A stretch of 64,000 nt of DNA from Acidobacteriota bacterium (GTDB lineage: Bacteria > Acidobacteriota > UBA6911 > RPQK01 > JADFOI01). The stretch covers positions 1,600,001 to 1,664,000 of the forward strand of contig OY760074.1 in NCBI GenBank assembly GCA_963663035.1, read 5' to 3'. The position numbers and the translations under genes are program-made. The stretch's first letter is position 1, and every line of letters begins with the position of its first letter. The notes below the pieces were generated by a model, which was not told the DNA's origin, searched no databases, and saw only the letters and a program-made list of their open reading frames with translations. Positions 1 through 64,000 of this stretch are shown piece after piece.

Positions 1-1501
1 CGATACAGGTCGTACATCCGTATCCCACCAGATGGAAACCCAGTTGATTGAGAGGAGACAGCAAACCCGCTTCCTCAAGATACTCCGTGACCACCTTGGA
101 TCCGGGGGCGAGACTCGTCTTGACCCAGGGTCGGCTCTGAAGACCGCGCTCGACCGCACTCTTTGCCAGCAACCCTGCGGCCACCATGACCGAGGGATTC
201 GAGGTATTGGTACAACTGGTGATGGCAGCAATGACCACTGCCCCGTGGCTAAGCTCGCCTTCCCCTTCGTTGCCGCTGGGAGCCCCGTTGGTCATGGCCT
301 TCAAACTCTCCGCAAAGGCCTCCTTGGACCGTCGCAGGGGGATGCGGTCCTGCGGCCGCCTGGGTCCAGCCAGACTCGGCTCCACGGTCCCCATCTCCAG
401 CTCCAGAGTGTCACTGTATTCTGCCTCCGGACTGTCAGGGGTATGGAACAGACCCTGCGCTTTCGCGTAAGTCTCTACCAGTGCGATCTGTTCGGGGCTG
501 CGGGCGGTGAACTTCAAATACTCGAGAGTTTCCGAGTCAATCGGAAAGATCGCGCAAGTGGCTCCGTATTCCGGAGACATGTTGCCCAGCGTGGCCCGAT
601 CGGCCAGAGAAAGCTGCCCAATCCCGGGTCCATAGAACTCAACCAACTTCCCAACCACACCCTTCTCCCGGAGGAGCTGGGTAATGGTCAGCACCAGGTC
701 CGTGGCTGTCGTACCCTCCGGAAGGGCCCCAAACAATTTAACCCCAACCACCTGGGGGATGAGCAAACTGATGGGCTGGCCAAGCATGGCCGCTTCCGCC
801 TCGATTCCACCCACACCCCACCCCAGGACTCCAAGTCCATTGATCATGGTGGTGTGGCTATCCAATCCCACCAGCGAATCAGGATAGGCGATTAAACGAC
901 CCTCTACCTCGGACTCAAACACCACTCGGGCCAAATACTCCAGGTTGACTTGATGCACGATGCCGGTCGCTGGCGGGACCACCCGGAAATTATGGAATGC
1001 GGATTGTCCCCAGCGCAGAAATGCATACCGTTCCCGGTTTCGCTCAAACTCCCTCTCCACGTTGAGCTGGAACGAGTCGGGGCGACCAAAAGAATCAACC
1101 TGAACCGAATGATCGATGACCAGTTCGGCAGGGACCAGAGGATTGATCTTGCTGGGATCTCCTCCCATTTCGGCCATGGCGTCACGCATCACGGCCAAAT
1201 CAACCACCGCCGGAACACCCGTGAAGTCCTGCAGGAGAACCCGTGCCGGGGTGAAAGCGATTTCTCTCTCTGGTGGCTTTTTGGGCTCCCAGTTGACCAT
1301 GGCCTCGATATCTTCCGCCGTCACAGCCTCCCCATCCTCGTGGCGAAGCAAGTTCTCCAGCAGGATCTTCAGCGAGAAGGGTAATCGGTTGATATTCCCA
1401 AGGCCTTTTACCTCGGCGGTGAGATTAAAATAATCCAGTTCCCGTCCGCTCACTGTTAAAGTGGAGCGGACCCCACAACTATCTAAACTCTCTCGCGCCA
1501 T
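1..1501 (-). CDS. acnA: Aconitate hydratase A (5' part; runs off the window start)
   Basis: Manual minus-strand translation from ATG at 1501 ([15 protein letters not shown]...) contains [20 protein letters not shown] and VIDHSVQVD; AAGGAG SD upstream. Absent from the ORF track because the stop lies outside the window. Confidence 0.93.
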
Positions 1502-1514
1502 TTTAAAATCTCCT

Positions 1515-1711
1515 TAGCTCGCATTATGTATAGGTTTTCGTAGCGAAGTGGCGCAAGCGTCGCGATGACAAGGCGTGTGAGGGATACCCGCTCGCGGCTC
1601 GCGCTCCGCTGGCGTACTCTTGCAGTACGTCGAGGAGCGCAAGGAAACACAACGACGTCAGCGCGAAAGATTGCGACACTGTAGCAGAAACTTTATTCAT
1701 AATGCGGGCTA
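1515..1711. mobile_element. MITE-like palindromic element, family A (diverged copy)
   Basis: TIRs TAGCTCGCATTATG...CATAATGCGGGCTA; core GCGTACTCTTGCAGTACGTCGAGGAG shared with copies at 11803, 31680 and 39855. Confidence 0.8.
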
Positions 1712-1759
1712 TTTACCACGATACTGCCATCACCAGGTAAAGACAACCGGCTCCCCCCT

Positions 1760-3166
1760 TTACTTCCGATAAAGATGGGTAGCCTGTCCCAGAAAGGCCT
1801 CAGCCGCTTCGCCCAGGGTCTCAGAGAGGGTGGGATGGGTGTGAATGATATTGGCCAGATCTTCTGCCACTGCTGCCATTTCAACAGCCAACACACCTTC
1901 GGCAATGAGTTCCCCGGCATGGGGCCCAACCAATCCAACGCCCAGAACCTGACCGGTCTGGGGATCAAAGATCATCTTGGTCAATCCCTCTTTTCTGCCA
2001 ATCGTTAGTGCTCGACCCGAAGCAGCCCAGGGAAAACGTGTGACCTTGATCTTCCGGCCCTCACTCTTGGCCTGAGTTTCAGTCAAGCCGCACCAGGCGA
2101 CCTCGGGATCGGTGAAGACCACGGCCGGGATGGCTACATTATCAAAGGCGACAGATTGTCCCGCGATCACCTGGGCAACCAGCTTCCCTTCCCGGGTGGC
2201 CTTGTGGGCCAGCATGGGGAGAGCGCCCACATCACCAATGGCAAAAATATCGCTGTCGGCCGTGCGGCATTGCTGATCGACCTGAATGGACCCTTTTTCA
2301 TCTCTCTCGACCTTTGTGTTCTCCAGACCCAACTCATCCGAATTGCTCTGACGTCCCACAGAAACCAGGACCTTTTCAAAGGTCCTCTGCTCGCCGATCT
2401 CGCCCTCAAACTTGGTCTCGATGCCTTGTTTGGTCTCCTTCATTGCGACAACCCTGGTATTGAGGTGAACCAGGGCAAACAATTCCTGAATCCGTCTGCC
2501 CAGGGGCCTGACCAAATCCCGATCAACCCCCGGCAGCAGACCATCGGTCATCTCCACCAGGGTTACCTGGCTCCCCAGAGATGCATAGACAGTTCCCAGT
2601 TCTAATCCGATGTACCCACCTCCTACCACCAGCAGTGTTTTGGGCACCTCCTCCAACTTCAGTCCCCCCGTAGAGTCCATCACTCGATCACTTTCAATTT
2701 CAATCCCCGGTATTCCCATCGGTCGAGAACCCGTGGCAATGATGGCGTGTTTGAACTTGATCTGGGAAACCTCACTGTCCTTCAGGCGCAGCGAGTGGGA
2801 GTCTTCAAAACTGGCACAGCCACGTATGAACTCGACCCCGCGACGATTGGCCAGGTCAGAGAGCCCCTTGGTGAATTGACTCACGACCCCGTCTTTCCAT
2901 TCACGCACTTTTTCCAGATCAATTTGGGGCTCACCAAAGCGAATCCCAAACTCCTCTCCTCGACGCGCTTCGCTCAAAAGGAGTGAGACAAAAAGGAGTG
3001 CCTTTGAGGGGATACAGCCGGCATGAAGACAGACTCCGCCAAGCGCTTGGCGGCTGTCCACCAGCGTGGTCTGCAAACCCAGGTCGGCGGCATGAAATGC
3101 TGCGGCGTAACCACCGGGGCCTGCACCGATTACAACAACCTCTGTCTTTCGTGACGACTCTCCCAT
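1760..3166 (-). CDS. lpdA: Dihydrolipoyl dehydrogenase
   Basis: GAGPGG FAD motif, GGVCLHAGCIPSK redox disulfide, HPTLSE C-terminal motif. Confidence 0.95.
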   Translation of the reverse strand: MGESSRKTEVVVIGAGPGGYAAAFHAADLGLQTTLVDSRQALGGVCLHAGCIPSKALLFVSLLLSEARRGEEFGIRFGEPQIDLEKVREWKDGVVSQFTKGLSDLANRRGVEFIRGCASFEDSHSLRLKDSEVSQIKFKHAIIATGSRPMGIPGIEIESDRVMDSTGGLKLEEVPKTLLVVGGGYIGLELGTVYASLGSQVTLVEMTDGLLPGVDRDLVRPLGRRIQELFALVHLNTRVVAMKETKQGIETKFEGEIGEQRTFEKVLVSVGRQSNSDELGLENTKVERDEKGSIQVDQQCRTADSDIFAIGDVGALPMLAHKATREGKLVAQVIAGQSVAFDNVAIPAVVFTDPEVAWCGLTETQAKSEGRKIKVTRFPWAASGRALTIGRKEGLTKMIFDPQTGQVLGVGLVGPHAGELIAEGVLAVEMAAVAEDLANIIHTHPTLSETLGEAAEAFLGQATHLYRK

Positions 3167-3264
3167 TCGATCGGCTCCTTTCTTGATCTGCGACCCTGTC
3201 AGTATACTGTGTCGGCATTTTCTGAGCTCCGACCGATGTCGTGTTATTGTGATTTAATTGGATC

Positions 3265-4059
3265 ATGCAACAATATCTCGCCCTGCTGGAGCATATTCTC
3301 CAGCACGGTGTAAAGAAGGATGATCGCACTGGTACTGGGACTCTCAGCGTCTTCGGCTACCAGATGCGCTTCACTTTGGGGGAACGGTTTCCCCTGCTCA
3401 CCACCAAAAAGTTGCACCTCCGTTCGGTCATTTATGAACTCCTGTGGATGCTCTCAGGAAGCACGAATGTTCGCGATTTGAACCAGCATGGGGTCACCAT
3501 CTGGGACGAGTGGGCCGACCAGGAGGGCAGCCTCGGTCCTGTTTATGGTTACCAATGGCGCTCCTGGGCAGCTCCGGGGGGAGATCAGATCGATCAAATT
3601 TCCAGGGTGGTCGAGCAGATTCGGACCGATCCGCATTCCCGCCGCCACATCGTGAGCGCCTGGAACGTCGCCGATACCGACAAAATGAAGCTTCCTCCCT
3701 GTCACACTCTTTTTCAGTTTTACGTCAGCAGGGGCACGCTTTCCTGCCAGCTCTATCAGCGCAGCGCAGACGTCTTTTTAGGGGTTCCTTTCAACATTGC
3801 TTCTTACGCCCTGCTCACCATGATGGTCGCCCAGATCTGTGGGTTGGAACCGGCTGAATTTATTCATACCCTGGGCGATGGACACCTTTACAGCAACCAT
3901 CTCGAGCAAGCCAGACTTCAGCTCACCCGAGAGCCGAGGCCTCTCCCACAAATGAGACTGAACCCGGAGGTCAGGTCAATCTTCGAATTCGATTATCAGG
4001 ACTTCACCTTGGAGAATTACGATCCCCATCCCCACATTTCCGCGCCGGTCGCCGTATGA
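3265..4059 (+). CDS. thyA: Thymidylate synthase
   Basis: [30 protein letters not shown]. Confidence 0.97.
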
Positions 4060-4571
4060 GGCTCTCTCTCATTGCCGCCATGTCAGCCCACCGGGTGATC
4101 GGGCGAGACAACAGCCTGCCCTGGAAGCTGCCGGCGGATTGGAAGCACTTCAAGAACCTGACCATGGGACACCACCTGCTCATGGGGCGCAAGACCTTTG
4201 AGTCCATCGGCCGCCCCCTTCCCGGTCGAACCACTGTGGTGATCACCCGCCAAAGCGGTTACAGCCCGACAGGAGTGCTTGTGGCCCACTCCATCGAGCA
4301 AGCGCTGCAACTGGCTGCCCAGGACAGTGAAGTGTTTGTGGCTGGCGGAGCGGAGATTTACCGTCAGATGCTTCCTCGAGTTGACCGAATCTATCTGACT
4401 TCCATTGACAAAGACTTTGAGGGAGATACGTTTTTTCCGGATTTTGATGAGTCCGACTGGCAGCTGATCTCCCAGGAAAACCGAGAACCCGATGAAAAGA
4501 ACGCCTATCCCTACACCTTTCTGACCTATGTAAGAAAGAATACAGAAGACAGAAGACAGAAGACAGAATGA
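4056..4571 (+). CDS. folA: Dihydrofolate reductase
   Basis: [30 protein letters not shown]; ATGA overlap with thyA. Confidence 0.96.
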
Positions 4572-4632
4572 AGATTTCGGACACGGGAATAAACTTTTTG
4601 AGCACGAAAGCACGAATGCACGAATTCAGCAC
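4542..4632. repeat. Short tandem heptamer repeats (ACAGAAG)x4 and GCACGAA-like x3
   Basis: acagaagacagaagacagaagacagaa encodes the folA tail TEDRRQKTE; gcacgaaagcacgaatgcacgaat follows. Confidence 0.75.
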
Positions 4633-4659
4633 CTGAGATGCCTCCCAGGCACGGATAAC

Positions 4660-5187
4660 ATGCAAGAACGAACCACACTGGTACTGAGCGGGGTCGTTTT
4701 ACTTTTGGCCGGGACGGCCTGGCTGCGAGGTGGATGGGAACTGGCCCTGGCCGGGATAGCGGGTGGGTTTCAATCATTGTTCCTGATGGCACCCTTGCTG
4801 CTGTGCGCTTTCTTTCTCGCCGGCCTGATTCAGAACCTCTTAACCCAGGAAAGAGTCACCCATTGGCTGGGAAAAGGCTCGGGCGTGCGAGGCATTTTGC
4901 TCGCTTGTGCCAGTGGAGTACTGATCCCTGGCGGACCCTACATTTACTATCCCATAGCCCTCACGCTACTCAGGGCCGGTGCCAGCCTGGGGGTCGTGGT
5001 GGGCTTTGTCTCAGCCAAGAACCTGTGGCCCATCGTGCGCTTGCCCTTAGAGTTCGCCTTACTGGGCCCACGCCTGACGGTGGCTCGACTGGTGGCCACA
5101 CTTCTGGTGCCTCCGCTGCTGGGCTTTCTTTCCCAGGCGCTGGCTGGACGACAGGTGGAGCACATCCGCCAGGGGATCAAATTATGA
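4660..5187 (+). CDS. Predicted permease (DUF318/ArsP-like), subunit 1
   Basis: Hydrophobic protein with WLGKGSG and PGGPY motifs. Confidence 0.75.
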   Translation: MQERTTLVLSGVVLLLAGTAWLRGGWELALAGIAGGFQSLFLMAPLLLCAFFLAGLIQNLLTQERVTHWLGKGSGVRGILLACASGVLIPGGPYIYYPIALTLLRAGASLGVVVGFVSAKNLWPIVRLPLEFALLGPRLTVARLVATLLVPPLLGFLSQALAGRQVEHIRQGIKL

Positions 5188-5672
5188 GCATGGCGACCTT
5201 TAGCCTCCTCATACCGACACTGATCATCTTCATCTACACCTGGAGGCGGCACGATGGCAGCCTCCGGCGCGGCCTCATGCAAGGCTGGCACACCCTGCTG
5301 GGTGTCTTTCCTCTGCTGATCATGGCATTTATCACCATCGGCTATGTCCGAGTCCTACTTCCCCAGGACGGGCTTCAGAACTGGATTGGACCTGATTCCG
5401 GGTGGGGAGGATTGTTTCTTGCCGAGGGAATGGGGGCGCTAATGCCCGGAGGTCCCTACGTCGTCCTTCCCCTCATCAGTACCCTTCACGAACTCGGCAC
5501 CGGACTGGCACACACGGTCATTCTCGTGACCAGCTGGTCGAGCCTGAGCTTGTTGAATGCCCTCTTCGAAATTCGCTTTATCGGCTGGCGTTTTACCGCC
5601 ATCCGGTGGACGCTGATGTTGCCCGTTCCGCTGCTGGTCGGCCTTCTGGCCCAGGCCCTGTTCGGCGAGTAA
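5184..5672 (+). CDS. Predicted permease (DUF318/ArsP-like), subunit 2
   Basis: Start reassigned to ATG 5184 (ATGA overlap); paralogous WIGPDSG and PGGPY motifs. Confidence 0.75.
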   Translation: MSMATFSLLIPTLIIFIYTWRRHDGSLRRGLMQGWHTLLGVFPLLIMAFITIGYVRVLLPQDGLQNWIGPDSGWGGLFLAEGMGALMPGGPYVVLPLISTLHELGTGLAHTVILVTSWSSLSLLNALFEIRFIGWRFTAIRWTLMLPVPLLVGLLAQALFGE

Positions 5673-5766
5673 TCCTCAATCCGGGCGCCTTTTCTCACAT
5701 AACACCAGTAAATTCCTATATCCTGATCTTGTGGGCTAACAATAGCTATGACACGGAGGAGAAACT

Positions 5767-6354
5767 ATGACTGTGGTATTAATCTTCCTAATAGTGGTGG
5801 TGGGGCTCATCGCCTGGGTAGCCGGCATGTACAACCGGCTGGTGAGTCTGCGCAATCGTTTCAAGAATGCCTTCGCCCAGATTGATGTCCAGCTCAAACG
5901 GCGCTACGACTTGATTCCGAATCTGGTCGAAACAGCCAAGGGTTATATCAAGCACGAGCGGGAGACACTGGAGGCGGTGGTCAATGCACGCAATCAAGCC
6001 TCGGCGGCCAGTGACCGTGCTGCTGAGAGCCCCGGGGATCCCAATTCCATGAAAGGACTGATGACTGCAGAGACGGCCCTGGGCGGGGCCCTGGGACGCC
6101 TGCTTGCCGTGGTAGAGGCCTATCCTGACTTGAAGGCCAATCAAAATATGGCCCAACTCATGGAAGAGCTCAGCACCACGGAAAACAAGATCGCTTTCGC
6201 TCGACAGTCTTACAACGATTCCGTCATGGTCTACAACACGCGCTGTCAAGTCTTCCCCAGCGTTATCGTTGCCAACACCATGGGCTTCACCCAGGCTGAA
6301 CTGTTCGAAATCGAGGCGGCCGAAGAACGGGAAGCTCCCAAGGTCTCCTTCTAA
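5767..6354 (+). CDS. lemA: LemA family protein
   Basis: N-terminal TM, IDVQLKRRYDLIPNLV, EAYPDLKAN; GGAGG SD. Confidence 0.95.
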   Translation: MTVVLIFLIVVVGLIAWVAGMYNRLVSLRNRFKNAFAQIDVQLKRRYDLIPNLVETAKGYIKHERETLEAVVNARNQASAASDRAAESPGDPNSMKGLMTAETALGGALGRLLAVVEAYPDLKANQNMAQLMEELSTTENKIAFARQSYNDSVMVYNTRCQVFPSVIVANTMGFTQAELFEIEAAEEREAPKVSF

Positions 6355-6417
6355 AGGAAGTCTGGAAGAATTCCTGGGCTGTCCCTGAATTTCTTTTCTC
6401 GAAAACACCGAGGCGAC

Positions 6418-8514
6418 ATGACGGTTCCTGCAACCCATACGATGGATTTTTTTGAGTATCAGGACCAGGCCCGCCGGAGTACCCGGTGGTTGATCGCTTA
6501 CTTTACTCTAGCGGTGATCCTGATCATTCTTGCCATCTATCTCGCCGTGATCGCGATCTTTTTCGGCTTCACTGTCCAAGACGGCATCGAACTTCCATTT
6601 CAATGGTGGAGACCTGATTTTTTCCTGTGGATCACGGCGGCAGCTGTGAGCGTCATAGTGATTGGAAGCGTTTACAAGGTTCTCGCGCTTTCACAGGGCG
6701 GAGAGGTGGTGGCCCGCTGGCTGGGAGGTCGTCTGCTCGATTCCAACACCAAGAATTCTCAGGAACGCCGTCTTCTCAACGTGGTGGAAGAAATGGCCAT
6801 CGCCTCCGGAACACCCGTGCCCTCGGTCTTCCTCCTGGAAAAGGAAAAGAGCATCAACGCCTTCGCCGCTGGCTACAGCCCCACAGACGCCGTGATTGGG
6901 GTGACGCAGGGAACCATCCAGATCTTGTCTCGAGACGAACTGCAGGGAGTGATTGCCCATGAGTTCTCCCACATCCTCAACGGAGACATGCGCCTGAACC
7001 TTCGGCTGATAGGGGTTTTAAACGGCATTCTGGTGATTGCCATGATTGGATATGGGATCCTGAGGGGCGCCCGCGTCTCCAGCAACAGGAAGGGGGGCGG
7101 TGCTCCTATCCTGCTGTTGGGAGGTGCGCTTCTTCTCATCGGCTACGTGGGCGTCTTCTTCGGCAAACTCATCAAGAGTGCCGTGTCACGGCAGCGAGAA
7201 TTCCTGGCTGACGCCTCAGCCGTTCAGTTCACGCGAAATCCCGCCGGTATCGCCGATGCGCTCAAAAAGATCGGAGGCCTCGCCTACGGCTCCCGCATCG
7301 AAAACCCCAAGGCTGAGGAGGCCAGCCACCTGTTCTTTTCAAATGGGATACATCGCGCCAGACGGAAATCCACCCTGGGAGGCAACATCCCCCCCGTGCA
7401 GGCCCAAGGTGCCTTCAGCTTCATGGCCACTCATCCTCCGCTGGCGAAGCGCATCAAACGTATCCAACCATCCTTTGAGGGCAACTTCCCGGTGGTTGAG
7501 ATTCCGACCAAGAAGACACTTGCCGACCGCGACAAGGAAGAGTTGGCAGCTCTTGAGGCCAAGGCCGGGGCCGGGGCCGCCACCTCTAAGCCAACAGCAC
7601 CCACCCCTCCCCCAGGGGCTCCAGCGGCCCAGACCATTCCAGTGATTCCACAAGAGATGACTCAGCTCTTTGGGAAGCTGACGGAGGCACATCTGGCCTA
7701 TGCCACCCTTCTTCTTTCGGAGCTGCCCCCGCAGTTGACCGCTCAAGTCCATGAACCCTCCACAGCCCGGGCCATCATTTTTGCCTTACTCCTGAGCCGC
7801 GACTCGGAGACCCGTCGGGCTCAGTTTCGACTGCTCAACGAGTCCAAGGATCAGCTGGTGGCTCGAGAGACTCTGGAGATCTCAACACTAATTGACCGAT
7901 GTCCTCCAGAAACACGCCTTCCCCTGGTTGACCTGGCCGTGCCGGCCTTGCGGGCTCTATCCCTTCCCCAGTATGAGGAGTTCACTCGAGAGGTAGAGCA
8001 ATTGGTTGAGGCTGACCAGAAGCTCGACTTGTTTGAGTACACGCTGCATCATGTTCTGCGCCGCCATCTCGATTCGCACTTCCGCGAAACTCAACCTTCA
8101 GCCCCCAAGTATCGCTCCCTGGCACCACTCAGCAAAGAAATCGCTCTCTTGCTGTCGAGCCTGGCCCATGTCGGACACGAGACGGAAGAGCAGGCCAGGC
8201 AGGCCTTTGCCCAAGGAGTGGAAGAGTTAACAAAAAGCCGCCTCACACTCAGTATGCAGAAGGAAGAGGAGTCCGGGTTTCAAGCGCTGAGCAGGGCCCT
8301 GGACCGTCTCACGCTGGTCACCCCTCTTCTCAAGCGACGGCTCCTGCGAGCCTGTGGTGCCTGCGTGAGTCATGACTATCAGGTAACAGTCCAGGAGGGT
8401 GAATTGCTGCGAGCCATCGCCGATTCCCTCGACTGCCCCCTGCCACCTCTTCTGGCGGGTCAATCAGTCCGCCGAACTGCTGAAGTACCGAAAACTACCG
8501 AGCCCAGTGCTTGA
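6418..8514 (+). CDS. M48 (HtpX-like) membrane zinc metallopeptidase with C-terminal extension
   Basis: HEFSH zinc motif, INAFAAG, SRQREFLAD, THPP; adjacent to lemA; true start may be ATG 6442 (MDFFE). Confidence 0.9.
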   Translation: MTVPATHTMDFFEYQDQARRSTRWLIAYFTLAVILIILAIYLAVIAIFFGFTVQDGIELPFQWWRPDFFLWITAAAVSVIVIGSVYKVLALSQGGEVVARWLGGRLLDSNTKNSQERRLLNVVEEMAIASGTPVPSVFLLEKEKSINAFAAGYSPTDAVIGVTQGTIQILSRDELQGVIAHEFSHILNGDMRLNLRLIGVLNGILVIAMIGYGILRGARVSSNRKGGGAPILLLGGALLLIGYVGVFFGKLIKSAVSRQREFLADASAVQFTRNPAGIADALKKIGGLAYGSRIENPKAEEASHLFFSNGIHRARRKSTLGGNIPPVQAQGAFSFMATHPPLAKRIKRIQPSFEGNFPVVEIPTKKTLADRDKEELAALEAKAGAGAATSKPTAPTPPPGAPAAQTIPVIPQEMTQLFGKLTEAHLAYATLLLSELPPQLTAQVHEPSTARAIIFALLLSRDSETRRAQFRLLNESKDQLVARETLEISTLIDRCPPETRLPLVDLAVPALRALSLPQYEEFTREVEQLVEADQKLDLFEYTLHHVLRRHLDSHFRETQPSAPKYRSLAPLSKEIALLLSSLAHVGHETEEQARQAFAQGVEELTKSRLTLSMQKEEESGFQALSRALDRLTLVTPLLKRRLLRACGACVSHDYQVTVQEGELLRAIADSLDCPLPPLLAGQSVRRTAEVPKTTEPSA

Positions 8515-8536
8515 CTAGCCCACAGTTCAGGACTCG

Positions 8537-8628
8537 TTCGGGGCCTGAGGCCCCTCCCACCTTCTGACCGCTCTCCTTCTTCTATCCCATCCCCTCTTTC
8601 GGTGGGAGGCACCTCAGGTGCCGAATCC
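8537..8628. repeat. Inverted pair of REP-like palindromes (REPIN/BIME-like)
   Basis: ttcggggcctgaggcccctcccac (8537-8560) and gtgggaggcacctcaggtgccgaatcc (8602-8628), between convergent genes. Confidence 0.75.
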
Positions 8629-8637
8629 TCAACGTTC

Positions 8638-9735
8638 TTATCTTATCCGGTAGTTTCTGGCCTGTTCGCGAACCTGCTCAACGTCGAAATCATTGGCACA
8701 CTCCACCACTTCGTTGCTGTACAACGACCTCACCAACTCGTCGGTCACCTCACCTTCCAAACCCATCAGCTCGACAATTTTCATCCACTCTTCATGACTG
8801 TAAGCCCCGTGCTTTTTTACCAGCTCGTCGCTGGGATCCCACTTGTACATTCTCGAGCGCATCACGGCCAGTGAAAATTGCAGGGCCTGCTCTTCGCTGA
8901 CCCCGGTCGGTTTGGACTCGGGATAGACCTTCCAGTGGATGTGGATGGCGGCTTCCGGATTCTCGAAGGCGAACTCGACTCCTTTGGCGAGCCCGCGAAC
9001 GTAGGCACAGACCTCCTTTCGGTTCGTCCTCAAGTAATCCCGGCGAACGAACAGCCCTCCCTGAAAGTAAGAGTCCATATATTCCGTGTCTGGAAGGTAG
9101 CGGTACTGTGCCCCAACCTGCTCCATGGCGGCCAGGATGGTATCGGACTGGATCAGAGCATCGATCTGACCCTGCTGCAGCAGTGCGGTCGAGCTGGGAC
9201 CCGTGCCCACAGCCACAATGTCCACATCATTCTCAGGATCAATCCCCAGGCTCATCAGGATTCCCTTGGCATAGGAGGTACTGGCAGCGGCAAGACTCAG
9301 GGTGCCAAGAGTTTTCCCCTTCACATCCTGGATGGTCTTGATGGGACTGTCAGGCAGAACCACCCAGCTGAAGATGGGGTCTCGGTTCTGGTTGAAGATC
9401 AGAACGATCCCAGCATCCCTGCCCTGGGAGGCGTTCAGGAGCATTGTCTCGGCGCCAATGTAGCCGATTTCGGACCGACCCGAAGCGACCAGCGGAACCG
9501 AGCGCCCACCTCCGCCCAAGGGCGTGACCTCTACATCGATACCCCCTTCTGCGAAGTAGCCCATCTCCTTGGCAATACTGGTTTGGGCAAGCAGCGGATC
9601 GATTTGAGGAGCGCCCAGCGCCCAGCGTAGAATCTTCAGCGACTCGCCCTCCTGTCCCACAACCGAAGTGCAGGTCAGGATCAAAACCAACACTCCAATC
9701 AGGCATGAGATGTTCGGCAACATTTTAGGTTTCAA
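8638..9735 (-). CDS. NitT/TauT-family (NMT1/THI5-like) ABC substrate-binding protein
   Basis: Signal peptide, AKEMGYFAEGGIDV, SPIKTIQDVKGK; last gene of the ABC operon. Confidence 0.88.
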   Translation of the reverse strand: MKPKMLPNISCLIGVLVLILTCTSVVGQEGESLKILRWALGAPQIDPLLAQTSIAKEMGYFAEGGIDVEVTPLGGGGRSVPLVASGRSEIGYIGAETMLLNASQGRDAGIVLIFNQNRDPIFSWVVLPDSPIKTIQDVKGKTLGTLSLAAASTSYAKGILMSLGIDPENDVDIVAVGTGPSSTALLQQGQIDALIQSDTILAAMEQVGAQYRYLPDTEYMDSYFQGGLFVRRDYLRTNRKEVCAYVRGLAKGVEFAFENPEAAIHIHWKVYPESKPTGVSEEQALQFSLAVMRSRMYKWDPSDELVKKHGAYSHEEWMKIVELMGLEGEVTDELVRSLYSNEVVECANDFDVEQVREQARNYRIR

Positions 9736-9750
9736 GTTCCATCCCTCCTT

Positions 9751-9778
9751 TGTCAGTTGTCAGCTGTCAGTTGTCAGT
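9751..9778. repeat. Heptamer tandem repeat (TGTCAG[T/C])x4
   Basis: tgtcagttgtcagctgtcagttgtcagt; reverse-complement relative at 51879-51901. Confidence 0.75.
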
Positions 9779-9782
9779 GGTT

Positions 9783-10979
9783 TCAGAATGAATCCACCAC
9801 AATCGGCTCCATGGGATAACGATGGAGACTTTCGGCACCATTCTCCGTCACCAGACACAGATCTCCAAGAAAAATACCGCTCGTTCCGTCCTGCGTGCTG
9901 GGATTGGGCTCAATGACCACGGTATGTCCTTTTTCAAAGGTGCAGCTCTGTATGGGATGGGCTGAACCCTTGACGCCCATGATGGGAGGCTCAATAAAGT
10001 TTCCCCATCCGTGTAACAGCGGAGCCTTGACGGTCAGACCGGCATCCAGAATCGGTTGGGCCCCCTCCTGAACTTCTTTCTCCGTGCTCCCCGGTCGAAG
10101 GGTTGACAGAACCCTCTCGAAGACTTCCTGGCCAATCTGGAAGAGCTTTTCGTAGTGTGGAGTGGGCTTGCCGACAAAGACAGTTCTCAGAATCTGGCCG
10201 GAGTAGCCCCCATAGGCGGAGCTGTGCTCACTCATGATCACGTCGCCCCTGACAATCGCTCGATCCGACATGTAGGCATCGGGAAACGCCATGCCCGGAT
10301 TCTCCATCGCAGTAGACCCCAGCAGAGCAAAGCACAACGTACCTCCCGCTCGATGTGTCTCGACCAGAATCTCATCATACAGGTCGATATTCCTGGCGCC
10401 TGGTTGGACGGCCCTCACATAGGCCTCCAGAGACTGATCGGTCAACTGTGCGCCCTTTCGAAGGAACTCGATCTCCTCATCAGATTTGATGCGGCGCAGA
10501 TTCTCGATCAGATCAGTGGCGATTTCAAATTCGGCCTGGGGAAGCGATTGCGTGATCCGAGCATATTGTTCCTGGGGAATCGACACCCGCCTTGCCGAGC
10601 TCACCCCCACGATTCCAATTCTTCCCTTCTCCATTCCCTTCTCTTTTAAAAGCTCCACCACCTTTTCATCGACTTTTAGCCCGCCGAATCGGATGTCCTC
10701 AACTGCCGAAATCTCCTTCCCTGTGGCAATGTGACCATTAAAGCTGGTTGCCAGTGTCGCCTCACCTTTTTTCGGAAAGATACAGTAAGCCTGGAACTGA
10801 TCTACGAAGTTGGTCACGTAGCGCAGATTGGCCTCTCCCGGATCGCTCCCGAAAGAGCAGTAGGCGCCGTACACAAGAAGACAATCGAACTGTCGAGCCT
10901 CCATCTCGTGGCGGATCCTCTGCCAGCGGTTTTGATATTCCTGATCACTGAACTGCGGGAAATGAACTCGCTTGACCAT
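9783..10979 (-). CDS. M24 family (Xaa-Pro peptidase/creatinase-like) protein
   Basis: Start reassigned to ATG 10979 with GGAGG SD; creatinase-N domain, RRIKSDEEI, HGWG, VIEPN. Confidence 0.85.
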   Translation of the reverse strand: MVKRVHFPQFSDQEYQNRWQRIRHEMEARQFDCLLVYGAYCSFGSDPGEANLRYVTNFVDQFQAYCIFPKKGEATLATSFNGHIATGKEISAVEDIRFGGLKVDEKVVELLKEKGMEKGRIGIVGVSSARRVSIPQEQYARITQSLPQAEFEIATDLIENLRRIKSDEEIEFLRKGAQLTDQSLEAYVRAVQPGARNIDLYDEILVETHRAGGTLCFALLGSTAMENPGMAFPDAYMSDRAIVRGDVIMSEHSSAYGGYSGQILRTVFVGKPTPHYEKLFQIGQEVFERVLSTLRPGSTEKEVQEGAQPILDAGLTVKAPLLHGWGNFIEPPIMGVKGSAHPIQSCTFEKGHTVVIEPNPSTQDGTSGIFLGDLCLVTENGAESLHRYPMEPIVVDSF

Positions 10980-10993
10980 CGGCTCCACCTCCT

Positions 10994-11791
10994 TCAAAGC
11001 CCAATCACGTCTCTGCTGCGGGAGGTCCAGAACACCACCCGGCGCTCGATGAACTGCATGGCGAGATAAAAAGCAATCCCAATCACCGAAAGAACGATAA
11101 ACACGGAGAACACTCCCTGCATGTCCATGTTGAAATTCATTTGCAGAATCAGGATTCCGAGACCATGCCTTCCGCCGATAAACTCTCCCACAATCGCCCC
11201 GATCAGGCTGTAGACGATGGCCATACTGAGACCTGCGAAAATAAAGGGAAGAGCACTTGGAAATCGTACCTTGCGGAAGATCTGCCAAGGGGTGGCTTTG
11301 AAGGAGCGCATCATCTCCAGACGATCAGGGTCCACAGACTCAAATCCTGCGATGGAATTGACCAGGAGCGGAAAAAAGGTGAGCATGGCCACAATCACGA
11401 CCTTGGAAGTCATTCCCACGCCGAACCAAACAATTAAAAGAGGTGCCAGGGCGACTTTGGGGAGACTCTGAAAGGCTACGATATAGGGCAAAAACACCTT
11501 TCCCACAAATCGGCTCTGCGCAATCAAGGTACCCAGAATCATTCCCGAACCGCTCCCGAGGAGAAATCCCAAGAGAGCCTCACTGACCGTATAGTAGGTG
11601 TGAAGATAAAAGCCCACACGGCTTGTCAGGCTCTGGGCAAGGCCCCTCTGGAGGGACACCAGCACTCCACTGGGCGGCGGCAGGAGAAAGAAGGGGACCT
11701 CGAGATATTTCACAGTCACCTCCCAAATCACAAGGAGCACCACCAGAAGCCCGATGCTGTAGACCCACTCTCTTGTCAACAGTCGTTTCAT
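10994..11791 (-). CDS. NitT/TauT ABC permease
   Basis: LPPPS, QSLPKVALAPL, PSALPFIFAGL, AIVGEF. Confidence 0.92.
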   Translation of the reverse strand: MKRLLTREWVYSIGLLVVLLVIWEVTVKYLEVPFFLLPPPSGVLVSLQRGLAQSLTSRVGFYLHTYYTVSEALLGFLLGSGSGMILGTLIAQSRFVGKVFLPYIVAFQSLPKVALAPLLIVWFGVGMTSKVVIVAMLTFFPLLVNSIAGFESVDPDRLEMMRSFKATPWQIFRKVRFPSALPFIFAGLSMAIVYSLIGAIVGEFIGGRHGLGILILQMNFNMDMQGVFSVFIVLSVIGIAFYLAMQFIERRVVFWTSRSRDVIGL

Positions 11792-11802
11792 TCGATCCCT
11801 CC

Positions 11803-12017
11803 TAGCCGGGACTATGAATAAGTTTTCGTGACGAAGTGCCGCAGGCGCCGCGATGACAAGGCGTGCGAGGGGTACCCGCTTGCGGGTCGTGCCCCGCAGG
11901 CGTACTCTTGCAGTACGCCGAGGAGCCTAAGGGGTACCTGCTTTGCGGGTCGCACAACGCAGTCAGCGTGGATGTTTGCGGCACTGCAGTAGAAAACCTA
12001 TGCATAATCCCGGCTTA
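11803..12017. mobile_element. MITE-like palindromic element, family A
   Basis: TAGCCGGGACTATGAATAAG...CCTATGCATAATCCCGGCTTA; near-identical to the 31680 copy; lies between the ATPase stop and the permease SD. Confidence 0.88.
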
Positions 12018-12782
12018 ATCCTCCTTGATGCCAAGCAAGGAGCGGATCCGCTTGGACAGTTTCCCGAATGCCTCGGTCTGCATCAGGTCGAGACGACGAG
12101 GCCTTGGCAAGTCGACTTGAACAGTGTCCGCCAGCCGACCCGGACGGGGCGTTAGAGCCACCACCCGGTCGGACAGAAAGATCGCTTCCGAGATACTGTG
12201 AGTGACAAAGAGAACCGTCTTACCACTCTTGCTCCAGATGCGGAGCAGTTCCAGATTCATGGACTCACGCGTCATTGCGTCCAGGGCTCCAAAGGGTTCA
12301 TCCATCAGGAGCACATCGGGCTCGTAGACCAGTGCCCGGGTGATGGAGACCCGCTGCTGCATACCTCCGGAAAGCTCAAAGGGGTATCGATCAGCAAAGC
12401 CTGTGAGGCCCACCATATCCAAAATTTCATGGGCGCGCTCTCGGTACTGGTCAAGGGGCAAGCCCATCACCTCGATGGGGAGCATGGTGTTCTCAAGCAC
12501 CGTCCTCCAGGGAAGAAGGACCGGCTGCTGGAAGACAAATCCGATGTCCCTTCGAGGACCCTCAACTGACGATCCACCGATGAGGACTTCACCACCGCTC
12601 CTGGGGATGAGACCCGCCACGATTTTCAGCAGTGTGGTTTTACCGCAGCCACTGGTTCCCACAATAGAGACAAATTCGCCCTTGGCGATATCGAAAGAGA
12701 CATCCTGGAGCGCCAACAGATCTTCATCCTGCAGGGTTCTATACGACTTCGTGACCTGTCGCAGCTCTATAAAGGAAGGCAT
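12015..12782 (-). CDS. NitT/TauT ABC ATP-binding protein
   Basis: GTSGCGKT, LSGGMQQR, LLMDEPFGALD. Confidence 0.95.
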   Translation of the reverse strand: MPSFIELRQVTKSYRTLQDEDLLALQDVSFDIAKGEFVSIVGTSGCGKTTLLKIVAGLIPRSGGEVLIGGSSVEGPRRDIGFVFQQPVLLPWRTVLENTMLPIEVMGLPLDQYRERAHEILDMVGLTGFADRYPFELSGGMQQRVSITRALVYEPDVLLMDEPFGALDAMTRESMNLELLRIWSKSGKTVLFVTHSISEAIFLSDRVVALTPRPGRLADTVQVDLPRPRRLDLMQTEAFGKLSKRIRSLLGIKED

Positions 12783-12830
12783 GTATTTTGAGAGTAGCGC
12801 GCTTCGCTCCCAGAAAAAAGGGAAAAAAGA

Positions 12831-12922
12831 AGGAGGCAGGAGTCAGGAGACAGGAGTCAGAAGATCTTTTCAATCTGAGATACGCGCGAAGCGCACCTCC
12901 TACCTCCTGCCTCCTGCCTCCT
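12831..12922. repeat. Inverted arrays of CAGGAG[G/T/A] heptamers
   Basis: aggaggcaggagtcaggagacaggagtcagaag ... ctcctacctcctgcctcctgcctcct in the divergent intergenic region. Confidence 0.7.
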
Positions 12923-12967
12923 TCTTTCCCCATGTTATACTTCCACCGGCGCAGACGGAGGGAGACC

Positions 12968-13228
12968 ATGAGCGCGGTTCAAATAGATTTTTTTACAAGG
13001 CCCGGTTGCCATCTTTGTCACGAGGCCCTGGACGTTCTGAAAAGGCTCCAGAAAGACTTTGACTTCGAGATCCGAAGTGTCAACATCTCTGAATCGGCCG
13101 AGTTCGCTGCACTCTACCAAGACAGCATCCCCGTCGCCACCCTAAATGGGAGAGCCATCCTCAAACACCGAGCTGACGAAAAAATGCTGCGGCGAATCCT
13201 CAGCCGCCAGATGGTAGCCGCAGAATGA
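12968..13228 (+). CDS. Glutaredoxin-like protein (DUF836-type)
   Basis: FFTRPGCHLC CxxC, IPV cis-Pro; ATG 12968 after GGAG; stop overlaps the next start. Confidence 0.85.
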   Translation: MSAVQIDFFTRPGCHLCHEALDVLKRLQKDFDFEIRSVNISESAEFAALYQDSIPVATLNGRAILKHRADEKMLRRILSRQMVAAE

Positions 13229-13629
13229 AGTGGCTCAAGCACGCTTTTGCCACGGATCCGCCGGGACCGGCCAAACCGGACGAGACACAGCGCGTCCTCC
13301 TCGAGAAGCTGTGCCGGGAGGTGGTTCGTCGCCACCTGACCACGCCCGTGCTGTTGATGCTGGAAACGAGTCGGCCATTGAACTATGTTTCGGCTCAGCT
13401 CCTGCACTATCTCCAGCCGATCGTCTCGATTCTTGCCGACACGGCCAACTATCAGAAACTCACTGCATTTTTGGAACAACGCGGATCGATCGATTACGTC
13501 TATCAGCGACTGGAAGCCATCGAGACCGAATACCGTGGTCAAACAAAGCAAGGCGATGAGCCTGCGACCGAAGGCGACCCGCCAGCAGGCACCCCAAGTA
13601 CCGCAGGTACCACAAATACCCGGAAATGA
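13225..13629 (+). CDS. Hypothetical protein (operon member)
   Basis: ATGA overlaps at both ends; LLMLETSRPLNYVSAQ core. Confidence 0.75.
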   Translation: MKWLKHAFATDPPGPAKPDETQRVLLEKLCREVVRRHLTTPVLLMLETSRPLNYVSAQLLHYLQPIVSILADTANYQKLTAFLEQRGSIDYVYQRLEAIETEYRGQTKQGDEPATEGDPPAGTPSTAGTTNTRK

Positions 13630-15455
13630 AAGAGATCGACCCTGACAAGATTCGCGTGATCCTGGCCACCGACTGCGGCAGTACCACAACCAAGGCGATC
13701 CTCATCCAAAAGATCGACGGCGTTTACCGCCAGACCCACCGGGGCGAAGCTCCAACCACCGTTGAAGCGCCCTTCGCGGACGTCACCATGGGCGTGGTCA
13801 ATGCTGTCACTGAAACTCAGGAACTCGCCGACCGGCGGCTGGTCGACGAGGACGGCAGAATCATCCAACCGGCGGAGGAGGAAGGCTGCGACCTCTACAT
13901 TTCCACTTCGAGCGCGGGTGGCGGGTTGCAGATGATGGTCGCAGGCGTGATTCGCGAAATGACCGCAGAGAGTGCAAAGCGCGCCGCCCTGGGCGCGGGC
14001 GCGATCGTGATGGACGTCATAGCTTCCAATGACAAACGCCGGCCTCACGAGCAGATCCAGCGCATCCGTGAGCTGCGCCCGGACATGATCCTGATCTCGG
14101 GAGGGATCGACGGAGGCACGACCACCCACGTGGTCCAGATCGCCGAGCTGATTCCTCCAGCCAATCCGCGGCCCAGATTCGGCAGCGAGTACAGGCTTCC
14201 CATCATCTACGCCGGCAATAAAGATGCTGCAGCGCTCGTTGAGGAGATCATCAGCGCCGGCTTTGACCTGACCATTGTGGATAACCTGCGGCCGGTCTTG
14301 GAGCGCGAAAACCTGGGTCCGGCGCGTGATGCCATTCACGATCTGTTCCTGGAGCACGTCATGGCGCATGCACCCGGCTATGACAAGCTCATGCAAACAA
14401 CTGATGCGCCCATCATGCCGACACCCGGTGCCGTCGGCAATATCCTGCAAACCATCGCCAGCCAAAAAGGAATCAATGTCGTTGGCGTGGATATCGGTGG
14501 CGCGACCACCGACGTATTCAGCGTCTTTGACGGCACCTTCAATCGGACAGTCAGCGCAAACCTGGGCATGAGCTACTCCATCTCCAACGTGTGTGCGGAG
14601 GCCGGCATGCCCAGCATCTTGCGCTGGATTCACTTCGATATGGATGAGCGCGAGTTGCGCAACCGCGTCAAGAACAAAATGATCCGACCGACCACGATCC
14701 CGCAGACACTGGAGGCTCTTGTCTTCGAGCAGGCGGTGGCCCGCGAAGCATTGCGGCTGGCCTACCAACAGCACCAAGCCTTCGCCACTACTCTCAAGGG
14801 CGTGCAGCGGCAGCGTACTGTGGGCGACACCTTCACCCAGGAGAGTTCCGGCCAGACCATCGTCGACAACATGAAGCTCGACCTGCTGGTCGCGTCCGGT
14901 GGGGTACTTTCACACGCTCCCGACATGCGCCAGACGGCGATGATGCTGATTGACGCCTTTCAGCCGGAAGGATTTACCGAGCTGGCCAAAGACTCCATTT
15001 TCATGATGCCCCATCTGGGAGTGCTGGCAGCGGTGCACCCTCAGGCATCACTGGAGGTCTTTGAGCGCGACTGTCTGGTCAATCTGGGTACCACGGTCGC
15101 CGCAAAGGGTCTGGCCAAGCTCGGCCGGCCCTGCTTTCGATACTCGATCCGTTCAGCGGCGCTCAACGAATCTGGCCAGCTGAACTTCGGAGAAGTTCGT
15201 CTCTTTTCCCTGGGCCCGGACGAGACGGCCTCGGTGAGCATCCAACCCGAGCGGAGCTTCGACTGTGGTGGCGGAGCTGGTAAGGACATCGAACGCGAAG
15301 TACGCGGGGGAACGGTCGGGCTGATCCTGGATGCCCGCGGGCGGCCACTGGTCATTCCGGACAAGCCTGAGGAGGGACGAGAGTTGCTTGAAAAATGGGT
15401 CTCGGCCCTGGAACTATATCCTGAAATCCAGAGGGCTCCACTGCAGAAGGAATAG
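13626..15455 (+). CDS. GlmL/MutL-like (glutamate mutase L family) ASKHA ATPase
   Basis: Two phosphate loops ILATDCGSTTTK and VGVDIGGATTDV; SSAGGGL, GGIDGG, IMPTPGAV, GLILDARGRP. Confidence 0.85.
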   Translation: MKEIDPDKIRVILATDCGSTTTKAILIQKIDGVYRQTHRGEAPTTVEAPFADVTMGVVNAVTETQELADRRLVDEDGRIIQPAEEEGCDLYISTSSAGGGLQMMVAGVIREMTAESAKRAALGAGAIVMDVIASNDKRRPHEQIQRIRELRPDMILISGGIDGGTTTHVVQIAELIPPANPRPRFGSEYRLPIIYAGNKDAAALVEEIISAGFDLTIVDNLRPVLERENLGPARDAIHDLFLEHVMAHAPGYDKLMQTTDAPIMPTPGAVGNILQTIASQKGINVVGVDIGGATTDVFSVFDGTFNRTVSANLGMSYSISNVCAEAGMPSILRWIHFDMDERELRNRVKNKMIRPTTIPQTLEALVFEQAVAREALRLAYQQHQAFATTLKGVQRQRTVGDTFTQESSGQTIVDNMKLDLLVASGGVLSHAPDMRQTAMMLIDAFQPEGFTELAKDSIFMMPHLGVLAAVHPQASLEVFERDCLVNLGTTVAAKGLAKLGRPCFRYSIRSAALNESGQLNFGEVRLFSLGPDETASVSIQPERSFDCGGGAGKDIEREVRGGTVGLILDARGRPLVIPDKPEEGRELLEKWVSALELYPEIQRAPLQKE

Positions 15456-15500
15456 CGTTCGATGAATCTCAATTCGTCTGATTGGACTGGTTAAGGATTG

Positions 15501-16628
15501 ATGGCAAAAGCGTACACACCTGGACTCAAGGTTTCAGCTCATGGGCGGCATCGTGCCCGCCGGATTCTCCCCATCAAGGGAGAAGTTCGAGTGGAGGTTG
15601 GAGAACATCTCCTCCCACAGCAAGTGGTCGCCGAGACCTTCATGCCCGGCGAGGTCACACCGCTGAACATGGCCAACCTTCTTTCCCTACCGCCCGCTGA
15701 CGTTCCCGAGTGCATGCTCAAGAAGGAAGGCGACCGCATTTCAGTGGGTGACGCCTTGGCCCGCACCAAAGGCATCTTCGGTAGGTTCCGCAGTGAATAC
15801 CTCTCCAAAGTCGAGGGAACTATAGAGTCGATCTCCTCGGTGACCGGACAGGTCATTGTGCGGGGTGAACCGATGCCCCTGCAGGTCCATGCATACCTGG
15901 CCGGCAGCGTCGTCGAGGTTCTGCCCGGAGAGGGTTGCGTGATTGAAGCGAGCGCCTCTTTCATTCAGGGCATATTCGGGATCGGCGGGGAGACCTTCGG
16001 TCCGATCCGCCTGGCGGTAGCGAGCCACGATCAGGCTCTGACCGACGACCTGATCGGGCCGGACATGAAGGACGCGGTGGTCGTCGGCGGTGCGCGCTTG
16101 ACCGAGCAGGCCCTGGAGAAAGCTCGTACTGTCGGCGTCTCCGCCGTCGTCTCCGGTGGTATCGACGACCAGGACCTCAAAAAGTTCCTCGGTTACGACC
16201 TGGGCGTGGCCATTACCGGCTCGGAAGATGTTGGCCTCACCTTGATCGTCACCGAGGGCTTCGGAGATATTGCCATGGCCGAGCGTACCTTTAACCTTCT
16301 GGCGTCGCGCCAAGGCGCCGACGCGGCGGTCAACGGTACAACCCAGATTCGAGCGGGTGTCCTGAGGCCTGAGATCGTCATCCCCTGGACGGACGGGGAG
16401 AAGGCAGACGAGACTGTCTCGACGGAGTCGGCAGGATATCTGGAGATCGGCGTTCAGGTGCGAGTCATTCGCGATCCCTACTTCGGAAAAATCGGCTCGG
16501 TAAGCGCGTTGCCGCCTGAACCGCAAGTGCTGGAATCGGGCTCCAAGGCCAGGGTGCTCGAGGTTCAGTTCGATTCCGGTGAAGATGTTATAATCCCGCG
16601 AGCCAACGTTGAACTAATCGAAGGATGA
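15501..16628 (+). CDS. Conserved hypothetical protein with barrel-sandwich-hybrid-like repeats and a C-terminal KOW/SH3-like domain
   Basis: VRVEVGEHL and LKKEGDRISVGDALA repeats; TEGFG; VRVIRDPYFGKIG...VIIPRANVE. Confidence 0.8.
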   Translation: MAKAYTPGLKVSAHGRHRARRILPIKGEVRVEVGEHLLPQQVVAETFMPGEVTPLNMANLLSLPPADVPECMLKKEGDRISVGDALARTKGIFGRFRSEYLSKVEGTIESISSVTGQVIVRGEPMPLQVHAYLAGSVVEVLPGEGCVIEASASFIQGIFGIGGETFGPIRLAVASHDQALTDDLIGPDMKDAVVVGGARLTEQALEKARTVGVSAVVSGGIDDQDLKKFLGYDLGVAITGSEDVGLTLIVTEGFGDIAMAERTFNLLASRQGADAAVNGTTQIRAGVLRPEIVIPWTDGEKADETVSTESAGYLEIGVQVRVIRDPYFGKIGSVSALPPEPQVLESGSKARVLEVQFDSGEDVIIPRANVELIEG

Positions 16629-16632
16629 GTCC

Positions 16633-17811
16633 ATGAGAGGGCACTTCACCTTAGCTGTCGTGTGTGGGTTGGGGGTACTGGTGCTCCCGGCCGCGGGACA
16701 GACTCCGGCACCAGCGGCACCCACTGAGCTGACTGCGGCGGATCGGCCCTGGGACAACGGGACCCGCATCGATCTGAGTTGGTCCCTCTCGAGCGACGAC
16801 GCGGCGCTCCAGGGGTACATCATCCGCAGGAGGGCCGGGGAAGATCCCGAGTTCGCCCGTGTGGACCTGGTAGGACCTGGTACCAGCCAGTTCACTGTCA
16901 CAGATCTCAGTCCGGAGGAAACCTATCTCTTCCAGGTCGCCGCCATTGCCCAGGACAACACCGAGTCCTTACCTGCCCTCACCAACGCGCCCATTACCCC
17001 CTCGATGGAATGGTTTGACGGCACACGGGTGTGGTTTCTGCTCACGCTGGTGATCTTCTGCGGGGCGGTAGTGGTGTTCATCGGGAGGGCGCGAAAGGGT
17101 GCCACACTGAAGCTCCGCAAGATCGCGGGTCTGGAGGCAGTCGACGAAGCCGTGGGACGGGCCACCGAAATGGGCCGCTCCTGTCTCTTCATTCCCGGCA
17201 TCGCCGACATAAATGACATTCAGACCATCGCAGCCATGAACATCCTGGGGAGAGTGGCCAGGACTGCAACCGAGTACGATGCCAAGCTGGAGGTACCGAC
17301 CAGCAAGTCCCTGGTCATGACCATGGCTCGTGAAACCGTGCAGACGGCGTTTCTTTCAGCCGGCCGGCCCGACGCCTTCAATCCCGATGCGATTTACTAC
17401 GTGACCGATGAGCAGTTCGGTTACGTGGCCTACCTCCAGGGCATGATGGTTCGCGAAAAGCCGGCGGCTTGCTTCTACATGGGCTCTTTCTACGCCGAAT
17501 CGCTGATTCTCGCCGAGATGGGGAACGCCGTGGGCGCGATCCAGATTGCCGGGACCGCTCAGCCGGCCCAGCTGCCGTTTTTCGTGGCGGCCTGCGATTA
17601 CACGCTGATCGGCGAAGAGTTCTTTGCCGCCTCGGCCTATCTGTCCGGTGAGCCGGACCAACTGGGCAGCCTGAAAGGCCAGGACGTGGGCAAGCTCATT
17701 GTAGCGGCGGGCATCGTGGGCGGCGTCCTTGCCTCCACGCTGGCCGTAGTGACCGGTTCGTCCCTGATTCAGTCACTGGTGGATTTCTTCATGGAGACGA
17801 TGCTGAGCTAA
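16633..17811 (+). CDS. Fibronectin type III + DUF6754-like membrane protein
   Basis: Signal peptide, FN3 (APTELTA...LSW...YLFQVAA), TM, then IAGLEAVDEAVGRATEMGR and ACDYTLIGEEFFAASAYL. Confidence 0.8.
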   Translation: MRGHFTLAVVCGLGVLVLPAAGQTPAPAAPTELTAADRPWDNGTRIDLSWSLSSDDAALQGYIIRRRAGEDPEFARVDLVGPGTSQFTVTDLSPEETYLFQVAAIAQDNTESLPALTNAPITPSMEWFDGTRVWFLLTLVIFCGAVVVFIGRARKGATLKLRKIAGLEAVDEAVGRATEMGRSCLFIPGIADINDIQTIAAMNILGRVARTATEYDAKLEVPTSKSLVMTMARETVQTAFLSAGRPDAFNPDAIYYVTDEQFGYVAYLQGMMVREKPAACFYMGSFYAESLILAEMGNAVGAIQIAGTAQPAQLPFFVAACDYTLIGEEFFAASAYLSGEPDQLGSLKGQDVGKLIVAAGIVGGVLASTLAVVTGSSLIQSLVDFFMETMLS

Positions 17812-17815
17812 CTAA

Positions 17816-18514
17816 ATGAAGCGGTCTGTTCCACTCCTGATCACAGCCTTGGGCGGATTCGTCCTCATCGCCGCTTACTTTATCCCGTATACGCAGAGCT
17901 GGGGCGAGAGTGTCGCCGTCTGGTTCGATATTCTGGCGTCGATCGCGTTCATCCTGGGCGGCGGCAACCTGCTGAAGCTGCACCTGAAGAAGGTGTACGA
18001 TCAGGTTCCCGGCTGGGGCTATTCCCTGATCGTACTAGTTGCCTTTCTGTTAACACTCACGGTCGGCCTGGGCAAGATGGGCGTGCAGCCGTCGGCGCAG
18101 TTTACGGACTTCGCCTGGTCGGGCCATTACCGGGAAATCGGCAGTCCCTTCTGGTTTCTCTACCAGTACGGGTTCCAACCGCTGACCGCAACAATGTTCG
18201 CCCTGCTGGCCTTCTACATTGCATCGGCTGCCTTCAGGGCCTTTCGTGCCAAGAACCTGGAAGCCGTCCTGTTGCTGGGCACAGCCTTCATCATACTGCT
18301 GGGAAGGACCTTTGCAGGGGTTGCCCTGACAGGTTGGATCCCTCCCGACAGCGCTTTCAGCGGGCTGCGCGTGGAAAACCTGACCGTCTATATCATGAGC
18401 GTGTTCAACACCATAGGAAACCGGGCGATCATGATCGGAATCGCCCTGGGCATTGTCTCGGTCTCGCTGAAGGTACTGCTGGGCGTGGACCGTTCCTACT
18501 TGGGCAAGGAGTAG
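17816..18514 (+). CDS. Polytopic membrane protein (operon member)
   Basis: About 6 hydrophobic segments; PLTATMFALLAFYIASAAFRAFR. Confidence 0.8.
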   Translation: MKRSVPLLITALGGFVLIAAYFIPYTQSWGESVAVWFDILASIAFILGGGNLLKLHLKKVYDQVPGWGYSLIVLVAFLLTLTVGLGKMGVQPSAQFTDFAWSGHYREIGSPFWFLYQYGFQPLTATMFALLAFYIASAAFRAFRAKNLEAVLLLGTAFIILLGRTFAGVALTGWIPPDSAFSGLRVENLTVYIMSVFNTIGNRAIMIGIALGIVSVSLKVLLGVDRSYLGKE

Positions 18515-18518
18515 CAAG

Positions 18519-19484
18519 ATGGGCGACTTCCTCATACAGCAGTGGTGGCTACCGATCGTGATTGTTGGCTCCCTGCTGCCCCTCATCAAGCAGATAGCCG
18601 GCCAGGGCCTCGGCGCCACCCTCCAGTCACTGGATCGCCGCTGGATCTTTCTGCTCATGCTGTGGGCCGTTCTGGTGCCTATCTACTTCATTGGCCTCAC
18701 CGGCCTAACCTTCCCCGAAGTCCCGGGCGAACTGGCCCAGGCCACCTTCAACGAGATTGAGAGGCTCCAGGAAGGCGATCCCATCCTGCTGTCGTTTGAC
18801 TTCGACCCGGCCAGCGAAGGCGAGCTGGGTCCGATGGCGACCGCCTTTGTGAAGCACGCTGCCTCCAAAAAGCTCAAGATGTACTTCATGGCACTTTGGC
18901 CAGTCGGTCCACAAATGATCGACGATGCGATCAACGACGTCATCCGCTCCGACTACCCGGAAATGGTCTACGGTGAGGACTATGTCAACCTCGGCTTCAA
19001 GTCGGGCGGAGAAGGCGTCATCAAGGTCATCGTCACCAACCTGCGGGAGCTGTACACGACAGACAGTCGGGGCACGGCCGTTCAGAACATTCCGATGATG
19101 ACCGGTATCGAAAACATCCAGCAGATGGAGCTGATCATCAACGTCTCTGCAGGCTACCCCGGAACCAAAGAGTGGGTGCAGTACGCCTCGACGCCCTACC
19201 CGGATCGTATCCGGCTGGTGGCGGGGGCTACCGGGGTGCAGGCGCCGCTACTCTATCCCTACATTCCCAGCCAGCTGCCAGGGCTGCTGGGAGCCATCAA
19301 GGGTGCTGCCGAATACGAGAAGCTGGTGGTCGACAAGTACGGTGGCCCGAACCCCGATCCCAAATACCTGGAGGGCCTTCGCCGCATGGGTCCGCAGCTG
19401 GTCGCCCACCTGCTCATCATCATCCTGATCGTGGTGGCGAATGTCCTCTACTTCGTCGGCCTCAAGCAAGAGGCGCGCCCATGA
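18519..19484 (+). CDS. Membrane-anchored protein with a soluble alpha/beta domain (operon member)
   Basis: N- and C-terminal TMs; DFDPASEGEL, YGEDYVNLGF, GLLGAIKGAAEYE. Confidence 0.8.
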   Translation: MGDFLIQQWWLPIVIVGSLLPLIKQIAGQGLGATLQSLDRRWIFLLMLWAVLVPIYFIGLTGLTFPEVPGELAQATFNEIERLQEGDPILLSFDFDPASEGELGPMATAFVKHAASKKLKMYFMALWPVGPQMIDDAINDVIRSDYPEMVYGEDYVNLGFKSGGEGVIKVIVTNLRELYTTDSRGTAVQNIPMMTGIENIQQMELIINVSAGYPGTKEWVQYASTPYPDRIRLVAGATGVQAPLLYPYIPSQLPGLLGAIKGAAEYEKLVVDKYGGPNPDPKYLEGLRRMGPQLVAHLLIIILIVVANVLYFVGLKQEARP

Positions 19485-20401
19485 AGCGGGAAACAACGGT
19501 TTGGCTGATACTCATGCTGTTGGGCGCCGCCGGTCTCATCGGGCGGGCCGCCTTCACCTCCCCGGGCATGGGCCGGGAATACGTGCAGGCCGTGTCCATC
19601 GCTGACGGCCAGCGGACACAATACCAGCAGGCAACCTTTGCGCAGTACCAGGGAGCCCTGGCCGCCGATTCGAACCAGACTGAATTCCTCTTTAGCCTGC
19701 CTCGCACGATCGGACTGTGGATCGCAGCCTTCTTCACGCTGGCCATCTTCTCTTTCCTCTATAGAGACAATCCCTTTTACCGAGCGGCCGAGTCCATTGT
19801 GGTTGGCGTCTCGGCCGGTTACTGGATGGTGGTCGGCTTCTGGGACGTGCTGGTACCCAACCTGTTCGGCAAGATTTTACCCGAAGTGGTCCAGGCCACA
19901 GCCATGCCAGGCCTCAGCGGACCAGAGGCGGAGCGCAACCTCTCGTATGTCATCCCGCTGGTCCTGGGCATTATGCTGCTGTGGCGGCTTTCGCCCAAGG
20001 GTGCCTGGATCTCCCGCTGGCCGTTGGCTTTTATCATCGGGACCACCGCCGGGCTGAGAATGATCGCGTTTTTGCACGGCGACTTTCTCGCCCAGATTCG
20101 CAACTCCATCCTGCCCCTGGTCGTGATCAACCAGGGGGCTTTCGACTTCTCAGCGTCGCTGACCAACCTGATAATGTTGGTCGGCGTGCTCTGCTGTCTC
20201 ACCTACTTTTTCTTCTCCTTCGAGCACAAGGGTGTTGTGGGGGGCGCGGCCAAGGTGGGTATCTGGATCTTGATGATTACTTTCGGTGCCGCCTTCGGCT
20301 ACACGGTCATGGGACGTATTGCGCTGCTGGCCATCCGCCTTGAGTTTCTACTCGATGACTGGCTCTGGCTGATCGATCCGCTCGGGAGACGTCTGCTGTA
20401 A
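19481..20401 (+). CDS. Polytopic membrane protein (operon member)
   Basis: Start reassigned to ATG 19481 (ATGA overlap); SFLYRDNPFYRAAE, LMITFGAAFGYTVMGRI. Confidence 0.8.
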   Translation: MKRETTVWLILMLLGAAGLIGRAAFTSPGMGREYVQAVSIADGQRTQYQQATFAQYQGALAADSNQTEFLFSLPRTIGLWIAAFFTLAIFSFLYRDNPFYRAAESIVVGVSAGYWMVVGFWDVLVPNLFGKILPEVVQATAMPGLSGPEAERNLSYVIPLVLGIMLLWRLSPKGAWISRWPLAFIIGTTAGLRMIAFLHGDFLAQIRNSILPLVVINQGAFDFSASLTNLIMLVGVLCCLTYFFFSFEHKGVVGGAAKVGIWILMITFGAAFGYTVMGRIALLAIRLEFLLDDWLWLIDPLGRRLL

Positions 20402-20435
20402 GCAGAAGATGGGGGGCGGCGTCCCTCCACTTTTT

Positions 20436-20870
20436 CTAGCGAATACCCGTGATGTAGTTCTCAAGCTGAGAGATCACGAACTCCTGCTCAGAGATGACGG
20501 CCTTGACCACGTCCCCGATGGAGATCACGCCAACCAACTTCTCGTCTTCCAGGACAGGCAGATGCCGGATACGTCTATCCGTCATAAGGGCCATACACTC
20601 TTCAATGGTCTGGTCGGTGCGAACACAGGACACCCGGCGGCTCATGATTTCTCCAATGGTCGTGCCCCGGGAAGTTTTCCCCTTCAAAACCACCTTCCTG
20701 GCGTAATCCCTTTCTGAAAAAATACCCACCAGATCATCCCCGTCCAGCACGAGCAGGGCCCCGATGCGGTGCTCATCCATAAGCTGCAGGGCGTCATACA
20801 CCGAGGTATCGGGTCTGGCGGACCACAGATCGTGGCCTTTGGTTTGCAATAGCTGCCGGATGGTGTTCAT
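20436..20870 (-). CDS. CBS-domain pair protein
   Basis: IGALLV, GIFSERDY, IRHLPV, GVISIGDVVK. Confidence 0.92.
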   Translation of the reverse strand: MNTIRQLLQTKGHDLWSARPDTSVYDALQLMDEHRIGALLVLDGDDLVGIFSERDYARKVVLKGKTSRGTTIGEIMSRRVSCVRTDQTIEECMALMTDRRIRHLPVLEDEKLVGVISIGDVVKAVISEQEFVISQLENYITGIR

Positions 20871-20968
20871 CGCCTCACTCCTCCGTCAACGAGGTGAATT
20901 TTCCCCTATTATGCCTCACACTTGGCTCTGGAGAAAGGGATTTGGCCCGAAAAATGACATTTCCAAGC

Positions 20969-22372
20969 TCAGAGCCCTTCTTTCACAGCAGCCGTGAGAG
21001 CTATGGCCACCTGTTTGGCATCGCCAAAGAGCATGAGAGCATTGTCTGCAGCAAACAGAGGGTTGGCAATTCCGGCGAATCCCGGACTGAGGCTTCTCTT
21101 GATGACCACGACCGAACGGGCCTGGTCCACATCCAAAATCGGCATGCCAGCAATGGGAATGGAGGGATCTGACTCTCGGGCCAGGGGGTTGACCACGTCG
21201 TTGGCGCCGATGACCAGCACCACATCGGTCTGCCGGAAGGTGGGGTTGATTTCATCCATGTCCTTCAATTTCTCGTAGGGTATATTGGCCTCCGCCAGCA
21301 GGACATTCATGTGTCCCGGCATCCGTCCAGCAACGGGATGAACAGCAAATTCCACCTCAACTCCTTTGGATTCCAACAGCTGGGCCAGATCCTGCACCAC
21401 GAACTGGGCCTGGGCAACGGCCATTCCATAGCCGGGAACGACGATCACCCGCCGGGCATCCTGCAACAGCATCGCCACTTCCTCCGCGGAGGCCGATTTG
21501 ACTCGCCCACTGTAAATGTCTTCACTCTCCTCTGCGGTCGCTACGGCGGCCCCTACGCCGGCAAACATAACGTTCGCCAGGGAGCGGTTCATGGCCCGGC
21601 ACATCAGAGCGGTGAGTATGAAGCCCGCGGCGCCCACCAGGGAGCCAGCAATGATCAGCACGCTGTTGTTCAGCACCCACCCGTGACCGGCAGCTGCCAC
21701 TCCTGAATAAGAGTTGAGCAGGGCGATGACTACCGGCATGTCGGCCCCTCCAATGGGTATGACCAGCATAATCCCCAGAAGAGAGGCAACCCCGGCCAAG
21801 ACCCAGAAGGGCAGTGAGGATGTGGGATCCAAGACCAGCCACACACTCAAGCCCAGGCAGATCATTACCAGCACGATGTTGAGGACGTGTCGGCCTGCTA
21901 GAAGGACCGGTCTCTCGTTGACCAGTCCCTGGAGTTTGCCAAAGGCAACGGCGCTGCCGGTGAAAGAGACTCCGCCAATGAGGGCAGAGAGTGCGGCGGC
22001 CACCGTGAACTGGACGGAGATTTCTTCGACGAATCCTCCTCTGAGTGCCTCTTCCAGGGCGGCTCCCACCGCCAGGGCCGAGGCACCACCTCCAAAGCCG
22101 TTGAAAACGGCGACCACTTGGGGCATAGCGGTCATGGATGTTCGGTAGGCAAGGATCACCCCCACCAGAGCACCCACCACCAGTCCCGCCACAATGATCT
22201 CAAAGCTGACGATGCGCCTGTCCAGGAGTGTCACCACCACCGCCAGGAGCATGCCCGCTGATCCCAGAAGATTGCCCCGTACGGCCGTGCGGGGATGGGA
22301 CAGTCCTTTCAGCCCGAGGATAAAGAGGACGGCGGCAATCAGGTAAAAGAGGTCAATGAGTGCTTGTGACAA
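20969..22372 (-). CDS. pntB: NAD(P) transhydrogenase beta subunit
   Basis: IGGADMPVVI, VPGYGMAVAQAQ, HPVAGRMPGHMNVLLAEA, GANDVVNP. Confidence 0.96.
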   Translation of the reverse strand: MSQALIDLFYLIAAVLFILGLKGLSHPRTAVRGNLLGSAGMLLAVVVTLLDRRIVSFEIIVAGLVVGALVGVILAYRTSMTAMPQVVAVFNGFGGGASALAVGAALEEALRGGFVEEISVQFTVAAALSALIGGVSFTGSAVAFGKLQGLVNERPVLLAGRHVLNIVLVMICLGLSVWLVLDPTSSLPFWVLAGVASLLGIMLVIPIGGADMPVVIALLNSYSGVAAAGHGWVLNNSVLIIAGSLVGAAGFILTALMCRAMNRSLANVMFAGVGAAVATAEESEDIYSGRVKSASAEEVAMLLQDARRVIVVPGYGMAVAQAQFVVQDLAQLLESKGVEVEFAVHPVAGRMPGHMNVLLAEANIPYEKLKDMDEINPTFRQTDVVLVIGANDVVNPLARESDPSIPIAGMPILDVDQARSVVVIKRSLSPGFAGIANPLFAADNALMLFGDAKQVAIALTAAVKEGL

Positions 22373-22381
22373 TGTTTTTCC

Positions 22382-22663
22382 TTATTCCTTGCGACGAAAC
22401 ATTGCCAGCATGCGGTGAGTGATCAGGAAGCCTCCTACCACGTTGGCCGTCGCCATGGCCACGGCCAGGAAGCCTAGAATCGTGGTAAAAGTTGTCAATT
22501 GCAAGCCCGAGGTCACCAGGGTTCCCACCAGGGTAATGCCCGAGATCGCATTGGCTCCCGACATCAGGGGGGTGTGCAGGAGAGGTGGCACCTTGGTGAT
22601 CACCTCAAAGCCCACAAAAAGAGCCAACACAAAGATGGTCAAGGCCGCTACGAAAACTTCCAT
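22382..22663 (-). CDS. pntA: NAD(P) transhydrogenase alpha subunit part 2
   Basis: VPPLLHTPLMSGANAISG. Confidence 0.94.
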   Translation of the reverse strand: MEVFVAALTIFVLALFVGFEVITKVPPLLHTPLMSGANAISGITLVGTLVTSGLQLTTFTTILGFLAVAMATANVVGGFLITHRMLAMFRRKE

Positions 22664-23859
22664 CAGGATTTGCTCCTTCCATCGCCAATGGAAGCAGAGG
22701 CGGGTCCGGCCAGAAGTTCTCGCACCTGGGCATTGACCACCTCTCCCTGGTGAGTGAGAAGACTCTCGCCAATGATCTCGTCTTCCAAATTGAGCTGCAC
22801 TTGGCCGTCCTTCACCAGGTTCTGAAGGAAGGCTGTGACATTTCTGGAATACATCTGGCTGGCATGGTAAGGGACGGTGGAGGGCAAGTCGACAGGCCCC
22901 AGAATCGTGACGCCGTGACGCTCTACCGTTTCCCCGGGTTGAGTCAGCTCACAGTTCCCCCCCGAATCGGCAGCCAGATCCAGGATCACGGATCCCGGGC
23001 GCATTCCCTGGACCGCAGCCTCGGGAATGAGCATCGGTGCCTTCTTCCCCGATACCGCCGCCGTAGTGATAACGACATCGCTTTCGGCAATCACTCGCGT
23101 CATCAGCTCTCGCTGGCGCCGGTAAAAGTCCTCCTCCATGGTGCGGGCATATCCCCCAGATTCCTCTGCATCCGCGCTCTTCAACTCCAGTTCCAGGAAC
23201 TTGACCCCCAGGCTCTCCACTTGCTCCTTGACCGCAGGCCGCACATCGTAAGCCTGCACCACTGCCCCCAGGCGGTGAGCGGTGGCAATGGCTTGCAGCC
23301 CGGCTACGCCTGCTCCGATGACAAGCACTCGAGCCGGGGAGAGGGTTCCGGCGGCGGTCATCATCAAGGGATACATCTTGTGGAGCGCCCCGGCCGCCAC
23401 CAGAACGGCTTTGTAGCCAGCCACCGTGGCCATGGAGGTCAGCGCATCCATGGGCTGTGCTCGGCTGATCCGTGGAAGCAGCTCCAGCGCAAAGGCGGTG
23501 ATTCCCCTTTCGGCCAGCTCTCGCGCGACTTCCGGCGCCCCCAAGGGGTTCAGGAGGCCCAGCACGATCTGACCCCGGCGCATCAAGTCCAGATCTTCCT
23601 GGCCCACACCAGGGTTGGCATCCAGAGGATGCACTTGCAAGAGCACATCGGCCGAGGCAAACACTTCCTTGCGATCCGGTGCCAGGCGCGCTCCCTGATC
23701 CTGGTAGTCGGCGTCGGGAAAGCCGGCCCTTTGACCCGCTCCGCTTTGCACCAGAACCTCCAGGCCGGCTTCGGCCAACTTCGGCACCTCCCCAGGCACC
23801 AGGGCTACCCGCCGCTCCTCAGGATAGGTCTCAACAGCTACTCCGACGATCATCTCCAC
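22663..23859 (-). CDS. pntA: NAD(P) transhydrogenase alpha subunit part 1
   Basis: ERRVALVP, PRISRAQ, GAGVAGL, DLAADSGGNCE. Confidence 0.95.
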   Translation of the reverse strand: MEMIVGVAVETYPEERRVALVPGEVPKLAEAGLEVLVQSGAGQRAGFPDADYQDQGARLAPDRKEVFASADVLLQVHPLDANPGVGQEDLDLMRRGQIVLGLLNPLGAPEVARELAERGITAFALELLPRISRAQPMDALTSMATVAGYKAVLVAAGALHKMYPLMMTAAGTLSPARVLVIGAGVAGLQAIATAHRLGAVVQAYDVRPAVKEQVESLGVKFLELELKSADAEESGGYARTMEEDFYRRQRELMTRVIAESDVVITTAAVSGKKAPMLIPEAAVQGMRPGSVILDLAADSGGNCELTQPGETVERHGVTILGPVDLPSTVPYHASQMYSRNVTAFLQNLVKDGQVQLNLEDEIIGESLLTHQGEVVNAQVRELLAGPASASIGDGRSKS

Positions 23860-23896
23860 CTCAATAGTTAGCCTGGATTATCCATAATTCGCGCTG

Positions 23897-24168
23897 GTGT
23901 CTCGTCCCATGAATACCATGACGTTTGTGGCGAGCGCGACGGCGTCGAGTTCGCGAAGCGACGACGACGCGATGTCAGTGACATCGTGGAGGAGGAGCGA
24001 CAAAGGAATTGATGCCGTCCCGCCGCCACCCTTTGGGCTAATGGGGGTTGCGGGCGATCTCTGTGTCGCTCGTCGTCGCCGATGTCCCTACATCACCTCC
24101 TCCTCGCTCCTTGATCTCCCCTCCCAAGCCCCATCAGCAAACATCTGGGTATACATGGGACGAGACAC
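23897..24168. mobile_element. MITE-like palindromic element, family B
   Basis: TIR GTGTCTCGTCCCATGAATAC...GTATACATGGGACGAGACAC; 272 bp; near-identical to 46803-47075. Confidence 0.87.
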
Positions 24169-24203
24169 TAAAGCATATCTTAAGAGGTCTGACCCTGAAA
24201 GGA

Positions 24204-24959
24204 TTATCCCGGCATGATATCGCCGCCGTTTTGATAAACAATCTGACCGGTAAACCAGCGACAGTCATCGGAAGCCAGAAAGAGGACCATGGAGGCGATC
24301 TCCTCGGGCATTCCGATCCGACCCAGCGGAAGCTCTGCACCCAGTCTCCGCTTATCTTCCTCCGTATAGAGCCTTCCCCCGCGGGGCAAGGGAGTGTCCA
24401 CCGGGCCAGGAGCCACAGCATTGACCAAAACCCCGTAAGGAGCGCCTTCCAGGGCCAGCGATTTGGTGAGTGCATTGACCCCTGCTTTGGAGGCGGCATA
24501 GTGAGCCGCAAATGGAATTCCCCTTGCTGCATGCCCAGCGGAGATATTGATGATTCTGCCCCCCTGCTGAGCGATCATGTGTCCAAGCACTTCTTTGCAA
24601 GCTAAAAAGGTGCCTTTGAGGTTGACGGCGATCACCTTGTCCCACTCCTTCTCCTCGACTTCCTGAACCGTTGCATGGGGAAAGATGCCGGCCGAGTTGA
24701 CCAGGATGTCTATCTTTTCAAAGGCTTCCAGAGTCTGCCGGACCAGCTCCTGGACCTGTTTCCGCTGGGTGACGTCCACGATACTCCCCAGGGCCTGCTG
24801 TCCGCTTTCCTGGATTTCCTGCAAGACTCCTTCAACGCGTTCTGCTTCAAGATCACCGATTGCAACGGCTGCACCATGGCTCGCTAAGGCGAGAGCAGTA
24901 GCTCGTCCAATCCCACTCCCTCCACCCATGACGATAGCCGTTTTTCCCTGAACATCCAT
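24204..24959 (-). CDS. Short-chain dehydrogenase/reductase
   Basis: GGGSGIG, NSAG, YAASK. Confidence 0.92.
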   Translation of the reverse strand: MDVQGKTAIVMGGGSGIGRATALALASHGAAVAIGDLEAERVEGVLQEIQESGQQALGSIVDVTQRKQVQELVRQTLEAFEKIDILVNSAGIFPHATVQEVEEKEWDKVIAVNLKGTFLACKEVLGHMIAQQGGRIINISAGHAARGIPFAAHYAASKAGVNALTKSLALEGAPYGVLVNAVAPGPVDTPLPRGGRLYTEEDKRRLGAELPLGRIGMPEEIASMVLFLASDDCRWFTGQIVYQNGGDIMPG

Positions 24960-25134
24960 ACTAGCCCTCCCAAAATGGCGTACAAGATATCACCCCTTCA
25001 CGAGCCTCTCAAGTCCAACTGCCGGAAGAGTGACAAACACTAACTTTCTGGTTTGTTCTTGACATGCCTGAGAATGTTTACTAAATAACAGGGCTTCAAC
25101 AGTTCTGAAGTCTCTTTCCGAACAGGAGTATGTG

Positions 25135-25881
25135 ATGGGAGAATTTGAAGGTCGTGTGGTGGTTGTGACCGGTGGCGGAATTGGACTGGGTAAAGCCTTC
25201 TCTCGAGGTTTTGCCGCTGCCGGCGCGCAGGTGGTGGTTGCCGACATTGCAGAAGAGGAGGCCAAGACCATCGCAGAGGAGATCAATGGACTGGCGGTGC
25301 GTGTGGATGTCTCCAGTGAATCCGATACACAGGCCATGGCCAAGGCCGCGCATGATAAGTATGGACGCATCGACGTTCTGATTAATAACGCCTCCCTTTG
25401 GACTGCGCTTCTTCCCATGAAGCCCTGGACCGAGATTCCTGTTGAGGAATGGGACCGGGTGATGGCGGTCAATGTCAAAGGCTACTTTCTGGCGGCACGA
25501 GCGGTGTTCCCCTACATGAAAGAACAAGGATGGGGACGCATTGTCAACCTCTCCTCCAATACTGCCCTGAGCGGCGTCCCCGGCATATTGCACTATGTGA
25601 CCTCGAAGGGAGCCGCTATTGGATTCACCCGGGCCCTGGCTCGGGAAATCGGTAAGGAGGGGATCACGGTCAACGCCATAACCCCTGGCCTGACCTCCAC
25701 GGAAGGTGTCAAGCAGCATTATTCAGAAGAGATGTTGGAATCGCGAGTCACCGCTCGATCCATCCAGCGCATACAGCAACCCGATGATTTAGTGGGAGCG
25801 GTGATGTTTTTGGCCTCGGAGTCAGCCGGGTTCATCACCGGTCAGGTTCTGAACATCGACGGCGGGCAGCTCATGCACTAA
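25135..25881 (+). CDS. Short-chain dehydrogenase/reductase
   Basis: TGGGIGLG, NNAS, YVTSK; AGGAG SD. Confidence 0.92.
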   Translation: MGEFEGRVVVVTGGGIGLGKAFSRGFAAAGAQVVVADIAEEEAKTIAEEINGLAVRVDVSSESDTQAMAKAAHDKYGRIDVLINNASLWTALLPMKPWTEIPVEEWDRVMAVNVKGYFLAARAVFPYMKEQGWGRIVNLSSNTALSGVPGILHYVTSKGAAIGFTRALAREIGKEGITVNAITPGLTSTEGVKQHYSEEMLESRVTARSIQRIQQPDDLVGAVMFLASESAGFITGQVLNIDGGQLMH

Positions 25882-25942
25882 CCCCGTCGAAACATCATTC
25901 GCGTAACTTCGAGACTATTCTTTAAGGAGAGGAGAAAACTTT

Positions 25943-27589
25943 ATGAAGAAGTATGAATTTGACGGTGTCATTATAGGAGCTGGTCACAATGCCCTGGTCA
26001 TGGCCGGATACTTGGCCAAATCCGGTTTGAAAGTGGCGGTGTTGGAGCGAACTGCTTTTGTGGGGGGAGGCGCCGGCACCTTTCCGAGTCCTTTCCACCC
26101 CGGCTTTGTGCACGAATACCACTCCCAGTTTCATCGTGGCATCCCCAATCTTCCCTGGTACAAGGACCTGGACCTGGACAACTACGGACTCGAGTATATC
26201 TATCCCCCGGTGAACAACGGAATGCCTTTGAGTGACGGCCGGAACCTGATCGTTCATGCTGATCCGGAGATCACCAAGAAGTCCATCGAGAGGTTTTCCA
26301 AAAAGGATGCGGAGACTTATTTCAAGATTTACCATAAGTACGCGGATATGGGCCGCAAGATCTGGTTCGTCAGGGATTACTCTCCCCCCATCCACCCCGA
26401 TGAGGAAGAGGAATTGCTGAAAAAAAGCCAGGTGGGCCGGGAGTTCCTGGAGCTCAACAAGAAAAGCGCTCACGAAATGGTTCACGAACTTTTCGAGAAC
26501 GATGCTTTGCGGGCCTTCTATCTATTCCTCTTTTCGGTCAGAGGATACCTGCCCGTTCCCACCGTGAAAAACACTGGCTTTTCCATCGTGGCTATGACCG
26601 TCATGGGAAACAAGGCCATGATGCCCAGGGGGGGAGCACGTCAGCTGACCAATGCTTTGAGCTGGATGGTCGCCCGTCACAACGGCACCTTTTTTCCGGC
26701 CACGGAAGTGGCCGAGATTATCATCGAGAACGGTCGAGCTGCCGGCGTGGAGGCAGTGGATGGCCGCAAATTCATGGCCAAGAAGTTTGTCGTCAGCAGT
26801 GTCGATCCCACCCAAACCTTTCTACGATTCATCAGCGAAAAACACCTGGACAGTGCGATCATCGAGGGAATCAAGAACTATAAGTACGGTGTCTCGGGCA
26901 AGAGCTTCGGTGTGCTTTTCGCCCTTCATGCGGCCACCCATGAGCCGCCCCACTACACTTCCGCGAAGTGGGATCCAATGATCAACCAAGCTTTCAACAC
27001 CTGTGTCGGTTATGAGACACCCGAAGAGGTTGTCGGCCATCTCAGTGAAGTCATGGAAGGGACACCCACCGAGAACCTTGGAATCCAATGTGCGGTCCCG
27101 ACACTGTTCGATCCGAGCCGCTCACCCAATGGAAAGCATGTTTTGCTGGCCTGGCAATTTGCACCCTACTCCATTAAAGACGGAGGCCCCGAGCAATGGG
27201 AGAAGATCAAGGATCAGTATCTCGAAAAGGTCTTGGCCCGCTGGGCGGAGTATGCTCCCAATTTAGACCCCAACGGGAAGAACATCATCTACAAGTTTTC
27301 CGAGACACCTCCTGACACTGAACGCCATTTGATCAATATGCGCGAAGGAGATTTCCACGTAGGGGCGCTCATTCCGGAACAGTTGGGCTATAACCGGCCA
27401 ATTCCACAGCTCTCCGGCTATAAAGCTCCCATCGATAACCTCTATCTCACCGGGGCTGGAACCCATCCCGGGGGCAACATCACCGGAGCCCCTGGGTACA
27501 ATGCCGCTCAAGTCGTGATTCGGGACCTGGGCATGGACGTGTGGTGGAATCCACCGGACCCGAGAAAAGTATGGTCCGAGATGGATTGA
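25943..27589 (+). CDS. Phytoene-dehydrogenase-like FAD-dependent oxidoreductase
   Basis: GAGHNAL, LYLTGAGTHPGGNITGAPGYNAA. Confidence 0.88.
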   Translation: MKKYEFDGVIIGAGHNALVMAGYLAKSGLKVAVLERTAFVGGGAGTFPSPFHPGFVHEYHSQFHRGIPNLPWYKDLDLDNYGLEYIYPPVNNGMPLSDGRNLIVHADPEITKKSIERFSKKDAETYFKIYHKYADMGRKIWFVRDYSPPIHPDEEEELLKKSQVGREFLELNKKSAHEMVHELFENDALRAFYLFLFSVRGYLPVPTVKNTGFSIVAMTVMGNKAMMPRGGARQLTNALSWMVARHNGTFFPATEVAEIIIENGRAAGVEAVDGRKFMAKKFVVSSVDPTQTFLRFISEKHLDSAIIEGIKNYKYGVSGKSFGVLFALHAATHEPPHYTSAKWDPMINQAFNTCVGYETPEEVVGHLSEVMEGTPTENLGIQCAVPTLFDPSRSPNGKHVLLAWQFAPYSIKDGGPEQWEKIKDQYLEKVLARWAEYAPNLDPNGKNIIYKFSETPPDTERHLINMREGDFHVGALIPEQLGYNRPIPQLSGYKAPIDNLYLTGAGTHPGGNITGAPGYNAAQVVIRDLGMDVWWNPPDPRKVWSEMD

Positions 27590-27603
27590 CCGGAGGCAGT
27601 GGC

Positions 27604-29013
27604 TTGAACGACATTTCCTCCTTGTTAGAGCCTCGGTCGGTGGCGGTGATCGGGGCCTCTTCGAATCCGCAGAAATCCGGTCACATCTTGCTCAAAAGTA
27701 TCCTTGTCAATAACTACAAGGGCCAGGTCTACCCCATCAACCCAAACTCCGAAGAGATCCTGGGGTGCAAAGCCTACAAGACCATCCTCGAGGTACCGGG
27801 TGAGATAGACCTGGTTTTCTTTCTTCTGCCCGGCCAATTCCTGGAGGAACTTTTCAAGGATTGCCGACAAAAGGGGGTGAAGGCCGCCGTAATTGTGGCG
27901 GCAGGTTTCAGCGAGACCGGAGAGGAAGGCGCTCAGGCCGAGGCCAAGCTTCGCCAGCTCATTCAAGAGTCGGGGATCCGGTGCATCGGCCCCAACACCA
28001 TCGGCTTTATCAACATGCAGGCTAGCCTGGTGGCCAGCTTCGTGCTCTTCACCAACTGGCAGGACGGCCCCATCGCCCTGGGCGCCCAGTCTGGCATCTT
28101 TGGGGGAGCAGTGGCCGACCAGTTGATGGCGCGCACGGTTCAGCGCCTGGGAATTTGTAAGAGCATCGCCTTCGGCAACAAGATCGACCTGGATGAGACG
28201 GATTTTCTCGAATATGTCTGGAAGGATCCTGCCACCAAGGTGATCGCCCTTCATCTGGAGGGACTGAGTCGCGTCCGCTCTTTTTTATCTCTGGCCAATA
28301 GGGTCAAGTGTGAGAAACCCATCATCGTCCTGAAAGCCGGGCGCACCGACCTGGGTGCCAGGGCCTCCGCTTCCCACACCGGCTCCCTGGCCGTGAACGA
28401 TGAGCTGCTGGACCATGCCTTCCGCCAGTATGGCCTGGTCCGGGCAGACGATCTGGAAGAGTTTCTCGAGTATATGAAGGCCTTTTCCTACCAACCTCTT
28501 CCCAAGGGCAAGCGGGTGGGAATCGTGACCTTCAGCGGCGCCAACGGTGTAATGGCCTCAGATGAGCTGCGCCAGCACGGATTCGAGTTGGCGAACCTGA
28601 CAAATCCCACCTGGCAGCGCATTAAGAAGTTTCTGCCGCCCTGGCAGCCCACCACACATCCTGTGGACCTGTGGGCGGCTCTCGGTGCCGGCAATAGACT
28701 GGTGCATGAGGAAGGTATTCTCTCTGTCCTGGACGATGAGAATACCGATGCCGTGTTGGTGATCTTACTGGCGCTTTCCAACGCCGACTTCGACGGCATT
28801 GGTGAGATCTATCAGGAAGCCAGACGGAAGCATCCTGAGAAGCCTCTCTTCACCGTGATGCTGGGGGGCGAGGTGAAAGAGAGGTGGCTCTCCGAGATAG
28901 AAGGGTTGAACATGCCGGTTTTCGAAACCACTCGCATGGCCATTAAATCACTCCAGGTCATGCTCTGGTACGCTCAGATCCGCGACCGGATGCAGCCCGA
29001 TCCCCGCTTGTGA
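27604..29013 (+). CDS. Acyl-CoA synthetase (NDP-forming) alpha subunit-like CoA-binding protein
   Basis: PRSVAVIGAS, IGPNTIG, phospho-His motif ASHTGSLA; TTG start at 27604 after GGAGG; no ATP-grasp domain. Confidence 0.87.
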   Translation: MNDISSLLEPRSVAVIGASSNPQKSGHILLKSILVNNYKGQVYPINPNSEEILGCKAYKTILEVPGEIDLVFFLLPGQFLEELFKDCRQKGVKAAVIVAAGFSETGEEGAQAEAKLRQLIQESGIRCIGPNTIGFINMQASLVASFVLFTNWQDGPIALGAQSGIFGGAVADQLMARTVQRLGICKSIAFGNKIDLDETDFLEYVWKDPATKVIALHLEGLSRVRSFLSLANRVKCEKPIIVLKAGRTDLGARASASHTGSLAVNDELLDHAFRQYGLVRADDLEEFLEYMKAFSYQPLPKGKRVGIVTFSGANGVMASDELRQHGFELANLTNPTWQRIKKFLPPWQPTTHPVDLWAALGAGNRLVHEEGILSVLDDENTDAVLVILLALSNADFDGIGEIYQEARRKHPEKPLFTVMLGGEVKERWLSEIEGLNMPVFETTRMAIKSLQVMLWYAQIRDRMQPDPRL

Positions 29014-29174
29014 GGACGAGGCTCGCTTTGAATTACGTGGGTTAGCTCGACCAAGGGAGACTCTTTTGGTGTCGCCTATGGTAAGTGGGGTGAAAGTGCT
29101 TGATTCCTTTTCAGCCACCACTATATACTCCCTGCCAGAAAAGCATATTCCGATCCAAGCGTAGGAGGTTTATT

Positions 29175-29699
29175 ATGGGAAAAGTGATTAAGAAAAAGGG
29201 CTGGATGGTCATCGCGGTCTTCGTGCTTCCCTTGCTGATGACATTTTTCGCCCTCGGACACGGTAACGATCATGGTCTTGCCAGCGCTCAGGTAGGGCAG
29301 GGTGAAGTCTCCATTGAGTTCCACCGGCCCCTGGCCAATGGCCGTGATGTTCTCAGCCTGATCCAGCCGGGAATCTACTGGATGATGGGGGCGGACGGAG
29401 CCACCCTATTGAACACGGACGTCGATCTGATCGTCGGTGGGACCACGGTCTCAAAAGGTCAGTACACTATTTCGGCTCACTTTCACGACGCGGAAAACTG
29501 GTCGCTCGTTCTATCAAATGATTCTGGTCGAAGAGGTTCGAAGCCACAAGAGATCGTTGCTGAAGTTCCCGGGACCCTCAGCCAGCTCAGCGCTCCCGTC
29601 GACCAGATGAACATCGAGCTCACCGGCCAGGGATCGAAGGCAACGCTTGTTCTCGAGTGGGGAAACAGTCGTTTGAGCGTCGACTTCTCCGCTGCTTGA
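29175..29699 (+). CDS. DUF2911-like exported protein
   Basis: ATG after AGGAGG; signal peptide; IEFHRP..GR, W..GADGAT, LEWGN. Confidence 0.75.
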   Translation: MGKVIKKKGWMVIAVFVLPLLMTFFALGHGNDHGLASAQVGQGEVSIEFHRPLANGRDVLSLIQPGIYWMMGADGATLLNTDVDLIVGGTTVSKGQYTISAHFHDAENWSLVLSNDSGRRGSKPQEIVAEVPGTLSQLSAPVDQMNIELTGQGSKATLVLEWGNSRLSVDFSAA

Positions 29700-29873
29700 A
29701 ACGGCAGTCCGGCCCTTCATTAAGGAAGCTTCTACAGCAGCCAGTACTCTCGGGGAGTCCTGTCGATCACAGCATCTGAATCCAGAAGCTGATTTCGTGA
29801 CGGATTGCTACCTCTGCAGACAGGAAGAGTACACATACCGGAGAGTCCACAAGGATCAAAGGAGAGACTGAAG

Positions 29874-31676
29874 ATGAAATGGAGAAAATCCTTGAGAGTG
29901 GGTGGTTTAACCATGGCTGCCATGAGTATTGGCCTGTACCTGGGAGGAGGAATGGGGGAAGTTCAGACGGCCCCCATCACCAGCGGGTACCAACAGGGTC
30001 CTGCCGACCAGCAGCAAGCTGTCCGTGTGAGGATGCATGATGAAGCGGAACTCGCGGCTGACCTTTTTCTCCCCGATGGGGAAGGCCCCTTCCCTACGCT
30101 GATCCGAAAGACACCCTACAATCGAGAGGGACGAAGCCGCGAAGCGCAGTTCTTCGCCGACAACGGGTACGCAGTTATGATCGTTAGTCAGCGCGGGCGC
30201 TTTGGCTCAGAGGGCATCTTCCACCAAGCCAAAAATGAAGGCTGGCTGGAACATAAGGACGGCTATGACACCATTGAGTGGGCAGCCCAGCAACCGTGGT
30301 CCAATGGAAAAATCGGAACCTACGGGGTCTCCTCCGATGCCCAGTGGCAGCACGCCACCGCCCCGACCCGGCCACCCCATCTGGTGGCCATGTTCACCAG
30401 TTACGCTGCCCACCATCGCGACGGAGGGCGGATGGAAGGTGGCATCCACACCTCCGCTGGGCCCACCTGGCACCACAACAACGGCGTGATTGGACGACCG
30501 CTGCGGACGGTGGAGGATTACACAGCCTGGCTCTCAGATTGGAAGGCTACTGGACTCCCTCTCATTGCCACCTTCCTCCATCCCGAACTGCTCGAGCAAT
30601 TCATCCACACCACCTATGACGACTACTGGAGGGACATCGACCCGGGCACCCGCTACCAGGACTATGATGTTCCCATCTACCACGAAAGCGGCTGGTATGA
30701 CCGCTACGTCCGCTGGACCTTTAAGAGCTTTAACGGCGTTCGCGAGAAGGGGTTCTCCCAGAAGGCACGCCAGTCTCAGAAGGTCATCATGGGTCCCTGG
30801 ACCCACGGTGGATCGGTGGCGCCTGAGTCGGACGTAGTCAAGTTTGGCCCGGCTGCCGAAATTGACCGCCGCGCCTTACATCTGCGCTGGTTTGACTACT
30901 GGCTCAAGGGCATCGACAACGGCATTATGAGTGAGCCTCCGGTGCGGGTCTATCTCATGGGAGCAGAGCGTTGGATCGAGGCCGACAGCTGGCCCTTGCC
31001 CGACACCCACTATGTAAAGTACTACCTGCGAGCCGGCCAGGGACAGCCCCAGAGGTCGCTAGGACTGCCCCGGGGCTCGCTAAACAATGGACGGCTCACT
31101 CAGCAACTGCCTGGATCGGAAGACCCAGACGAGTATGTGCATGATCCCTATGATCCCATCCCCACCATCGGTGGGCACGGAGGCTTCGGCCGGATGTGGG
31201 AGATGGGCCCTCTGGACCAGCGGCCCAGCGAGTCGCGGACCCTCACCTTTACCACCGACGTCCTAGAGGAAGATCTGGAAGTCGTTGGTGAGATCCGGAC
31301 AAGCTTCTTTGCCTCATCCTCAGCAGTAGACACCGACTTCGTCTTGACGCTCACAGACGTCTATCCCAACGGCAACTCGGCTCTTCTGCGGCAAAACGCG
31401 ATTCGGGCACGGTACCGGCTGAGCCTGGAAGAGGAGTCGCTGCTCACACCGGGCGAGATCTATGAGTTCACCTTGACTCTGGACGGTATCGCCAACGTTT
31501 TTAGAGCCGGACACAGGATTCGCCTGGGGATCGCTTCCAGCAGCTTCCCGTCCTATCTCCCAAATCCGGGAACAGAGAGCACCTATCTAGCCACAGAAGG
31601 GATCGTCGCTCGTAACGTCATCCACCATGACAGCGAGCACCCCTCTGCGATCGAGCTGCCGGTTAGGGGAAACTGA
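29874..31676 (+). CDS. CocE/NonD family hydrolase (exported)
   Basis: RKTPYN, DGYDTIEWAAQQPWSNGK, GWYD, GPWTH, PepX-C-like tail. Confidence 0.9.
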   Translation: MKWRKSLRVGGLTMAAMSIGLYLGGGMGEVQTAPITSGYQQGPADQQQAVRVRMHDEAELAADLFLPDGEGPFPTLIRKTPYNREGRSREAQFFADNGYAVMIVSQRGRFGSEGIFHQAKNEGWLEHKDGYDTIEWAAQQPWSNGKIGTYGVSSDAQWQHATAPTRPPHLVAMFTSYAAHHRDGGRMEGGIHTSAGPTWHHNNGVIGRPLRTVEDYTAWLSDWKATGLPLIATFLHPELLEQFIHTTYDDYWRDIDPGTRYQDYDVPIYHESGWYDRYVRWTFKSFNGVREKGFSQKARQSQKVIMGPWTHGGSVAPESDVVKFGPAAEIDRRALHLRWFDYWLKGIDNGIMSEPPVRVYLMGAERWIEADSWPLPDTHYVKYYLRAGQGQPQRSLGLPRGSLNNGRLTQQLPGSEDPDEYVHDPYDPIPTIGGHGGFGRMWEMGPLDQRPSESRTLTFTTDVLEEDLEVVGEIRTSFFASSSAVDTDFVLTLTDVYPNGNSALLRQNAIRARYRLSLEEESLLTPGEIYEFTLTLDGIANVFRAGHRIRLGIASSSFPSYLPNPGTESTYLATEGIVARNVIHHDSEHPSAIELPVRGN

Positions 31677-31679
31677 GGC

Positions 31680-31891
31680 TAGCCGGAATTATGCATAGGT
31701 TTTCGTGACGAAGTGCCGCAGGCGCCGCGATGACAAGGCGTGCGAGGGGTACCCGCCACGGGTCGGGCCCCGCAGGCGTACTCTTGCAGTACGCCGAGGA
31801 GCCCAAGGGGTACCCGCTTGCGGGTCGCACAACGCAGTCAGCGTGGATGATTGCGGCACTGCAGTAGAAAATTTATGCATAATCCCGGCTA
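31680..31891. mobile_element. MITE-like palindromic element, family A
   Basis: TAGCCGGAATTATGCATAGG...TTTATGCATAATCCCGGCTA; flanked by TA at both ends. Confidence 0.9.
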
Positions 31892-31946
31892 CAGGACACT
31901 CTGAAGTAAGGAACAAATTCGTGAAGGAAAGGAGAAGTTTGACACG

Positions 31947-34415
31947 ATGGTAATGGAGCCCCCGGCCAAACCCAAGAAAAAAGAGGCCAGTGGCCAAAAG
32001 CTGAGCAAAAAATGGGTGGGCCAGCCGATCAAGCGCCGCGAAGATCCTCGCCTCCTGACGGGTAGAGGAACCTTTGTGGATGACATCACCGTGCCCAACA
32101 TGCATCACGCCGCCATCCTGCGGAGCCCGCATGCCCATGCCAGAATTATCTCCTACGATACCCGTGAGGCACTGAACCATCCAGGCGTACTGGCCGTGTT
32201 GACAGGGGAAGAAGTCGGCCAGATGAGCAAGCCTTTCCCGGTCGGTGTGGTTGCACCTTTCAAGTACTACAGTGCAGCAGTGGGAAAAGTGCGCTACGTA
32301 GGAGAACCGGTTGCCGTGGTGGTCGCCTCTGATCGCTATGTGGCCGAAGACGCCGTGGAGTTGATCCAGGTCGAGTACGAGAGTCTGCCTCCCATTGTGA
32401 ACGTGGAAGCGGCAGTGGAGGCGGATGCGCCCGTTTTACACGAGGAACTGGGAAACAACATTGGCTGTCATCGACTGCTGAACTATGGCGACGTGGATCA
32501 GGCTTTTGAAGAAGCTGACCTGGTGCTCAAAGAGCGTTTTGTTTTCCCCCGCTACAGCTCTCTCCCTCTGGAAACCTACGCCGTCATTGCCGATTACGAC
32601 GCCATCACGAAAATGTTTACCGTCCACTCCAACTTTATGGGTCCCTTCAGCATGCATGCGGTGGCCGCAAGAGCTCTAGATATTGATGAAAACAAGCTGC
32701 GCTTCATTGTGCCTTCGGACATTGGTGGAAGCTTCGGCATCAAGAGTAGTATCTACCCCTATATGGTGCTCCTTTCTCTCGCCTCCAAAAAGGCTGGAAA
32801 ACCGGTCAAGTGGATCGAGGACCGCCAGGAGCATCTCATGGCCAGTTCCTGCCAGACCGACCGTGTGGCCTATCGCGAGGTAGCGGTCAAGAAGGACGGA
32901 ACACTGCTGGGCGTCAAGTCCAAGATTCTTGAAAATGTGGGGGCCTACCTGCGCGCTCCCGAGCCGGCCTGCACTTTTCGTCCCATCGGGAACTTCGTCG
33001 GACCTTACAAGGTCAGGAACGTGCAAATAGACGCCTACGATGTGATGACCAACAAATGCCCCACCGGACCGAACCGGGGATACGGATGTCAGCAGATCTA
33101 TTTCGAGCAGGAACGCATGATGGACAAGGTTGCTGAAGAACTAAAGCTGGATCCCATAGAGGTTCGCAGACAGAACCTCATCCCAGCTGAAGCCATGCCC
33201 TACACCACGCCTATGGGGGGGATCTATGACAGTGGAGACTACCCCAAGGGTATCGATCTGGTCGTAGAGATGAGCCAATACACGAAACTGCGCGAGACCC
33301 AGAAGAAAGCCCGCTCAGAGGGTCGTCTGTTTGGAATCGGGATTGCCGCCGGCGTTGATCCCTCCGTGTCCAACATGGGTTACATCACGATTGCCCTGCC
33401 CCCGGAATTCCGGGCAAGACCCGGCTACCTGCCCAAGTCAGGATCGGCCGAATCAGCCACCATCCAGATGAATCAACGCGGCAAGGTCAGCGTGACCATG
33501 GGCACCACCCCGCAGGGACAAGGGCATGAAACGGTCGTCACCCAGATCGTGGCCGACGAACTGGGTATCACTCCTGATGATGTGGTGGTTGTGGATGAAT
33601 TCGACACCGCCAAGCATGGCTGGAGCATCTCCTCGGGAACCTACGCCAGTCGTTTTGCTTCGGTTGGGACCAGTGCAGCGGTCCTGGCGGCTCGCAAGCT
33701 CAAAAAGAAGATCATTCATCTGGCCGCTGCACTTCTGTCTGCCCCCGAAGAGGATCTGATCATCGAGGAGGGAAAGGTTTTTGCCAAAGACGATCCGGAC
33801 AAAAATATGACCGTCAAGCGCGTTGCCGGCACCGCCCACTGGAACCACGAACTCCTCCCCGATGACATCGAAGCTGGATTGCAGGCCCGAGCCGTCTTTC
33901 GCTTCCCCTCAAACGTTGCTCCTGACCCTCAGGATCGGGTCAATTCTTCCAACACCTATGGTTTCATGGTGGAAATTGCCGTGGTCGAGGTGGACCCGGA
34001 CTCCGGGCAAGTCAAGATCCTGGACTGGTTCAGCGTCCACGATGCCGGAACCATTATCAACCCCATGATCCTGGAAGGCCAGGTATACGGAGGAGCATTG
34101 CATGGCATAGGAGGAGCCCTGTACGAAGAGTTAGCCTACGATGAAGAGGGTCAGTTCCTCACGGGCAGCTTCATGCACTACGTGTGCCCCACCTCGGTGG
34201 AAGCCCCGGTGTTGAAAATTGGCCACACCTGCTCGCCTTCACCTCTGACGCCTCTTGGATCCAAGGGGGCCGGGGAGAGCAGCAGCGAAACAGCTCCGGC
34301 CGCCATCGCCGGCGCGGTTGGCGATGCCCTGCGGCCTTTGGGAATCAACGTGAACGAACTGCCCTTGAATCCCAAGAAGGTTTGGGCACTCCTTCACCCA
34401 TCTCAGGAGAAATGA
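31947..34415 (+). CDS. Xanthine dehydrogenase family Mo-binding large subunit (2-furoyl-CoA dehydrogenase HmfA-like)
   Basis: RREDPRLLTG, IGGSFG, YLRAPEPA, NRGYG, PSVSNMGY, QGQGHET, SGTYASR, KGAGE. Confidence 0.88.
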   Translation: MVMEPPAKPKKKEASGQKLSKKWVGQPIKRREDPRLLTGRGTFVDDITVPNMHHAAILRSPHAHARIISYDTREALNHPGVLAVLTGEEVGQMSKPFPVGVVAPFKYYSAAVGKVRYVGEPVAVVVASDRYVAEDAVELIQVEYESLPPIVNVEAAVEADAPVLHEELGNNIGCHRLLNYGDVDQAFEEADLVLKERFVFPRYSSLPLETYAVIADYDAITKMFTVHSNFMGPFSMHAVAARALDIDENKLRFIVPSDIGGSFGIKSSIYPYMVLLSLASKKAGKPVKWIEDRQEHLMASSCQTDRVAYREVAVKKDGTLLGVKSKILENVGAYLRAPEPACTFRPIGNFVGPYKVRNVQIDAYDVMTNKCPTGPNRGYGCQQIYFEQERMMDKVAEELKLDPIEVRRQNLIPAEAMPYTTPMGGIYDSGDYPKGIDLVVEMSQYTKLRETQKKARSEGRLFGIGIAAGVDPSVSNMGYITIALPPEFRARPGYLPKSGSAESATIQMNQRGKVSVTMGTTPQGQGHETVVTQIVADELGITPDDVVVVDEFDTAKHGWSISSGTYASRFASVGTSAAVLAARKLKKKIIHLAAALLSAPEEDLIIEEGKVFAKDDPDKNMTVKRVAGTAHWNHELLPDDIEAGLQARAVFRFPSNVAPDPQDRVNSSNTYGFMVEIAVVEVDPDSGQVKILDWFSVHDAGTIINPMILEGQVYGGALHGIGGALYEELAYDEEGQFLTGSFMHYVCPTSVEAPVLKIGHTCSPSPLTPLGSKGAGESSSETAPAAIAGAVGDALRPLGINVNELPLNPKKVWALLHPSQEK

Positions 34416-34431
34416 CAGTTTCCAGCACAAC

Positions 34432-35319
34432 ATGAAACCTCCAAAGTTCGACTATTTCGACCCCACCACCGTCCAGGAAGCTCTCGATCTGCTGAAGCAA
34501 TACGGTGACGATGCCAAGCTTCTGGCCGGAGGTCAGTCTCTGGTACCGCTGCTGAACTTCAGGCTGGCTCATCCCCAGGTTCTCATTGACATCAATCGGA
34601 TCAAAGAGATGGATTATGTCCGCGAATCCAATGGGAAATTAGCCATTGGTGCCCTGACCCGGCAAAGGACGCTGGAAGTCTCCCCGACCATTCGCTCCAA
34701 GTGCGGCCTGCTCACCGATTCAGCCGAGTTGATCGGACACCCTCAGATCCGCAACCGCGGCACCGTGGGAGGCAGTCTGGCTCACGCCGATCCTACAGCC
34801 GAACTGACGGCCATTGCCAAGGCCCTGGATGCTGAGATGACCATGCGCAGTCATGAAGGAGAGCGAACGATCCCGGCAAAGGATTTCTTCGTCACGGTGA
34901 TGACCACAGCCATTGAACCCTCTGAGATGCTGGTCGAAATCCAGTTCCCCTCCCTGGCACCCTCAGCTGGATGGGCCTTTGAGGAGTTTGTTTTGCGTCA
35001 TGGGGACTTCGCGGTGGTCGGCGTCACCGCCATTTTGACACTCGACGGGCAGCAAAAGTGCACCTCGGCCCGTCTGGCGGCTATTGGAGTTGATGAAACT
35101 CCCTTCAGAGATCCGGAAATAGAAAAGCTTCTCCAGGGTGAGAAGATCACTGATCCGCTTCTGGAAGAAGTGGCCAGCCGTATGAGCGAAGGAATCGATC
35201 CCTTTACTGATCTTCATGCTTCGGCGGAGCAGAGGAAACATCTGGCTGGTGTTCTGGCCAAGAAAGCTTTGAGGAAAGCCGAGAAAGAGGCCCTGCGAAA
35301 GCTGAAGGAGGAGAACTGA
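34432..35319 (+). CDS. FAD-binding medium subunit (CoxM/HmfB-like)
   Basis: LAGGQSL, IRNRGTVGGSLAHADP. Confidence 0.92.
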   Translation: MKPPKFDYFDPTTVQEALDLLKQYGDDAKLLAGGQSLVPLLNFRLAHPQVLIDINRIKEMDYVRESNGKLAIGALTRQRTLEVSPTIRSKCGLLTDSAELIGHPQIRNRGTVGGSLAHADPTAELTAIAKALDAEMTMRSHEGERTIPAKDFFVTVMTTAIEPSEMLVEIQFPSLAPSAGWAFEEFVLRHGDFAVVGVTAILTLDGQQKCTSARLAAIGVDETPFRDPEIEKLLQGEKITDPLLEEVASRMSEGIDPFTDLHASAEQRKHLAGVLAKKALRKAEKEALRKLKEEN

Positions 35320-35324
35320 AAACA

Positions 35325-35810
35325 ATGCCTCAAGAGTTCCGATCCATCCAGATAACGGTCAACGGAGAGACCTACCACAGGCAAGTCGAGCCCAGGCGTT
35401 TGCTGTCGGATTTTCTGCGCGACGATCTGAACCTGCGGGGCACCCACGTGGGCTGTGAACATGGGATCTGCGGGGCCTGCACGATCCTGCTGAACGGCGA
35501 AACAGCACGCTCGTGCTTAATGTTTGCGGTCCAGGCGGATGGCGCCAAGATTACCACGGTTGAGGGGTTGGCCCAAAACGGCGAACTGCACCCCGTACAG
35601 CAAGCTTTCTGGGAAAATCATGGTCTGCAATGTGGCTTTTGTACTCCTGGATTTCTACTGACCGCTTTTGAACTGCTGGAAAGAAATCCCAACCCCACCG
35701 AACAGGAAGTAAGGGTGGGTCTTTCTGGAAACATGTGCCGCTGCACAGGCTACCAGGGAATCATCCAGTCAGTCCTGGCGGCTGCCGAGAAGATGAAAGG
35801 TCAGAAGTAG
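35325..35810 (+). CDS. [2Fe-2S] small subunit (CoxS/HmfC-like)
   Basis: GCEHGICGAC, QCGFC, NMCRCTGY. Confidence 0.94.
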   Translation: MPQEFRSIQITVNGETYHRQVEPRRLLSDFLRDDLNLRGTHVGCEHGICGACTILLNGETARSCLMFAVQADGAKITTVEGLAQNGELHPVQQAFWENHGLQCGFCTPGFLLTAFELLERNPNPTEQEVRVGLSGNMCRCTGYQGIIQSVLAAAEKMKGQK

Positions 35811-35880
35811 GAAGATTAGGGACAGGCCCAGATCTCCTTCCCAAACTCCTGTTGTTCCTGGTCTCCGTCGGGGGCTGGCA

Positions 35881-36483
35881 CTAATCTCGTTTCGAAAAGA
35901 TCTCCAAACACTCCCTGTAGTCCCCCGGCGTATCCATATCCTTCATGGTAAAGGGATTGTCCACCGGCACATGAGAGACGGAGTTTCGGAACTTCTGGAT
36001 GATTCCGTCCACCGGCTCCCCAGGCTTTAAGGCCAGGATCTCCCGCCTCAGTGAAATATCGAACAACACGGGGCGCCCTTCCTGGTCTTCAAAGGTTGGA
36101 ATAAACATCTTCGACTGAGCCTTCCGGCTCCGGAAGGCCTTGACGAGAGCATCGATCTCCCTGTGTGTGACCAGAGGATGGTCCACGGGAAGATTCAAAA
36201 AAGCCACTGTGGCCGGGTCCATCGCTTCCAGGGCACACTGAAAAGAGCTGGTCTGACCCTTCCTGTAGTCGGAATTCACCACCACTTGAGCACCTGAGAA
36301 ATCAACCTGCTCCAGAATCTTCTCCTTCTCATGTCCCAGAACCACCACCACGTTGTCTACCCGGGACTGCCGACACTCCTCCAGAAGGAGAGAGAGCAGC
36401 GGTACCCCTCCAAAGTCCAGGAGAGGCTTAGAAGTTTTCATTCTGAGGGAGAGTCCAGCGGCCAGCAGGATCTGCGTGATCAT
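35881..36483 (-). CDS. MocA-like molybdenum cofactor nucleotidyltransferase
   Basis: LAAGLSLRM..KPLL, DHP, DMDTPGDY; start reassigned to ATG 36483. Confidence 0.85.
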   Translation of the reverse strand: MITQILLAAGLSLRMKTSKPLLDFGGVPLLSLLLEECRQSRVDNVVVVLGHEKEKILEQVDFSGAQVVVNSDYRKGQTSSFQCALEAMDPATVAFLNLPVDHPLVTHREIDALVKAFRSRKAQSKMFIPTFEDQEGRPVLFDISLRREILALKPGEPVDGIIQKFRNSVSHVPVDNPFTMKDMDTPGDYRECLEIFSKRD

Positions 36484-36489
36484 GATTAA

Positions 36490-36515
36490 GAAATATGGGG
36501 AGGTCCCCATATTTC
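36490..36515. repeat. Perfect palindrome between ubiD and mocA
   Basis: GAAATATGGGGA-GG-TCCCCATATTTC. Confidence 0.6.
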
Positions 36516-38018
36516 CTATTCTTTCTCCTGCCCTTCCATCCGTTCCGCATGGTAGTCCAGCAGTCCCTCCATCCAGGCTGGCATGTCAAAAGCAGGCAAG
36601 CCCGCCTCTTTCCAGCTTTCATAGCCCTTGAACAAAAGGTCCTTGGGAGGGAGGGACAGGTCGGGTTGAGGGCCGATTTCCGTAGCATCGATGACCAGCT
36701 TGGAGCCAATGCCGTCTTGTGCAGAAGGGTCGTAGATCTGGTAGACGTCTTTGATGATCACCAGATCCCGCGCCGGGTTGACACGAGAATTGATCATCCA
36801 GTCCAAATGCTGCTGGTGGCGGATATCTATGTCGGAATTGACGACCATGACCGTCTTGAAAAAAACACCCATCTCGGCCACCAATCGGCCCACCCTCTTG
36901 GCATGTCCCGGGTAGGTGGGATTCATCTGGACCACCACAGAGCCCAGCAAACCTCCATGGGTCTGATTGATTGACACATCCAGCACGGTGGGCTCGGACC
37001 AATCGTCAACCAGCAGCTTATGGATGACGCATTCATTGGCCTGGCCTTGTATCAAGGTGCTTTCGCTGGGCGGATGCTGGCTGATGTAGCCGTAGTAGAT
37101 GGGATCCTTTCGGTGAGTGATGCACTGGACATCGAAAAAGGGCCGCTCTCCAACGGGGCCCATGTAGCCGGCAAACTCTCCAAAACTCTCTTCCACCATT
37201 CGTCCGGTGGGATGCAGTTCCCCCTCCACGATGATTTCGGCCTGGGCCGGCACCAGCAGGTCAGAGGTCTTGGCCCGCACCATTTCAATGGGAGCACCTT
37301 TGAAGCCGCCCGCTACCGTAATCTCGTCTATCCCTTTGGGCAAAGCCCCGGCGGTGGCCAGGTGTACGGCCGGTTCACAGGTAATGGCCACGGCCACAGG
37401 AGCGGGTTTTCCTTTGAGGGCATAGGATTGATAATTTTCATAGGCCTGCCGGCCTGGATTCGTATTGAGCGTAGCTCGGTTCTTGGACTGGACCTGACAG
37501 CGATAGGTTCCCATGTTCTGCACTTCCTTGTCGCAATCCTTGGTGATCACGCAGGCCGTAATGCAGGGTTTGAGATCTTTTCCGGGCGTCCAGATCGGTA
37601 CAGGAAGATTGGCAAGATCAACCTCTTCCCGCCCCACAACGACTTCCTGAGCAGGAGCCGATTGCACTTCCTGGGGCGCGATGGGCTGGCGCAGAGCCTC
37701 CATCCAGACTTCATGGATTCGATCCGGTGTCGTACCCAAGGCCAGTGCATAGACCTCCCGTGAAGCTCCGATCAAAGGAGTGGCTACCGGCATGGTTGAG
37801 CCCTTGACATTCTCAAAGAGCATCCCAAAACGCTCCTCCATAGGAAGACCCTGATAAATCCAGCGCGCCATGCAGGACAGTTCCCAGCTCGGATCCACTT
37901 CCTTGCTGACCCGCTGGAGTTTGCCGTGAGCCTCCAGCTCATCGATGAACTCCCGCATACTTCCGCACATCTTGCGCCGACTTTTGTCCTTCTGGCTCTT
38001 TTCCATGCTGATTGTCAT
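36516..38018 (-). CDS. UbiD family prFMN-dependent (de)carboxylase
   Basis: LFENVKG, NMGTYR, AEIIVEG, EESFGEFAGY, ITHRKDPI, SKLVIDAT; start uncertain. Confidence 0.9.
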   Translation of the reverse strand: MTISMEKSQKDKSRRKMCGSMREFIDELEAHGKLQRVSKEVDPSWELSCMARWIYQGLPMEERFGMLFENVKGSTMPVATPLIGASREVYALALGTTPDRIHEVWMEALRQPIAPQEVQSAPAQEVVVGREEVDLANLPVPIWTPGKDLKPCITACVITKDCDKEVQNMGTYRCQVQSKNRATLNTNPGRQAYENYQSYALKGKPAPVAVAITCEPAVHLATAGALPKGIDEITVAGGFKGAPIEMVRAKTSDLLVPAQAEIIVEGELHPTGRMVEESFGEFAGYMGPVGERPFFDVQCITHRKDPIYYGYISQHPPSESTLIQGQANECVIHKLLVDDWSEPTVLDVSINQTHGGLLGSVVVQMNPTYPGHAKRVGRLVAEMGVFFKTVMVVNSDIDIRHQQHLDWMINSRVNPARDLVIIKDVYQIYDPSAQDGIGSKLVIDATEIGPQPDLSLPPKDLLFKGYESWKEAGLPAFDMPAWMEGLLDYHAERMEGQEKE

Positions 38019-38060
38019 GGGGGGAATTCTCGCTTACCCGGACCGTCCTTGTAAAGCCCA

Positions 38061-38084
38061 TTCGGGGCCTGAGGCCCCTCCCAC
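38061..38084 (-). repeat. REP-like palindrome
   Basis: Identical to 8537-8560; lies just past the TRAP permease stop. Confidence 0.75.
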
Positions 38085-38086
38085 CG

Positions 38087-39835
38087 TCACCAACCCTCGC
38101 CCTTTCCCAACGAGGCGACGAACTGCAAAGCCACTGCTGCGGCCAGAATGACTATGACTGCCAGCACCAGGGAGACCAGGATCTCTCGCGGTTGGCCAAT
38201 GAGCATCAGCGCGGGCCGGTACATGACCAGGAAAGGTATCAGGTAGCCCGCTATCCCGAGGCGGAAGGCCGTAAACCCGGTTCGGGTGACATCGGAAACG
38301 GCAATGGCAGAGGCCGCATAGGCAGCCAGCGCCACAGGAGGGGTGATGGCCCCGATGGAACTGCAAAAGAAGATGAAAAAGTGCGATGCCAGCGGCTCGA
38401 AGCCGGCCGCCACCAGTGCCGGCACGGTCAGTCCCGCCACGATGATGTACACCGCCGTGGGTGGCACGGCCATGCCCAGACACAGGCATGTCAGCATTGC
38501 CACCGCCAGCAGCAGCAGAGGCTGTCCCTCAGCCAATGCGACAAGCGCTCCGGAAAGAGTAAATCCCAGGCCGGTCAGGTTGATAATTCCCACAATGAGA
38601 CCCGCCGAAGCACAGGCCACGGCAATGGGAATGACCTTTCGGGCCGCTCCCTCCAGAGCGGCCAGCAGCTTCGACAGGTTGAACCGCGTATGGGCTCGAA
38701 GAAAAGAAAGAGCCACCGTCAGACCCATGGCCCAGAAGGCCGCTAGCATCAGGCTGCGCCCGCGAAAGATCAGAATCACCAGAACGATCATGGGAGGAAT
38801 CATGTGGCCGTACTGGAAGAGGGTCGCCGACAAGCGGGGCGGCGATTCGCCGGATTGAATCCGGAGATCCTTTCGCCAGGCAGTGAAGTAAACGACCATC
38901 ATCAGGGAGAAGAAATACAGCAGCGCTGGTAAAATGGCGGCCTTGGCCACTTCCACATAAGGGATGTTCAGAAATTGGGCGATCAGGAAGGCTCCAGCCC
39001 CCATCAAGGGCGGAGTAAACATGCCCCCGGTGGAGGCCACGGCTTCAATGGCTCCCGCCATGTGGCTTTGAAATCCCGTGCGCTTCATCAGAGGGATGGT
39101 GAAGTTCCCAGTCGTCACCACGTTGGCCACGGGAGAACCGGAAAGCATTCCCATGATGGCACTGGAAAGGATGGCGCTCAGGGCCGGTCCCCCTCGCATA
39201 CGCCCCGTCAAACTATAGCTCAGATCAATGAACCAGCGGTCTCCTCCCGAGTGGGTCAGAAGCATCCCGAAGAGCACAAACATGATGACGAAGGTGGCAG
39301 AGATTTCCATGGGAAGACCGTAGACCCCACCGTTGCCAAGATAGAGGGTGCCCACCAGCCGGTCAAGACCGTAGCCTCGATGAAGAAAAATGCCCGGTGC
39401 AAAGCGACCGAAGACTCCGTAGAGGAGGAAAAGCACCACCAGAAGAGGAAGAAACCATCCGATGCTGCGGCGGGTAGCCTCCAACACCAGCAGGATCATT
39501 AAAGTGCCCAGGAGGAGCTCCCAATTGTTCACCAGCCCGGTTCGTTCAATGTAGTATGGCCAGTCCAAGAACACAAAACCGCTGGAGGTCACGGTCAGGG
39601 CCGCCAGCACAATATCGGTGCGGCCCGGGGTGCCTTTCACTGAGCTGTCTCGTCGATAGATCAGAAAAACAGCAGTGGACAGAAGGCCCCAGTGCACCAT
39701 GCGGTTGTAGGTGGGGGCCAGCAAACTGAAGGCATTGGCATAGAGGGCAAAAACGGAGGTACTGATGAGGATCCATCGAACGGTCGAAGACCAGCTCCCG
39801 GGCCGATGACTGTCAACTGATGCAGGACTGTTCAT
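38087..39835 (-). CDS. TRAP transporter fused permease (4TM/12TM, TAXI type)
   Basis: LEATRRSIG, RGGPA, SGSPVANVVTTG, IEAVASTGG, ITPPVALAAYA. Confidence 0.9.
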   Translation of the reverse strand: MNSPASVDSHRPGSWSSTVRWILISTSVFALYANAFSLLAPTYNRMVHWGLLSTAVFLIYRRDSSVKGTPGRTDIVLAALTVTSSGFVFLDWPYYIERTGLVNNWELLLGTLMILLVLEATRRSIGWFLPLLVVLFLLYGVFGRFAPGIFLHRGYGLDRLVGTLYLGNGGVYGLPMEISATFVIMFVLFGMLLTHSGGDRWFIDLSYSLTGRMRGGPALSAILSSAIMGMLSGSPVANVVTTGNFTIPLMKRTGFQSHMAGAIEAVASTGGMFTPPLMGAGAFLIAQFLNIPYVEVAKAAILPALLYFFSLMMVVYFTAWRKDLRIQSGESPPRLSATLFQYGHMIPPMIVLVILIFRGRSLMLAAFWAMGLTVALSFLRAHTRFNLSKLLAALEGAARKVIPIAVACASAGLIVGIINLTGLGFTLSGALVALAEGQPLLLLAVAMLTCLCLGMAVPPTAVYIIVAGLTVPALVAAGFEPLASHFFIFFCSSIGAITPPVALAAYAASAIAVSDVTRTGFTAFRLGIAGYLIPFLVMYRPALMLIGQPREILVSLVLAVIVILAAAVALQFVASLGKGEGW

Positions 39836-39854
39836 TTGCTCAACTCTTCTTCTC

Positions 39855-40066
39855 TAGCCGGGAGTATGCATAAATTTTCTACTGCAGTGCCGCAATCATC
39901 CACGCTGACTGCGTTGTGCGACCCGCAAGCGGGTACCCCTTGGGCTCCTCGGCGTACTGCAAGAGTACGCCTGCGGGGCCCGACCCGTGGCGGGTACCCC
40001 TCCCACGCCTTGTCATCACGGCGCCAGCGGCACTTCGTCACGAAAACCTATGCATACTCCCGGCTA
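39855..40066. mobile_element. MITE-like palindromic element, family A (inverted orientation, overlaps the nfo 3' end)
   Basis: TAGCCGGGAGTATGCATA...TATGCATACTCCCGGCTA; near reverse complement of the 31680 copy. Confidence 0.9.
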
Positions 40067-40916
40067 GGGCTCTCAGGATTTTCAAGTTTCTCCGATCTTC
40101 TCGATGAGTTTTTCCCTTGGGTGTCTCCAGAATCTTGGGAATCTGATGGAAGCGGCGGTCAGTCAGGAACCCGCCAAAACCAGAGGTCCCAATTTTCCCC
40201 TTTCCGATGTGCTCATGACGATCCACGCGACTCCCCAGATCTTTCTTGCTGTCGTTGAAATGAAAGACTCGCAGCTTTTCCAGTCCGACCACCCGGCAAA
40301 ATTCCTCCATCACTCCGGCATATTCCGCCTTTCCTCTGATGTCATAGCCTGCCGCAAAAATATGGCAGGTATCCACACACACGAAGACCCTCTCAGGATG
40401 GCGCGTAGCGGCCAGTATGTCACGCAGATGTTCAAATCGATAGCCAATGCTTGTTCCCTGACCGGCCGTTGTTTCCAAGACGATAGATACATTCCACTCA
40501 CTGCTCCTTTGGTGAATCTGATCGATGGCCTGAGCGATCCGCTTGATTCCGGCCTGCTCCCCCTCCCCCATGTGCGAGCCAGGATGGGTCACCAACAGGC
40601 CGACACCCAGCCGCCGGCAGCGGTCTAACTCATCGAGCAGGCCCTCAATGGAGCGCTGCCACAGCTCCTTCTGGGGAGAGGCCAGGTTAATCAAGTAGCT
40701 GTCGTGAGCCACCACCTCTTGAAGTTTCGACTCGGTCCAGGCCGTCCGGAAACTCTCCACCTCTTCGTCAAGGAGAGCTTTCCCCTTCCACTGGCTAGGG
40801 CTTTTAACGAAGATCTGAAGAACCCTGCAACCTGCCCGTTGAGCACGCTCCAGGGCCAGTGGAGTTCCACCCGCTATGGACATGTGCGAACCTAAAAGAG
40901 GACCGCTCTCGATCAT
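40038..40916 (-). CDS. nfo: Endonuclease IV
   Basis: GSHMSIAGG, HDSYLINL, ETTAGQG, DTCH, HFNDSK, DRHEHIG, ILETP. Confidence 0.95.
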   Translation of the reverse strand: MIESGPLLGSHMSIAGGTPLALERAQRAGCRVLQIFVKSPSQWKGKALLDEEVESFRTAWTESKLQEVVAHDSYLINLASPQKELWQRSIEGLLDELDRCRRLGVGLLVTHPGSHMGEGEQAGIKRIAQAIDQIHQRSSEWNVSIVLETTAGQGTSIGYRFEHLRDILAATRHPERVFVCVDTCHIFAAGYDIRGKAEYAGVMEEFCRVVGLEKLRVFHFNDSKKDLGSRVDRHEHIGKGKIGTSGFGGFLTDRRFHQIPKILETPKGKTHREDRRNLKILRALAGSMHRFS

Positions 40917-41005
40917 CTCTCCATCATAAAGCTCTTTCCCAAATCTGGCTGCATGAAATTTCTTCGATTGACCATCAATGCCTGAGAAAGCACAATGTGC
41001 ATCCG

Positions 41006-42478
41006 ATGAGTTATCAATACAAGGATCTGCGGTCCTTCATCAAGCGCCTTGAGAAAGAAGGAGAACTGAAGCGGATACGAGTGGAAGTTGATCCGGTCCT
41101 TGAGATTGCTGAGATTACGGACCGCGTGTCCAAAGCCATGGGACCTGCTTTGCTCTTCGAGAACCCCAAAGGATCAAACCATCCTCTTCTCATCAACGCC
41201 TTTGGATCCTACCGGCGGATGAATCTTGCCCTGGACGTTGAATCACTGGAAGAGGTAGCCGATCGCATCGAAGCACTGCTCGAGATCAACTCTCCCGAGG
41301 GAATGTTGGAGAAACTCAAAATGCTTCCCAAACTAGTCACGCTGGCCAGTTTCATTCCCAAGACCGTTCGCTCGGGAGTCTGTCAGGAAGTGGTGAAGAC
41401 TGAGGACTTTTCTCTACTGGAGTTTCCCATTCTGCAGTGCTGGCCACAGGACGCCGGCCGCTATATCACCCTGCCGCTGGTTTTCAGCAAGGATGCACAG
41501 ACGGGAAAACGCAACTGCGGCGTGTATCGAATGCAGATCTTTGACGAGACCACCACTGCCATGCACTGGCAGACTCATAAACACGGTGCCCATCATTTTC
41601 GGGAGGCCGGGCGTGTCAAGGGTGTCTCCGAACAAGAGAGACGAATTGAGGTAGCGGTGGCCATCGGAGCCGACCCAGCCGTCACCTTCTCCGGCATTGT
41701 GCCGCTACCGGAGGACATCGACGAAATGATGTTTGCCGGCTTTTTGCGCAGCAAACCGGTGGAGATGGTCCGCTGCAAAACCGTTGAACTGGAGGTTCCG
41801 GCCAATGCGGAGATTATCCTGGAAGGCTATGTCGAACTGGACGAACTCAGAGTGGAGGGCCCTTTCGGTGATCACACGGGCTTTTACTCTCTGGCCGAGA
41901 ACTACCCCGTCTTTCATGTCCAGTGTGTGACCCACCGGAAGAATCCCATCTACCAGACGATCATCGTAGGGCAGCCGCCCCAGGAAGACTGTTACATGGG
42001 CCATGCAGTGGAACGCATCTTTCTCCCTCTAATCCGCAAACAGCTGCCTGAAATCGTCGACATGCACATGCCCTTTGAGGGCATCTTTCACAACCTTCTC
42101 CTGGTCACGATTCGCAAGCGCTATGCCGGTCATGCGCGAAAGATCATGAGCGCCATCTGGGGACTGGGCCAAGCCATGTTCTCCAAATGCATCATCGTAT
42201 TGGATGAGGGAACCGATCTGAACAGTTACGGTGAGGTGCTGGGCAAGACACTGAATCACATCGACCCGGAACGCGACATCCAGTTCGTATTGGGTCCGGT
42301 GGATTCTCTGGACCATGCCTCCCGGCTTCCAAATTTCGGATCAAAGATGGGGATCGATGCCACTCGCAAGTGGCCTGAGGAAGGATTTCAGCGAGAATGG
42401 CCCGATGAAATCCTCATGTCCGAAGAAATCAAGGACCGGGTTGATGAACTCTGGTCCCAGCTGAAAATCAAACTCTAG
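41006..42478 (+). CDS. UbiD family decarboxylase, MqnL-like (futalosine menaquinone pathway)
   Basis: DLRSFI, MHWQTHKHG, EGPFGDHTGFY, LDHAS..GSKMGIDATRKWPEEG; start reassigned to ATG 41006. Confidence 0.88.
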   Translation: MSYQYKDLRSFIKRLEKEGELKRIRVEVDPVLEIAEITDRVSKAMGPALLFENPKGSNHPLLINAFGSYRRMNLALDVESLEEVADRIEALLEINSPEGMLEKLKMLPKLVTLASFIPKTVRSGVCQEVVKTEDFSLLEFPILQCWPQDAGRYITLPLVFSKDAQTGKRNCGVYRMQIFDETTTAMHWQTHKHGAHHFREAGRVKGVSEQERRIEVAVAIGADPAVTFSGIVPLPEDIDEMMFAGFLRSKPVEMVRCKTVELEVPANAEIILEGYVELDELRVEGPFGDHTGFYSLAENYPVFHVQCVTHRKNPIYQTIIVGQPPQEDCYMGHAVERIFLPLIRKQLPEIVDMHMPFEGIFHNLLLVTIRKRYAGHARKIMSAIWGLGQAMFSKCIIVLDEGTDLNSYGEVLGKTLNHIDPERDIQFVLGPVDSLDHASRLPNFGSKMGIDATRKWPEEGFQREWPDEILMSEEIKDRVDELWSQLKIKL

Positions 42479-42496
42479 ACTGACCGAAGACCGACT

Positions 42497-43855
42497 TTAA
42501 TCAGAAATTCCCCGACTCTGGAGGCGCCGCATGGCAAGATTGGCGGCAGCCACCAATTCTGGATCTGGTCCTGCCATCATTTCCTCAATGATGGGGACGG
42601 CCGACGGATCGCCGCGCTGGCCTATGATCTCGAGCAATCGGATCCTGATTTTCTGTTTCTCACTTCGCAAATAGGGATAGAGTTCCTGGATCTCCTGGGA
42701 ATCGAGTTCAAGAAGATAGTAATAGGCCTGATCTTGATCCAGTCTGCCCACCAGATCAATCAAGTGGTCCTCGCGCCCAAGCTGATAAAGGGCAAAACTC
42801 ATCGCCAATTTCACCTTGCTGGAATCTTCCTGAAGATATCTCCGCCCCACCTCGGTGAGGTAACTGGACTCGCCTGTGCGGCCCAAGCCCTCCGCTGCAT
42901 GAAGACGATAGAAATCTCGAGAATCCTGAAGAGCTTCCAGAAACAAGTTTTGGCAGCTGGGATCGCCCATGTAAGCAAGGGCTTCCAGCAGTTTCTTCTG
43001 CAGATCATCAGAGCCACTGACCGGCACGATCCCCAGAATCTTCTGCCTCTCTTCAACCCCTGACAGGTAGAGTTCTTTGAGCAGGGGAACAGCCTCGGTG
43101 ACACGCAGCTGACCCAACGTGTAGATGGCTTCATCGTGCACCTTCTTGTCAGTATCACGAACCAAGGGAATGATGGCTGGACCGGCAGACGGGTCGCCAA
43201 TCTTGTAAAGAGTCCGAATGAGTTCCACCTTGACCCCGTCGCTTGTCTCTACTGACAGGGCCTGTTGAATGGTCGGTAACGCCGAATGGGCGCGGAGAAT
43301 GCCGAGGGCAACTGCCGCGTCCTTTCGAATCCCAGTGTCCGCGGCGAAAAGCAACTCTGCCAAGACATCCTTAACGTCCTGGCTGACCGGAACGAAGGGT
43401 TCGACCATGAGGGGGTTATAGTCATCCCTGAAGGGATTGAGGACATCTGCGACTTTCTGGAGCCCCTGGGTAAAACCACCTTCTTCAACGACGTACATGT
43501 TGATGACCCCTTCAATGGCCTTTTTCTGGATCTGTTTTTCGGAGTCATGAGTCAAGCGGGTATAGGCCTGTAAGGCGCGTGTGTCGTTGATGCGCACCAG
43601 GGCTCTCACGGCCTCCAAACGAATGGACCCATCGGTGTCCCCCGTCAATTGGATGAGGCCATGTACGGCCTCGCGGACCTTGTTCTGCCCTAATACAATG
43701 GCAGCCTGCTTCCGCCGGTCGCCCTCGGGGTGCTTCAAGTCATAGATAAGCCCTTCAACGCTCACTTCCCGAGTCTGCTGTGCAGATAGGGGCAGCAATG
43801 CAGAAGCTGTCAGCCAGACAACCAGGAAACAAAAGAACTTTTTGGAGATCGCCAT
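42497..43855 (-). CDS. Exported HEAT/PBS-lyase repeat protein
   Basis: Signal peptide; repeated helical units such as RKQAAIVLG, RLEAVRAL, RKDAAVALG. Confidence 0.82.
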   Translation of the reverse strand: MAISKKFFCFLVVWLTASALLPLSAQQTREVSVEGLIYDLKHPEGDRRKQAAIVLGQNKVREAVHGLIQLTGDTDGSIRLEAVRALVRINDTRALQAYTRLTHDSEKQIQKKAIEGVINMYVVEEGGFTQGLQKVADVLNPFRDDYNPLMVEPFVPVSQDVKDVLAELLFAADTGIRKDAAVALGILRAHSALPTIQQALSVETSDGVKVELIRTLYKIGDPSAGPAIIPLVRDTDKKVHDEAIYTLGQLRVTEAVPLLKELYLSGVEERQKILGIVPVSGSDDLQKKLLEALAYMGDPSCQNLFLEALQDSRDFYRLHAAEGLGRTGESSYLTEVGRRYLQEDSSKVKLAMSFALYQLGREDHLIDLVGRLDQDQAYYYLLELDSQEIQELYPYLRSEKQKIRIRLLEIIGQRGDPSAVPIIEEMMAGPDPELVAAANLAMRRLQSRGISD

Positions 43856-43932
43856 TGAATGTACTCCTTCCCTTAGCCACTCAGATTAGCACATCTGTCT
43901 GACCACCACAGTTGTTCTTTCAGGGAAGTTAA

Positions 43933-44204
43933 GTACTCACTTTCATACATACGGTAATGTTTGTTGGGAGCGCGACGGAGCCCAGATCGAGACGCGACGA
44001 CGAGGCGATGTCAGGGACATCGGCGAGGAGAAGCAACAAAGAGATGGGCCCGTCCCGCCCCAACCCTTAGGGCGGATGGGGGTTGCGGGCGATCTCTTTG
44101 TCTCTCGTCGTCGCCGATGTCCCTGACATCGCCTCCTCCTCCCTTCGCGACCTCGCCTCGCAAGCCCCATCCGCAAACGTCACCGTATTTATGAAAGGGA
44201 GTAC
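43933..44204. mobile_element. MITE-like palindromic element, family B (diverged copy)
   Basis: TIR GTACTCACTTTCATACATACGG...CCGTATTTATGAAAGGGAGTAC; internal modules shared with the 23897 copy; also 272 bp. Confidence 0.8.
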
Positions 44205-44214
44205 CAAGGGCCTG

Positions 44215-44901
44215 TCAGGAAGGTCCAGCAGGACCGGCGGGCCCACCCTGAAGCTGGACAGTAAAGGGTCGGGGAGGAGGTGGCACAATCAGCTCGCGCC
44301 AGAGTTCGTCCAGGTCCTTTTCGAAGAGGGTTTGGGCGTCGGCACGAACCAGGTACCAAGCGCCCTGGGCGATCTCAGCTGCAAGCTGACCCGACGACCA
44401 GCCGGCGTGACCCAGGTAGACGCGCAGCTCATTTGTGCCTTTTGCCTGCTGAAGAAGCTCCTCCAGCAGCTCTCTGTCACCACTGAAATAGACATCTTCC
44501 AGCACATAAGTTCCTCGGTCGGGTGGCTCGACACTCCGAGTCAAAAGAAGTAGCCCGTCCAGTCCGACGGGGCCGCCGGAAAACAACAGATTCGACTCCT
44601 GGCCGGAACTGTTCAGGTCGGGAAAGAGATCAGAAACCGGCATCTTCGTGGCTCGGTTGATAATGAGCCCCATCGTCCCTTCTACTCCGTGGGCCAGCAG
44701 CAAGACCACGGTGTAGCGAAACTGTGGATCCTGCATGTCGGAGCTGGCCACCAGGAAAACGCCCTTTTCAGGAACAATGGGTTCCTGCACCAGGTGCCCA
44801 CTCTCCTTGGGAAGGGAGGGCATGCCCCAGCTGCCCGAAGCTGCTGCCAGCAGCAGGAGGGCAAGTCCCAGGACCAGAAGAGACGGATGCTCACGGAACA
44901 C
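44215..44901 (-). CDS. YqgE/AlgH family protein with an N-terminal hydrophobic extension
   Basis: DPQFRYTVV, GLIINR, GGPV, YLGHAGWSSGQL. Confidence 0.88.
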   Translation of the reverse strand: MFREHPSLLVLGLALLLLAAASGSWGMPSLPKESGHLVQEPIVPEKGVFLVASSDMQDPQFRYTVVLLLAHGVEGTMGLIINRATKMPVSDLFPDLNSSGQESNLLFSGGPVGLDGLLLLTRSVEPPDRGTYVLEDVYFSGDRELLEELLQQAKGTNELRVYLGHAGWSSGQLAAEIAQGAWYLVRADAQTLFEKDLDELWRELIVPPPPRPFTVQLQGGPAGPAGPS

Positions 44902-44972
44902 AGCTTGATCTCCTATTTCCTGTTTAGATCCTAAAGCTTTAGCGGGGTAAAAGGCAAGATCTGAGGAGGGGC

Positions 44973-45470
44973 TTAAGCCCCTGCTTTGGCAGCACTCAGC
45001 CTGATCAGGAATTTGCGGAGTCGTTTTCTCTGATCTCCCGCGACTCGCGAGAAGCTGAGACTGGCGGAGAGGGTCTGGGCTGCGCGGACGACTGCCGTGT
45101 CCACACGAATTGCGGGGTGTTCTCCCGGCAACTGCAGGTTGAGTTGCAAGGAGCTCTTTTCGGTCAACTCCAGGTCGCTCTTCAGGCGACAGCCGCCCAG
45201 AGCGAGATTGGTCACGACACCTTCTCCGGGAAGGTCATCCCATGAAAAGCTGACGGGCAATTTGGTCTGAAAGCGCCTGAACTGGCGACGATTAGTCTGC
45301 CTGAGGACGTAGCGGGTCCCCCATCTGATGGCTCTGAAACGCTGCCAGCAAGCCCTGCAGCGGTAGGGATAGATGTACAAAAGGCTCAACAGATAATCAC
45401 CTGCCCCTCCTCGACTGATGCGAATCGCCCCGGTTTGTTCGCACATCGGACACTGAGCAGACATCATCAC
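44973..45470 (-). CDS. PilZ domain protein with an N-terminal CxxC..CxxC zinc ribbon
   Basis: CPMC...YRCRAC; RRQFRR and NLALGG PilZ motifs. Confidence 0.82.
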   Translation of the reverse strand: MMMSAQCPMCEQTGAIRISRGGAGDYLLSLLYIYPYRCRACWQRFRAIRWGTRYVLRQTNRRQFRRFQTKLPVSFSWDDLPGEGVVTNLALGGCRLKSDLELTEKSSLQLNLQLPGEHPAIRVDTAVVRAAQTLSASLSFSRVAGDQRKRLRKFLIRLSAAKAGA

Positions 45471-45518
45471 CTCAACTGACTAGGACGCATTATGAATAAT
45501 CCTGGCTAAGCCCAGGAA

Positions 45519-45535
45519 AGCACATCCTGTGCCAA
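45519..45535 (-). promoter_or_regulatory. Candidate sigma-54 (-24/-12) promoter for the zinc-ribbon PilZ gene
   Basis: Minus strand TTGGCACAGGATGTGCT, GG-N10-GC, about 50 bp upstream of the start. Confidence 0.5.
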
Positions 45536-45775
45536 CTTTTTCAGAAGAATGGAGAACACGATATGAACTGCCGAAAGTCATTGACTGGTAGTCATTTGTG
45601 CGGATTCCGCTGGCACAAGAGCTGGCAGTAGGTGTTAAGATTTATGTTAACGATAGTTTACAAACTCATAGGAACTCGCCTCCGAAAAGACCATTTCGGG
45701 GGAACAGGAGCTATTTCTTTCCAAAAACTCTCTAGAGAGTCTATAATCGGCAAAGATTCTCTTTTATTGTAGGAG

Positions 45776-46420
45776 GTGTTCACCATGATCCAGCCTGCAT
45801 CCAAGCAAACGAGTTTACTTTTTATCTTCTGGGCAGCGGTGATCTGTGCCCTTTTCCCGACATCTCTTTTTGCCCACGTGGCCATTTTTCCACAGACGAC
45901 TGAGGCAGGGGCCCGCCACCAGAACTTTTACATCCGGGCGCCGGTTGAGAAAGACATTCCGGTGGTAGAGATGGGCTTTGAAGTGGATGAACGATGGCTT
46001 GAAAACCGGGGAAGTTTTGATTTCCAGCAGGTAGCGGATTGGGACCTGCACGTGGAGTTAGACCAAGACGAAAGGGTCCAGAAGGCATGGTGGACGGCAA
46101 AAGAAGAGGGAGCCCTGCCCGGGACTTTCCAGTTGATTTTCATGCGGGCCAATGTTCCTAGGACGCCTGGAGTCTATCAGTTCGTTGCTTGGCAAAAGTA
46201 CTCAGATGGAAGCGTGGTGTGGTGGAACGAAGTGCGAGGAGAAGAGGGCGTCACTTCCCCTTACGCTGAGGTGACGGTGGAGGCAGAACCCCTCTTTGGA
46301 GCTGGACCCCTCCAGTTAAGCGCGGCGGCTTTTGCCTTTCTGGCCTTGGCAGTTGCTCTCTATTCTTTGGTAAAGGTAAGAAAGCTGCTGGCTGCAGAAA
46401 ATTCAAAAGCGGATTCGTAG
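45776..46420 (+). CDS. YcnI/DUF1775-like membrane-anchored exported protein (possible copper binding)
   Basis: Signal peptide ending FA-HV, QKYSDGSVVWW, C-terminal TM; GGAGG SD. Confidence 0.72.
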   Translation: MFTMIQPASKQTSLLFIFWAAVICALFPTSLFAHVAIFPQTTEAGARHQNFYIRAPVEKDIPVVEMGFEVDERWLENRGSFDFQQVADWDLHVELDQDERVQKAWWTAKEEGALPGTFQLIFMRANVPRTPGVYQFVAWQKYSDGSVVWWNEVRGEEGVTSPYAEVTVEAEPLFGAGPLQLSAAAFAFLALAVALYSLVKVRKLLAAENSKADS

Positions 46421-46445
46421 CACGCGCACACGGTCATTTTTGTCT

Positions 46446-46778
46446 TCAGGTGTCTAGCAGGGGTACCAGTTGCTCCCGAACCTGTTCGGTCGAGTCCTGG
46501 AACTGTATGCCAATGGAGCCGACCTCTCCCTGTTCTACGGACTCCTTGACCGTGCGAATGACTCTGGAGGTCAGCTCTCCCCTCAAGAGGATTTGTTTTT
46601 TCTCAACCTGAAAAGTCAGAACAACCAGGGCGTGCTCGGGAGGGACAGCACTCAGCCGGACAATGAACGCTCCACCCAGGGAGAGATTAGCGATTTCTCC
46701 CCTGATGATATGGCCGTGCCAGTACACCGTGCAGGGAATGGATACTTCATGACGTGGAGAACCGCGCCGCTCTTTCAT
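46446..46778 (-). CDS. PilZ domain protein
   Basis: ERRGSPR, NLSLGGAFI, GIQF. Confidence 0.88.
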   Translation of the reverse strand: MKERRGSPRHEVSIPCTVYWHGHIIRGEIANLSLGGAFIVRLSAVPPEHALVVLTFQVEKKQILLRGELTSRVIRTVKESVEQGEVGSIGIQFQDSTEQVREQLVPLLDT

Positions 46779-46802
46779 CTTCCTTCGTGAATGCGAACTT
46801 TA

Positions 46803-47075
46803 GTGTCTCGTCCCACGAATACCCTGACGTTTGTGGCGAGCGCGACGGCGCCGAGTTCGCGAAGCGACGACGACGCGATATCTGTGTGTATCACGGAGGA
46901 GGAGCGACAAAGAAATTGATGCCGTCCCGCCGCCACCCTTCGGGCTGATGGAGGTTGCGGGCGATCTCTGCGTCGCTCGTCGTCGCCGATGTCCCTACAT
47001 CACCTGCTCCTCGCTCCTTGATCTTCCCTCCCAAGCCCCATCAGCAAACATCTGGGTATACATGGGACGGGACAC
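46803..47075. mobile_element. MITE-like palindromic element, family B
   Basis: GTGTCTCGTCCCACGAATAC...GTATACATGGGACGGGACAC; near-identical to 23897-24168. Confidence 0.87.
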
Positions 47076-47195
47076 TTGCCCATATTATAGCGAAACAGCT
47101 GACATGATCGAGCGGGGCGGCATGGGTGGTGTGCCCCTTCCTGAGAGCGCCCTCACCCCAGCGGCGCAGGGTATCCTGATACCCTGTAGCCTGCT

Positions 47196-47912
47196 ATGGC
47201 ACTTGTTGAACGGCAATGTTGGAACCCCCCACGGGCCCTCCTGACTCAAGGCAGATTCCTTTGGATCATTGCTGTCGTCCTGCCGGTGGCCCTGGCAGGT
47301 TGCGGTCGTTCTCCTCAACAACTCCCCGACATCCCTCCCACGGTCGAGATCAGCACCTCGGAGAGTCCAAGTGTGTACCACATCGTACAGCCCGGGCAGA
47401 CTCTGTGGTCGATCTCCCAAAGCTACGGCGTGACGGTGGAAGAAGTGGCCCGTCTGAACGACATCAAGGACCCGAACAAATTGTTGGTCAACCGGAGGCT
47501 TCTCGTCCCGGGAACTGGGGCCTCTGGATGGGACTGGCCCGTTCCAGGCGGCGAGATTCTGGCCCCCTTCGGGGAACGCCGCAGCGACCATCGCCACACC
47601 GGGTTGGACATTCGCGGCCAGGACGGCCAATCCGTGCTGGCAGTGCGCTCCGGTCGTGTGCTATACAGTTCCACAATGCGGGATTACGGAAGGACGATCA
47701 TCGTCGATCACGGTGACGGCTTGAGTTCCCTTTACGCCCACAACTCGAAACTGCTGGTCAATGTAGGCCAGCGGGTGCGGCGCGGCCAGCCTATTGCTCG
47801 TATTGGGCGAACGGGCAACGCCACCACCGAGCACTGCCACCTTGAAATCCGCAGGGGTGAGACCCCGGTCGACCCCCTCCTCTACCTACGGCCGGTGAGA
47901 CTCTACCCTTAA
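47196..47912 (+). CDS. LysM + M23 peptidase lipoprotein (NlpD-like)
   Basis: Lipobox LAGC, LysM HIVQPGQTLWSIS, HTGLD, YAH, HCHLE. Confidence 0.9.
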   Translation: MALVERQCWNPPRALLTQGRFLWIIAVVLPVALAGCGRSPQQLPDIPPTVEISTSESPSVYHIVQPGQTLWSISQSYGVTVEEVARLNDIKDPNKLLVNRRLLVPGTGASGWDWPVPGGEILAPFGERRSDHRHTGLDIRGQDGQSVLAVRSGRVLYSSTMRDYGRTIIVDHGDGLSSLYAHNSKLLVNVGQRVRRGQPIARIGRTGNATTEHCHLEIRRGETPVDPLLYLRPVRLYP

Positions 47913-48013
47913 GATCATGAACAACGGTCCACCTCAACCAAAGCCCCCTGCGCCACCTCCTCCAATCCCTCGACCACCGAGTCCTCCCCCCTTTCGTTCC
48001 AGCAGCCACTGCC

Positions 48014-48322
48014 TTACTGATTGAGCACGACGACCCCTAACCAAAGGACAGCTCCCACCACGGGAATCCATAGAGCCCAAGCTAACAACAACAGGCAACG
48101 CTTGACTGCATAAGCCCCGCCAACGAGTGCGAAGGGGAGAAAGAGACCGGCAGGCGCGACCCAACTCTCAGCACCGCTGAGGTAGTAGCCAAAGGGAGCC
48201 GCCACCAGAGCCGACACCACGAGCAGCACAGGCCTTCTCAAGACAATCCCAGCTGCAGCCACCAGCACGGCCATCACAACTGCAGGCCAGCCGAAAACCA
48301 CTGCTGGCCACCACTCAGGCAT
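48014..48322 (-). CDS. Small membrane protein
   Basis: About 4 TM segments; GAGGAG SD. Confidence 0.7.
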   Translation of the reverse strand: MPEWWPAVVFGWPAVVMAVLVAAAGIVLRRPVLLVVSALVAAPFGYYLSGAESWVAPAGLFLPFALVGGAYAVKRCLLLLAWALWIPVVGAVLWLGVVVLNQ

Positions 48323-48514
48323 TCACTCCTCCTCTCCAGACCGATCGTCGCATAGGCTTGAGGATAGCGTGACGATCTGTCATCAGGCAACGCATGAGGT
48401 CAATAGGTTTGTAGTGGCCGCCCTGTACCGGCCGCGGTGCTCTTGAGCCCCGAAGGGGCGACAGGAGGTTTCTCGTGGAAATCACAGACCTCCGCGATAA
48501 GCTAGAGCGTCCCC

Positions 48515-49315
48515 ATGAAGCTGAAGGAACTTTCCATCATCCAGTATCAGAACGTGAGCACTACCCCCCAGCTTCACAAGCTGTGGCTTTCCCTTGGTTC
48601 TTTCAGAGAGCAGATTGAGCATCTGGCAGCCAATGACTTCCAACTCCTGTCCATAGATGATGCCCTCAATACCATGGAGGGGAAAAAGAACATCACCAAT
48701 GGACGTCCCCTCTGCCTTACCTTCGACAACGGCTATCAGGACTTCCAGGAGCACATCCTGCCCCTCCTCACCCAATATGACTTCCCAGCGACGGTGCTTA
48801 TTGCCCCTAACCGTGTAGATGGATCCGTTGAGCTCGAGACGGAAAGCGTGCCCTATCTCTCCTGGAGTACCCTCCGGGAAATGCTCAAGAGCAATATCAC
48901 CTTCGGCGCCTATGAAGATCACAGCTTGGACCTGAACGATGTTCCCCAGGATCTAGTGCAGGAACACATTGTTGATTACAAAAAGATGCTGGAAGATAAG
49001 TTGGGAACAGAAATCCGCTATTTTGGAGTGAAGGAAGGGGTCCCCAGCAGGAAGATTCGTGATCTATTGGTCTCCCAGGGCTACCGGGCCTTTCTCACTC
49101 AGTGCCCCACAAACCGAAGACCGAATCTCTATTCAGTGGGAAGAATTCAGGTGGATGATGACGACTTTAATATCTTCCTGACCAAGATATCCAAGACCTA
49201 CCTCCTTTTTAAGGACAAGAAGAGCTGGAGATACATTCGAAAATACGGCCTGGACAAGGTTGCCCACAGATTGTCAGAGACCTACGACCGCTTGAGAGGG
49301 AAAAGCCCTCCCTAA
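48515..49315 (+). CDS. Polysaccharide deacetylase-like protein (degenerate active site)
   Basis: LTFDNGY, LPLLTQYDFPATV, LSWSTLREM. Confidence 0.8.
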   Translation: MKLKELSIIQYQNVSTTPQLHKLWLSLGSFREQIEHLAANDFQLLSIDDALNTMEGKKNITNGRPLCLTFDNGYQDFQEHILPLLTQYDFPATVLIAPNRVDGSVELETESVPYLSWSTLREMLKSNITFGAYEDHSLDLNDVPQDLVQEHIVDYKKMLEDKLGTEIRYFGVKEGVPSRKIRDLLVSQGYRAFLTQCPTNRRPNLYSVGRIQVDDDDFNIFLTKISKTYLLFKDKKSWRYIRKYGLDKVAHRLSETYDRLRGKSPP

Positions 49316-49357
49316 AACCCGCAGTTAGCGCAAAGAACCCCTCAGCCTCACAGGAGG

Positions 49358-49645
49358 CTACTGGATCGTCTGGCTTCCTTCGTCTCCCCAGGCAGTTCTG
49401 ATGGCTTTGGCCAGCTCCTCGCACTTCTGAGCGAGTTGAGGGGTATTGGCATTGACATCCGACCCGTTGCCTAGCTTCTGATAGAGGTCAAATGAGGTCT
49501 TGGCCAGCTCTGCAACTTTTTCTCGAAGTTCCCGATCACGTTCTTGAGTTTCCGTGATCTTTTCCACCTCTTGCAGGATAGCTTTTGCCAAGAGCGATCT
49601 TGACTGGGTTGTGTGGTCTGTTTTTCGATTGGCGTTACGTCCCAT
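49358..49645 (-). CDS. Hypothetical helical protein
   Basis: 95-aa amphipathic ORF directly downstream of a consensus sigma-54 box. Confidence 0.5.
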   Translation of the reverse strand: MGRNANRKTDHTTQSRSLLAKAILQEVEKITETQERDRELREKVAELAKTSFDLYQKLGNGSDVNANTPQLAQKCEELAKAIRTAWGDEGSQTIQ

Positions 49646-49656
49646 GCCCTGCTAGT

Positions 49657-49672
49657 TGCAAGTTCTGTGCCA
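49657..49672 (-). promoter_or_regulatory. Sigma-54 (-24/-12) promoter
   Basis: Minus strand TGGCACAGAACTTGCA matches TGGCAC-N5-TTGCA. Confidence 0.65.
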
Positions 49673-50008
49673 CAGGTGGCCAGGGTAAGCTTCATCTTGT
49701 TGATCCGACTGGAGTTAGTGGATCTCCAGCGGACTTCAAGAATTTGATTGGGAGCTGGTAAAACCTGGATTTTGACAAGAAATGTCAGGGCATTACCAGT
49801 TTTCGTCAACGAAAGACCTGGGCAAACTCCTTCTATTCGTTCTCTGGAGAAAAACCCCAAGACAGATGCTTTGACAAAAAATTACAAAGTTTTAGTGGGC
49901 GTTTTCTTTTCGCATGTAGTATGGTCTTAAACAGATGCGGTTCTCGTAGGATTCTATCCGACCATTTCCCTCAATGTGTGAGCGGGAACCGCATTCTACC
50001 CTCTCTCG

Positions 50009-50647
50009 TTACTCATTACTCCAGTCAAAGGCATTGAACTGGGCGTAACAATTCTCATGTTGAAACTCCAGATGACCTCCAGCACTGACATTGAAGGAAA
50101 CGGTGTTGCCCATCTCGGCCTCTTCATATTCAAAGCCATTGGGAAGCACAATGCGTGCCCGGTGCTCCTCGCCCGATACCGGGTTTTTAATGGGTTCGGA
50201 GCGGCTCTCGCCAAAGTCCGGAATGCTGAGAAGAGCCCGTCGCTGCTGACGGTCAATTGCAAGCGTAATGGGTGCGAACGTGGGATCGAGGCGGTTGGGA
50301 CACACAGCAGCAGTGATCTCGAAATAGGCACCCCCCTGCTGACCGGTGTCAAGGGCCTCCAACGCCTCCCGCTGCTCCGCCGTGGCTCCCTCATCAATGA
50401 TCATTAGCATGGTGCCGTTGCCCTCGTGGATCGCTGCCGGCCAATGAAACAAGCGTGCGAATTTCACACCCACCATCTGCGTGTCGCCATAGAATCCCTC
50501 CTCGATCTGCCAGCCGACTATAGCCTCACAATTGCCAGTGGTTGGCAAAGCATTGAACTGACAGGGGCATCCCCATGCGCAGTTGCAGTTGGCGATCTCT
50601 TCTCCGCTGATACGCCATTTTGTGTTGGTCGATTCGTTCATAGCCAC
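50009..50647 (-). CDS. DUF1326 family protein
   Basis: NCNCAWGCPCQF...GNC, IHEGNG. Confidence 0.88.
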   Translation of the reverse strand: MAMNESTNTKWRISGEEIANCNCAWGCPCQFNALPTTGNCEAIVGWQIEEGFYGDTQMVGVKFARLFHWPAAIHEGNGTMLMIIDEGATAEQREALEALDTGQQGGAYFEITAAVCPNRLDPTFAPITLAIDRQQRRALLSIPDFGESRSEPIKNPVSGEEHRARIVLPNGFEYEEAEMGNTVSFNVSAGGHLEFQHENCYAQFNAFDWSNE

Positions 50648-50822
50648 ACTACTCCTTTTGTTAGTTATCGGTGGGCGCCAACAGTATGGTGAGTCTCTCC
50701 CGCTCAGATGTTACGCCCGGAAGGGCCTGGAAGACAATACCTATGCGCCACAAGATGAACAGGTTTTACCCTTGCTCCTCCCCCCTTTAAACCACTACCA
50801 TCTAAGGCTGCCAGGATTTTAA

Positions 50823-51878
50823 ATGCCAAGAGCACATCATAAGAAGGTCAGAATCTCTTCCACCGGAATCTACCTGCCCGACACTGTTTATACCAATGAG
50901 CAAATTATTGAACGTATTAAAAAGACCATCAATAACCCTGAAGATCCACGTCTGCGCGACCTTGATGCAGAAAAAATTGTCGCAAATACGGGAATAACGA
51001 CGCGACGCTATGCGGATATGACAAGGGAAGACAATCCGGAAACGGCGGTCAATATGTCCTGCATAGCACTGAAGCAGGCTTTGAAACGCGCCCAATGGAA
51101 TGTGCTTGACCTGGAGTTCATCATCTTCGCTACAGTGAGTGTGGGCAATAACCCCGGTGATCATTTAATCCCCTCTGCAGGCTGCCATTTGCAGCAGGAA
51201 ATAGGGGCCTATAATGCGATGGCTTACGACTTAAAGGCGGCTTGTTCCGGCTGGGTTTATGGGATGGGTCAGGCCATCGCAAACATTGAAGCTGGATTGG
51301 CGGTAAAAGGCGCTGTCATCTCCACGGAAACACAGGAACGCGGGCTGGACTTTTCTGATCCTGCGTCATGCGTGCTGATGGGAGATGTAGCCACTGCAAC
51401 CTTAGTGGAGAAATCAGAGAACCCGGATGTCCTGTTTCTGAATCTGGAGGCAAACTCTAAACGGAATCTTAAGGATATTCTCAGGCTTAATGATGCAAAT
51501 GTCTACAATGACAAGGATTGTCTAACCAGACCAATCTTCAGATTAAAAGGGACAACGGTCTATAAAGAAGGTATCCGGCAGATGTCCAGGCTGGTTCGGG
51601 ACACACTTCAAGAAACCGGGCTGAGCATTGATGATGTCGATCATTTTATCTTCCATCAGGCCAACGGCTCCATGTTGAAACGTGTCGCCAAGATGACCGG
51701 AATCCCGGCTGAAAAGAACCTCATGAACATTCAAAAAATAGGGAACACCACATCGGGCACAATTCCGTCTGTCCTACATATGTATCTTGAAGACGGGACC
51801 ATTCAACGTCACCAGAAGGTTCTGTTTGTTTCCTTTGGCGGCGGCCTGACTTCCGGCGCTCTTTTGATGAATATCTAG
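50823..51878 (+). CDS. 3-oxoacyl-ACP synthase III (FabH-like)
   Basis: AACSG catalytic Cys, FHQAN His, GNTTSG Asn, FGGGLT. Confidence 0.88.
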   Translation: MPRAHHKKVRISSTGIYLPDTVYTNEQIIERIKKTINNPEDPRLRDLDAEKIVANTGITTRRYADMTREDNPETAVNMSCIALKQALKRAQWNVLDLEFIIFATVSVGNNPGDHLIPSAGCHLQQEIGAYNAMAYDLKAACSGWVYGMGQAIANIEAGLAVKGAVISTETQERGLDFSDPASCVLMGDVATATLVEKSENPDVLFLNLEANSKRNLKDILRLNDANVYNDKDCLTRPIFRLKGTTVYKEGIRQMSRLVRDTLQETGLSIDDVDHFIFHQANGSMLKRVAKMTGIPAEKNLMNIQKIGNTTSGTIPSVLHMYLEDGTIQRHQKVLFVSFGGGLTSGALLMNI

Positions 51879-51901
51879 CAGCTGACAACTGACACCTGAC
51901 A
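51879..51901. repeat. Heptamer tandem repeat (CTGACA-N)x3
   Basis: cagctgacaactgacacctgaca immediately after the stop codon. Confidence 0.65.
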
Positions 51902-51998
51902 TAGGTTTTGGTAGCCTCAGACAGAGCCATACGGTATAGTGGGTACCACAAAGGGAGACTGCAGTAAGAATGTCGGTGAATTTCAAAGTGAGATGGTC

Positions 51999-52367
51999 AT
52001 GAAAACAAGGCTGGCTATCACTTTTTGCGGAGTAGTCCTCCTTCTCAGCGTTGGTTGTTCCACAGCAAAGAAAATAGGGACGTTGGGCATTTCAGATCTT
52101 ATAGACAAAATTTCTGTTCGGAGAAATCCGGCAGCTGGAGTCAGCATAAGAAAAATCAAAGACGCTAATCAGTATGATTTTTATATCGCTTTGTTAGATG
52201 AAGCTGGTGAACCATCCAGAACCTATATCGTCAAAGGCTTCAGGGAACAGGCCAAAGCTCAATTCTATTCAAACCTTAATTCTGTGGTCATCAATGATGA
52301 GGACGAGGCACTGTATGCCTTGGTTGTAGATAGAGACATTGAATATCGAAAACGTGTCGACGATTGA
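51999..52367 (+). CDS. Hypothetical lipoprotein
   Basis: MKTRLAITFCGVVLLLSVGC lipoprotein signal. Confidence 0.65.
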   Translation: MKTRLAITFCGVVLLLSVGCSTAKKIGTLGISDLIDKISVRRNPAAGVSIRKIKDANQYDFYIALLDEAGEPSRTYIVKGFREQAKAQFYSNLNSVVINDEDEALYALVVDRDIEYRKRVDD

Positions 52368-52459
52368 GAATAAGATCTCAGCCGCTCTCTTCTCGCCTCC
52401 TTTCACTCTGTTTTAACAGAAAACAATCTGCAAGAATTGAACGCATCTTGAGCCAGGAA

Positions 52460-53203
52460 ATGAATTTTCAGCACAGAGGCTTGGTGCAGCAGGGATATCG
52501 CTATACGCCAGGGGAACTCCAGGAACTCGTTTGGGGTTTGGGATTCACGCCCTCTGCCTGCATGCTGGTAGCCCTTTACGGCCTGGCCACCCAACAAGCG
52601 TATGTCCATTTTACGATGGCGGCAGTGGGCATTCTTCCCTTTTGGTTCCCCGCTTCACACCCCTTCGATCTTTTCTACAACCATCTCCTGCGTCCGCTCT
52701 GGAACGGGGTAAGGTTGCCCCCCACTCCTCTTCCCCGAAGGATCGCCTGCTTCCTGGGTGGATCTATGAACCTCGGAATTGGCCTGGCTTTTGTTTATCA
52801 GTCGCCATTCGTGGCCTATGTTCTGGGGACTACACTGATCGCTTTGCAACTCGTTGTGATCACCACCAATTTTTGCCTCGCCGCCTGGATGTATGAGGGC
52901 TTGATGAAAACGATTGGAATGTGGACACCGCCCATTCCGGTTGAACAGGCGAAGGAACTCATCGACGGGGGCGCCCGCTTAATTGATGTCCGCAATCCAG
53001 AGGACTTTTCCAAAAAACACATTCCCGGTGCCATCAATTTACCGCTGGAGAAGTTGAATCAGCAGCTGGACGAACTCAGAGATCAGTGTGTTGTCCTCTA
53101 TTGCCAACGCGGTGTTCTCAGTCAGATAGCGGCCCGCAGCTTGAAAAGAAAAGGCTGCAGCAAGGTGTATAACCTGGGTGCCATGTCTCGCTGGCAGGAA
53201 TAG
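52460..53203 (+). CDS. DUF4395-like membrane domain fused to rhodanese
   Basis: HPFDLFYN, PRRIAC, NFCLA; LIDVR, HIPGAINLP, YCQRG; start reassigned to ATG 52460. Confidence 0.8.
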   Translation: MNFQHRGLVQQGYRYTPGELQELVWGLGFTPSACMLVALYGLATQQAYVHFTMAAVGILPFWFPASHPFDLFYNHLLRPLWNGVRLPPTPLPRRIACFLGGSMNLGIGLAFVYQSPFVAYVLGTTLIALQLVVITTNFCLAAWMYEGLMKTIGMWTPPIPVEQAKELIDGGARLIDVRNPEDFSKKHIPGAINLPLEKLNQQLDELRDQCVVLYCQRGVLSQIAARSLKRKGCSKVYNLGAMSRWQE

Positions 53204-53205
53204 TA

Positions 53206-53285
53206 ACACCCACAGCTAGGGAGACTTCAATGGTCGGCACCACCATTGGTTCGAAGAACTCAAACGCCTGGTGCCGACCAACTGA
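53206..53285 (+). pseudogene. Deletion scar of a Ser/Thr kinase paralog (5' end joined to 3' end)
   Basis: agggagacttcaatggtcggcaccacca matches the kinase start at about 54358-54386; tggttcgaagaactcaaacgcctggtgccgaccaactga encodes WFEELKRLVPTN*, the kinase C-terminus. Confidence 0.8.
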
Positions 53286-53296
53286 AAGGCACACTG

Positions 53297-53983
53297 ATGG
53301 GTACGTCCGTTTCAGATCTCAATGTCAAACGGCTCATTCTGGTTCCGGCACTGATCACGCTGGCGGTCACGATTGCTCGCCTGGTGGGTGAGATAGCCGG
53401 CGGACCGTCGAGACTTTTCAACAGCGCAGCAGGTGGGGGAGGGGCGCTTGTGGGCATTGTGTGGCTCATTCCCATCTTTGGGATTTACTTTGGTGGCAAG
53501 CTGGTGCGTGGAGATCTTGCCCCGCAGAGCGTCGGAAAGGTGATCGGTTTCGCTGTGTTGGGTCTGGTAGTCGCAGGAGTGACTTTCGCTTCAGTGCCTG
53601 CTCTCACGACAGCTCTTCTTGGAAGCGGCCCCAGCCTGGGTAAAATGATCGTTCGCCCGCTAGGCCGCACCCTTGGCTACCTGCTTGCCGTCGTGATCTT
53701 ATACCGAGCCTGGCCCGCCTTTTTTAAAGTCATGCTCGGCTACGCTTTCGCGGCGCGTATTCCGGTCTTGATCGTGATGTTCACTGCGATGCTTGGGAAT
53801 TGGGGCACTCATTACGAACTGGGGCCTCCAGGAACCCCCGAAATGGGTTTCCTGCCGACATTTATTGTGATCGCGCTAATACCCCAGATGACTTTCTGGA
53901 TCATGGTAACCATGGTGTTCGGGACTCTGTTTGGTGGCCTGGCTGCTGCCGTGGTGCGGCGGGTGAACCGGATGGAACCGTAA
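53297..53983 (+). CDS. Hypothetical polytopic membrane protein
   Basis: 6-7 TM segments; YAFAARIPV, GNWGTHYE. Confidence 0.75.
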   Translation: MGTSVSDLNVKRLILVPALITLAVTIARLVGEIAGGPSRLFNSAAGGGGALVGIVWLIPIFGIYFGGKLVRGDLAPQSVGKVIGFAVLGLVVAGVTFASVPALTTALLGSGPSLGKMIVRPLGRTLGYLLAVVILYRAWPAFFKVMLGYAFAARIPVLIVMFTAMLGNWGTHYELGPPGTPEMGFLPTFIVIALIPQMTFWIMVTMVFGTLFGGLAAAVVRRVNRMEP

Positions 53984-54014
53984 GCAGGCTAACACTTCAG
54001 GCGTTTCAAGGCAC

Positions 54015-54215
54015 CTAACCTCGAGTCAGCCTCTTTTTGGCTCGAGCCCATTGGCCCCTCAACCTGGCAAAGAAGCCTGTCCCACCAGAGGAGCAGCAGC
54101 GCTTATACTTGAGACCGCTACCACAGGGACAATCCTCGTTCCGCCCGACTTTGGTGACGTTTCTTGTGACCGTGCGGCGATGGATGCGGGTGGGCAGCTT
54201 GTTGCTGATGCGCAC
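54015..54215 (-). CDS. Small SEC-C motif protein
   Basis: [20 protein letters not shown]. Confidence 0.8.
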
Positions 54216-54369
54216 AATTTCATTTTATTCATTGACCTTGGCAGCCGTCAATTGACGGCCTCCAGCCCTGGATTCTGACTTCTCCTTCCTGAATGCCTTC
54301 TTCCCATTGCCTTCAGCCGCCTGAAGTTCTAATATCTACAAGAATCACACCCACTTGAGGGAGACTCCA

Positions 54370-57045
54370 ATGGTCGGCACCACCATCAGCCACTACAAAG
54401 TCCTAGAGAAGATCGGCCAGGGCGGCATGGGCGAGGTGTATCGGGCCGAGGACACGACTTTAAAGCGGGAAGTCGCCATCAAGGTCCTTCCTGAACAGTT
54501 CACGAAAGATCCTCAACGCTTAGCCAGATTTGAACGAGAGGCCCAGCTTCTTGCCCAGCTGAATCACCCCAACATCGCTGCCATCTATGGCCTGGAGGAG
54601 GCTGATGGTGTGCGCTTTCTTGCCCTGGAGCTGGTCCCAGGCGAAACCCTGCAAGAGCGTGTAGCCAGCGGCCCAGTCCCAGTCGAAGAAGCCCTGGAAG
54701 TTTGCCGCCAGATCGCCGAAGGCGTCGAAGCCGCTCATGAGAAGGGCGTCATCCACCGCGACTTGAAGCCTGCCAATGTAAAAGTCACACCAGAAGGCAG
54801 GGTCAAAATTCTCGACTTCGGTCTGGCCAAAGCGTTTGAGGCTGAGATTCCTGCTGCTGATATCTCACAATCACCTACCCTGACCGAGGAGATGACCAGG
54901 GCAGGAGTGATTTTGGGGACGGCTGCCTATATGAGCCCTGAGCAGGCCAAGGGGCAACCTGTTGATAAGAGGGCGGACATCTTTGCTTTTGGGGCTGTGC
55001 TTTATGAGCTGTTGACCGGGAAAAGGGCCTTTGAGGGGCAGACGATTACCGAAACCATTGCGGCTGTGCTCAAGAGTGAGCCGGACTGGAATGCACTGCC
55101 CACAACCACACCTTGGAGAATTCAAGACCTCTTGCGCCGATGCCTCCAGAAGGACGTTCATGATCGCCTCGACGGGGTAGCCAACTTACGAATTGAGATA
55201 AAGCTCGCACAAAGCGAACCCACAGCGGTAGCGCCGAGTGGGCTGGTCAGTGTCGTTCAGTTCCCCTTATGGAAGCGCATCGTTCCATGGAGTGTTACGG
55301 CGTTGATAGCCGTCATATCAATCATTACGGTGTGGAACTTGATACGTCCCGCACCGTCAGTGGTTACGACGTTGTCCATTGTGACACCAACGACTACGCC
55401 TGTGGCCTCTACTCGGCACAACGACGTCGCGATTTCTCCGGACGGAAGACACATTGTTTTCCGGGGTTCTCAGGAAGGTAGCAGTCAACTCTATGTGCGT
55501 TCCCTGAGTGCTCTGGAGGCCGACCCTATTTCTGAAACCGAAGGTGTAAATCGAGAATTCTTCTTCTCGCCTGACAGCCAGTGGGTGGTGTTTGTGGTGG
55601 ATGGCAAGCAAAAAAAGGTGTCGATTTCGGGAGGAGCGCCAGTAACCCTTTGCGATGCACCCTTTCAGGAGGGTGGGTATTGGGGCCCCGATGATGTGAT
55701 TGTGTTTGCTGACGGAGCTGCTGGTGATACAAATCTCCTTCGTGTGTCCGCCAACGGAGGCCAACCGGAAATTCTAGCGAAGCCGGACCACGCTAAGGGT
55801 GAGCTCGAGTATCAACACCCCGAGATTCTTCCTGACGGCAATACTCTGCTCTTTGACATCAGCCATGGAGTAAGTGAGTACCAGATCGCGGCCCTGTCAC
55901 TTGAGACAGGTGAACAGAAAATCCTAGTCGAGGCTGGTCAAAGTCCCCACTACGTTTCCACAGGACATTTGGTTTACGCACTGGTTGGAACGGGAACCCT
56001 AATGGCTGCGCCCTTTGACCTCGACAAGGTTGAGATAACAGGTGGCGCAATACCCATTCTTGAGGGAGTCAGCCATACCTCAGGAGTACTCGAAGGTAAT
56101 GTGGACTATAGCTTTTCCACCAACGGGTCCTTGGTGTACGTAGCTGGTGGCGGTGGCGGGGAGAGCACCGTGGTCTGGGTCGATCGAGAGGGGAACAGCG
56201 AGCCGCTTTTGGACACACCCGATGCATACAGCGTGCTACGGCTCTCACCTGACGGACAACACCTGGCCGTGGGTAATGACGAGGGTGGAGGAGACGTCTG
56301 GACTTATGATTTGGTTCGTGGTGTCCTGAGCCGGCTGACGTTCCATGCAGGGTGGGACCGGAGTCCAGCCTGGACACCTGACAGCCAGCGGATTGTGTTT
56401 AATTCAGCCCGAGGCGGTAGCTCAGGAACTCTTTTCTGGAAGGCGGCGGATGGAAGCGGCGAGACAGAGCAACTCACCAGCGGTGGTGCGGGTCAGCAGG
56501 TGCCTTTCTCCTTTACACCCGACGCTAAGGTCTTGGCGTTCGTCGAACCAAATCCAGAGACTGGATGGGATATTTGGACGTTGCAGCTTGATGGTGATCG
56601 CACGCCCGAGCAATTTCTTCGCACAGATGCCAATGAAAATGGGCCTGCTTTTTCCCCGGACGGTCGCTGGATTGCTTATGAATCCGATGAATCTGGTCAG
56701 AATGAGATCTACGTACGGCCTTTTCCGGCCTCAGCTAGCAAAAGTCAAATTTCCACTGGAGGCGGTGAAACACCACGGTGGGCACCGGATGGCAGTGAGC
56801 TGTTCTACCTTGAGGAAGACAGGATGATGTCAGTGCCAGTGACGATTGGAGATTCCTTCCAGCCGGGCACTCCTAGTGTCTTGTTCACCCACGATAATCC
56901 CTCGGGCCCTCCTCCAGCCTACTCCGTGTCTCCCGATGGTCAACGGTTCGTGATGCTCCAACCCAGCGAACAGGAGACACCAGGACAAATCAACGTCATC
57001 CTCAACTGGTTTGAAGAACTGAAGCGCCTGGTGCCCACGGAGTAG
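54370..57045 (+). CDS. Hanks-type Ser/Thr protein kinase with TM and PD40/TolB-like beta-propeller
   Basis: GQGGMG, VAIK, HRDLKPAN, DFG, YMSPE; repeated SPDG units. Confidence 0.94.
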   Translation: MVGTTISHYKVLEKIGQGGMGEVYRAEDTTLKREVAIKVLPEQFTKDPQRLARFEREAQLLAQLNHPNIAAIYGLEEADGVRFLALELVPGETLQERVASGPVPVEEALEVCRQIAEGVEAAHEKGVIHRDLKPANVKVTPEGRVKILDFGLAKAFEAEIPAADISQSPTLTEEMTRAGVILGTAAYMSPEQAKGQPVDKRADIFAFGAVLYELLTGKRAFEGQTITETIAAVLKSEPDWNALPTTTPWRIQDLLRRCLQKDVHDRLDGVANLRIEIKLAQSEPTAVAPSGLVSVVQFPLWKRIVPWSVTALIAVISIITVWNLIRPAPSVVTTLSIVTPTTTPVASTRHNDVAISPDGRHIVFRGSQEGSSQLYVRSLSALEADPISETEGVNREFFFSPDSQWVVFVVDGKQKKVSISGGAPVTLCDAPFQEGGYWGPDDVIVFADGAAGDTNLLRVSANGGQPEILAKPDHAKGELEYQHPEILPDGNTLLFDISHGVSEYQIAALSLETGEQKILVEAGQSPHYVSTGHLVYALVGTGTLMAAPFDLDKVEITGGAIPILEGVSHTSGVLEGNVDYSFSTNGSLVYVAGGGGGESTVVWVDREGNSEPLLDTPDAYSVLRLSPDGQHLAVGNDEGGGDVWTYDLVRGVLSRLTFHAGWDRSPAWTPDSQRIVFNSARGGSSGTLFWKAADGSGETEQLTSGGAGQQVPFSFTPDAKVLAFVEPNPETGWDIWTLQLDGDRTPEQFLRTDANENGPAFSPDGRWIAYESDESGQNEIYVRPFPASASKSQISTGGGETPRWAPDGSELFYLEEDRMMSVPVTIGDSFQPGTPSVLFTHDNPSGPPPAYSVSPDGQRFVMLQPSEQETPGQINVILNWFEELKRLVPTE

Positions 57046-57051
57046 TGGTGC

Positions 57052-57078
57052 GGATTCGGCACCTGAGGTGCCTCCCAC
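57052..57078 (-). repeat. REP-like palindrome
   Basis: Exact reverse complement of 8602-8628. Confidence 0.75.
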
Positions 57079-57207
57079 GCTCAGGGAAATATGAGGCAAT
57101 TCGACAGCTTGTGTTTTGGCTATGGAGGCACTATGATGAGCTATTCTCAAAGTCAATGACTAAGACTCTGCATTAGTACACTTTTAAATCGAACAGGAGG
57201 TCCCACT

Positions 57208-59229
57208 ATGAGTACCAATCAATTCATCACCAGGTCTTGCTTTACGGCCATGGCCATGCTTCTTTTTTTCCCGCTCACTGCCTCTTTGGCTCAGCAGCTT
57301 CCCCCTCAGGTCGAGGAAATGGGGTATGCCGATACCGTCTTTATCAACGGGAAGGTTGTGAGCATGGATGATGCCTCCAACTCCACGCAGGTGGGGAATA
57401 GCTACCAGGCTATTGCTGTGAAAGGCAACAAGATCATGAAGCTGGGAACCAACCAAGAGGTTCAAGTCTTGGCCGGCCGCATCACCACGGTTTTCGATCT
57501 AGATGGACGGACCCTGATTCCCGGCATCATCGAGCCCCACCGGCATATTTATGGAAATGCTCTGCGGTGGGCCGACCGCGTCGGCTTGCAATTCCCGCCA
57601 GATGGAGTCACCTTCGTGACAGCCCAGGCGGACCGGGACCTGGAAAAGACCCAGGCTGTAATCCGGGACACTCTCCAGGAGGCCGTCAGGAATGCAAACC
57701 CAGGGGATTGGATTGTACTCAATATGCGGCCCTATCCGGAGACCCCGGGAAGGCTTCAATTCTGGGGCATGACCCGACGCCTGACCAATCGTCGAACCCT
57801 TGACCTGTGGACGCCGGATAATCCAGTTCTGATGCGCCCGGGTCTGAGAGGCAATATCAATTCCGCGGCGTTGGAGATCCTAGACGAATTTTTGCCAGGC
57901 TACTCCGACTCCATTCAGGAGACCATGCATGGAGTGGACATCGGGGAGGACATCCCTGAACTGGGCTGGGTGGGGAGCCAGGAGATGGCTGTGATCACCT
58001 GGGAGCTCTTTTTGGAAGACGTCGAGCCCAACATTCTGGCTCAAATGCTCAAGCTGGAATCGGAAGCCTGGGCTTCCCTGGGAGTCACGACCTGGGGCAC
58101 CCGCCTTCCCTTCCCCAAGGTGATGACCGGATACGCCAAGCTGGTCGAACTGGGCCAGATGCCCATTCGTCTCAATGCCCACTACGAAGTGCACCGGATG
58201 CCCACTGACCCACAGCAGACTCGGCAATTGTACCGGCGTACCGGGGTACTGCAAGGCATCGGAAATGACTACATGTGGATTGATGGAGTCGCTTCGGAAC
58301 GGTGGGATTCCCATTATCCGGAGGCCTGCACCGGGCCCGATACCAACGCACCGGCTCACATGAAAGCCCGTGAAACCTGTCCTCACGAGGGTGATCTGCA
58401 TTGGGATACGCTTGCAAACGCCATCAAGGCGGGATGGAGAATCGCCGGAGTGCACACCTGTGGAAGCGAAAGCTTGAGGCGTTTCATCCAGATGATTGAT
58501 CAGGCAAGGGCAGAGGCGGGGATGACGGTTCAACAAATCCACGATCAGCACTTCTCCCTGGAGCACTGTGATCTGATTGGAAAACAACCCGATGTGATCG
58601 ATAAGATCAAACGGTATGGGATTATCCTGAGCTGCGGTCCCGATTACATTCGAGACTGGCGCAACTGGATCAAAGACTATGGGCCTCAAACTCCCAATAT
58701 CGAGGACTTTATGAGCCCCTTTAAAACCTGGATAGAAGAAGGAATCCAGTTGGTGGGACAACACTACGGTGCGGGTGCGTTTCGGTCCGGAGGAGGAGGA
58801 AATACCGTAGGAGACGGATTGCAGCCCCCCTTCTTCATGCTGTGGCAGGCCATTACCAGAGAGTTTGACGGAAAAGTGTGGCAAGCGGACGAGCGCATTG
58901 ACCGGGTGCACGCCTTGAAGATGTGGACTCGATGGGCGGCCGAGTACGTCCGCCATCCGGATCAACTGGGATCACTGGAAGAAGGCAAATGGGCTGATCT
59001 CCTGGTGATTGACCGGGATTACTTTACGATTCCAGTAGACGACATCCTCAAGATCCGGCCGCTCATGACCATGGTGGGGGGCAAGATTGAGGCACTGCAG
59101 TCCCCCCTGGCAAACGAGTGGGGTGTGGGTGCAGTAGGACATGAGTATAGCTTTGAGGACAGTGAGCTCGAGTGGATCGGCAAGCCCATCACGGAAGATG
59201 GAAAGAGAGAAGCCGGCCTCCTCGACTGA
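57208..59229 (+). CDS. Exported amidohydrolase-3 (YtcJ-like) family protein, copy 1
   Basis: Signal peptide, DLDGRTLIPGIIEPHRH, LEHC, GSLEEGKWADLLVID. Confidence 0.85.
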   Translation: MSTNQFITRSCFTAMAMLLFFPLTASLAQQLPPQVEEMGYADTVFINGKVVSMDDASNSTQVGNSYQAIAVKGNKIMKLGTNQEVQVLAGRITTVFDLDGRTLIPGIIEPHRHIYGNALRWADRVGLQFPPDGVTFVTAQADRDLEKTQAVIRDTLQEAVRNANPGDWIVLNMRPYPETPGRLQFWGMTRRLTNRRTLDLWTPDNPVLMRPGLRGNINSAALEILDEFLPGYSDSIQETMHGVDIGEDIPELGWVGSQEMAVITWELFLEDVEPNILAQMLKLESEAWASLGVTTWGTRLPFPKVMTGYAKLVELGQMPIRLNAHYEVHRMPTDPQQTRQLYRRTGVLQGIGNDYMWIDGVASERWDSHYPEACTGPDTNAPAHMKARETCPHEGDLHWDTLANAIKAGWRIAGVHTCGSESLRRFIQMIDQARAEAGMTVQQIHDQHFSLEHCDLIGKQPDVIDKIKRYGIILSCGPDYIRDWRNWIKDYGPQTPNIEDFMSPFKTWIEEGIQLVGQHYGAGAFRSGGGGNTVGDGLQPPFFMLWQAITREFDGKVWQADERIDRVHALKMWTRWAAEYVRHPDQLGSLEEGKWADLLVIDRDYFTIPVDDILKIRPLMTMVGGKIEALQSPLANEWGVGAVGHEYSFEDSELEWIGKPITEDGKREAGLLD

Positions 59230-59273
59230 GGGTCCGGATTCGTACATTTTTAGATGGAACAGGAGGCCCCTTT

Positions 59274-61271
59274 ATGAGTACTCATCCATTCATCACCAGG
59301 TCTTGCTTTACGGCCATAGCCATGCTTCTTTTCTTCCCCTTCACGGACTCTCTGGCTCAGCAGCTGCCTCCCGAGGTGGAAAACTTCGGTTTTGCCGACA
59401 CCGTCTTTATCAATGGGAAGATTGTGAGCATGGACGATGCTTCCAACTCGACCGACGTCGGCAGCGTCTACCAAGCTATGGCGGTCAAAGGCGACAAGAT
59501 CCTGAAGCTGGGGTCCAACCAGGAAGTTCAATCTCTGTCCGGTCGCATCACCAGAGTTTTTGATTTGGCGGGACGCACCATGATCCCTGGTATTGTGGAA
59601 AGCCATGAACATATCTATGGGAGGGCTCTGCGCTGGGCCGATCGCGTCGGCTTCAAATACCCCCCGGATGGAGTCACTTTCGTCGAGACCCGGGCGGAAC
59701 GAGACCTGGAAAACACCCAGGGTGCTCTTCGCGACGCCCTCACAAAGGCTGTGAATGAAGTTGACAAAGGGGATTGGATTGTCCTGAGCATGCAACCCCA
59801 TCCGGAGACCCCGGATAATCTTCGATTGTGGGGCTGGACCCGACGCCTGACCAATCGTCAAACGCTTGATCAGTGGGCTCCCGATCACCCCGTTCTCATT
59901 CGTCCGGGTGCCAGAGGCAATATCAATACCAAAGCCTTGGAGATCCTCGACGAATTCCTGCCCGGCTATTCCGACTCCATCCAGGAGACCATGCATGGCG
60001 TGGACATCGGTGAGGACATCCCTTCCATCGGGTGGGTGGGAAGCCAGGAGATGGCTGTCATTACCTGGGAGCTCTTTCTGGAAAACGTCGAGCCCAACAC
60101 GCTGGCACAGATGCTCCAGCTGGAGTCGGAATCCTGGGCCGCCTTGGGAGTCACCACCTGGGGAACGCGTATTCCCTTTCCCAAGGTCATGACCGGATAC
60201 GCCAAGCTGGTCGAACTGGGCCAGATGCCCATTCGTCTCAACGCCCACTACGAAGTGCACCGAATGCCCACCGACCCACAGCAGACTCGGCAATTGTACC
60301 GGCGTACGGGTGTGCTGCAAGGGCTAGGAGGCGACTACATGTGGATTGATGGAGTGGCCTCGGAACGGTGGGATTCCCATTATCCGGAGGCCTGCACGGG
60401 GCCCGACACCAGCGCGCCGGCTCACTTGAAGGAGCGTGAGTCCTGTCCTCACGAGGGTGATCTCCATTGGGATACGCTTGCAAACGCGATCAAGGCCGGA
60501 TGGAGAGTCGCCGGAGTGCACACCTGTGGAAGCGAAAGTTTCAGGGCTTTTATCCAGATGATTGATCAGGCACGGGCAGAAACCGGAATGACGGTTCAGC
60601 AGATCCACGATCAGCACTTCTCCCTGGAGCACTGTGATCTGATCGGAAAACAACCCGATGTGATCGATAAGCTCATCCGATATGGGATTATTCTCAGCTG
60701 CGGTCCCAACTACGTTCGGGAATTTCGTGCCTGGATCAAAGACTATGGGCCTCAAACTCCCAATATCGAGGACTTTTTCATCCCCTTTAAAACCTGGATC
60801 GAATCAGGAGTCCGGCTGGTGGGTCAGCACTACGGTGCAGGAGCCACTAGCAGCTCTGAGTTCAAGCCGCCCTTTTTCATCATCTGGCAGGCCATTACCA
60901 GGAAGTTTGACGGGAAAGTGTGGCAGCCCGAGGAGCGCATTGACCGGGTGCATGCCTTGAAGATGTGGACTCGATGGGCGGCCGAGTACGTCCGCCATCC
61001 GGATCAACTGGGTTCGCTGGAAGAAGGCAAATGGGCTGATCTGTTGGTGATTGACCGGGATTACTTTACGATTCCAGAGGACGACATCCTCAAAATCCGG
61101 CCGCTCATGACCATGGTGGGGGGCAAGATGGGGGCACTGCAGCCTTCCCTGGCAAACGAGTGGGGTGTGGAGGCGGTCGGGCATGAGTATAACTTTGACG
61201 ACAGTCAGCTCGACTGGATCGGCCAGCCTTTTACGGACGAAGGAAAAAGAGAAGCCGGCCTCCTGGACTGA
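59274..61271 (+). CDS. Exported amidohydrolase-3 (YtcJ-like) family protein, copy 2
   Basis: Tandem paralog; ATG 59274 after AGGAGG; PGIVESHEH. Confidence 0.85.
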   Translation: MSTHPFITRSCFTAIAMLLFFPFTDSLAQQLPPEVENFGFADTVFINGKIVSMDDASNSTDVGSVYQAMAVKGDKILKLGSNQEVQSLSGRITRVFDLAGRTMIPGIVESHEHIYGRALRWADRVGFKYPPDGVTFVETRAERDLENTQGALRDALTKAVNEVDKGDWIVLSMQPHPETPDNLRLWGWTRRLTNRQTLDQWAPDHPVLIRPGARGNINTKALEILDEFLPGYSDSIQETMHGVDIGEDIPSIGWVGSQEMAVITWELFLENVEPNTLAQMLQLESESWAALGVTTWGTRIPFPKVMTGYAKLVELGQMPIRLNAHYEVHRMPTDPQQTRQLYRRTGVLQGLGGDYMWIDGVASERWDSHYPEACTGPDTSAPAHLKERESCPHEGDLHWDTLANAIKAGWRVAGVHTCGSESFRAFIQMIDQARAETGMTVQQIHDQHFSLEHCDLIGKQPDVIDKLIRYGIILSCGPNYVREFRAWIKDYGPQTPNIEDFFIPFKTWIESGVRLVGQHYGAGATSSSEFKPPFFIIWQAITRKFDGKVWQPEERIDRVHALKMWTRWAAEYVRHPDQLGSLEEGKWADLLVIDRDYFTIPEDDILKIRPLMTMVGGKMGALQPSLANEWGVEAVGHEYNFDDSQLDWIGQPFTDEGKREAGLLD

Positions 61272-61295
61272 GAGTCGCTGCTCTCCCCGTTGGAC

Positions 61296-61706
61296 TCAGT
61301 TGAGGAGCTCTAAGAGCCAGCTCCACTTGAGCAGCAGACTTCGATCGGAAATGGATCCCCTCATATCTTCTATTCCTCGGGTATCGTTGTAGACCACGAA
61401 AAGGCCCGTGTTGGCCGCCTGGATCCACCCAAAACGAAAGTTCATGGACCAGAGGTCATCCCGGTCATTGAACTGGATCAAGCTCTGCACGAACATTCTG
61501 GGGGTGAAAGAATAGGACATCCGAAGCTGACCCAGGTTGGTGACAAAGTCTCCTGCCGGCAGGTCGATGTCATTTCGGTTCCAGGTGATATCGGCACTGA
61601 AGGTTTCATGCAGACGCAGTTTCACCTGGGGAACCCAACCCAGCCGGTGGCCCCCAAAAAAGCCTCCGTGGGTGAAGGTGAAGCGAAGGCTCAACCAGTC
61701 TGCACA
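61296..61706 (-). pseudogene. C-terminal fragment of a DUF5916-like outer-membrane beta-barrel protein
   Basis: Amphipathic strands (SYSFTPRMFVQSLIQFN, NFRFGWI, LFVVYND, RSLLLKWSWL); in-frame stop just upstream, no signal peptide or SD. Confidence 0.6.
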
Positions 61707-61934
61707 CTATAACCGAACCAGCTGGTGATGGATAAGAGCCGGGATAGGTCCCAGTCGGATCGTCTTCGTCCGACGGAGATACAGTCAATGAAAAAACCCA
61801 GGCGGTGGCGCGGAGATTGCTGAGTATCTTCATGTCACGTACCGAAGACCGATGCCCGACCGCAGGTGGAAAACCGATTCGCCCAATGAGCGATTGGGCC
61901 AAGCTTTTGCAGTAACTTTCTTGGAGGTTAGGTC

Positions 61935-62102
61935 ATGACCACAATGAGTGCATCCATTGACAAACATCACAAACCCATCATTATTGTGCTTTCACTGATC
62001 ATTCTCGCGATGGTCACCTCATGCACCTTCCATGATGTCATCCCCATTTGTCATTGGCTGTTTGGATGTGATCATCAGCTCCATAGCCTGGCATCTCTTT
62101 AG
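61935..62102 (+). CDS. Small (55 aa) membrane/lipoprotein-like protein with a His/Cys-rich tail
   Basis: GGAGG SD; MTTMSASIDKHHKPIIIVLSLIILAMVTSCTFHDVIPICHWLFGCDHQLHSLASL; shorter than any ORF in the track. Confidence 0.6.
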   Translation: MTTMSASIDKHHKPIIIVLSLIILAMVTSCTFHDVIPICHWLFGCDHQLHSLASL

Positions 62103-62272
62103 AGTCCAGGTCGTGCTGCTGCGGTTGAATTGGGAACCGTAGAGCATCAAACCCTACGTTTCTTTCGACACAAAACCCTATAAATGATATAACCGGATAA
62201 CCTATAATTAATACAGCACCAAACCCTAGGATTGGTGCCGCAGGATAACCTACATGAGGGAGAACGGCTCGC

Positions 62273-63831
62273 ATGGCAAGCCCCACCGAAAAAACTGGCT
62301 GAATCCCTTGAGGCTCTTCAAGGGCTGCAAGAGCGGGGGGGGCGTTGCGATCCGGTCTCGGGCCTTGAGCCGGACCCATAGGGAGCGCCTTCTCAAAAAC
62401 GGTTTCCTGAAGGAAGTCATCAAGGGCTGGTACATCCCGGCACGCCCGGATGAGATTCCGGGTGACAGTACAGCCTGGTATGCCTCATTCTGGGACTTCT
62501 GCGCTGCCTACCTCACTGAGCGATTTGGCAAGGACTGGTGCCTATCGCCTGAACAGTCGCTATCGCTACACGGTGGCAATCGGACCGTGCCCATTCAACT
62601 GCTTGTGCGCGCGCCGAAAGGGGGCAATAAGCCGACAGTCCTGCCCCATAATACGTCCCTTTTTGACGTGCGTTATGCTATGCCCAAGGAAAGCGAAATC
62701 GTTGAGTACGATGGCCTGCGCCTTTATTCGGTGCCGTCCGCCTTGGTCGCTAGTCCGGAGCCTTTCTTCCGGCAAGCTTCAACGGACCTGAGCGCTGCCA
62801 TGGCAACGGTGAAGGACGCATCGGACGTGCTGGCACTCCTGCTTGAAGGCGGTCATAGCACGATCGCTGGACGTCTTGCGGGTGCCTTTAGAAATGCGGG
62901 ACAGGACCGTATTGCCGATGACATCGTAAAAACCATGGATGCTGCCGGATATACCGTTCGGGAATCCGATCCGTTTGAAAACAAGCCACCTCTTGTACTG
63001 ACGGCGCGGGAAGCCTCGCCCTATGTCAACCGTATCCGTCTGATGTGGAAAGAGATGTGTCAGCCTGTGCTCGATGCCTTCCCGGCATCGCCAGGGATAC
63101 CAGATGACCCGGAGGCCTATCTGAAGGCTATTGATGAAGTCTATGTCAGCGATGCCTACCACTCGCTGTCAATTGAAGGGTATAGAGTGAGCCCAGAGCT
63201 TATCGAACGGGTACGTAGCGGTGCGTGGGACCCTGAAAATGACGAGGATGACCTTGAACATCGTAATGCCCGTGCGGCAAGAGGCTACTACGACGCGTTC
63301 ATGACGGTCAAAGCAAGCGTCCAAAAAGTTCTTGCCGGTAACAATGCGGGTACCGTGGCCGATCATGATCATGCCACCTGGTACCGGGAATTTTTTGGAC
63401 CGAGCGTGACAGCAGGTATTGTGGATGCGGTTGATCTAGCAGGCTATAGAAGCGGTCCGGTCTTTATTCGCCGTTCCATGCATGTTCCACCACCGCGGGA
63501 AGCGGTGCGCGACTGCATGCCCGCACTATTTGATCTTCTCAAAGAAGAGGCAGATCCATCGATTCGCGTTGTGCTTGGCCATTTCATCTTTGTCTATATT
63601 CACCCCTACATGGACGGCAACGGTCGCATGGGCCGTTTCCTCATGAATGTGACGCTCGCATCGGGCGGCTACCCCTGGACCATCGTCCCGTTCCAGCAAC
63701 GGGACGATTACATGGCTGCGATGGAATCTGCAAGCGTAGGCCAAAACATACAACCCTTAGCGGAATTAGTTGGTCGGCTGGTTCAGGACGGACTGGAAGG
63801 GAAGTCGGTGCCAAGAGTACCCTCCAGCTAA
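62273..63831 (+). CDS. Fic family protein (5' end apparently frameshifted in homopolymers)
   Basis: HPYMDGNGRMGR Fic motif; DAYHSLSIEG; RTHRERLLKNGFL.EVIKGWY. Confidence 0.85.
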
Positions 63832-63896
63832 GCATGTTGAGTTAGAGGGACGTGCTGCCTTCGCGTCTGGCGATAATGGCACTTTTCACCATCCAA

Positions 63897-63918
63897 ATCC
63901 GCACCCTATCCGCACCCT
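63897..63918. repeat. Tandem direct 11-mer ATCCGCACCCT x2
   Basis: atccgcaccctatccgcaccct. Confidence 0.6.
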
Positions 63919-64000
63919 CTCCCTATGACCTGCTTTTTCTCTTAGCCCTCGAAGCTCATCCGGTGCCAGCCTGAGAAAACAGCTTGTATCCGTAGGGGTT

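What the first reader, a model, noticed from the sequence alone, without database searches (positions are those of the whole stretch)
12968..20401. Eight-gene operon: orphan GlmL-like ASKHA ATPase plus a four-subunit membrane module, a candidate undescribed ATP-coupled membrane system
Seen: eight co-oriented genes joined by ATGA overlaps or 4-nt gaps (one 45-nt gap). They encode a CxxC glutaredoxin, a 134-aa protein, a 609-aa protein with two actin/Hsp70/sugar-kinase phosphate loops (DCGSTTTK, DIGGATTD), a 375-aa barrel-sandwich/KOW-like protein, an FN3+DUF6754-like protein and three more membrane proteins. Established: GlmL/MutL proteins normally sit beside B12 glutamate mutase genes (glmS/glmE) as putative reactivases. 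No B12-binding DxHxxG protein or mutase was recognised in this window. Inference: the ATPase and its soluble partner are repurposed to power or gate a membrane complex (transporter, ion pump or secretion/sensing machine) that resembles no ABC, TRAP, ECF, Rnf or Nqr system I recognise.
Basis: partly seen in the sequence, partly recalled or inferred. Interest (0 to 1): 0.88.

Follow-up and report, generated by a model that had tools for sequence, protein, structure and literature searches.

The report
Undescribed actin-fold ATPase membrane machine
This operon encodes a very conserved actin/Hsp70-fold ATPase, its partner protein and four unnamed membrane proteins that stay together across several bacterial phyla, have nothing to do with vitamin-B12 enzymes despite the database label, and probably form an inner-membrane machine whose job nobody has tested.

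Summary
The eight co-oriented, tightly packed genes are there exactly as described. Seven of them (g2-g8) form a conserved cassette. All seven occur in the same order in 31 of 41 related loci from Acidobacteriota, Planctomycetota, Marinimicrobia/Fidelibacterota and Gemmatimonadota, and contig ends cut the other 10. The glutaredoxin-like first gene is a local addition, found in 0 of 41 loci. The ATPase belongs to Pfam MutL but falls below NCBI's GlmL cut-offs. The genome has no glmE. In the same phylum, canonical MutL genes sit directly beside glmE, whereas cassette genomes lack glmE. The ATPase is fused to its partner in 7 of 34 loci. The partner and the DUF6754 membrane protein co-occur in exactly the same 8 of 301 genomes of the window's phylum, and in 91 of 151 Fidelibacterota genomes. 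The partner has a barrel-sandwich domain, a swivel-like domain without histidine, and a KOW-like domain. The three membrane proteins other than g5 match no Pfam family, and no profile search of the Protein Data Bank (g3, g4, g7) found a related solved structure. I found no paper on the system. Its function is still inferred. My best reading is an ATP-coupled envelope or membrane machine. This scan had already flagged the same system on other DNA.

The parts
12783..12967 (.). Divergent intergenic region between the ABC ATPase gene (- strand) and g1. It holds an imperfect inverted repeat (GGAGGCAGGAG ... CTCCTGCCTCC). It is the presumed promoter/leader region.
   Evidence: Read. The promoter scan found no sigma-70 consensus site here. 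Its function was not tested.
12968..13228 (+). g1: 86-aa glutaredoxin-like protein with a CHLC motif. It is a lineage-specific addition, not part of the conserved cassette.
   Evidence: PF05768 E 5e-18. tblastn found it in 0 of 41 related loci. It overlaps g2 by ATGA.
13225..13629 (+). g2: 134-aa soluble protein of no known family. It has a conserved N-terminal HAFA motif, a core of about 100 aa and a variable tail. Where the system is split, it travels with the membrane module.
   Evidence: No Pfam/NCBIfam hit. Alignment A6 of 19 sequences. In G572 it lies with g0 and g5-g8, 1 Mb from g3-g4.
13626..15455 (+). g3: 609-aa ASKHA (actin/Hsp70/sugar-kinase fold) ATPase of the Pfam MutL family, with a C-terminal extension of about 125 aa.
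   Evidence: PF13941 E 6e-128. GlmL NF040745 scores 229 bits against a cut-off of 475, and TIGR01319 scores 167.7 against 204. Mean column identity is 82% over four phyla, with DCGSTTTK, DIGGATTD and SGGVLSHAP invariant. It is the only PF13941 gene in the genome.
15498..16628 (+). g4: 375/376-aa obligate partner with three domains. These are a barrel-sandwich hybrid (about residues 20-150), a swivelling beta/beta/alpha-like domain (about 153-301) and a KOW/SH3-like domain (about 314-376).
   Evidence: AF2 model pLDDT 82. Fold matches at Z 7-8.8. Weak RnfC_N in 41 of 63 relatives, Biotin_lipoyl in 38 and KOW in 12. Fused to g3 in 7 of 34 loci. The family has 3048 representatives at E<=1e-3.
16633..17811 (+). 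g5: 392-aa membrane protein. In order it has a signal/anchor segment, an exported FN3 domain, a TM segment, a very conserved DUF6754 domain that is probably cytoplasmic, and a C-terminal TM segment.
   Evidence: fn3 E 2.6e-07 and PF20539 E 2.3e-122. Hydropathy and charge distribution. At least 8000 clusters at E<=1e-10, all unnamed or named only 'fibronectin type III domain-containing'. The DUF6754 part of the AF2 model is unreliable, with pLDDT below 50.
17816..18514 (+). g6: 232-aa polytopic membrane protein with about 6 TM segments. A near-invariant loop, FRAFRAKNxEA, lies between the fourth and fifth segments.
   Evidence: No family. Alignment A4 has mean column identity 79%. Hydropathy.
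18519..19484 (+). g7: 321-aa protein with a conserved alpha/beta-looking domain of about 230 aa held between an N-terminal and a C-terminal TM segment. The domain is probably periplasmic by the positive-inside rule.
   Evidence: No family and no PDB sequence match. Alignment A2. Hydropathy. The topology is inferred.
19481..20401 (+). g8: 306-aa polytopic membrane protein with about 8 TM segments. Its invariant motifs include FFFSFEHKG.
   Evidence: No family. Alignment A5. Hydropathy. The atlas look-alikes are only unnamed clusters.
20410..20439 (+). Terminator-like GC-rich hairpin followed by a T-run, 9 nt after the g8 stop codon. It probably marks the end of the operon.
   Evidence: Sequence read.

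Best explanation
The locus encodes one copy of a widespread, undescribed two-module system.

Module 1 is a soluble pair: the ASKHA ATPase g3 and its three-domain partner g4. Module 2 is an inner-membrane complex of four proteins (g5-g8), plus the small protein g2 and, outside Acidobacteriota, a two-TM PH-like protein, g0.

Proposed mechanism (inferred). g3 binds and hydrolyses ATP like its chaperone-type relatives. The resulting conformational change passes through g4, with the swivel-like domain acting as the moving element. It then reaches the cytoplasmic face of the membrane module: the near-invariant DUF6754 domain of g5, the conserved loops of g6 and g8, and perhaps g2 as an adaptor. The membrane module would then do work on the periplasmic side, where the FN3 domain of g5 and the g7 domain sit.

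The cargo is unknown. I favour handling of a membrane or envelope component (lipid or polymer) slightly over solute transport.

Shown: the gene anatomy, family assignments, conservation, fusion, co-occurrence and independence from glutamate mutase. Inferred: complex formation between the modules, ATP coupling, topology and cargo.
For: 1. Gene order. g2-g8 keep the same order and strand in 31 of 41 related loci from four phyla, and contig ends cut the other 10.
2. Conservation. Mean column identity is 82% for g3, 79% for g6, 72% for g4 and 68% for g7 across phyla. A tree of g6+g7 groups the sequences largely by phylum (7 label changes, minimum 5). This points to slow evolution rather than recent spread.
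3. Fusion. g3 and g4 form one ORF of about 1000 aa in 7 of 34 loci that hold both, and one of these was translated without a stop. Forms of 995 and 1003 aa occur among the representatives.
4. Co-occurrence in the window's phylum. The g4 profile and DUF6754 hit exactly the same 8 of 301 genomes, at adjacent coordinates.
5. Co-occurrence in Fidelibacterota. Of 151 genomes, 91 have both, 6 have g4 only, 1 has DUF6754 only and 53 have neither. I compared the lists by hand. Five of the 7 discordant hits lie at contig ends.
6. Split systems. In G572 the two halves lie about 1 Mb apart on one contig, yet both are present. g0 and g2 stay with g5-g8.
7. Intact ATPase motifs. The ASKHA phosphate-1, phosphate-2 and adenosine motifs are invariant.
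8. Independence from glutamate mutase. Three same-phylum genomes have MutL genes but no g4 or DUF6754, and each has glmE within about 250 bp of its MutL gene. G000, G088 and G023 have none.
9. Envelope or lipid context in two lineages. plsX-fabH-fabD lies downstream in 16 Planctomycetota-type loci, and cdsA lies upstream in 5 Marinimicrobia-type loci. In G572, cdsA stays directly upstream of the detached g3-g4. It is followed by genes for a transglutaminase-like protein, a PpiC-type rotamase, an S41 protease and ExbB-ExbD-TonB.
10. Long ectodomains. Some Planctomycetota g5 proteins carry exported N-terminal extensions of 650-1000 aa with no Pfam match. The one I read looks helical and rich in K, E and A.
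11. Retention in small assemblies. The cassette is present in sampled Fidelibacterota assemblies of only 0.8-1.1 Mb.
Against: - No experiment and no structural prediction links the two modules physically.
- The DUF6754 domain could not be modelled (pLDDT below 50). g6, g7 and g8 were not modelled at all, so similarity to a known transporter fold is not excluded.
- The lipid and envelope neighbours are confined to two lineages. They are absent around the window, which has an ABC transporter upstream and CBS and pntAB genes downstream. They are also absent from the other Acidobacteriota loci, which have peptidases upstream.
- Apart from g0, no flanking gene family is shared across phyla.
- The co-occurrence counts involve related genomes and are not independent.
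- The biochemical role of GlmL itself was never established (recalled), so homology gives only 'ASKHA ATPase'.
- The cassette is patchy in the window's own phylum (8 of 301), so it is dispensable for most relatives.
Confidence: 0.6

Rival explanations
1. The system is a membrane-bound ATP-dependent enzyme or phosphotransfer system, not a mover of cargo. g3 would act as a kinase-type ASKHA enzyme and the g4 swivel domain would shuttle a phosphoryl or other group to a lipid-soluble substrate held by the membrane subunits. Enzyme I, PPDK and rifampin phosphotransferase work this way.
For: The middle domain of g4 resembles swivelling phosphohistidine domains. The matches are Enzyme I 2wqd (Z 8.3, 109 residues) and rifampin phosphotransferase 5hv1/5fbu (Z 7.4-7.7, about 105 residues). 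Its most conserved residues are glycine-rich loops plus Arg, Glu and Gln: QGIFGxGGE, TEGFG and TQIRAGxxRPE. Lipid-synthesis genes are neighbours in two lineages.
Against: No histidine is invariant or nearly invariant in 63 diverse g4 sequences, so the defining phospho-carrier residue is missing. The Z scores of 7-8 are middling and the same fold serves many functions, for example RraA and the aconitase X small subunit. By Pfam and NCBIfam, the nearest relatives of g3 are chaperone-type accessory proteins, not kinases.
Confidence: 0.12
2. The ATPase pair and the membrane module are two independent systems that merely share an operon in many lineages. g3-g4 would serve some other client.
For: The halves are unlinked in some Fidelibacterota (G572 and several multi-contig genomes). 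Seven of 151 genomes show only one half. Earlier notes of this scan report ATPase pairs without membrane genes nearby and a link to MacB/FtsX genes in some Bacillota. I did not check those reports.
Against: The same 8 of 301 genomes carry both in the window's phylum. In Fidelibacterota, 91 genomes have both and 53 have neither. Five of the 7 discordant hits sit at contig ends. The g3-g4 pair is inserted between g2 and g5 of the membrane set in four phyla.
Confidence: 0.1
3. As many database labels say ('glutamate mutase L'), g3 is a reactivase or chaperone for a B12-dependent or other cofactor enzyme. That enzyme could be encoded elsewhere, or the membrane complex itself could hold the cofactor.
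For: g3 is a member of the Pfam MutL family. By my recollection, its relatives DdrA/PduG and EutA combine an ASKHA ATPase with a swivel domain, which is the same domain set as g3+g4. The genome has two MM_CoA_mutase genes and 13 B12-binding-domain hits. Cys280 and Cys321 are invariant in DUF6754.
Against: g3 scores below the GlmL, Or-4 and glmL_fam cut-offs. There is no glmE in this genome or in two other cassette genomes, while canonical same-phylum MutL genes sit beside glmE. The acyl-CoA mutase genes lie more than 1 Mb away. B12-binding domains are also in 12 of 14 control genomes that lack the cassette, so their presence says nothing. DdrA was not among the listed fold matches, which is inconclusive.
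Confidence: 0.06
4. g3 is a membrane-tethered actin-like scaffold or polymer, in the manner of FtsA, PilM or MreB. It would organise an envelope structure rather than drive transport.
For: g3 has the ASKHA fold. g2 has a short, strongly conserved N-terminal motif. This recalls the way short peptides of membrane partners bind PilM and FtsA (recalled).
Against: No polymerising family was matched. The MutL/GlmL group is listed among the non-polymerising enzymes of the actin superfamily (passages seen in PMC5597319). The obligate 1:1 fusion with g4 fits an enzyme pair better.
Confidence: 0.05

Closest known systems
GlmL/MutL accessory protein of coenzyme-B12 glutamate (methylaspartate) mutase, and the GlmL-related Or-4 protein of ornithine degradation (PF13941; NF040745, NF040744, TIGR01319)
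   Same: Same Pfam family (E 6e-128) and the same ASKHA fold, with conserved phosphate-1 and phosphate-2 motifs.
   Different: g3 scores below all three NCBIfam cut-offs. It has a 125-aa C-terminal extension and an obligate, sometimes fused, partner g4. It is never beside glmE, whereas canonical same-phylum copies are. It is always with DUF6754 membrane genes.
Diol/glycerol dehydratase reactivase (DdrAB, PduGH) and EutA. Their domain description is recalled, not tested.
   Same: An ASKHA ATPase working together with a swivelling domain, with ATP-driven conformational work on a partner protein rather than phosphorylation of a small molecule.
   Different: Here the swivel-like domain is on a separate protein that also has barrel-sandwich and KOW-like domains. 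There is no beta subunit and no B12 enzyme nearby. The partners are membrane proteins. No sequence match to any solved structure of these proteins was found, and none was listed among the fold matches.
RnfC / NqrA N-terminal barrel-sandwich hybrid domains of the Rnf and Na+-NQR membrane complexes
   Same: The N-terminal domain of g4 is a barrel-sandwich hybrid. Among 63 relatives, weak RnfC_N matches occur in 41 and NQRA_N matches in 20. NqrA 4u9o matches at Z 7.0 over 66 residues. In both cases the domain sits on a soluble subunit of a membrane complex.
   Different: The rest of RnfC/NqrA, any flavin or Fe-S motif, and any other Rnf/Nqr subunit family are absent from the eight proteins. The lysine at the hairpin tip is not conserved, so a biotin or lipoyl carrier role is unlikely.
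Swivelling phosphohistidine domains of PEP-utilising enzymes (PTS Enzyme I, PPDK, rifampin phosphotransferase)
   Same: The fold of g4 residues about 153-301 matches at Z 7.4-8.3 over about 105-109 residues. A mobile-domain role is plausible.
   Different: There is no conserved histidine, no PF00391 match, and the ATP-using partner is ASKHA rather than ATP-grasp.
ABC-type primary transporters and machines (functional analogy only)
   Same: A cytoplasmic ATPase encoded with several membrane subunits, and a conserved cytoplasmic loop in a polytopic subunit (g6 FRAFRAKNxEA) that could act like a coupling helix. This last point is an inference.
   Different: No P-loop ABC domain and no ABC, ECF or TRAP membrane family was detected in any of the eight proteins. 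The motor has an actin/Hsp70 fold.

Membership tests
GlmL (methylaspartate mutase accessory protein, NF040745) | Belongs to the Pfam MutL family PF13941 | tested here: met
   E 6e-128, 427.9 bits, profile positions 1-450 of 450.
GlmL (methylaspartate mutase accessory protein, NF040745) | Reaches the curated equivalog or subfamily score | tested here: not met
   NF040745 scores 229.2 bits against 475. NF040744 scores 210.4 against 600. TIGR01319 scores 167.7 against 204.05.
GlmL (methylaspartate mutase accessory protein, NF040745) | Encoded with glutamate mutase genes (glmS/glmE) | tested here: not met
   PF06368 has 0 matches in G000, G088 and G023. Three same-phylum genomes with non-cassette MutL genes have glmE about 160-250 bp downstream of one.
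DdrA/PduG-type reactivase | ASKHA ATPase plus swivelling domain acting on a B12-dependent dehydratase, with a beta subunit | tested here: inconclusive
   The ASKHA and swivel-like domains are present but split over g3 and g4. No reactivase appears among the listed fold or sequence matches. No dehydratase search was run.
PEP-utilising swivel (phosphohistidine) domain | Conserved phospho-accepting histidine | tested here: not met
   No His is among the invariant or at-least-90% columns of 63 sequences at 33-59% identity.
PEP-utilising swivel (phosphohistidine) domain | Swivelling beta/beta/alpha fold | tested here: inconclusive
   Z 7.4-8.3 over 104-109 residues to 2wqd, 5hv1 and 5fbu. The same range also matches RraA and the AcnX small subunit. 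The tool notes that Z below 8 is common.
Rnf / Na+-NQR complexes | RnfC/NqrA-type subunit together with RnfD/G/E/A/B or NqrB-F membrane subunits | tested here: not met
   Only the N-terminal barrel of g4 matches weakly. No Rnf or Nqr family was hit by g5-g8.
ABC / ECF / TRAP transporters | ABC_tran nucleotide-binding domain, or the family's membrane or binding-protein domains | tested here: not met
   No such Pfam or NCBIfam match in any of the eight proteins at E<=0.01. None was consistent among 20 relatives each of g6, g7 and g8 at E<=5. The folds of g6-g8 were not modelled, so distant structural kinship remains open.
DUF6754 (PF20539) membrane proteins | Full-length match to the DUF6754 profile | tested here: met
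   E 2.3e-122, profile positions 2-253 of 257. The family has no described function. The terms DUF6754 and PF20539 occur in 0 papers of the library.

The most novel reading that the evidence does not exclude
This is a new class of primary, ATP-driven envelope machine whose motor is an actin/Hsp70-fold ATPase instead of a P-loop ATPase. Its task would be to move or insert membrane lipid, or another envelope building block, from the inner membrane towards the outer layers. Three observations would fit: cdsA or plsX-fab genes are neighbours in two phyla, some Planctomycetota carry long periplasm-spanning ectodomains, and the cassette is kept in Marinimicrobia assemblies of about 1 Mb.
Probability: 0.2. 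Interest if true: 0.95.

Novelty: categorically new. Interest (0 to 1): 0.82.

Why it matters
All well-studied ATP-driven membrane machines use P-loop (ABC, AAA+, F/V-type) or P-type ATPases. A membrane complex powered by an actin/Hsp70-fold ATPase would be a new energy-coupling principle.

The system is abundant. The g4 family has 3048 representatives at 50% identity. DUF6754 has at least 8000 clusters at 90% identity. It is present in 92 of 151 sampled Fidelibacterota genomes and 65 of 251 sampled Planctomycetota genomes. These groups matter in ocean and soil carbon cycling.

The ATPase is among the slowest-evolving proteins I have seen in an unstudied system, at 73-84% identity between phyla. 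Databases currently propagate a misleading 'glutamate mutase L' label for it. If the lipid or envelope link holds, the system could bear on the open question of how diderm bacteria outside the Proteobacteria move envelope building blocks.

Tried and rejected
- **Complex prediction.** I submitted g5 residues 120-392, g6 and g4, with g4 as the partner. The result was 'no answer' (score 0.04 against a mark of 0.32). This is no evidence either way. The 1000-residue cap kept g3 out of the job.
- **AF2 model of g5.** The FN3 domain is confident, but the DUF6754 domain has pLDDT below 50. I made no fold call and ran no fold search on it.
- **Sequence and profile searches of the Protein Data Bank.** For g4 (A1, A7), only barrel and KOW fragments matched. 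For g7 (A2) and g3 (single sequence and A8), nothing credible matched. The long g5 variants also gave nothing.
- **ESM Atlas for g8 and g7.** Only unnamed clusters of the same kind came back, and the atlas holds no structure model for either.
- **Weak-hit Pfam scans.** I scanned 20 relatives each of g6, g8 and g7. No family recurred credibly. DUF7521 in 7 of 20 and Acyl_transf_3 in 5 of 20 for g6 looked like membrane-composition noise.
- **Internal duplication of the membrane module.** hhalign of g5 against g7 gave probability 7%, and g6 against g8 gave 0.2%. Homology was not detected.
- **Expression.** No RNA holder was listed. I did not lay reads.
- **Literature.** 'DUF6754', 'PF20539' and 'PF13941' each occur in 0 papers. 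Searches for GlmL with membrane/Planctomycetes, GlmL/ASKHA and glutamate mutase/GlmL/reactivase returned nothing on this system. Subscription journals are not covered.
- **g0 in the window's genome.** The best hit had E 0.43. I treat g0 as not found.
- **Disulfide idea for g7.** Cys114 and Cys237 are both present in 13 of 20 sequences, both absent in 4, and singly present in 3. The pattern follows phylogeny and is too weak to fix the topology.
- **DdrA as a structural match for g4.** It was not among the 50 rows shown in either VIA search. This absence does not exclude it.

Full report
**Observation**

The region 12968-20401 holds eight ORFs on the + strand. I read the junctions directly. ATGA overlaps join g1/g2, g2/g3 and g7/g8. 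Four-base gaps separate g4/g5, g5/g6 and g6/g7. A spacer of 42-45 nt precedes g4. A GC-rich hairpin with a T-run follows the last stop codon at 20410-20429.

Pfam and NCBIfam give these assignments:
- g1 is glutaredoxin-like (PF05768, E 5e-18).
- g3 belongs to MutL (PF13941, E 6e-128).
- g5 has fn3 plus DUF6754 (E 2.3e-122).
- g2, g4, g6, g7 and g8 match nothing.

Hydropathy shows g6 and g8 to be polytopic, with about 6 and about 8 segments. g5 and g7 each hold a large domain between membrane segments.

**The conserved unit**

A search of one genome per species with g5 returned 41 loci. They come from Acidobacteriota, Planctomycetota, Marinimicrobia/Fidelibacterota, Gemmatimonadota and unnamed MAGs. 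tblastn with the eight window proteins found g2-g8 in the same order and strand in 31 of 41 loci. In the other 10, the missing genes lie beyond a contig end. There are minor variations. An insertion lies between g5 and g6 in L025, L032 and L040, and a 1.2-kb gap lies between g3 and g4 in L016.

g1 was found in 0 of 41 loci, so it is a local addition. Clustering all 387 flanking ORFs gave only one family shared across phyla. It is a gene of about 145 aa directly upstream of g2. It encodes two membrane segments plus a PH-like domain, with a weak bPH_6 match in L010. tblastn finds this gene, g0, in 20 of 41 loci. It is in none of the nine Acidobacteriota-type loci, and it was not found in the window's genome.

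**Conservation and descent**

Identity to the window proteins across phyla is 73-84% for g3, 64-85% for g6 and 56-73% for g4, leaving aside two low outliers: L007 for g3 and g4, and L035 for g6. Mean column identities are 82% (g3), 79% (g6), 72% (g4), 68% (g7) and 57% (g5, g8).

A maximum-likelihood tree of g6+g7 has 36 rows. L007, L025, L035 and L040 were left out for truncated or split genes, and L031 lacks g7. The tree places the window inside an Acidobacteriota clade with 100/100 support. It needs 7 changes of phylum label, where the minimum is 5. Descent is thus mostly vertical, with a few transfers. The high identity reflects constraint, not recent spread.

**Not a glutamate-mutase helper**

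g3 scores below the curated cut-offs of GlmL (229 against 475 bits), Or-4 (210 against 600) and the glmL_fam subfamily (168 against 204). The genome is one 3.59-Mb contig, 96.6% complete. It has a single PF13941 gene and no glmE.

In a sample of 301 genomes of the window's phylum, 11 have a MutL match above the cut-off. Eight of these are the cassette carriers. The other three (G167, G172, G287) lack g4 and DUF6754, and each has glmE 160-250 bp downstream of a MutL gene. The cassette genomes G088 and G023 have no glmE. There are therefore two clean classes.

The window's genome does carry B12-binding domains (13 hits) and two acyl-CoA-mutase genes, but these lie more than 1 Mb away. B12-binding domains are also in 5 of 5 other cassette genomes tested and in 12 of 14 control genomes. 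Their presence therefore cannot argue either way.

**Links between the parts**

- **Fusion.** g3 and g4 are one ORF of 987-1011 aa in 7 of the 34 loci that hold both. L019 translates without a stop. Forms of 995 and 1003 aa occur among the library representatives.
- **Co-occurrence in the window's phylum.** A profile of 63 diverse g4 sequences hits exactly the same 8 of 301 genomes as DUF6754, at adjacent coordinates.
- **Co-occurrence in Fidelibacterota.** In a sample of 151 genomes, DUF6754 is in 92 and g4 in 97. Comparing the two lists by hand gives 91 with both, 6 with g4 only, 1 with DUF6754 only and 53 with neither. Five of the seven discordant hits lie at contig ends. These genomes are related, so the numbers overstate independence.
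- **Split systems.** In several Fidelibacterota the halves are on different contigs. In G572 they lie about 1 Mb apart on one 2.3-Mb contig. There the layout is cdsA-g3-g4 at one site and g0-g2-g5-g6-g7-g8 at the other. This shows that g2 and g0 belong to the membrane module, and that the soluble pair is a separable second module.

**The partner protein g4**

The AF2 model has mean pLDDT 82 and shows three domains:
- An N-terminal barrel-sandwich hybrid. It matches NqrA 4u9o (Z 7.0) and a lipoyl domain, 3crk (Z 6.5).
- A middle domain, residues about 153-301, of the swivelling beta/beta/alpha type. It matches Enzyme I 2wqd (Z 8.3, 109 residues), rifampin phosphotransferase (Z 7.4-7.7), AF_0055 2hi6 (Z 7.8, 110 of 132 residues) and RraA (Z 7.1-7.5).
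- A C-terminal KOW/SH3-like domain, with Spt5 KOW matches at Z 8-8.8.

These Z values are middling and show fold, not function. At the sequence level, weak RnfC_N matches occur in 41 of 63 relatives, Biotin_lipoyl in 38, NQRA_N in 20 and KOW in 12.

Over 63 sequences at 33-59% identity, the invariant residues sit mainly in the middle domain: Q157, G161, G168, G254, G256, R285, G287, R290 and P291. E165, E243, T252, E253, T282 and Q283 are nearly invariant. No histidine is conserved. A phosphohistidine relay is therefore unlikely. A mobile, protein-contacting or phosphate-sensing element is more plausible, though this is inference.

The g4 family is large. It has 3048 representatives at E<=1e-3 and 897 at E<=1e-30 among 1.84 billion cluster representatives.

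**The membrane module**

g5 begins with a signal/anchor segment and an exported FN3 domain. After the next membrane segment comes a run of basic residues (GRARKGATLKLRK), which places the DUF6754 domain in the cytoplasm. This is inferred from the positive-inside rule.

The ectodomain varies. Many Fidelibacterota copies have open frames of only 290-306 aa, which leave no room for an FN3 domain. Some Planctomycetota copies are 908-1312 aa, with N-terminal extensions that match no Pfam family. The one I read (L047) is long, helical-looking and rich in K, E and A.

g6 has a near-invariant loop, FRAFRAKNxEA. g8 has invariant FFFSFEHKG and C-terminal motifs. The basic residues flanking the g7 domain suggest that it is periplasmic, but this is ambiguous.

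No homology was detected between g5 and g7 or between g6 and g8. g6, g7 and g8 matched no Pfam family, even weakly and consistently.

**Context clues to function**

In Planctomycetota-type loci, plsX-fabH-fabD lies about 0.3-2.5 kb downstream (plsX in 16 loci). In Marinimicrobia-type loci, cdsA lies upstream (5 loci), with a YegS-type lipid kinase in 3 of them.

In G572, cdsA remains directly upstream of the detached g3-g4. Genes for a transglutaminase-like protein, a PpiC-type rotamase, an S41 protease and ExbB-ExbD-ExbD-TonB follow.

Set against this, the Acidobacteriota loci have peptidases upstream. The window has an ABC transporter gene upstream and CBS-domain and pntAB genes downstream. 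Planctomycetota loci also carry kynurenine-pathway and NAD genes upstream. The lipid and envelope association is thus a lead from two lineages, not a rule.

Prevalence of DUF6754 in the samples is 8 of 301 in the window's phylum, 65 of 251 in Planctomycetota (some with two or three copies) and 92 of 151 in Fidelibacterota. The last group includes assemblies of 0.8-1.1 Mb.

**Interpretation**

The best-supported reading is a two-module system: an ASKHA ATPase pair that works on, or is worked on by, a four-subunit inner-membrane complex. The nearest relatives of g3 are accessory proteins of the chaperone or reactivase type. I therefore expect ATP-driven conformational coupling rather than small-molecule phosphorylation. 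I rank an envelope- or lipid-directed machine slightly above a solute transporter.

The rivals are given with their evidence in the Rival explanations section. They are a membrane-bound enzyme, two independent systems, a cofactor reactivase, and an actin-like scaffold. None of the mechanistic steps is shown.

**What failed**

The one complex prediction allowed gave no answer. The DUF6754 domain could not be modelled. No RNA data were available.

**Literature and earlier notes**

The library holds no paper with the terms DUF6754, PF20539 or PF13941. Three further searches found nothing on this system. From PMC5597319 I saw only two passages, which list glutamate mutase among non-polymerising actin-fold enzymes. 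Subscription journals are not searched, so prior description cannot be fully excluded.

Earlier notes of this scan describe the same cassette in other genomes and reach the same 'undescribed' verdict. Here I independently re-tested the synteny, the fusions, the lack of a mutase link and the absence of internal duplication. I did not test their reports of archaeal copies or of a MacB/FtsX link in Bacillota.

Noticed in passing
window 12783-12967: The divergent intergenic region upstream of g1 contains an imperfect inverted repeat, GGAGGCAGGAG...CTCCTGCCTCC. It could be a regulatory hairpin or an operator.
   Followed up: no
window 20436-23859 (- strand): Directly downstream and convergent lie ORFs whose translations look like a CBS-domain protein (144 aa) and the three parts of a proton-translocating NAD(P) transhydrogenase (467, 93 and 398 aa). 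I judged this by eye from the translations and did not scan them against families.
   Followed up: no
L038 and L039: A contig labelled Betaproteobacteria (L038) carries a cassette nearly identical to that of an Acidobacteria MAG from the same groundwater study series (L039). Branch lengths are 0.0019 and 0. L038 is probably mis-binned.
   Followed up: partly
L044-L048 (G383, G322, G389, G364): These Planctomycetota g5 proteins are 908-1312 aa. Their exported N-terminal extensions of 650-1000 aa have no Pfam match. In L047 the extension is helical-looking and rich in K, E and A, and might span an enlarged periplasm.
   Followed up: partly
G172:C1:2489785-2491080: One same-phylum genome has a second MutL-family gene (487 bits, open frame 547 aa). 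It is neither beside glmE nor accompanied by g4 or DUF6754, so it may be a third context for this ATPase family.
   Followed up: no
G408:C20:254535-255250: A DUF6754 gene in one Planctomycetota genome is broken into pieces, with two in-frame TGA codons. It is probably a decaying copy.
   Followed up: no
window 18519-19484 (g7) and alignment A2: The window and three of the four other Acidobacteriota g7 proteins in the alignment lack both Cys114 and Cys237, which 13 of 20 aligned homologues carry together (the fifth, L041, keeps Cys237). The window's operon alone has gained a glutaredoxin-like gene. I did not test any connection.
   Followed up: partly
G407, G468, G320, G356, G397, G383, G518, G502 (Planctomycetota): Two DUF6754 genes lie 3-7 kb apart on one contig in each of these genomes. 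This fits tandem copies of the membrane module, as earlier scan notes also report.
   Followed up: no
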